A stretch of DNA of 64,000 bases. It comes from Heptranchias perlo. Lineage: Eukaryota. This document shows, in pieces, positions 1-64,000 of the stretch. The first letter of the stretch is position 1. Each line of letters opens with the position of its first letter. Made by a program: the position numbers and the translations under genes. Location: positions 5,022,001-5,086,000 of the forward strand of contig NC_090357.1 in NCBI RefSeq assembly GCF_035084215.1. The letters are read 5' to 3'. Below the pieces are notes generated by a model. That model saw only the letters and a program-made list of their open reading frames with translations. It had not been told where the DNA came from and searched no databases.

Positions 1-12831: not shown

Positions 12832-13172
12832 CAACGTGCTTTACAGCCAATGAAGTACTTTTGAAGCGTAGTCACTGTTGTAATGTAGGTAACACAGCAG
12901 CCAATTTGCGCACAGCAAGATCCCACAAACAACAATGAGATGATAATGTTTTAGTGATGATGGTTTTGGGATAAATATTGGCCAGGGCAGTGGGGGAACT
13001 CCCCTGCTCTTCTTCGAAATAGTACCATAGGATCTTTTACGTCCACCAGAGAGGGTTGCCAGGGCTTCGGTATAACGTCTCAGCCAAAAGACCTTCAACA
13101 GTGCAGTACTTCCTTAATACTACACTAGAGTGTCAGCCTGGATTAAGTGCTCCAGTCTCTGGAGTAGGACTG
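12832..13172 (-). mobile_element. DeuSINE fragment (others at about 7945-8258 and 22370-22590)
   Basis: Same consensus as 11218-11675. Confidence 0.75.
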
Positions 13173-13329
13173 GAGATAGTTTACAATTAGCTAATTGCAA
13201 CCTTTTCTTTTATCTCCTTGATCTCTTGGATATTGATCTAGAAGTTCGATAATTCTTGTTGGAAGATTAAATTAAAAACATGTTAAAGTTAGTGGATAAG
13301 ATGGGTTTCTTATATGCATTAACTACCAG

Positions 13330-13965
13330 CTGTGCACCCTTACCTCCACCTCTGCAATATCGGCCGTCTCCTCCCCTACCTCAGCCCACCTGCTGATGAA
13401 ACCCTCATCCATGCTTTTGTGACCTCCCGACTCGACTATTCCAATGCTCTCCTGGCCAGCGTCCCATCTTCCACCCTCCGTAAACTTGAACTCATCCAAA
13501 ACTCTGGTGCCCATATCCTAACTCGACCAAGTGCCATTCACCCATCATCCCTCGCTGACCTACATTGGCTCCCGGTCGAGTAACGCCTCGATTTAAAATT
13601 CTCAGCCTCGTGTTCAAATTCCTCCATGGCCTCTCCCCTCCCCTCCCTATTTCTAACCTCCTTCAGCCCTACAACCCTCTGAGAATGCTGCGATCCTCAA
13701 ATTCTGGCCTCTTGTGCATCCCCGACTTCCAACGCCTCACCATTGATGGCCGTGCCATCAAAAGTCTAGGCCCTAAACTCTGGAATTCCCTCCCTAAACC
13801 TCTCCACCTCTCTCCCCTCCTTTAAAAGACACTGCTTAAAATCTAGCTTTGTCCTAATATCTCCTCCTTTGACTCTGTGTCAAATTTTGTTTGATAATCG
13901 CTCCTGTGAAGTGCCTTGGGACGTTTTACTACATTAAAGGCGCTATATAAGTGGGAGTTGTTATA
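13330..13965 (+). mobile_element. L2-clade LINE 3' fragment
   Basis: ETLIHAFVTSRLDYSNALLA...LELIQNS...LHWLPV...LWNSLP. Confidence 0.88.
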
Positions 13966-14041
13966 TATAGAAATCTGGACACAGTTGATTTTTAATCCCC
14001 ATCTTTAAAATTAAGTTATAGTCCAGCAATTTTATTTTAAA

Positions 14042-14080
14042 TTCACAAGCTTTCGGAGGCTTCCTCCTTCGTCAGGTGAA
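14042..14080 (-). ncRNA. Minimal type-I hammerhead ribozyme motif, inverted copy
   Basis: Exact reverse complement of 14095-14133. Confidence 0.7.
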
Positions 14081-14094
14081 CGATGTGAACATCG

Positions 14095-14133
14095 TTCACC
14101 TGACGAAGGAGGAAGCCTCCGAAAGCTTGTGAA
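14095..14133 (+). ncRNA. Minimal type-I hammerhead ribozyme motif, copy 1
   Basis: Stem I TTCAC/GTGAA, core CTGACGA, extra A, stem II GGAGG-AAG-CCTCC, GAAA, palindromic AGCT stem III, predicted cleavage CUU^ after 14128. Confidence 0.75.
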
Positions 14134-14277
14134 TTTAAAATAAAATTGCTGGACTATAACTTGGTGTTGTAAAATTGTTTACAATTGTCAACCCCAGTCC
14201 ATCACCGGCATCTCCACATCTTTAAAAATTAAGACAGACAACTTTTGGACTGATGGTCATTCACCATTTTCACATCG

Positions 14278-14316
14278 TTCACCTGACGAAGGAGGAAGCC
14301 TCCGAAAGCTTGTGAA
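14278..14316 (+). ncRNA. Minimal type-I hammerhead ribozyme motif, copy 2
   Basis: Identical to 14095-14133. Confidence 0.75.
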
Positions 14317-14460
14317 TTTAAAATAAAATTGCTGGACTATAACTTGGTGTTGTAAAATTGTTTACAATTGTCAACCCCAGTCCATCACCGGCATCTCCAC
14401 ATCTTTAAAAATTAAGACAGACAACTTTTGGACTGATGGTCATTCACCATTTTCACATCG

Positions 14461-14499
14461 TTCACCTGACGAAGGAGGAAGCCTCCGAAAGCTTGTGAA
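14461..14499 (+). ncRNA. Minimal type-I hammerhead ribozyme motif, copy 3
   Basis: Identical to 14095-14133. Confidence 0.75.
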
Positions 14500-15408
14500 T
14501 TTAAAATAAAATTGCTGGACTATAACTTGGTGTTGTAAAATTGTTTACAATTGTCAACCCCAGTCCATCACCGGCATCTCCACATCTTTAAAAATTAAGA
14601 CAGACAACTTTTGGACTGATGGTCATTATGCTTCCATAGCCACTGATTTCCCTCCAACATCTTGTCCTGGAAACCTGGCAAAAGTTGACTAAGAAGTTCC
14701 TGTACAACAAAAACAGATGGATGGATAATTTTTCGAAACTTATATGGTTTGATATGGCCAAGATGTTATCACTTTGTGTGAATTTGTTTACGATGATCCA
14801 GGTGAGGGATGGCAGTGTCGGAGATGAGAACACATTCCACTCTGCACACCCAAATCAGAGACAGCTTTTCTAGACACAGAGCAACACCAGTGTGACATTT
14901 CCCTATTTCCCCACATGATGCACGTTGTGGTCTCTCTAAACGAGAGCATTAAATTAATGGTAAATTGAGGCCAGTTTTGTGCTATGGGGTCGTGCTCACT
15001 AGGAACTGGATTAAGACTGCTCCAACTCATTCTTACAGCAGCAAAGGAGATCAGCCCATCAACCTGTAATAGATTTGAACCCAGATTCCAGAGGTGAAAA
15101 AGACAATGCCATAAATATATAGATATAAATTTATGATTAAAATATAATTACCTCAGACTCATTAAAGCAGCAATGGCATTTTACTGTATAATCTATCACA
15201 TGATCAGCAATATTCAAAGAAAAAATACATTTATACAAGTTAAAGTAGGCAGCAAACATTAAAGTGGACAACTTAAGGTACAAACCAAGATAGGCCAAGC
15301 CCCAATAATGCAGTTAACAATATCCCGTTTCTGGTGTACTTTCATGTAGATATGGGATTCGGGAATCTTTTTGTGATTACCCATTACCGAAAAGCAAAAC
15401 AGTATGCT

Positions 15409-15773
15409 TTTATTTTAAAAACATTCTAAACACAAAGGCAATTAAATGGCACAGAAAGAATATTTTTAAAAATTGCTGCTTGAATCATCAGAATCATAAT
15501 TATCCAGATCCTTTAGCAACCAATCCATTCATGTCATAATTAAAACTAGAAAACAACCAAAGAATAATCTGTACCCCAGATATTGAAGTGCACGACAATA
15601 ACAGCTTTCAGTTCAATCGTACGTTGAGGCCCTGATTCACGAGACCTTTGCAGATCTTCTGTGCTACATATAACAAGTAACCATCTGCAGAATTAAAAAT
15701 AAAGCCTTTCCAATCTGCAAAAGCTAGTGAAGTGGGGTCCCCTCTCACACAAATCTACACGGAGTCTTTTATT
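15409..15773 (-). other. Candidate SC5D polyadenylation signals (AATAAA on the minus strand at 15773-15768 and 15414-15409)
   Basis: TTTATT on the plus strand in AT-rich sequence downstream of the SC5D stop; usage cannot be shown from sequence. Confidence 0.4.
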
Positions 15774-15913
15774 GCCGCACATTTCCAATAGGCCTCATTT
15801 GTAGTAATAAATACAGTAGATCAGAGCACTGAGTGTTGCCTGGATTATATGTCATTATAGTATTGTTCTTGGCAGGGATAAGAGCACAGGCAATGATGGG
15901 GAATGAAAGCTGC

Positions 15914-16363
15914 TCAGTCTTCTTTGCAGATTTTCCCATTGGACGTGTGGCCGTTGGTGGACGAACTGCCACACAGCTTTCCCTCGGCCGTCAGCTTCCT
16001 CAGGTAGTCGTGTGGACCTCTGCCTTCGAAGGCTGAGGGATGCTTGTAGGAGCCTCCGATTCTGTCCCACAGCGTGAAGTACTGCCCGTAATTATAGTCA
16101 AAGTACAGATGGTGGTCCGTGTGGTGAGCTGAGCCGTTGATGACGTCCTCGAGTATCTTGGGCACTCGATAGTCTCCGTCGTGAATGGACACCGTCCAAA
16201 TGTTGACAAAGACGTAGAGGCCCAGGTAGACCAGCTTATGCAGCGGGAAGAGAAACGGATAGATGTGATAAGGGATGCTCTGTAGGAAGCCGTCCACTGG
16301 GTGAAAAGCGTGACTCGCAAATGGGGTCGCAATCTTCCAAGTGTGGTGGGGCTTGTGGAAATA
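15914..16363 (-). CDS. SC5D: SC5D last coding exon (His boxes HKPHH and HTDHH)
   Basis: TAG acceptor at 16366-16364; [29 protein letters not shown]...GKICKED-stop, in frame with ORF 15914..16297; 450 nt. Confidence 0.96.
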
Positions 16364-17714
16364 CTACAGACAATACAAGAAGAAGTTACAAGAATCTGTG
16401 CATTAAATGGTCACGTGAAACGAAAGGCATGCTATTTGAGGATACTCGAGATGCTCTTCAATTACCGTGTAGCAAACCATTCCATGGTATCTGATTGTCT
16501 ATCAGCATCTGAATCTGGATTAGCTGCAATGATGAAAAATCCACTTTTTTTTTAATATATGAAGTGAGAATAAGGTCAGCAACAGTTTCTTGACACCACC
16601 CTTTCAGGCAGTGCATTCAATAGTAACTTTCAAGAGGGAATTGGATATATACTTGAAAAGGAAAAATTTGCAGGACTATGGGGAAAGAGCAGAGGGGGTG
16701 GGACTAATTGGATAGTTCTTTCAAAGAGCCGGTACACACACAATGGGCCAAATGGCCTCTTTCTATGCTGTATGATTCTATGAAATAGCAGCTAGCTACA
16801 CCTGAGCAACTCCCTTTCATGGAAGTACTAGTGAAATGTGTGTATAATTATGACAACTAAATCTTATCCCCATTTTCATATTTATTATATTTAGTTATTT
16901 GTATAACATAACTGTACTGCCTTGTAAGTCCGAAACATTTATCAGGTCAGGAAGTAACCTGCCATTTAAAATGAAGTGTATTTACCTTATAGATGAGCTT
17001 GTGGTGAAGAAACCGATGGATCCAGTAGATACACATGTCCGTAAAGAAGAGGAAGGAGATCATACTGAGGGCCACCCCAAACCAACCTGATAACACAGAA
17101 AGAGCGTTGGAGGTTCAGGGTACAATCACAGAGAGATTATCCATCCATACCAGCTCCTCACACACACACACACGCAGCCAAGAAGCTTCACAGTCACGGG
17201 CCAGACACACAAGGGGGAGGGAATTTAACACCCTCCGCAAGGCAGAAACTAGGCAGAGCAGGAGTTAAAATCCAAGCATGGATGTAGCGCTCTTTTCCCG
17301 CCCCGTAGCCATTATAACACTGCTGTTTTCTTGGGCTGTGGACATGCCCGTCAGACTCGGGCGGAAGCCTCATGAACAACAACCTGCATTTATACAGCGC
17401 CTTTAACGTAGTGAAACATCCCAAGGTGCTTCACAGCAGCGTTTATCAGGCAGAAGTTGACACTGAGCCACATAAGAGATACCAGGACAGCTGACCAAAA
17501 GCTTGGTCAAAGAGGTAGGTTTTAAGCAGCATCTTCAAGGAGGAGAGGTGGAGAGGTTTGGGGAGGGAATTCCTGACCTTAGGGCCTAGGCAGCTGGAAC
17601 AAATTTAATTCGGGGTCCTATGTCATTAGGACCCAGGTGTAATTTTAACCGTCTATTGAGCGTGGTGCTAGCTGCAGACACTCCACTCAGCAAAACCTGG
17701 CCGACTCTCACTCA

Positions 17715-17759
<45 letters not shown>

Positions 17760-20700
17760 TGATCCCTCTGCTGAAGTCTAGGGATGGGCAACACAGAAGA
17801 ACGGAGATTGAAATTTGCTTCTTTTAATTGTGATTTTACTAATGCAACGAGCCCCTCCGATTCTCAAATCAGCTAACAGCTTCTAGGCTTCAGACAGTGT
17901 CAATTTTCAGCTTGCTGTTCACAGTTTCGACACGCGAGGACAACTCTCTCCCCACCACCCTTATCCACTTGCTTGTTTTCTCCTCACCAGGAGGAACCTG
18001 GCTGCCACTCAGCGTGTCCCCAGGTCAGAAATTCACCAGCGTGAACAGGAAGTAAAATGAGACCCATGTTCCTTCCTGCTCCAATGTGCTCCACCACCTT
18101 CTGGTTCCCTTATTTTCAAAAGAACTAAAGTAAACGGTGAATAACAAAAGGTTAAGTCCATAATTAATAGAGTGCAATACCATCCTTCTCACTGCTGGGA
18201 CTGTGGCTTAAATACAAGTCAAATGGGAGTCCCCTGATCGCACAATGGATAAACACATTGCTCAGTGTGGGAACACAGATTAGGAAGGCTGTGGGTTCAA
18301 ATTCCATCTGATTTAGCCAATCTGAGCTGAAGTGGGAGTGTCACTACGATTCTAGTCAGTGCCCTAGGCTTAGGGGGAAGAGAAGAGGAAGAAAGAAATC
18401 AGCCAGAAATCCCACTCCTGACCTCTCTCCAATGACCCTTTCGATTTAAAATGTGCAAGTGTGGCTGTCGGATAAGGGGGAAGGATCGGGCTTGGCTCTG
18501 ATGACCTCCCACGGTCAAACTAGAAGCTTGGCTCGCACCCCGGTAAGGATCCAATGCTGCCTCTGTGGAAAAGGTAACCCAGCACGAGTCACCACCTTAA
18601 GGAGAAATGAGAGAAAAAAGAAAATACAGAATCCAAGCAAATATGTCGTTCGCCCAAGGACCATAAAGGATTGTAATGAAATGAGTTTTGGCAGTCTCGG
18701 TTCAAACCTTGAAGGACACCGACCACAACACTGCCAGTAATTGAACAAAAGGTGCGAAAGATAGATGGTCTGGGAAATATAACACTACACTGATTACATG
18801 GGAGCTGCTCTTCTATAGGTTCAGTGCAAGCTTCATTTAATTGCTCGCCAATGTACTTGAGGATTGAATTATAATGGATTCCAGGGCGCTCACTGAGCAG
18901 AATCAGATTACCGGGCCTTTCCCTTTGAACCTGCAGTCGAGTGTGTCTTTCTGCACAGTGCAATCACATTGGGAAACCACAGAAATCTTCTCAGTGAAGA
19001 TTTGCTCACACGGTTTACACAAAATCAGAGCTCAAGAATCCAATGGAGATTAAATAAAGTGTCGATCAACACCCACTTCCCAGGGTGGATGTCCCCACTT
19101 CCCTGTGTTTTTTAAAAAAAAAACTTACCATAAGGGGAATCCTCGATATTGTCGTACAATTTACTGTACCCTCGGACCTCTGCAAAGAACAGCGCCACTG
19201 TTGGAATGCTTATCCATGGCATCGACTGCATAGCATATTTTATCTCCCGCTGCACTTGATTCTGTGGGTTGGGGGGGGGGTGCGGGGAAAGAGAAAAAGA
19301 TTTCAGTATTTGCTAAAAATAAACACAAAAACTAGTTGAATTGCCTCCTCTCCTAAAAATACAGAACTACTTGTACAACTAAGAAAATGTTTGTTGTTAA
19401 ATCATAGCACAGAAACAGGACATTCAGCCCATCAAGTCTGTGCCAGTTTTCCTCTCCACAAGCCACCTAATCTCATCCCAATCTCCTGCTCATTTCTCAT
19501 ACCCTATCGTATTTCTCTTTTTTGCCCCCCCACAAGCAACTGTCTGGTTCTCTTTTAAAAGAATTTATGGACTCTGCTCCAATAAAGGTTTGTAGCACAG
19601 AATTTTCATATTCTAGCCATCCTGTGTAAAGAAATCTTTTCCAACCTCCCCTTTAATTCTTTTTGCGATTAACTTAAATTTGTGCCCTCATTAGCATCCC
19701 GCTGACCAACGGAAACAATTTATCACCATTGCAAACAATTTATCACCATTTACCATGAATGCCTTGATCAGGCCACCCCTTAACCTTCTCAGCTCGATAA
19801 AACTTCACAAGTCTCTATTTATAACCCGTAACCTCATTTGTGGTAATGCACAGCAAGAAGTAAAGCAGTCAAATCTAATTAATAAAGGTCATTGGTAAAG
19901 TAACACACACAAAAGTCAGGATCTTATCACCACCCGGAGTAAAAAATGTCCCGCAGTTTAAAATCACACTGGAATCAAGGGAGGGAAGAGAGCTTGGTGC
20001 TATCATGCTGCTAAAAGCACAACTTAGTCAGTAAGCCCTTTCCTTCTCCGAGCTGAAAGAGGGTACCTAGAAGGAAGCTGTTCCGCAGATGAGGGTTCGG
20101 TGGACTAAAAACAGAAAGTAAAAACATTAAGTAGCACTAAAGGACCATGGAGGTAAAAGTGATCTTCTAGCAACAGAATAGCAGCCAAAAAATCTCCTGT
20201 TCACTAGTCCCAGAGAAAGCATCTTCAAAACAATTTATAAACCTGCAAACATTCTATTTTCCCGATGCGTTGTCCCAGGATTTCCTACTCAATTTCCTTC
20301 ACATGGCGGAGAATATTTAACCCAATAGGGTTGTACATGCAGCAAGTCCATGGCATTCCATTTGCGACGTAGCCAACCAACAATCAAAGCAACTCGTCAG
20401 CTTACTTGAAGCCTCCATCTCTGATCTTTTGCTTATTTTTCTTCTCTGTGCGCCCGATTCTTTATGTCCTTTTGAAAATCTCCGCTACCTGATCAGCTCG
20501 TCAATATCAAAAACTTTGCGTTAAAACTATTGTTCAGATTCACAGGACATGGCATCAACACACGATGGGGCTGTGGAGTAATAGTTACACACTAGTGGAC
20601 TGCTTTTGGCATCTACACCCCCCCTTCATTTGGGGATGGGAGGGAGGGAAATTTCCAGTCTTGTTCTAGTTTCGTAACAGTATTTATGCTAATCACACAA

Positions 20701-20991
20701 TTGTAATTTAGGTGACCTATACCTATATTCACGCATTTCCATATAAAAATTCTATTGAGTGTTCAGGAGTACAGCACCTACCGGCAAATACTGAGGGTGC
20801 TTCTTCAGAGTGTGGTCAAAAATGAGATAATAGTTAAATGTTCCGAAGAGAAAATAAATAACAGCAGCTCCCAGGTTAGTTACAACTAGAAGGCTGATTA
20901 TCTGGCGTAAAGCACCATCCTCTGGCCAGGTAGTGGGGTACACATACGGTGTGAAAAAGTAGTAATCTGCAAAATGCAGCACGATATCCAT
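15914..20991 (-). CDS. SC5D: Lathosterol oxidase / sterol-C5-desaturase, spliced CDS join(20991-20782, 19261-19129, 17086-16986, 16363-15914), 894 nt, 297 aa
   Basis: Translation [19 protein letters not shown]...NQVQREIKY...[24 protein letters not shown]...[26 protein letters not shown] contains the three His boxes of the sterol desaturase family. All introns are GT-AG and phases are consistent. Confidence 0.97.
16986..17086 (-). CDS. SC5D: SC5D coding exon 3 (His box HRFLHH)
   Basis: [33 protein letters not shown]; CAG acceptor, GTAAA donor; 101 nt. Confidence 0.95.
17717..17755. repeat. (CA)n microsatellite in an SC5D intron
   Basis: Directly visible. Confidence 0.95.
18228..18620 (+). 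mobile_element. Old, divergent SINE-like dispersed family (copies at about 180-380 minus, 4790-5110 plus, 45750-46045 plus, 48720-49060 minus)
   Basis: Motifs shared among the copies: CTCCTGA..CT.TCCA.TGACCC, GGATCGGGCTTGGCT.TGATG, GCACCTTCAGGAGAGGAGGGG; GGGTTCAAATTCC B-box-like head. Confidence 0.55.
19129..19261 (-). CDS. SC5D: SC5D coding exon 2
   Basis: [44 protein letters not shown](G); CAG acceptor, GTAAG donor; 133 nt. Confidence 0.95.
20782..20991 (-). CDS. SC5D: SC5D coding exon 1 (exon 2 of the transcript; exon starts at 20999)
   Basis: Acceptor CAG at 21002-21000, GCCATGG start context, MDIVLHF...KKHPQYLP, donor GTAGGT at 20781; 210 nt. Confidence 0.95.
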
Positions 20992-22597
20992 GGCATAACC
21001 TGTGAACCAAAAGAAGAGGTCTTAGTAATTCATCACTTACTAAATCAACCCACAGTCAATACTCCAAATCTACCATCCTTTTCAGTTTTCCATTTGTAGT
21101 GTACCTGATCTGAAGATAATGCACGCTGTGTGCTGATTAGCATACAAACACTTAGAGATGGTCTGAAATTCTTCTGTCCACTATCTTAACGGAGGCGTTA
21201 ACCAAATTAATTTCGAGTTAACAGACCTGTTAAATAAACAGGCAAAAGAATCTGAGATCAATCTGTTAAGTGTTTGATCACGAATATTTGCACTGTGTAA
21301 TTTCAAGGCCATAGTGACTTAAACCTTTGTTTTGTGCAGATGATTTTATACAGCTTTTCTGCTCTGGCCAACTAACTTCTGTGTTGTTAAAGCACAACAT
21401 TTATATTACAGGAACAGTGACTGAGTAGTTGTATGTTTATTGCAAAATAGTCTCCTGTGAAGAATTATATATATAACCCCAGCATTTTTCCTCCCCTTCG
21501 CATCTCATGCAAAATAAAGTCTGTTCTAATTTTTAAAAAAATTATAACTACCTAACAATCTCAGCCAAACTGTGAGGAGACCCAAGTCCAAACAAAACAA
21601 TAAACTCAAATTATAAATGCAATCCTAACATTTCACTACATTTCTTAAATGCCACTTTAAATAAAAATTTGAATTTGGTGAATGTTACATCTTTGTCGAC
21701 GTTTTGCACCGATGAAGCTGGTAAGGTTTTCATTTATACAAAATGGCAACCGTAAAACTATAAGAGGACTCATACACTGGATTTTAAAAAAAAAAGATTT
21801 GGCCTCTTTACTCAGGATCGCAAACAGGCCAGTAACCCCAGATAAACAAGCACTCTGGGTTACAGCACTTCAGTGTAAAATATAGCTTGCTGCTCTTTCT
21901 TCTAATAATTTCTTTCACTGAGATCCAAAGTGGTCCCAGATGTGCACTCTACTAACATTAAAACTAAACTGGCCAACAAGAGGACCTCCTTTGACAGGGA
22001 GTAGGGAGCAACACAGAGCTGGCAGCATTAGTAAGGCTGTCAACTGTGCATTGCAATCTACAGGTACAAACTGTCTGAGACCAATACCTGTACTATAGAC
22101 TCGGATGGAATCTGTGTAGTAACTGGAATTAAGAATGCAAATTGCCTTGGTCACTTACACAGTACAAATATAGTTCACTCGACCATCTGAACACATTTTT
22201 ATTAGAAAAGCTACTTGCACTTGTCAATAATGCACCTGGGAATTCTATGCCAGCTGGCAAATCAGAAAGCTGGAAGTTGCTCTTTCAAGTTTACAGCTGC
22301 ATGGACCCCAATGTTCAACCCTTTCGGGGCAGAGACAGATCTCTTCCTTTAGGTGTACCTCAAACAGATAACCTATATTTATATTGTGCCTTTCACGATC
22401 TCAGGACGTCACAAAGTGCTTTACAGTCAATTATTAATATTTGAAGTGCTGTTTTTGTAAGGAAATGCAGCAGCCAATTTGTGTACAACAAGGTCCCACC
22501 AACAGCAACAAGATAAATGACCAAATAATTTGTCGTAGTGACGTTGGTTGAGGTATAAATATTGGCCAGGACACCGGGGAGAACTCATCTGCTCATC

Positions 22598-23345
22598 AGC
22601 TACAACCACTTGAATTTATATATCACCTTTAACATAGCCAAAACATCCCAACGTGCTTCACAGGAGTGTTATCAGACAAAATTTGACACCAAGCCACATA
22701 GAGATATTAGGACAGGTGACCAAAAGCTTGGTCGAAGAGATAGATTTTAAGGACCATCTTAGAGGAGAGCCAGATAGATAAGTTTAGGGAGGGAATTCCA
22801 GAGCTTAGGGCCCAGGTAACTGAAGGCACAGCCGTCAATGATGGAACGATGAAAATCAGGGATGCACAAGAGGCCAGAATTGGAGGAGCACAGAGGTCTC
22901 GGAGGGTTGTAGGGCTGGAGAAGGTTACAAAGATAGGGAGGGGTGAAGCGATGGAAGGATTTGAACATAAGGTTGACAATTTTAAAATCGAGGCATTGCC
23001 AGTGTAGGTCAACGAGCACAGGCGTGATGGGTGAACGGGACTTGGTGCAAGTTACGATATGGGCAGTAGAGTTTTGAACGAGCTCCAGTTTGTGGAGGGT
23101 GGAAGATGGGAGGCCGGCCAGGAGAACATTGGAATAGTCATGTCTGGAGGTAACAAAAGCATGGATGAGGATGTCATCAGTAGATGGGTTGAGACAGGTG
23201 ATATTTGAGGTGGAAGTAAAGGTACACAGTTGGTAGTTAATGCGTTCAAGAAACCCTTCATGTTCAGTAACTTTGACATGTTTTGAATTAGGAGTTAGGA
23301 AGGGCAGCAGAGTTTTGGATGAGCTCAAGTTTATGGAAGGTGGGG
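22598..23345 (-). mobile_element. L2-clade LINE 3' fragment in SC5D intron 1
   Basis: ILIHAFVTSRHDYSNVLLAGLP...ITPVLVDLHW...LWNSLP plus L2 tail. Confidence 0.88.
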
Positions 23346-23834
23346 GGCAGGTGGAATTATACAGCACAGGAGACCATTCAGCCCATTAAGCTTGTGCCAG
23401 CTCTTTGAAGGAGCTATCCAATTAATCCCCTGCTCTTCCCTCGTAGCCCTGCAAAATTTATCCAATTCTTTTTTTGAGGGTTATCATTGAATCTGCATCC
23501 ACCAGCCTTTCAGGCAGTGCATTCCAGATCATAACAACCCCACCCACCTCAGGTTGGGGGGTGGGTGGGGGGGATAGTAAGACAGGGGCCCGGGTTTAAC
23601 ATCTCATCCAAAAGACCGCACCTCCGGCAGTGCCGCACTCCCGCAGTGGGGCTTGAACCCCATAACCTTCTGACCCTGGTGGGGGGGGGGGGGTGAGGGC
23701 GCGATCAACTGAGCCACGGCCGACTGGGGGCAACAAAGATGGCTCCTTCCGCAGGGGGTGAAGGCGCCCGGCCCTGACTGACTGACACTCGGAGGTTTGT
23801 TGGGTCGCTGGGCCGCGCGCCATTTGCTCCTTAC

Positions 23835-23930
23835 CTGTGGTGCGAAGCTCAGCCACTTTTTTTAGGGGGTGAATTCAAGCCGCCGGCCTCACGCCCCTTT
23901 CGCGCAGCTCCAGCGCCGCGGTTGCTAAGG
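23835..23930 (-). other. SC5D: Probable non-coding first exon of SC5D (5' end approximate)
   Basis: Strong donor CAG|GTAAGG at 23835/23834, directly downstream of a CpG-rich CCAAT/GC-box cluster. Confidence 0.7.
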
Positions 23931-24215
23931 AACCGACGGGCCCAACCCCGTCTGTGATTGACAACCAGCGCCGACCAATCGGAGCTGGTCATTTTTGCGC
24001 CACTCTCATGACGATTGGTCCATCCGGCTGCCCGTCTTCTCTTTGACGGCCAATAGAAGGAGGGACTGTGGGGGGGGGGGGGGGCGGGGAATTCTCCAAT
24101 GACCAATAAGAGTCAGAGGGCGGGGTTTGATGGACTGACGCGGCGATTCGCACTGCGTCAGGTCACCCCCCCGGCGGCGATTGGCTGCGGAGTCGCCTGA
24201 CAGATGACATCACTA
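23880..24215 (-). promoter_or_regulatory. CpG-rich SC5D promoter with six CCAAT (NF-Y) boxes, two GC boxes and SRE-like motifs
   Basis: CCAAT/ATTGG at 23975, 24014, 24050, 24096, 24103, 24180; GGGCGGGG at about 24082 and 24118; GTCACCCCCC at 24162 and CTCACGCCCC at 23888 resemble the SRE ATCACCCCAC. This layout is typical of SREBP target genes. Confidence 0.75.
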
Positions 24216-24769
24216 ATAGAACCATCGGCAGTTCTCTCTTAAAGGGACCGTGACCTCTGGGAATTAAAGGGACTGCAATCCCAGGAATTAAAATGACAGT
24301 CACTCTGGGAATTAAAGAGAAAGTTAGGATGCTTTTTGTTAATAAAACCATAAGGAGGCACTGGTCAAATAAAACTACAAAAACGTAACAAAAGTGCCTC
24401 CTTTTTAGAGGGGCACAGTTACTAGAGAACTAAACCATAAGACAAAGGAAACTTCTAAAATTAAATAATAAAGTTACACCTAGTTCCAATATGCGGTGCC
24501 CATGGAAAGTTTGTATGGGAATTAAAGGGGAGGTTAACCGTGGGAATTAAACAGACTGCATTTAACTCAGCTGACTCAGTAGGTGGCGCTCTCTCGCATC
24601 CGGTCAAAAGTTTGTGGGTTCAACCCCACCCCAGGACTCAGACTAAGCTCGAATGCCAATGCAATGTTGGGGGAATGCTGAATTGTTGGAGGTACAGTCC
24701 TTCTCTGGAAAATTCCACTCCGCCCCCATCAAACCATCAGTAACCCTATGTATTTATCAAATCATCAGG

Positions 24770-26273
24770 TAATCCTCGTGTTCAAATCCCTCTATGCCCT
24801 CACTGACCCCCCCCCCCATCTCTGTAACCTCCTCCAGCCCTACAACCCTCCGAGATCACTGCACTCCTCCAATTCTGGCCTCTTGTGCATCCCTGATTTT
24901 CATCGCTCCACCATTGGTGGCCGTGCCTTCAGCTGCCTAGGCCCTAAGCTCTGGAATTCGCTCCCTAAACCTCTCTGCCTCTCTACCTCTCTCTCCTCCT
25001 TTATGATGCTCCTTAAAACTCACCTCTTTGATCAAGCATTCAGTCGCCTGTCCTAATATCTTCATATGTGGCTTGGTCATAGAATCATAGAAATTTACGG
25101 CACTGATGAAGTCCAAGCGGCCCATCGTGTCTGTGCGAGCTGAGAAAGAGCTAACCAGCCTAATCCCACTTTCCAGCTCTTGGTCCGTAGCCTTTTAGGT
25201 TACGGCACTTCAAGTGCACATCCAAGTACTTTTTTAATTGCGATGAGGGTTCTTGTCTCTACCACTCTTTCAGGCAGTGAGTTCCAGACCCCTTACCACC
25301 CTCTGGGTGAAAAAGTTTCTCCTCAGCTCCCCTCTAATCCTTCTACCAATTACTTTAAATCTATGCCCCCCTTTTGTTACCTCTCTGCTAAGGGAAATAG
25401 GTCCTCCCTATCCACTTTATCTAGGTCCCTCATAATTTTATACATCTCAATTAAATCTCCCCTCAGCCTTCTCTGTTCCGAAGAAAATAACCCCAGCCTA
25501 TCCAATCTTTCCTCATGGCTAAAATTCTCCAGTCCTGGCAACATCCTCGTAAATCTCCTCTGCATCCTCTCTAGTGCAATCACATCTTTCCCGTAATGTG
25601 GTGACCAGAACTGTACGCAGTACTCTAGGTGTGGCCTAACTAATGTTTTACACAGTTCTAGCATAATCTCCCTGCTCTTATATTCTATGCCTTGGCTAAT
25701 AAAGGAAAGTATCCCGTATGCCTTCTTAACCACCTTATCTACCTGTCCTGCTACGTTCAGGGATCTGTGGACATGCACTCCAAGAACCCTCTGTTCCTCT
25801 ACACCTCTCAGTATCCTCCCATTTATTGTGTACTCCCTTGCCTTGTTTGCCCTCCCCAAATGCATTACTTCACACCTCTCTGGTTTGAATTGCATTTGCC
25901 AGTCCATTGATATCTCCCTGCAGTCTACAGCTTTCCTCCTCACTATCAACTACATGGCCAATTTTTGTATCATCTGCAAACTTCTGAATTATGCCCCCTA
26001 CATTTAAGTCTAAACCATTGATATAAAGCACAAAAAGCAAGGGACCTAGTACTGAGCCCTGCTGAACAGTCATAAAAACACCCGTCGCCCATTACCCTTT
26101 GCTTCCTGAGCCAATTTTGGATCCAACTTGCCACTTTCCCTTGGATCCCATGGGCTTTTATTTTCTGCCAAAAATAGGTCTCAAAAATTGGTGCCAAAAT
26201 TTGTTTGAAACGCTCCTGTGAAGCGCCTCGGGACATTTTACTATGTTAAAGGCACATTATAAATGCAACTTGT
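24770..26273 (+). mobile_element. L2-clade LINE 3' fragment split by the CR1 insertion (about 24770-25076 plus 26188-26273)
   Basis: LLQPYNPPRSLHSSNSGLL...GGRAFSCLGPKLWNSLP; the tail TGTGAAGCGCCTCGGGAC...ATAAATGCAACTTGTT resumes after the CR1. Confidence 0.8.
25077..26165 (-). mobile_element. CR1-clade LINE 3' fragment nested inside an L2-like element
   Basis: QGSVLGPLLFVLYIN...KFADDTKI...LVRPHLEYCVQFWSPHY; same family as 5615-6703; frameshifted. Confidence 0.9.
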
Positions 26274-27314
26274 TATATATAGAGACCTACAGACTGTTGT
26301 TGTTGTTGTCGTTGCTGTGATGTGTGATGCACGTGATGAGATACTTCAATACAATTGAATAATTGGTGGAATAACTCTATACACGTATGAAGCTGCTGCA
26401 CCACATGTACTGATTTGATACATCCCCTGGTTAGAGGATGAGGAGACACCAGTGCTAGTTATACTAGCAGCACCGCATTACTCTCTGCATGTGTGTGCTC
26501 ACACGCTCAAAGCTCTGCTCTCCACTGTCCAAATGTCAGTTAAATTTAAAATTAACAAAGAGCTGACAGGCGATTTGTTTGTTGAAAGCAATGCAGAGCT
26601 TTCAAATGTTCTGTTTTTTAAAAAAAATGTAAAACTACCTAATCCCAAAATCCCAAACAATCACTTGAGGACTTTTTAAAAGTTCACTTTGCTCTGGTTA
26701 TGATGCTACTGCTGTCGATCTGAGACCAAAATACAGTGAGATTGTCTCCTCAAAGTGTTTTCACAGTGGGACTTGCCAGAATTGAATCTGGCTGAATTCG
26801 CCTCTTGAGCTATTCTACACAACTTTATTTTATTAAAAAGGAAGAATTTGCTTTTAATTACATCTCTAGGGGCCAACTCCATGCACTTTACGTGCAACGA
26901 ACCGCTTCAATGTGCATTGTTACTGTTATAGTGTAAGCTAATGCGGCAGTCATTTCGCACAGAGAAAAAGTTGTGAGATGATAGCAGAAAATATTAGGAC
27001 TGAGGCACGCTCACTGCTTCTGCTCTTATGGTCAGTGAGGTCATTTAAACTCCCTGTATGTGTCCGTTGGCACAACCTAAATGATGGTAAGGTCAGACAG
27101 TCATGGGTTCAAGCTCACCTCTAGAGACTTGACCACATAATCTAGGTGGACACTTCAGTGCATTACTGAGGGAGTGATGCACAGTTAGACATGCCGTCTT
27201 TTGGATGAGATAGGAACAGGGGTAGGTCCTGTAGGTCTGAATGGCAGAATCGAATCTATTCTGCCATTCGATTAGATCATGGGTGACTTGTAACTGAATC
27301 CCTGTATCCCTGTA

Positions 27315-27672
27315 TGCCCTCACCTCACAAAAATCTATCAATCTCAATCTTGAAAATTTTAATTGACCCCCAGCATTCACAGCCTTTTGAGGCAGAGAGT
27401 TCCAGATCTCCATTCCCCTTTGTGTGAAAAAAGTGCTTCCTGATTTCACTCCTAAATAGCCTGGCTCTTACTTTAAAATGATGTCCCCTTGTCTTTGACT
27501 CCCCCACCAGAGGCAATAATTTCTCTGTATCTACCTTATTGAATCCTTTTATCATTTTAAACACTTTAATTCGATCACCCCTCAACCTTTTTAAACTCGA
27601 GGGAATACGAGCCAAGTCTATGCAACCTGTCCTCGTAACTTAACCCTTTCACCCCGGCATAATTCTGGTGAC
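27315..27672 (-). mobile_element. CR1 3' fragment (others at about 10205-10545, 19400-19840, 38340-38660, 45190-45730, 46335-46620, 52230-52655)
   Basis: RLRGDRIKVFKMIKGF...TRGHHFKV...RKHFF. Confidence 0.78.
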
Positions 27673-28259
27673 ACATCGCTCCTCACGCAAGCAGTGCTAA
27701 TTGGTTTGCTCAATTGATTGAGTGCCAGGTTTTAGATCAGCAGCACTTATGTTCAAATTGTGGTGAGGAACACCTCAACCTTACATCCTTTCAAAATAGA
27801 TAATGTTGGGAGGGATCAGGAGTCTATGCAGAGTTGGCTCTGCGCCAGTGAGGTGTAGACATTAGATGTTACGGTTTTCCCATGAACTTTCATCAGCAGC
27901 AAACTGAACATCAGAACTCAAGTAATGATTCCACCTGCCCCTTGTCCGATTTTGGACCTCGCAAAAGGTAGCAACCCTAAGTGGGTTAGCTGCTGTCCTC
28001 CTGGCCAGGCAAAGAAGCAGAAAATAAATTGAGTGCAACCAACAAAATGCTGTAAATATACAACAGAGCAGTCAGCATCTCTTTAAAAAAAAGAAAAGAC
28101 CAGTTAATGTTTGGAGTGCAGCCCTTCGCCAGTGGTTCCAGCATTTTCTGTTTTTTGTTTCAAACTTGCAGAATAAAAACGAAACGTTTACTTTTCCCCT
28201 CGGTTGGGTTTCCTCTCTGGACCTTTAAATTGTTAGAGGGGATTAGAGATGCTATTATT

Positions 28260-28294
28260 CATTCCTGCTCTAAGCCCCGCCTGTGAACTGTGAG
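28260..28294 (+). other. gkup: Possible non-coding first exon of gkup (5' end unknown)
   Basis: Donor GAG|GTAAGG at 28294/28295 and acceptor TTGTAG ending 28396, just upstream of the ATG; GC box CCCCGCC nearby. Confidence 0.45.
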
Positions 28295-28423
28295 GTAAGG
28301 ACGCAGTGCAGTGAGATGGGCCGTTCTGATAGACTGGGTGCTCTGGTAATATATTTGGGGTGATTGCAAACTTTGGTCAGTTTCATTGACTTGTAGCCCA
28401 GCCGGTTATTGGGGGTCGCCCCA

Positions 28424-28480
28424 ATGATCTGCGTACTTCTAGTCGCTGGACATGGGACATTGCTGGAGAGCGAGATCAAG
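28424..28480 (+). CDS. gkup: gkup coding exon 1
   Basis: MICVLLVAGHGTLLESEIK, donor GTGAAT. Confidence 0.9.
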
Positions 28481-31400
28481 GTGAATAACTCGCTTTATGA
28501 ACGTTGCATTTGTTTTGAGAACATTGATCCCTCCCGCACGGAACCGTTCTTATTGTCCAAGGCTCCCAAAGTAACCGTTCCGCCGCTGCCGGGCCTCTTT
28601 GGGACAGGGTTTAGGGCATGTCTGGAAGGGACTCTTGGATTTGGGGTTGTCTCCGTTCTCTACCCCGCTTCTTAGGCCTTCTTGTCGCATGTGAGTGTAT
28701 CTCAAGTCTTTGCGGTTGAGGTGGAACATGGCTGCAAACACTCGCCACGGGGCTGGACCCTTGGGGATTCTGGAATATTTTACAGCAAAGTTGGAAAAAA
28801 AAACAAAGCATAAACGGTGTGAAAAATGCAACATGGCTGTGACTTAACTCTTGTGCAGAGTTCTTGTCATGACCAAGTCCAAAGTCATACAAAGGGCAGG
28901 ATCATGGCTTTATCACTGAAAGCTTGTAAACAGAATCCCTGTAAATTATAATCAGCAACGGAAGACACAGTGGTAAAAATTGTAAAACATTTTTGTCAAC
29001 AATTTCACCTACCCTCAATCTCTCCTGACCCATTGACCCCTTGCTGGGGTAAGGTTCAGTGGCAAACAGGTGCCATAGAGGTTTCCAGCCCAGAATACCA
29101 ATTGGCTCATCCTGTCTTTGCTAGAACATTCCAAAACAAATCCCACTGCCTTGCCCTTCGATTCATATATGTGTGAACCAAGATAGCGGGTTGACAGGCT
29201 ATTCCATCACAACAACAACCTTGCATTTATATATAACCTTCAACATAGTAAAACACCCCAAGGCTCTTCACAGGAGCGTAATCAGACACAAAATTGACAC
29301 TGAGCCAAAGAAGGGGATACTGGGACAGGTGACCAAATGCTTGGTCAAAGAGGTAGGTTTTAAGGAGTGTCTTAAAGGAGGAGAGAGAGGCGGAGAGGTT
29401 TGGAGAGGGAATTCCAGAACTTAGGGCCCAGATGGCTGAAGGCACGGCCGCCAATGGTGGGGCGAAGGAAGTGGGGGAAGCGCAAGAGGCCAGAGTTGGA
29501 CGAGCGCAGAGATCTCGGAGGGTTGCAGAGCTGGAGGAGGTTACAGGGATAGGGGTGAGGCCATGGAGGGAATTGAACACGAGGATGAGAATTTTAAAAT
29601 CGAGGTGTTGCCGGACCAGGAGCCAACGTAGGTGTAACTAGAATAACTAACCTGCAGGTGGTGGAATAATTCAATACAAATATTTATGCTGTTGCACCAC
29701 ATGTGCTGATTTACTAAATCCCCTGTTTCGAGCATGAGGAAACACAGCTCTACATCACTCTCTGGCCAAATTAGGCTCCTGTGAACTGCCTTGGGACATT
29801 TTACTAAATTAAAGGCGCTATATAAATGCAAGTTGTTGTTTTTCCCTATGTCAGTGATTTTGAAACTTTTCTGTGTAGGCAACCCTGTGCGAATATTGAC
29901 ACACACCCAGGGACTCTTCAAATATCAACACTACTGGGGACCCCCCCCCTATCCTAATATCTAAAAGAGCACTCTTCTCCTTAGAGTGTATCATTGCAAC
30001 ATAAATAACATGTACTAAGTCAACAAATATAGAACAACAAAGTGATCTGATGACTGGGGGGGGTGGGAAAAATATGATGATCACAGGGACCCCTTGTTAC
30101 TTATTGTACACCTGCAATGGTCCAGGGACCTATGTTTGAAAATAGTGCCTATAGCCTCTTGGTCTGAACCTGTATGATATGATTCTAGTTCTCAGGGTAA
30201 CAGTGTTCCAGGTCTGTTTCATTCAGCAGATTATTAAGTGTGTTCACCACTGCCATGTAATATGCCCACTATGGCAGACTTACTGGAGCGATATCGCACT
30301 GCTGCCCCCTTGTTACAGAATTAAAGCAGTAAGTGCGGGTTTCAGTGAAACTGATCGCATACCTCGCAGGTAATTACACCTACTCCAGGACTAATTCCAG
30401 AAGCAGTTACATTTGTAACTGATCAGGCTCAACCTCTGATACCATCCAGTCAGGAAGAGAAAATGGAGCTGAACCAAATACCTCAAAGGTGCAAGGAATA
30501 ATAAATATTCTCCAAAATCAACTTTGCAACCTTTCAAATTTAAAAGAGCTGCATCACATTTAAGTTTTTTTTTGTGTTAGTTCTTTTCTAACATTAAAAG
30601 GCTGTGTGTATCTTGTATTTAATATGTTGCAATTTAAAAAAAAATCAACAGGACGTATTATTGCTTTTCAAAATACTTTTACTTTTAATTGATGGTACTG
30701 CAAAAAGCTTGTAAAGCTTTTCCTGTCACGCACTGCGGGATGAATGGAACAATTTGGCCATTATAATAATTCTGAAAGGAACTATCACCAGAAATGAAAA
30801 ATTTAAAGCTCACAAACATGAATAAAAATAAACTGAAAGACTGATGCACACTGTAAGAAGATAGCAGAACATATTAGGGATGTGATGTGCTCGGCCCACT
30901 CAATGTCCTGTCTATTTTTCTTTGTTAAAGACTGGCGTCATTCTTGGTGATAAATTTGAACAAAACTATCTGATTTGGTGGTTCTCAAACTTACCAAGAC
31001 TGGGCCTCACCAATAAACTCATCCTCTCCATGCACCTCTAATGACTGGTGATATAAAACTTTCCTCTTCCACTTATTTTTCACTCCTTTACTTCTATTTC
31101 TGCGGGTATTTGAGAGAGGTGGGATCTCAAACACAAATTATGGCGTCGTTGTTTTTAGATGCTTAAATGTTGCAAACTTCCCTCTAAAGTAACATTTTGC
31201 CTCTTATGTTTCCCATCCCTGAGGCCAGGAAGACCTGTAGCAGTTTGTCCTGAGGTGCCAGGACCAATAATGAGGAATAATGCAAACTGATTTTGTGCCA
31301 GTAGAGGGCAGATGTAATTCAGTGTGGATAGTAATTATAAAATAATTACTAAGGGAGCAAGGAATGAAAAGAGGGGGCGTCTGTTGAATGGAATGAGAGG

Positions 31401-34400
31401 GGGTGTCTGATTAATGGAATGAGAGGGGGTGTCTGATTAATGGAATAGTGGTACAGTTGCTGATCAGGAAAACGAGCTAGGGAATATATGGATAAATCTA
31501 TGAAACTTTCATCGTGTGGCTTAGCTGCAATAAAAGGACAAATCAGATACTGAGCTGGATAGGGAATAAATGAAAAAAGTTGTGTTATTGCTGCATAAAG
31601 CATTGGTTAGATCCCAAATAAAAACTAAAAATGCCGGTAACACTCAGCAGGCCAGGCAGCATCTGTGGCGAGTGAAACTGAGTTAACATTTCAGTGCTTC
31701 ACAGAGGCATAATCAAAAAAAATTATTCAATGCGAAGAAAGATTCAAATGCCAGAGGCACAAATTTAAAAATGAGCGAAATGAAAATAAAAACTGCAAAG
31801 GCTGAAAATATGAAACACAAACAGGAAACGCTGGAAATATACATCAGGTCTGTCAGTATCTGTAAGGAGAAAGGACAGGTTTACATTTCATATGTTCCGA
31901 TGAAAGAGCAACACCAAAAATGTTAATGTTTACAGACGCCAACCGAACTCTTGTGTATTTTAAGAATGAGTAAATTAGGCAAAAGATTTCCATCCAAAGG
32001 ACAATAGAGTTTGTGGACTGAGTTACCGGAGAGAGTCAATGAAGCAGGCAGTATTCAGGAGGTCATGAGGCAATTAGATTTGTCTGTCGTGGTCCACTCT
32101 GGCCTCTGAGTCAGAAGGTTGTGGGTTTAAGTCCCACTCCAGAGACTTGAGCGCAAAATCTAGGCTGACACCCTCTGCACTGTCGGAGGTGCCGTCTTTC
32201 AGATGAGACGTTAAACCGAGGCCCCGTCTGCCCTCTCAGGTGGACGTAAAAGATCCCGATGCACTATTTTGAAGAAGAGCAGGGGGAGTTCTCCCCGGTG
32301 TCCTGGCCAATATTTATCCCTCAACCAACATCACTAAAACAGATTAACTGGTCGTTATCACATTGCTGTTTGTGGGACCTTGCTGTGCATATATTGGCTG
32401 CTGCATTTCCTACATTACAACAGTGACTACACTTCAAACACACTTGATTTTTCTGTAAATTGGAATGTTCTGAGGTCGTGAAAGGTGTTATTTAAATGCC
32501 GTACTTTAAGTACTAATCTCTCATTTCCTGTGTGAAACAGTAAATAAGTATCATGTGCCTCTGGGCTGCTCTGCTATTATCTGCATAATTACTTTTCAGA
32601 ATGAAGTGACAGGCCTCTACTCTCACTTAGAGGGAATCCCGAAGGCTCTGTTACCTGGAGTCGGTGGGAAGAAGATCCTGGATTTCTGGTGGGAAGTTGT
32701 GAATATGTGAGTGGTTGTCGCTATCGTTCCTGCTTTCACCTGTAAGAGCAGCATGTTGAGATATTTAATTTTCAAATTTGTGACTTACCTGATTAAGATA
32801 TTTTGGCCAGGACTTGCAAATCTAGGAGAAGATTAGAAAGGAGGGGATGGTGGGGAGGGGAGCTGTGACTAGCGGAAAATGTGCGATGAAGAGAGGAGAT
32901 CTGATTCAACGTGTTCGACTAAAACTAGTTTTTTACACGGTTAAAAAGGATTGTGCAGTAACACCAGGTCAGTACAGTGCTTGACATCAATACTGTCTGA
33001 CAGGTTGTTGTTGCAGGCAGATATACAGGAAGATTTAACCAGGTCTCTTTCAGCCGTGGCTCAGTGGGTAGCGCTATTGCCTCTGAGTCAGAAGGTTCAA
33101 GTCCCATTCCAGAGACTTGAGCACAAAACCTAGGCCGACACACCAGTGCAGCACTGAGGGAGTGCTGCACTGTCAGAGGTGCCGTCTTTCAGCTGAGGCC
33201 CTATCTGCCCTCTCAGGTGGACGTAAAGGATCCCATGGCACTATTCGAAGAAGAGCAGGGGAGTTCTTCCCCGGTGTCCTGGCCATATTTATCCCTCAAC
33301 CAACATCACTGAAACAGATTATCTGGTCAAACGGCAATTGAGACTAGCTCAATTGCTAAATTTAAATCTGAGATAGATAGCTTTTTGGCAACCAAAGGTA
33401 TTAAGGGATATGGGCCAAAGGCAGGTATATAGAGCTGGATCACAGATCAGCCATGAACTGATCAAATGGCGGAGCAGGCACGAGGGGCTGAATGGCCTAC
33501 TCCTGTTCCTATGTTCCTATTATCTCATTGCCATTTGTGGGACCTTGCTGTGCCCGAATTGGCTGTTGCGTTTCCTGCATCACAACAGTGACTACACTTC
33601 AAAAAAGTGCTTATTTGCCTATAAAGCGCTTTGGGACATCTTGAGGTCATGAAAGGTGCTATATAAATGCAAGTTCTTTGTTCTATCTTTCTTTCTATGT
33701 ACCTCCCTATATGAAGTTGATTTTTACTTACCATATATTGGTGTGTTTTCTCCATACTGTTTGCAGGCGCCAGCTCTTCAGTGAGGTCTACCTCGTCACA
33801 AATGCAGACAAGTGAGTAGATCTCTTCTTTTTTCTAGCAAAGTCGCACGAAGTCAATAAAACAGAAGTGAAATACTGCGGATGCTGGAAATCTGAAATAA
33901 AGCCAGAAAATGCTGGAAACGCTCAGCAGGTCAGGCAGCATCTGTGGAGAGAGAAACAGAGTTATCGTTTCAGGTCCTTTCATCAGAACTGGAAGATGTT
34001 AGAGATTTAAAACAGCTTTTAAGCAAATGCAGAGCGAGGGAAAAGGGGGGATAAGAAAAGAATAAAAAAGAGGTCTGTGAAAGGGTGGAGGGTAGGAGTG
34101 ACATAAAAGTGGATTGAATCCATTCAAAAGGTTTGGACGGTATGTACCTGTAGAATAACAGAGACCTGGGAGTGAGCTATAGGCTGGAATCTAGTCGAGG
34201 GGTTTGGGGGGTTTATATATAGAATAACGGATACCCAGGAGTGAGTTACAGGCTGGAATCTAGTCGAGGGCTTTGTGGGGCTTATATATAGAATTTCGGA
34301 TACCCGGGAGTGAGTTACAGGCTGGAATCTAGTCGAGGGGTTTGGGGGGTTTATATATAGAAGTTCGGATACCCGGGAGTGAGTTACAGGCTGGAATCTA

Positions 34401-37400
34401 GTCGAGGGGTTTGGGGGGTTTATATATAGAATTTCGGATACCCGGGAGTGAGTTACAGGCTGGAATCTAGTTGAGGGCTTTGGGGGGTTTATATGTAGAA
34501 TAACGGATACCCGGGAGTGAGTTACAGGCTGGAATCTAGTCGAGGGGTTCGGGTGGTTTATATGTAGAATAACGGATTCCGGGGAGTGAGTTACAGGCTG
34601 GATAAATGGCAGGTTAAAGGTTTAGAAGGAGAAATTTTAAAAATACTCTTGTGGTACAGTCAGGGTTTTAGGTGAAGATTTGTATTGTGCTCGTAATTGT
34701 TACTTCCGCAAGTTGCTCCTTTATTTCTGTTGGTTATTAGAAAGTTCTCTGTAATTGGCTGACAGTTGCAATTTTTGTGAATTTTTAGCCTGTCACAGTC
34801 ACGAGAAAGCGAGCAGGTATAGGTTTGTTATCATTAATTTGTCCCTATGTTTAGGGAAATAACACTAGTACTAGTTCTGACCTTGAGCTGAGACAACAAC
34901 CACAGAAAGTGGTGCTAAGATTGCTAAACACTTCATTCGATTGCCGGACAACAATAAGCAAAAGCTCTACTCACAACTGGAAACACGGTTCAGAACATGG
35001 ATTGACCAGACTGTTGTTCTGAGGAGGGCCAGCTGTGTCTACTGAAGTGATTCTTCCTTGTCTTCTTCATGTTGCATCTCCTCCCGATAGCACAGTTTGT
35101 TCTCTTTTTTTTATTTTAGTTTTAAGGTTTTGTCTTCTGGCTTCCGACTCCCATAAAAGGGGCCTCTCTGCCATTGTTAGTTTTTGTTATAGTGTCCAAA
35201 GTCACAACCTTTAACTTTTCCCATTTTCTGTTTTTTTTTCCCCCCATTAGCCAAAGAATCAAAAAATTCATGACATTTAAATGACCCAAAATAATCCTGT
35301 ACCCTACACAGGAAGGCTTGCTTGTGTGCGGGTGCTGTGTGTGGGATGGATGATGAAATTTGCACTGTTGAGCTATTTTGGAATTAACTGTTAGCTTTCA
35401 CGTTCAGGTACAAGTACTATGAGCGATGGGCAACTGCCAATGACTTTCCGGTGGAAAACATTATTAACGATGGCTCGACAACCAGCAGAACACAATTGGG
35501 CGCAGTGGCAGACTTGGAACTGGTGGTCAGAAGCAAGAGGTTTGATGACGATGTGATGGTGGTACGTCTTGTTCCTGTTGCTGACTGTTTGTTGATGTGC
35601 ACGAGCATTTCAAGCACAGTCTCACCTCAGTCTCGCTTCATGTTGTACGTCCAGGTTGCTGGAGATATGCTGTGTGAAGATCTGAACTTCGATATAGCTG
35701 AAGTCCTCAAGTTCTTTAAGTTTAAGGTCAGTCTGAACCACTAGTTTCTTGTTTATCGTCCTGTTTTAATTGGCCTAATATGGGTTTAAATGAAACGCTA
35801 CTGGCTTAACGCTAGGGATAAGGGCTGGAAATTTGGACTGTGCAATCTTACCTTGTGAGGAGTGAATTAAATCACCCGCTGGCTCAGTGCGGTGCCTGGA
35901 GTGGTCGCAAGGTAGAATGACATAGAATTTACAGCATAGAAACAGGCCATCGCAGCTGACTTCAGTCCGACAAGCCAGGACTTCAGTATTTGGGGTCTGA
36001 TCTTCTCGATGGTGTGAAGGAAGTGAAAGCATTCAAAATCACCTGTGAGCCCTCCAAATATCACAGCTGTCCACAAGAGACTGCGGGACCACTGCATTGT
36101 ATACTTGGTCTTCATATTTGGTCCATGTTCATCCCATGCACTGACCATGCCTTCCTCAATCAATCGAACACTTCTTTATCCAGAGATATTTGTGAAAAAT
36201 CAATATATATTGTACTTCAAAAAAAAACTTTTTTGGCCTGCACATCCAGGAATAATGGCGTGTCAAAGCACTTATTGCACAGAGGTGTGATTGCAGGTTT
36301 GACTGACAAGGAATGTTCCCGATCTTATTCAAGTGGAGTTGAGTCTTTTACGGGGTGGGGAGGAAGAGGGGCTAACTAGTTGTGGATCTTCCAATGATGG
36401 GTTAGAGAAAGTCTGTCTTCATGGAGAGTGAGCAAAAAAATAATTAAAGGGAAGGATTCGACACAATGCAGGCCCCACGTAAGGCCAGAATCCCCCTTTA
36501 CCCCTAAACAAGGGAAGAGTGTGTCAATGTGGAAAGGGGGAACAAGTTAACAACAGATCCTCTCCGTTAACTTGGTGCCCCTAAGACCCACGCCCCACTT
36601 AGGCAAGACTCTTAATAGTCCCATCGTCCAGCTGAACTCCAGAGACCATCACTTACCTGATCCATCCCCAAACAGTGTGCCCGCCCCACAGTTACTTTAC
36701 AAAATATGTGTATTATTCTGAACTAAGAACATAGCTGTGAGTAAGAAGAAGTAAAAACTTGCATTTATATAGCACCTTTCACAACCTCAGGATATCCCAA
36801 AACACTTTGTAGCCAATGAAGTACCTTTTGAAGTGTAGTCACTGTTGTAGGAAACGTGGCAGCCAATTTGCACACAGCAAGATCCCACAAACAGCAATGT
36901 GATAGTGACCAGATAATCCTTTTGAGTGATGTTGGTTGAGGGATAAATGTTGGCCAGGACACCGGGGAGAACTCCCCTGCTCTTCTTCGAAATAATGCCA
37001 TGGGATCTTGTCCGTCCACCTGAGAGGGCAGATGGGGCCTCAGTTTAACGTCTCATCCAAAAGACGACACCTCCGACAGTGCAGCGCTCCCTCAGCACTG
37101 CACTGGAGCGTCGGGGTAGATTACATGCTCAAGCCTCTGGAGTGGGACTCGAACTTACAACCTACTGATTCAGGTGATAGTGCTACCAACTGAGTCACGG
37201 CTGACTCATGAGTAATGCAAGTAACTGTCCCAATGTGCTTATAAAAGGCTAACATTACCACTGTGTTTCTGTGTTGGTTGGCAGAAGGGTGAACTGGCCA
37301 TTTACTACGAGATGGAGGAAGGAGAGAAGACTGAATCTCGGGGAATAGTTGAGGTGTGCCCCTGTACAAACAGGTAGGTTCTCAATTTGAAAAGGGTCAG

Positions 37401-40400
37401 TAATTGTGCTGTACAGACGTCGGTCATATGCCATGCCACTTGTGGCATGCAGAGAAAGAACATAGAAATCAGAATAGATTTCTTCGACGTGGGGCTAGTA
37501 CCAGTATGGGAACAATGGGTGAATGGCTTCCTTAAAGGCTGAGATTTCTCAGGAATGTTCTCATCATTAGGAAAACAAACATTAGAAATCGTCATGATTC
37601 CACTCTATCCCCTATCTGAGACCTTCTGGTTTTGGACTTTGCAGAAACTTACAATCTAAACTCTTCACAGTATCCCGTAACTACAGAACATCTGAATCTT
37701 TGATACAATTTTTTTTTTAGTTGGTTGAAGTCTCCAGTGAGTCCTCGCAGGTTTATTAACATGTACTGATCTATCCGTGCGTGCTGTGTTAGTAGAAGCA
37801 GAATACACTTAAGGTTGTCTTCTTTCAGAATCACTAAGTTTTACGAGAAGCCCTCTGCTGATGTCACAGAATCCAGGCTTGCGAGTGTCGTCTTTTACTG
37901 TTTCCAAAGGGAGACTCTGCCGACTTTGGGGGAGTATTTGAAACATTACCCATTGGTGGAGGATCGAAGGCTCGGGAAGTACATGGTGAGAAGGGCTTTC
38001 CTCTGTTTAACCGAGTGAAACCGTTGCTGGCTGCAGTCAGTTCTATGCATTAGGACCAAACACATGATAAGTGAATAGTTCCGATTTAAAATCAAAATTG
38101 CGAATTCTGGAAGTCTGAAATTAAAAACAGAAAATACTGTTGTAACTCGGCAGGTCAGACAGTATCTGAAAGAGACGCAGACGTTAACTGTTCGGGTGTG
38201 ACGCTTCCCTGGAACTGGCTGATGTCACGGTGGATGAAGTGCTGAGCCGCACAGATCAGAAGGTTCATGGTTTGCTTCCTAGTCGGAGTTGGCCGATCTC
38301 CCCTAGGGCAACAGTTGACACCCTACGATCGGCCTTGACATCCCTGGATAAAGAGAAACTATTTCCGCTGGTGGGCGAATCCAGATCAAGGAGGCGCAAT
38401 CTTAAAATTAGAGCTGGGCCGTTCGGGGGTAATGTCAGGAAGTTGTCCTTCGTGCAGAGTGTAATGGAGATCTAGAACTCTCTCCCCCAAAAGGGTGTGG
38501 ATGCTGGGGGTCAATTGAAAACATTTTAAAACTGGGATTGATAGGGTTTTGTTAGGTAAGGGTATCAAGGGATATGGAGCAGAGGCGGATAAATGGAGTT
38601 GAGGTGCAGTTCATTCATGATCTAATTGAATGGTGGAGCAGGCTCCTGAGGCTGAATGGCCAAATTGAGCATAGCGAGGTCCCACAAACACCAATGAGAT
38701 AAATGACCAGATAATCTGTTTTAATGATGTAGGTTGAGGGATAAATATTGGCCAGGATACCAGGAAAACTTCTCTGCTCTTCTTCAAATAGTGCCATGGG
38801 ATCTTTTACATCCACCTGAGAGGGCAGACGGGGCCTCGGTTTCACGTCTTATCCGAACGACGGCACCTCCGACGGTGCAGCACTCCCTCAGTACTGCACT
38901 GGGAGTGTCAGCCCGGAATACGTGCTCAAGTCTCTGGAGTGGGACTTGAACCCACGACCTCTGACTCAGAGGCGAGAGTGCGACCACTGAGCCATGGCTG
39001 ACCTGGTACTTGCCTGTTAGGACTGTCTGCTCTGTGCTGGAACTGCCTAGTGCTGACCTTGCAGTTCTAGGACCATAGGAGGAAGCTACCTGAAATTACA
39101 TGAAGAGACAGAAACCCATAATTGGGCCTTTAATTGCACTATTTTAGTGTTTCCTGAAGTAATTACCAAACCACTAAAAGACCCTGTTCCCATATTATGT
39201 GAAACTAGTGTCTCCTTTGATACACTGATGTTTGAAACCTCATTACTTCCTCTGGTCTCTCACTTTAGGAGTGGCTCATCAACGAGGCCAGAATCCCAGT
39301 GTTTGGAATGAAGCTGCCTACTGGATTCCAGCTCATTGGGCAAGTGGTAAGATTAGGCAATAAAATCTGCCTAGGCGTTAATTAAACCATGGATTGTTGG
39401 CACTGTATTATGCCATGGCACAATGTAGTGAGACACTGATTCAGTCCCAGTTTTCCCCACACTGTTTCCCACCTTAGCCGTGGCATCAAAGGTAGAGGTG
39501 GAAGGTTGGGGGAAGAGCGGACACAGAATGGAGCTTAGGAAGAGATATTGTCTGGATGTGGCGAATGATATGGAAGGAGAGGAGAGTTTGGGACTGTTCT
39601 CATCCACCCTGACTAACCCTGTGTATTTATCAAATCATCAGGTAATCCTTGTGTGCAAAACCCTCCATGGTCTCGCCCCTCCCTGTCTCTGTAACTTCCT
39701 CCAGCCCTACAACTTTCCGAGATCTCTGCATTCCTCCAATTCTGGCCTCTTGCGCATCCCTGATTTCCTTCGCCCCCTCCATTGGCGGCTGTGCCTTCAG
39801 TTGTCTAGGCCCTAAGCTCTGGAATTCCCTCCCTAAACCTCTCCGCCTCTCTACCTCTCTCTTCTCCTTTAAGAGGCTCATTAAAACCTACCTCTTTGAC
39901 CAAGCTTTTGGTCACCTGTCCTAATATCTCCTTATGTGGCTCAGTGTCAGACTTTGTCTGATAATCGCTGTTGTGAAGCGCCTTGGGACGTTTTACTACG
40001 TTATATAAATGCAAGTTGTTGTGTTAAGTTGTTGAAATTCTTGATATCTCTTAACTTCCACAGCATTACCTTAACATAACTTATTTTCTTTATCAGATTT
40101 TTGTCATAGGCTGTTGAACTCTCCCTGCTGATCTTGAATCTTCATTTGAAACATAATAAACGTGAGCAGGAATAGAACTGTTTCCCAAGGCACTTTTATT
40201 ATATTGAAAGTGCCCTTGATTACAGGAGCACGGTAGTCCTGGTACTGACAGGACTTGGTAACGTAACGCAGAAGTGTTCAAACTTTGGCCCTGGGTCATA
40301 TGCACTCATATTTCGTACTCACTGGTCTTACTCGGAATAAAAAGATGACATGCTCAAGTCCTAGAAGGAGAGGGGAGGCGGGTTGAACCCACAATTGTGA

Positions 40401-43400
40401 ATACGAGGTGTACCAAGGGGAATCTCCACTCACGTATACTGACTGTGGAGCAAACCTCACCCACTGATAGAGCTTTGCCATTTACCGCCTTTAGTATTTC
40501 TGTCCCGCTAATGCTTTATTTGTTGATAGGATCTCTCCGAATACAAGAAGTGGCTCGCACGCTACTCTTCAAAACAACCTGGTTCCGCTGCCAGATCAAT
40601 CACCCGCCGATCCTACGCAAGGTAATGTTGGTTTCAGCATTGCTTATACCTCACTGTGAGGGACTTGAGGACTCATTCAGATGCTGTGAGGCCTGAAAGG
40701 TTGCTTTTTTTTTGTTATGATTCAATTCTATTGCACACTGTATGGGGTTTGCTGCTATTGTTTTATTGTCTGCCTGCGTGATCTGACGGTGTTCATCAGG
40801 ATAGCGAGGTCCAAACGTTTACATTCTATTCAAACTGCGGCAAGGATGAACCTTATCTGATTTTTAAAAAAAGTTATTCATTCTTGGGATGTGGGCGTTG
40901 CTGGCGAGGCCGGCATTTATTACCCATCCCCCTAGTTGCCCTGAGAAGGTGGTGGTGGGCCTGTTCCTTGAACCGCTGATAGTTTGATACAAGGGAGTGA
41001 CTTGCTAGGCCACTTTAGAGGGCAGTTAAGAATAACCCACGTTGGTGTGGGACTGGAGTCTCAGATAGGCCCAGACCAGGTAAGGATGGCAGGTTTCCTT
41101 CCCTAAAGGAAATTAGAGAACCAGTTGGCTTTTTACAAAAATACACCTGTTTCAGGTCACTTTTACTAATATCAGCTTTTTATTTCCAGATTTTCATTTT
41201 TGAACTGAATTCAAATTCTCAAACTGCAAATGGTGGGATTTGAATTTATAGTCTCTGGATTTTTCATCCAGGCCTCGGGATTACCAGTCTAGTAACATAA
41301 CCACTAGGCCATCACCTCATGGTTCTTGGCCATGCTTTCTTGTCTTGAGCAAGTTGTTCAATCTTATGAATGTCTATTTTGCTCTATGTTTCAGAGTCAC
41401 TTTTAAGCAGTCTTAGAATTACATAGAATGTACAGCACAGAAACAGGCCATTCGGCCCAACAGGTCCATGCTGGTGTTTATGCTCCACACGAGCCTCCTC
41501 CCTCCCTACTTCATCTAATCCTATCAGCAGTCTTTATATCTCGTTTTTCTGACGACCACCAAATTGCTTCCCGGTTGTCAATGCGCCAGAAAAGATTTTC
41601 TTCAGGGTTCATTCATCAGACGTTCGCATCACATGACCTCAGCCTCGTGGCCTTGCCTTCATGATCAGAGCATCTACGCTTGGCATGTCATCATTTTTAA
41701 GAACTTTGGTGTCCGGGATCTTTTGCATAGAATTTTACAGCACAGAACCAGGCCATTCGGCCCAACTAGTCTATGCCGATGTTTATGGTCCACATGAGCC
41801 TCCTCCCCTCCCCCCCCCCCCCCCCCACTTCATCTCACGCTAACAACATGTCTTATCTTGCCATCTGATCTTCATTAGTCATCTCAGGCAGCTCAGGTGA
41901 AAGTGATTCATTTTCTTAATGTAACATGAATATGTTGTCCAAGTTTCACAGGCGTAAAGCAGAGTTGTCGGAACAGCAGCCCTGTATATTTTGAACTTGA
42001 TCTGCAGACAGATGTCTCTCTTGTCCCAGAGGCGCTGATGGAGTTTGCCAAAAGCTAAACTGGCTTTAGCGATTCTGCAGGATGCTTCTATATCGATCTG
42101 GACTTCTCTAGATAGGATGCTGCCAGGTAGGTGAATTTGTCCACAACCTGCAGCATGTAATCACCGATAGTGATGATTGGCGTAGCGTGATTCTTGCCTG
42201 GAGTGCACCATTGCCTTCTTAAGGCTGTTGTCAAGCCAAATTGGAGGTAAGCTGTTGCAAGGTGGTTCATGATTGTTTACATATCCTGGGAGTGGGCCAA
42301 AGGAACACTGTCGTCAGCAAGTAGGAATTCACCAACCATCTCTTCCAGGACCTTTGTTTTAACTTGTTCTCTAAGATTGAAGAGCTGTTCATGAGTCCTG
42401 AATCTGATCTTGACTCTGATTTCAAGATTATTGAAAGCCAGAGAATTGTGACTCTCTAGAATATATTGCCAGCTCGTGTTGGGGGGTTGCTGACTCTCTG
42501 CCTTCAAGAGGGAGCTGGACCAGTTCCTGACTGGGGCAGAGATCACATCATATAGAAGGTAAGTGTCTTGATGGATAACATTTGGCCCATGTGACCTCCT
42601 GGACTGGTTTCAATTGCCTGAGGGGGTCGGAGAGGAATTTTACAGAGTATTTTTTTCATTTATTGGGCCTGGGTTTTTTCTCTGTTTTTTTTTGCATCTC
42701 CCAGCTGCGGCGGGGGTGGAAGGAAGTGTCTAGTCGTGATGCTACAGCCATCGTGTTGTGGGACTGGGTTGATGGACCAGCTGGTCTTTTCCTACCCGTC
42801 AGATTTGAATGCTCGTATGCTCGAGAAGCATAATAGCAAACAAAACGCAGGAGAGCGATGGTGTAAGGTGGCATCCTTGCTTGATGCCGAGGGCGCTTCA
42901 TTGTGGCTCAGGTGGACGTTAAAGATCCCACAGCACTATTCAAAGAAGGGCAAGGAGTTCTCCCAGTATTCTGGACAACTTTCCTTCCTCAACCAGCACC
43001 ACCAAAAACAGATTCGTTATTGAGGGTTCTTGTTGTTCTCTTTAAGTGTCCCATTCTTCATGGACTGGTTTCTTTTAAATTGACAATGAATGACTGATTC
43101 TGGAAACTGGAGAGGAGGGGGAAAACTGTTGCAGGACTGCAGCCTGTGGATCTGAGCGAATGATCTCTACGTCTTTGTGTGTCTCTCTCCACTCCAGTAT
43201 CTGCTGGTGTAGTGACAACTGCCGCATGGCTGACACGTGCTGACTTTCACATTGCACGGGCAATTATTTGCAGTGGATCACTAAGAAACGCTGCAGCTAT
43301 TGTTAGAAAAACCTTAATAAATATATGTTGCAAAATCTCAGTGGAAGATTTTTTCATCATCATCAGTGGGGCAAGGGATTTGGCACATTCCTTTCCACAA

Positions 43401-46400
43401 CGACTGCTGTGAATTTGTACACTTTCCATGTGTAATAGAATTTGATGCCTGAGTATTGAAATTTTTGCATAAAAAATTCTGGAGGCCATGAAAATCCTGG
43501 TTTCTGAGCAATAACAAATCACTTTCCTTAATCCTCAGGTTAGTTATGGGAACTGTTAGCCTCGCCTCTGAGTCGGAAGGTTGTGGGCTCAAGCCCCACT
43601 CCAGGTACTTGAGCACATAATCTGGGCCGACACTCCAATGCAGTACTGAGGGAGTGCTGCACTGTCGGAGGTGCCATTTTTTGGATGAGACATTAAACCA
43701 AGGCCCAGTCTGCCCTCTCAGGTGGATGTAAAAGATCCTATGGCACTATTTAAAAGAAGAGCAAGGGAGTTGTCCCTGGTGTCCTGGCCAACATTTATCC
43801 CTCAACTATCATCACTAAAACAGATTATCTGGTCATTATCACATTGCTGTTTGTGGGACCTTGCTGTATGAAAATTGTCTGCCAGATTTCCTATATTGCA
43901 ACAGTGACAACACTTCAAAACTACTTCATTGGCTGTGAAGCACTTTGGGAACGTCCTGAGGTCATGAAAGGAGCTATATATAAATGCAAGTTCTTTTTTT
44001 TTCTTTTCAACAATATCACTTAATTTTGTGTGGCATCTTATCATAAAAGATCTCAAAGCACTTCAGACAATGAATTACTTTTTTGAAGTTCAGAGACCTG
44101 TTATGTAGGCAAATGTAGCCCCAATGTCACTTGGCACCAGACCAGCCTTTTGTTTTGTACCTAAGTGGTCTGTTACAGACAAATTACAGCATAGAAATAG
44201 GCCATTCGGCACGACAGGTCTAAGCCGGTGTTTATGCTCCACACAAACCTCCTCACTCCCTAATTCATCTCACCCAGTCAACATATCCTTCTATTCCTTT
44301 CTCCTTCATGTATTTATCTGGCTTCCCCTTAAATGCATATACGCTATTCGCCTCAACCACCCCGTGTGGTAGCAAGTTGCACATTATAACCACTCTAACC
44401 ACTATCTGGGTTAAGTTGGAATCATCTAATGTCAGTCCACAGTTGCCGTTGGGGAATGGGTTTTCCTCCTTGTGCTTCATATTCCAGATCCGTTTGAAAT
44501 GTTGTTGGACTTGTGATGAATCATTGCTCTGACATTGACCTGTTTTCAGGGTCGGAATTATGGGAAATCCATCGGATGGCTTCCACGGAAAAACCATTGC
44601 CATGACGATATCTAACTTCTGGGCTGATGTGACAATATGCGAAAGCAAGAAAGTCGTAAGTGAAATCTATGCGTGATTGAGGAAGGTAACTAGTGCAGAA
44701 TAGGCACACTGAAAAAGTAGAGGCTGTTTCTTTTTTCTATTTGCAGTAAAATGACTCCTGTTAATTGTACTCCCAAACTCAGAAGAGCGCGACAGCAGCG
44801 AAACAATTTTGCCACACCAGCCAGCGTTGTGGCTTTGGAGGCATTTTAAAGTGTTAAGTGGTTAGATTTAATAACATTACAGTACGTGTGCTCTTGTGTT
44901 GGTTTCAAAGACACATATGCATTAAAAATGTTGTAATCTTTTAAGTATGATGCGTTTAAAGGGCCATGAAATTGAGACTGTACAGCGAAACGGTGCAAAT
45001 TGCTCCCATTTCACAGTTTGAATTTGGAAAAGGAAATTAAGAGTGTGCATTTAGAAAACTTAAAGTAGCAACAGTATCCTGTAATGTAATTTCTTGAAGT
45101 GACAGATTTATATTGTAAATTTTGTGGGGACGAAAAACTAGCTTACTGGTTTAAGTTGGGCTGTTACAACTAATTGACCATCCAACACAGAAAGGGGCCA
45201 TTCAGCCCATCGCACTTGCACTGGCTCTCAAGAGCTGATCACGTCTTTCCATTCCCCTGCTATCTCCCCAAACAGTCTTAAATTTTTTTTTCAAATATTT
45301 ATCCATTTCCATTTTAGCAGCTATTACGATTCTGCTTCCACTGATGTTCCTGGTCAGACATTCCATGTTCTAACAAGCTTTTAAAAAAACCCAACAAACT
45401 AGTCACAAAGCATCTTTTTTCAATCTTTTGGTATGATGCGTTAGTGACTGACTCACTTACCGTACCAAAACCCCTTGCAATTTTGAACACCTCTATCAGA
45501 CCATCTCTTAATCTTCTCTGTTCTAACAAGAAGATCCACTGTTTTTATAGTCTCTCCTCATAACTGAAACCTTTCATCCCCGGTATCATCTTAGTAAGTT
45601 TTTTCTGTACCTTCTCCATGGCCTTTCCTAAAGTAGGGCGCCCAATATTCTAACTGAGGCCTAACCAATGATTTGTAGAGGTGTAGTATTATATCTTTGC
45701 TTTTGTACTCTTTGTACCCAATGTATAAAACTTAAGTCGCAGAGGACAACCCTGGGGTGCGGAGGGGAAAATCCACTAGCATCCCATTCATGATTGCTGT
45801 CCAGTGGACTTCAGGAAAGAGCGTGCATGTGTGTATATATACATACATATGTCAGGTAGGGATAGGCTGAGGCACGGTTGTAACTGCTCCCACAGTCAGA
45901 TAGCCCACCTGAGACTCACTATCTGAGCTCGCACGTGAAGAATGGCCACTTGGGTGAGAATTCAGGGGGCTGCTTGTTCCCGTGGAATGGTATCCCAGCA
46001 TGAGTCTGCACCTTCAGGAGAGGAGGGGGAGAAAATTAGAGAAAAAGAAAGTCGTGTGCTCTTCTGAGGGCTAAGCCTACTGAGGATTTCCCACATAGAG
46101 TGTCTTTAAGTTCCTACTCTAACGTTGCTTTCTGTATTTGAATTCCCCAGGTGCTGATACCCCATCCTCTCAATGACCCCACAGAGTTTGGTAGCTTGCA
46201 AGATTTACATGGGATCAGTCGGAAGGAAGGGTTTGTAACTCTTTAACTTTTGTAAGCACAGTTTTGGTGCAGGCAACTGTTTCACCGTTGGACGTCAGCA
46301 GTTCGGAGGAGGTGCAAAGTAACATTTTAATTTCAGCATAAGGATATGTAACTTTGGCAAAAGAACCAGGGGGGAGATGAGGAGTTTTTTTTTTAACGCA

Positions 46401-49400
46401 GTGAGTTGTTATGATCTGGAATGCACTGCCTGAAAGAGCAGTGGAAGCAGATTCAATAATAACTTTCAACAGGGAATTGGATAAATACTTGAAAAGGAAA
46501 ATTTGCAGGGTTATGGGGAAAGAGCAAGGGAGAGGAACTAATTGGATAATTCATTCAAAGAGCTGACGCAGGCATGATGGGCAGATTGGCCTCCTTCTGT
46601 ACTGTATCATTCTATGATTCTTACGTCATTGGTTGCTGGTTTATTAGCGCACACGTTTAGTGTTTATTAAAAAATATTCCATTCTTCATTGATGATTTTT
46701 ACAAGATGAGCACATTATCCTTCCCTGCCTGCAAACAATGAAAATACACAGTACTCCAATTAAGAAGTGAGTCTGTTTAAAAGAGTTACTTTATTTTCTT
46801 CCCCCTTTCAGCCCTTCTCCTGTGGGTGGCGAGTCGCACTGGGGTTCTGTTCCATGGGCAGTGGCAGTGGCAGTCCCCAAAGAATAACCTGTACACTTTT
46901 AATCTCCATTGGGACGTTGAGCGTGCGCAGGATATTTGATTGATTGTGGAGGAAGGCGACATTGAGGATTTGTCCAATCCTTCCCTCCACTGAGAGATCC
47001 ACACACTAACAGGGAGGGCCAGTGAGTGGGATTACTGGCTGATTTTTAAAATTTGTTTTTTTTTAATCCCAATTAATTCGGCCAGGGATTAACTGAACCC
47101 AACTGTGGCACAAGACTGAGATGGGCTAACTTGGCACAGGCCCGGGATCAAAAGCAGTTACTTTTTAAAGGGGCGGTGTCTTGCATTGGGAGGTGTTGAA
47201 GAGAGTATGCGGTTACCCTGACAGGAAAGCAACCTGGTGCAGGTGTGTCCATGAAGTCCGGCCAGCTCAGAAACCGATACTAAAATCAAACAAAAATAAT
47301 TTTACAGCAAAGCAGTTTTTAGGAAGTTGTGCAGGTGTAGTTTGCGTACAACAGCTTTACTTTTAGGTTATAAGGAGCAAAGCAGCAGATGGAGTGTTCA
47401 GATCATGGACCTTAGCTATCTCTTTCTTGCCCACACACCACCGAAAATATGATGGTATGCTGCTTATTAATGTGAAAACGTCTGTAAATGGGGATTTGTT
47501 GAGGTACAGTTCCACGGGTGTCAAACAGACGTCTGGAAATTTGGCTAGTTGGGTATGTCTAGACCGTGAGCTTGGGCTGGCTATTCAACAGAGGATGGGG
47601 ATTATCACAGCCAAGGCTGATTCTAGCGAATGGCAAAATTAAACTCATCAAACCAGACATAGCAAGTAATATTAGGCATTAGGAGGACACTGGCATGGCT
47701 GCTTTTATTGCCCATACTTACTTGCCCAGAGGAGTAGTGATTGCTTCCACAACTGAGTGACTTGTTAGGCCCACTTCAGAGGTCATTGAAGAGTCAGCCA
47801 CACAATGTGGGACTTGAGTCTTGTGTAGGCTTGACCAGGTAGGCCTGGCATACTCCTTTCCCTCAACGGGATTAGTGAACCTTTGGGATTTTTACAATAA
47901 TGCAGCACCTTTCGTGGTCATTTTTCTTTTTCTGATGCTAGGCCCAGATTTATTACCATGGTGGGAATTGAATTCACTACCATCTGGCTTGTTAAACTAG
48001 TACCATAACCACTACACCACAAATCAATGTCAGATATAGTGCGATGCCGATCCAGTCAGGATTTGACTCTGAAATTTCTTCAGAGAATGAGGAAAGAATC
48101 GAGGCCTGAATTAATTTTAATTGTTCAGAACGGCGTTGGTCTGTCCTCTTGGCACAGAATGGGGTAAAGCACTTGGCAGGGAACAAAAAAAACCTGTGGG
48201 GAAGGAAGTAACAAACCAGCTAAACTGAGGTCTTCTTTTGCAGTTATCTGGGTGGCCTGAGGTTACTTCAAGCAACCTGCAAGAAGTTCTACCAATACTG
48301 TTCTGAACAAGGGTAAGAAATTGTGAGACGTTAAACCGAGGCCCCGTCTGCCCTCTCAGGTAGATGTAAAAGATCCCACGGCCACTATTTCAAAGAAGAG
48401 CAGGGGATTCCTCCCCGGTGTCCTGGCCAATATTTATCCCTCAACCAATACCTAAAACCTAGTGCTTTGGGATGTCCTAAGGTTGTGGAAGATGCTATAG
48501 AAATGCAAGATCTTTCCTTCTATTTTTTGGACAGACTTGCAGGTCAAACTGATACATCACGACAGAGAGCTGGCCAATCAGAAGTGCGTGACATATGTCA
48601 TGCTTGATCTCTCCATCGAGCCTGTTGATGGACTTTTTAAAATTTTGCTCTTCAAAAGTTGCAGTAATAGTCTAGATAGCAGCGTGAATCGTTCTTTAGC
48701 GATTTGAGGGACAACATTGCCCAATTTTCTTCCCTCCTCCCCTGAAGGTGCTGATTTTTTCTGGAGTACAGTTCCAACCCTCCGGTCCCTCACCCAAATG
48801 GTCATTCTTCACTTGTGAAACCAGATGGGGACTGTTGGCAAGCTATTCAACTGAGAGGGGAAGCATCACAGCCGAGCCTGAACCTGCCCTAACCTGATGT
48901 CCATGCATATGCAGGAATCCTGGCTGAATCTCTGCTCCCCCTCTGCCTCCACAGCCCAGGGATACTGAGATCAATTGTACCAACTCACCTGTTGCCATGC
49001 CTGAGATCAGCTGATGAACCAGGATTGAACCTGGTGCCGGCCTAGTCTGAGCGGCTCAATACACCAGCATGTAGTCTATCAACCTAATGAGCTGTGTGCA
49101 CCTTATTCTTAATTGATGGAATATCAGAAAAGGTTTTTTGCTGTTGCTGGAGTTTGAATCGAATGTGTGACGTCTTTGTCCACTGGTGTCCTGACGATGT
49201 GTTGTATTGTCGATGACATCCAAGGCCACCAGGAGATGACCATGAGCAAAGGCAGAAAAGTTAGAGTCCATCTGGACCGTGTCAGCACCTGGCAGAAGTT
49301 CCAGGAGTTGCCTACCATCTCAGTCAGGAAACTGAATGGGGGAACAGGAGACAAGAAAAGGAAGAAGAAAATCTAAGTCCAGTTGTAGCCGATATTTAAA

Positions 49401-61400: not shown

Positions 61401-63537
61401 TATTACCTTATGAATGTCAATGAATGTATCTGCCCTGACTGATGAGGTTTATAGAAAAATCACATATCTCTCAGTCAAACGGATTATATTTTCCCCTTTG
61501 CACAGGATTGCCATGGAGTCTAGAAATTGGTTTGACCTTGCTGAACTGATGAACAGAAATTTTGAGCTACGAAGGTAAGATCTTGTATTTAAAACTGGCA
61601 TTCAGAGATATGATTTAAAAGAGATATGTTTAGGTAGCCTTCGCTCACTTTCTAATGGGCAGGAGTTCATAGCACATACTCATGAAAGTTTCTGGTTTTA
61701 GGTTTAAACTGATAGCCTTCCCCCGTGGAAAGTATTGAAATCTATATTTCAATAATAGATAATACTTTCATATTACATGGCTCCTGCTAGCTATTGCACA
61801 TTTTTTATTTTGCTGTTTGAAGCTGCATTATATGGTGTATTGCATATTAAATAGTACAATTCGATAAACATACACAAAGAGCATCACTTAGTTTATAGTA
61901 TTGTAACACTATTCAGAAAGAGATTTTGCAACGTGTTGAAATCCTACAAAATGAGCCATGGAATAGTGGAACGTGACTGCGCTCAGAATTCCCCACAGAG
62001 CAAGTTTCTGATTTGCCGAATCATTCTTGGCAGCTGCAAATGCCACATGATTTGCCCATGGATTTGGAGGCAAAACTGTAGGGATAGTCATTCCTGGACC
62101 ACCCACATATGTACGTCCCTGTGGCCAGTTAGCAGCTTGCTTGGCTCAGTGCACACAGAGACAAAGGGAGGAGAATATAATAAAATGATGACTATTTTGG
62201 GAAAGGAATATATGTTCCACTGTTAATTTTGATTAGGAAATATAATGTCCTGAAAGGATTAAATAATGATACTTCAATTTTCCAAGCATCTGTACAAATG
62301 CTTTCTGTTTGTTTAAGGTCCATATACACAGATGCTTGTTTGGGCCAAGGAAATCTGAGGATGGTGCATCTTGCCAGAAAGGTATTCTTTAAAATAGTTT
62401 CATTTAGGGCTTTTTAAATCTCTATTTTGTATGTGTTTTTTTAAAATATAACAATAGTTCATGAATACTAATGTAATAAAGCATTTAAACACTGTGCAGA
62501 ACCAGCTGCATAACAAGTGATAATGTCACAACTGTGTTACGTCCAGTTCAAGTCCAAGACTTGATGAATTGTTGTGACATTGGGATGCATTTCCTTTTCT
62601 TTTTGGCTAAATATAATTTAAAATTTCAAAAACATTGGTATAAAGAAAACTGAAGGAAGTGGATCATACAATCTGACTGAATAATTAAAGATGGAAGACC
62701 TACTTTATACTTGTGTCAGTCACATACATACTGTAGCTTCACTTACAGTCTGCTTTCTGGTGACTTAGTGGACAATAATGAACTTTTTTTTTAGGATGTT
62801 TAAAAACAAATTAAATAAAAATCATCCCTTTAAAAATTGATTCCAAGATTACATAGTACTGATGAAAATTTTAAGAACTAATGAATCCCTCATTAAAATG
62901 TTATTATTTGAAAGGTGCAAAATTTACATAAGTACATACCTTCAATTTCATTAACAGTCAGAATTAACATGTTCCGTTAAGTTGCCTATTTAATTTTAGA
63001 TACGATTTTGTAAAAGCTTGATGTGTAGCATAGTGATTTCTGAAAAAATTCACCTGTGTATCTGTTACTTCTTGCAGTTTGGTTCCGTAGTAAAGCTTCC
63101 TGGCAGTGGGGGAGCAGTGATTGGTCTCTGTCTAGATCCTGACAACCTGGTACGTTCAAATAATTCTCTGTGCATTGAGGTGGATCAGTTGCTGGGGTTA
63201 TGAGTTAAAGGAGAAATGAACTGAACTCACTTTTGCTTTGAGAGCATTTAGAAGCACACATGCACCACCAGTTTAGGCAACAGTTAACTGCCAATGGGAT
63301 CAACAGGGAGTTTATTTTTTTGTAGCAGCATAATCCCTTGACTAGATTAGTTTTGCAACAAACTCCTAGCCAGCTATTGGTCTCTGTTTATTATTACCCT
63401 GTTTTACTGAAGGTCTCCTTAAATTGGATTTATTATATTACTGACATGGATTTCCATATTCTTTCTAGGTCGCGTTAAAGAAGGCGTTCCAGGAAGCTGG
63501 GTTTGTTATCTGTGATGTTGTTCCATATGATCCTTGA
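28424..63537 (+). CDS. gkup: Glucuronokinase with N-terminal putative uridyl pyrophosphorylase (NTP-transferase) domain; 23 coding exons, 1842 nt, 613 aa
   Basis: N-terminal MICVLLVAGHGTLLE...PKALLPGVGGKKILDFWW...VAGDMLC...FYEKP (nucleotidyltransferase-like). C-terminal GHMP kinase motifs YARVGIMGNPSD, IPRQVGLAGSSA, AGLQDRVVQ, KLPGSGGA. Every intron is GT-AG and the frame is open to TGA at 63535-63537. Matches my recollection of zebrafish gkup. Confidence 0.93.
29208..29632 (-). mobile_element. L2-clade LINE 3' fragment
   Basis: Same family sequence and tail as 4208-4720. Confidence 0.82.
31385..31447. repeat. Short 26-bp tandem duplication (TGGAATGAGAGGGGGTGTCTGATTAA)
   Basis: Two full copies plus partial copies visible. 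Confidence 0.8.
32092..32502 (+). mobile_element. DeuSINE
   Basis: GATGAGACGTTAAACCGAGGCCCCGTCTGCCCTCTCAGGTGGACGTAAAAGATCCC central domain. Confidence 0.85.
32600..32706 (+). CDS. gkup: gkup coding exon 2
   Basis: NEVTGLYSHLEGIPKALLPGVGGKKILDFWWEVVN(M); TTTTCAG / GTGAGT. Confidence 0.93.
33050..33680 (+). mobile_element. DeuSINE interrupted by a short CR1-type 3' end (about 33330-33520)
   Basis: SINE consensus breaks at ATCTGGTCA and resumes at TATCTCATTGCC; the insert ends in TCCTATGTTCCTA. Confidence 0.8.
33767..33811 (+). CDS. gkup: gkup coding exon 3
   Basis: RQLFSEVYLVTNAD(K); TTGCAG / GTGAGT. Confidence 0.92.
33855..34100 (-). mobile_element. Second Penelope-like repeat family remnant (related pieces at about 9890-10020, 28040-28170, 31620-31960, 38095-38215)
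   Basis: Shared GATGCTGGAAATCTGAAAT...AGAAAATGCTGGAA...CAGCAGGTCAGGCAGCATCTGTGG motif; the minus strand reads AGTTCTGATGAAAGGACCTGAAACGATAACT, a degenerate hammerhead. Confidence 0.55.
34151..34602. repeat. 69-bp tandem repeat, about 6.5 copies, in gkup intron 3
   Basis: (G/A)GGAGTGAG starts at 34168, 34237, 34306, 34375, 34444, 34513 and about 34582. Confidence 0.92.
35408..35561 (+). CDS. gkup: gkup coding exon 4
   Basis: YKYYERWATANDFPVENIINDGSTT...FDDDVMV; TTCAG / GTACGT. Confidence 0.93.
35655..35726 (+). CDS. gkup: gkup coding exon 5
   Basis: VAGDMLCEDLNFDIAEVLKFFKFK; CCAG / GTCAGT. Confidence 0.92.
36755..37205 (-). mobile_element. DeuSINE, near full length
   Basis: Same consensus. 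Confidence 0.85.
37285..37373 (+). CDS. gkup: gkup coding exon 6
   Basis: KGELAIYYEMEEGEKTESRGIVEVCPCTN(R); GCAG / GTAGGT. Confidence 0.9.
37829..37985 (+). CDS. gkup: gkup coding exon 7
   Basis: ITKFYEKPSADVTESRLASVVFYCF...RRLGKYM; TTTCAG / GTGAGA. Confidence 0.92.
38670..39002 (-). mobile_element. DeuSINE, 3'-truncated
   Basis: Same consensus with intact tRNA-like head. Confidence 0.83.
39269..39346 (+). CDS. gkup: gkup coding exon 8
   Basis: EWLINEARIPVFGMKLPTGFQLIGQV; TTTAG / GTAAGA. Confidence 0.92.
39645..40022 (+). mobile_element. L2-clade LINE 3' fragment
   Basis: LHGLAPPCLCNFLQPYN...GGCAFSCLGPKLWNSLP plus tail. Confidence 0.85.
40530..40621 (+). CDS. gkup: gkup coding exon 9 (inter-domain linker)
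   Basis: DLSEYKKWLARYSSKQPGSAARSITRRSYA(R); ATAG / GTAATG. Confidence 0.9.
40870..41312 (-). mobile_element. tRNA-headed SINE sharing the 3' tail of the 9068-9415 LINE (related copy at about 47690-48020)
   Basis: Minus-strand head GGCCTAGTGGTTATGTTACTAGACTGGTAATCC..GAGGCC...GTTCAAATCCCACC-like; same tail as the LINE. Confidence 0.7.
41530..42420 (-). mobile_element. Degenerate RTE-clade LINE RT remnant, interrupted by a short CR1 tail at about 41727-41845
   Basis: LFNLRE.VKTKVLEE..EFLLADDS..LAHS and FGLT...PIITIGDYMLQVVDKFTYL resemble RTE/BovB-type RT. Confidence 0.65.
43558..43998 (+). mobile_element. DeuSINE
   Basis: Same consensus. Confidence 0.85.
44550..44655 (+). CDS. gkup: gkup coding exon 10 (GHMP motif I)
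   Basis: VGIMGNPSDGFHGKTIAMTISNFWADVTICESKKV; TTTTCAG / GTAAGT. Confidence 0.94.
46151..46230 (+). CDS. gkup: gkup coding exon 11
   Basis: VLIPHPLNDPTEFGSLQDLHGISRKE(G); CCCCAG / GTTTGT. Confidence 0.92.
48244..48312 (+). CDS. gkup: gkup coding exon 12
   Basis: YLGGLRLLQATCKKFYQYCSEQ(G); TTGCAG / GTAAGA. Confidence 0.93.
50099..50159 (+). CDS. gkup: gkup coding exon 13
   Basis: IALAKRNFTLKYDTNIPRQV; TTGCAG / GTAAGT. Confidence 0.93.
50870..51635 (+). mobile_element. L2-clade LINE 3' fragment, degenerate
   Basis: Homologous to 13330-13965 (GTCACCTCCAGATTCGACTATTCCAATGCTCTC...) with L2 tail. Confidence 0.82.
51866..51882 (+). CDS. gkup: gkup coding exon 14, 17-nt microexon (GLAGS-S)
   Basis: TTTGTCTTTCTACAG|GGCCTTGCTGGAAGCAG|GTTGGT; needed both to complete the GHMP motif PRQVGLAGSSA and to restore the phase into exon 15. 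Confidence 0.88.
53516..53902 (+). mobile_element. DeuSINE (further fragments at about 48324-48515, 49455-49615, 55165-55590, 55825-56035)
   Basis: Same consensus. Confidence 0.8.
54287..54344 (+). CDS. gkup: gkup coding exon 15
   Basis: AIVSATLKCLMKFYDLIDD; TTACAG / GTGAGT. Confidence 0.92.
55012..55104 (+). CDS. gkup: gkup coding exon 16
   Basis: DLPKPLRANFILNVETEELVITAGLQDRVVQ; GACAG / GTACAG. Confidence 0.93.
56161..56221 (+). CDS. gkup: gkup coding exon 17
   Basis: VYEGLVYMDFSKELMEKQGY(G); TTTAG / GTAAGG. Confidence 0.93.
56872..57400 (-). mobile_element. CR1-like LINE 3' end with longer 3' UTR (related pieces at about 42580-42826, 50790-50870, 59035-59345)
   Basis: GGTGATTTGATCGAGGTTTATAAAAT (GDLIEVYKI) on the minus strand; shared GATGGACCAG..GGTCTTTTCCT..CGTATGTTCG tail. 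Confidence 0.7.
58507..58620 (+). CDS. gkup: gkup coding exon 18
   Basis: CYVNMDVSCSPHFWLAYMGDPSDSGKIHSNVRQRWLN(G); TTGTAG / GTTAGT. Confidence 0.93.
60027..60084 (+). CDS. gkup: gkup coding exon 19
   Basis: DSDVVAAMKTFAELTDLA(K); TTTAAG / GTAAGT. Confidence 0.9.
61506..61574 (+). CDS. gkup: gkup coding exon 20
   Basis: IAMESRNWFDLAELMNRNFELR(R); CACAG / GTAAGA. Confidence 0.92.
62318..62381 (+). CDS. gkup: gkup coding exon 21
   Basis: SIYTDACLGQGNLRMVHLARK; TTTAAG / GTATTC. Confidence 0.9.
63078..63149 (+). CDS. gkup: gkup coding exon 22 (GHMP motif III KLPGSGGA)
   Basis: FGSVVKLPGSGGAVIGLCLDPDNL; TTGCAG / GTACGT. Confidence 0.93.
63469..63537 (+). CDS. gkup: gkup coding exon 23 (stop)
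   Basis: VALKKAFQEAGFVICDVVPYDP-TGA; TTTCTAG acceptor. Confidence 0.9.
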   Translation, partial: VALKKAFQEAGFVICDVVPYDP

Positions 63538-64000
63538 ATTTTATTCAAGAAATGACAGAAGAAAATTTCTACTTATTGATAATGATAGTATTAATTGTGA
63601 ATAGCAAAATTAGTGGGAAATTAGGTTTAAATGAACAAATGCAATGAAAAAATGATTCCTTTAGGCTTGAATTAGAAAACTGAAGAAAACTACTATAATT
63701 GGTACAATTCTTTTAAATGCTATTAGCTTAGTATTTTGGAAAATATTTTATTTTGCAATGGATTATTATTCATGGCTGCCTGATGCTGGTGTAATGTTCA
63801 GACAACCGAGAAATGACACAAACATACGTCATAGTAACTAGTATACAATTTCCCAATTTCATAAAAGCCTGTTAACGATCCATCAGACTGATTTGCTCAG
63901 TTGCTAATAGTGACACAGGTGAGTATTTTTGTTTGGTATTCCCAAACCCCAAATACAAGATACTGGCTCCAGTTAATCATGTAATTATTTTTTTAAAACT

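What the first reader, a model, noticed from the sequence alone, without database searches (positions are those of the whole stretch)
14089..14627. Tandem array of intact minimal hammerhead ribozymes (retrozyme-like, 183-nt monomer)
Seen: three identical units with 183-bp period. Each contains TTCAC-CTGACGA-A-GGAGG-AAG-CCTCC-GAAA-GC-TT-GTGAA, which gives stem I (TTCAC/GTGAA), both catalytic boxes, stem II and only a palindromic AGCT in place of stem III. Established: Penelope-like elements carry such minimal type-I hammerheads, which cleave as dimers through the palindromic stem III, and tandem hammerhead repeats of this size class (non-LTR retrozymes) yield small circular RNAs in several metazoans. 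Inference: a plus-strand transcript could pair neighbouring hammerheads in cis, cleave after 14128, 14311 and 14494, and release 183-nt monomers able to circularise. The copies are identical, so the array is very young or polymorphic. I do not know of a characterised shark example, but cannot check that.
Basis: partly seen in the sequence, partly recalled or inferred. Interest (0 to 1): 0.78.

Follow-up and report, generated by a model that had tools for sequence, protein, structure and literature searches.

The report
Penelope-element stump triplicated with local DNA
The three self-cutting-RNA motifs are real, but they are the end piece of a very common jumping gene that landed here and was copied in place together with 41 bases of the neighbouring DNA, so this looks like a known kind of transposon debris and not a dedicated circular-RNA element.

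Summary
The array is real: 14089-14627, period 183, 100% identical, three minimal type I hammerheads with the predicted cut sites. Each unit is a chimera: 139 nt of a very high-copy repeat family (14448-14586; 14,939 contigs laid in one DNA run), 41 nt continuous with the single-copy right flank, and a 3-nt filler. An inverted 5' arm, a TSD, two family 3' ends 30 nt apart and the extra core A all fit a truncated Penelope-like element (PLE) pLTR insertion. Because the unit holds local flank, the tandem most likely arose at this site and did not arrive as a circle. Template switching during insertion is inferred. It meets a 2026 preprint's sequence-only definition of a non-LTR retrozyme, already reported in one cartilaginous fish, but expression, circles and mobility are untested. 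Published minimal-hammerhead dimers cleave weakly or not at all. The scan earlier noted similar PLE stumps in two other shark-like genomes. Residual interest: a clean snapshot of a retrozyme-like repeat being born from a pLTR.

The parts
14000..14015 (+). Left copy of the target-site duplication (CATC microhomology to the element's 3' end, AT-rich core, AAG shared with the inverted arm)
   Evidence: Only place besides the three units that matches the right-hand 17-mer within 1 edit, both strands of 64 kb; one A fewer in the A run
14013..14089 (-). Inverted, truncated pLTR copy with a fourth identical minimal hammerhead (core 14075 to 14051, predicted cut after 14047); 74-bp perfect palindrome with unit 1 around a GA centre
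14089..14220 (+). Unit 1 element part (132 nt): hammerhead 1 (14094-14134, predicted cut after 14128), AATAAA, 3' end; 7 nt shorter at 5' than units 2 and 3
14221..14261 (+). Captured copy 1 of the 41-nt local right flank
   Evidence: identical to 14587-14627; outside family homology
14262..14264 (+). 3-nt filler CAC at the flank-to-element junction, next to a TCATT microhomology
   Evidence: reading as a stutter is inference
14265..14403 (+). Unit 2 element part (139 nt): hammerhead 2, predicted cut after 14311
14404..14447 (+). Captured copy 2 of the 41-nt flank plus the same CAC filler
14448..14586 (+). Unit 3 element part (139 nt): hammerhead 3, predicted cut after 14494; this interval is the extent of family homology
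   Evidence: loose ends before 14448 (13 X1 and 2 X11 contigs) and behind 14586 (95 X1, 22 X5, 1 X9 contigs)
14557..14586 (+). Candidate PLE 'tail': 30 nt between the family's two 3' ends
   Evidence: loose ends behind 14556 (17 X1 contigs) and 14586 (95); locus 9513-9722 has one arm ending near each
14583..14599 (+). Right copy of the target-site duplication
14587..14627 (+). The 41-nt local flank in its original place, continuous with single-copy DNA
   Evidence: X1 record 8 runs 14598-16450 with 0 differences at depth 11.2
9501..9730 (.). Second, diverged insertion of the same family: inverted arm from 9513, direct arm to 9722 with an altered stem II, 12-nt TSD (9501-9512 / 9719-9730, 11 of 12 identical), no tandem

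Best explanation
A heavily 5'-truncated insertion of a Penelope-like element's hammerhead-bearing pLTR, triplicated at its own landing site. Shown by sequence and reads: boundaries, inverted arm, TSD, family extent, local flank inside each unit, 7 extra element bases at the two internal junctions. Inferred: the PLE endonuclease made a staggered cut in AT-rich DNA; both ends primed cDNA (CATC and AAG microhomologies), giving the direct and the inverted arm; the right-primed cDNA stopped after 139 nt, switched by a TCATT microhomology onto target DNA 41 nt downstream, copied it back to the cut and re-primed on the element RNA, giving a flank-containing dimer; a later unequal exchange or slip (or a further identical round) gave the third copy. 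The hammerheads are passengers inherited from the parent element; the locus has probably no function, and any cleavage is likely weak.
For: Inverted 74-bp arm and TSD. Family homology confined to 14448-14586, with 14,939 contigs laid in X1 and summed depth 1-3.5 million against 11.2 on the flank (not a copy number). Two family 3' ends 30 nt apart, matching the 30-40 nt tail and inverted 5'-truncated copy described for PLEs (PMC8557442 passages; PMC3846280 passages). A PLE protein cuts and extends both strands at AT-rich DNA and starts at two sites (PMC11167929). Extra nucleotide between core positions 9 and 10.1 is the PLE min-HHR signature (PMC4209133). A second insertion with the same anatomy and no tandem lies 4.4 kb away. 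The 13-mer core of the TSD occurs within 1 edit at 5 places in 128 kb, 4 of them in this locus. The single-copy contig begins at 14598, the first 31-mer that reaches 14628, as expected if reads branch at the tandem junction.
Against: No RT/GIY-YIG ORF was found to tie the family to a PLE clade: none among the 35 ORFs of 120 aa or more that I could recognise (read by eye), no motif hit in six frames, no genome held. The empty site was not seen in any relative. The family sequence upstream of 14448, on which the TCATT microhomology rests, is a low-agreement consensus (0.55 and 0.77). The order of events is not shown. X1 may be the sample the window was built from.
Confidence: 0.78

Rival explanations
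1. A mobile non-LTR retrozyme: a 183-nt circular RNA made elsewhere was reverse-transcribed in rolling-circle fashion and inserted here as a trimer.
For: Unit size and 39% GC fall in the 170-400 nt, under 45-50% GC range of animal retrozymes (PMC7229834 passages); perfect head-to-tail identity; circle-templated tandems were proposed for PLEs (PMC4209133).
Against: The unit's first non-element bases duplicate the left flank (16 of 17) and run on into single-copy DNA; a circle from elsewhere would not carry them. The hammerhead is the minimal PLE type, not the canonical type described for retrozymes. The circular monomer is not unusually structured (-33.9 kcal/mol, z -1.3 against 200 shuffles).
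Confidence: 0.06
2. The tandem arose wholly after insertion, by DNA repair or slippage at the 74-bp palindrome, duplicating unit 1 plus 41 nt of flank.
For: Perfect palindromes are fragile (own knowledge); the minus arm supplies TTC of the extra bases; the CAC filler resembles repair-type templated insertions (own knowledge).
Against: Units 2 and 3 carry CATT at 14448-14451, family sequence found in neither unit 1 nor the inverted arm; a copy of the finished locus cannot easily supply it, although CATT also ends the flank piece and could be a re-copy of it.
Confidence: 0.2
3. Two separate insertions at one hot site: one stump with a 41-nt TSD that expanded by unequal exchange between the TSD copies, and a second, inverted/direct stump with a 13-17 nt TSD at the same nucleotide.
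For: Explains the two 5' ends and the identical internal junctions; PLE endonuclease is proposed to nick its own pLTR (PMC11167929); an identical 104-nt subfamily exists in another organism (X11 record 14), so identity does not prove one template.
Against: Needs two events at the same base from identical templates, while the family varies at 14499, 14515 and 14550 in 26-62% of X1 depth.
Confidence: 0.12
4. Assembly artefact: one unit expanded by the assembler.
For: 100% identity; PLE tandem/inverted structures trouble assemblers (PMC8557442).
Against: The internal junction has its own 10 nt absent before unit 1; the short-read contig graph breaks exactly where a real junction predicts, and 2 X1 records run over the ends of the laid stretch, one being record 8 on the right. 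This supports at least two units; two versus three is not settled.
Confidence: 0.04

Closest known systems
Truncated Penelope-like element insertions with direct and inverted pLTRs, tail and TSD (PMC3846280; PMC8557442; PMC11167929)
   Same: Inverted 5'-truncated arm with a palindromic junction, head-to-tail copies, two 3' ends about 30 nt apart, AT-rich target, TSD, hammerhead in the terminal repeat; PMC3846280 also reports unrelated DNA captured between solo pLTRs.
   Different: No ORF remains; the spacer is the insertion's own downstream flank, repeated in every unit. I did not find this exact arrangement in the passages read or in searches.
Minimal hammerheads (min-HHR) of metazoan PLEs (PMC4209133)
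   Same: Type I, extra nucleotide between 9 and 10.1, G10.1-C11.1, palindromic 15.2-16.2, short helix I, no tertiary loops; pairs on opposite strands 100-700 bp apart were already noted.
   Different: Helix II is 5 bp against 7-8 bp in the Schistosoma families; three same-strand copies at 183-nt spacing.
Non-LTR retrozymes of animals (PMC7229834; bioRxiv 10.64898/2026.07.22.740005)
   Same: Tandem of 183 nt, low GC, a type I hammerhead in each unit; meets the preprint's sequence criterion; fits its proposal that a PLE terminus amplifies locally into a tandem.
   Different: Minimal rather than canonical hammerhead; unit is locus-specific; no evidence of expression, circles or spread; three copies rather than a family.

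Membership tests
Penelope-like element (EN+) insertion | Inverted 5'-truncated copy next to a direct terminal repeat | tested here: met
   74-bp perfect inverted arm 14013-14086; same at 9513-9722
Penelope-like element (EN+) insertion | Optional 30-40 nt tail, two 3' ends | tested here: met
   family loose ends behind 14556 (17 contigs) and 14586 (95 contigs)
Penelope-like element (EN+) insertion | Target-site duplication at AT-rich DNA | tested here: met
   14000-14015 / 14583-14599, 16 of 17; empty site not seen
Penelope-like element (EN+) insertion | Minimal hammerhead in the pLTR | tested here: met
   stem II kept in family variants GGAG/CTCC and GGGG/CCCC (loose ends)
Penelope-like element (EN+) insertion | Parent ORF with telomerase-like RT and GIY-YIG endonuclease; clade | not testable with these tools
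   no genome held; no motif in the window; no family locus in viral, metagenome or prokaryote collections
Non-LTR retrozyme, operational (Li et al. 2026 preprint) | Two or more consecutive tandem units each with a complete type I HHR of MFE below -5 kcal/mol | tested here: met
   3 of 3 units; -12.2 kcal/mol for 14278-14320; criterion; their rnabob model was not run
Non-LTR retrozyme (Cervera and de la Pena 2020) | Canonical type I HHR with helix I-II tertiary interactions | tested here: not met
   minimal motif, 3-nt loop 2, no closed loop 1, extra A; no Rfam hammerhead match
Non-LTR retrozyme (Cervera and de la Pena 2020) | The unit is a dispersed, mobile repeat family | tested here: not met
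   only 139 of 183 nt are family; 41 nt continue into single-copy flank; a few distant copies cannot be excluded
Non-LTR retrozyme (Cervera and de la Pena 2020) | Highly self-paired monomer circle | tested here: inconclusive
   52% paired, z -1.3; no known retrozyme run as control
Non-LTR retrozyme (Cervera and de la Pena 2020) | Abundant linear and circular monomer RNA | not testable with these tools
   only contigs of runs guessed to be RNA were available
Non-LTR retrozyme (Cervera and de la Pena 2020) | Self-cleavage in vitro as monomer or dimer | not testable with these tools
   bench test; nearest-neighbour model puts the dimer fold 8 kcal/mol above the best fold, no positive control

The most novel reading that the evidence does not exclude
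The locus records the birth of a retrozyme-type repeat in one insertion event: the telomerase-related PLE reverse transcriptase alternated between its RNA (139 nt) and the target DNA (41 nt) and re-primed at the same site, a reiterative copying that turns a lone, inactive hammerhead into a dimer-competent array with a locus-specific unit, which can now release its own 183-nt RNA. If general, new retrozyme families would each start as pLTR plus captured target flank.
Probability: 0.2. Interest if true: 0.62.

Novelty: new member of a known kind. Interest (0 to 1): 0.3.

Why it matters
As a locus it is ordinary debris of an abundant element. Its value is as a worked example. A 2026 preprint proposes, from co-occurrence and trees, that animal retrozymes arise when a PLE terminus amplifies locally; this locus shows such an array with its TSD, inverted arm and captured flank still readable, so the step can be tested by a genome-wide count of flank-capturing arrays and by one cleavage assay. 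It also warns that sequence-only retrozyme counts include locus-specific arrays that never moved as circles.

Tried and rejected
No genome assembly is held, so copy number, other arrays and the autonomous partner could not be searched. Rfam: 0 matches at gathering score; the 21 E-value matches include no hammerhead family, and the strongest are miRNA models fitting the 74-bp hairpin far below their gathering scores; rejected. Family patterns found nothing in metagenome contigs or viral contigs; 2 bacterial hits are at chance level, about 4 expected, with 20-27 nt of similarity. No RNA holder listed. In X5 (RNA is the tool's guess; it holds a contig on the sterol-desaturase-like exon, 15158-16365) 2,710 contigs were laid, none ran over the ends of the stretch, and 14629-15036 had no depth: no sign of read-through into the array or of the junction, but contigs show presence, not absence. 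X9 and X11 do not cover the flank, so the empty site was not tested (4 of 24 listed runs laid, on 14425-16450 only, so the left flank and inverted junction were not examined in reads). The sigma-70 scan does not apply to an animal and was ignored. A snap-back origin of the palindrome centre from a natural hairpin was considered and dropped: family contigs diverge left of 14448. Dimer folding: 0 of 5000 and 0 of 2000 sampled structures hold all dimer helices, but without tertiary terms or a control this is weak. No de novo flank-capturing PLE insertion was described in the passages seen of PMC9977147. Look-ups of earlier findings by sequence, place and one word set were empty. Supplements of the bioRxiv preprint were not seen; they name the cartilaginous fish and its families and may hold this family.

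Full report
Observation. The array is at 14089-14627, period 183, 2.9 copies, 100% matches. Each unit holds TTCAC-CTGACGA-A-GGAGG-AAG-CCTCC-GAA-AGCT-T|GTGAA, with predicted cuts after 14128, 14311 and 14494. A monomer folds into helices I and II at -12.2 kcal/mol (7 of 200 shuffles as good). A minimal-hammerhead descriptor gives 4 hits in the window against 0.03 in shuffles. Rfam has no hammerhead match. Family variants in public contigs keep helix II with other letters (GGAG/CTCC, GGGG/CCCC; loose-end rows), which supports the fold for the family, not a function for this locus.

The fourth hit is on the minus strand: 14013-14086 is a perfect 74-bp inverted copy of the start of unit 1. Left of it, 14000-14015 repeats 14583-14599 with one A fewer; within one edit this 17-mer occurs only there and in the three units. 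That is a target-site duplication whose ends overlap the element by CATC on one side and AAG on the other. A diverged relative at 9513-9722 has the same inverted-plus-direct build and a 12-nt TSD, without a tandem.

What the unit is made of. I laid 4 of 24 listed runs on 14425-16450. In DNA run X1, 14,939 contigs were laid, with summed depth 1-3.5 million on the first three bins and 11.2 on most of the flank; this is no copy number but marks a very abundant family. Family homology starts at 14448 (13 X1 and 2 X11 contigs) and ends at 14586 (95 X1, 22 X5, 1 X9), with a second end at 14556 (17 X1). So a unit is 139 nt of family, 41 nt of non-family DNA (14587-14627) and CAC. The 41 nt begin with the TSD and continue into a single-copy contig (record 8, 14598-16450, 0 differences). 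That contig starts at the first 31-mer reaching 14628, which is what a real branch at the tandem junction gives; at least two units are therefore in the reads, though X1 may be the source sample. Units 2 and 3 start 7 family bases earlier than unit 1.

What it is. An inverted 5'-truncated copy, partial tandems and a 30-40 nt tail are the described marks of PLE insertions (PMC8557442, passages; PMC3846280, passages). The anole PLE protein cuts and extends both strands, prefers AT-rich DNA and starts at two RNA sites that define the tail (PMC11167929, results read). The extra base between core positions 9 and 10.1 is typical of PLE minimal hammerheads (PMC4209133, results and discussion read). 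I file it as a PLE pLTR stump (about 0.9). The parent ORF was not found: no genome is held, and the window and other collections gave nothing.

How it arose (inferred). Both ends of a staggered cut primed cDNA, giving the two arms. The right-primed cDNA ended after 139 nt, where family and flank share TCATT, switched to target DNA 41 nt downstream with a 3-nt stutter, copied back to the cut and re-primed. A later unequal exchange, or another round, gave the third copy. Rivals are post-insertion repair at the palindrome (0.2), two insertions at one site (0.12), an incoming circle (0.06) and artefact (0.04). The first three differ in history but the first two share the main point: the tandem was made here.

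Does it work as a retrozyme? The cis dimer is a nested structure, but lies about 8 kcal/mol above the best fold of units 2+3 and appears in 0 of 5000 samples (no tertiary terms, no control). In a plus transcript that includes the inverted arm one hammerhead is bound in 2000 of 2000 samples; on the minus strand the single sense hammerhead is inside the long hairpin. The monomer circle is not unusually folded (z -1.3). In print, minimal-hammerhead dimers cleave at low level, 1 of 9 Xenopus dimers cleaved and the anole motif needed protein. I put efficient release of a 183-nt circle from this locus at about 0.1. The array lies about 1.3 kb beyond the stop of a minus-strand exon with a fatty acid hydroxylase domain (PF04116, E 1.9e-18; the name SC5D is recalled). 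Expression is untested.

Age.

Comparison. It works like, and by anatomy is, a PLE terminal fragment. It meets the sequence-only retrozyme criterion of bioRxiv 10.64898/2026.07.22.740005 (parts 1-3 of 5 read; supplements not seen), which reports such arrays in the one cartilaginous fish sampled and proposes local amplification of a PLE terminus. It fails two features of retrozymes as described in PMC7229834 (passages): canonical hammerhead and a dispersed unit. I found no experimental shark example in searches, and no description of a unit built from pLTR plus the insertion's own flank in searches; the library lacks most subscription papers. Earlier scan notes report PLE stumps in two other shark-like genomes (unchecked).

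Verdict. Observation confirmed, interpretation partly supported. New member of a known kind; interest 0.3. The boldest reading left open, reiterative RNA/target copying that creates a new retrozyme-type unit, has probability about 0.2.

Noticed in passing
window 9501-9730: Second insertion of the same family: inverted and direct arms differing at 1 of 72 bases, 12-nt TSD, one hammerhead with a weakened stem II.
   Followed up: partly
window 15914-16363 (-): Last coding exon of a sterol-desaturase-like gene (PF04116; SC5D by recall). A contig of run X5 covers 15158-16365 and differs from the window at 3 bases and one insertion, possibly another haplotype.
   Followed up: partly
window 33930-33990 (-): Degenerate CTGATGA...GAAA motif in a repeat that I recall as another abundant shark hammerhead-like family; fails the descriptor here.
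   Followed up: no
window 12695-12863: Overlapping inverted repeats (53 nt at 83%, 32 nt at 88%) built from the common SINE/LINE-tail sequence also seen at 13936-13958.
   Followed up: no
window 14448-14498 (+): An open frame runs through the hammerhead to a stop just after the cut site, and many family contigs continue behind 14586 with ATG (low agreement); these may be the end and start of the parent ORF.
   Followed up: no
window 2562-3229, 10616-10891, 34151-34602: Other minisatellites (39, 56 and 69-nt periods) without hammerhead motifs.
   Followed up: no
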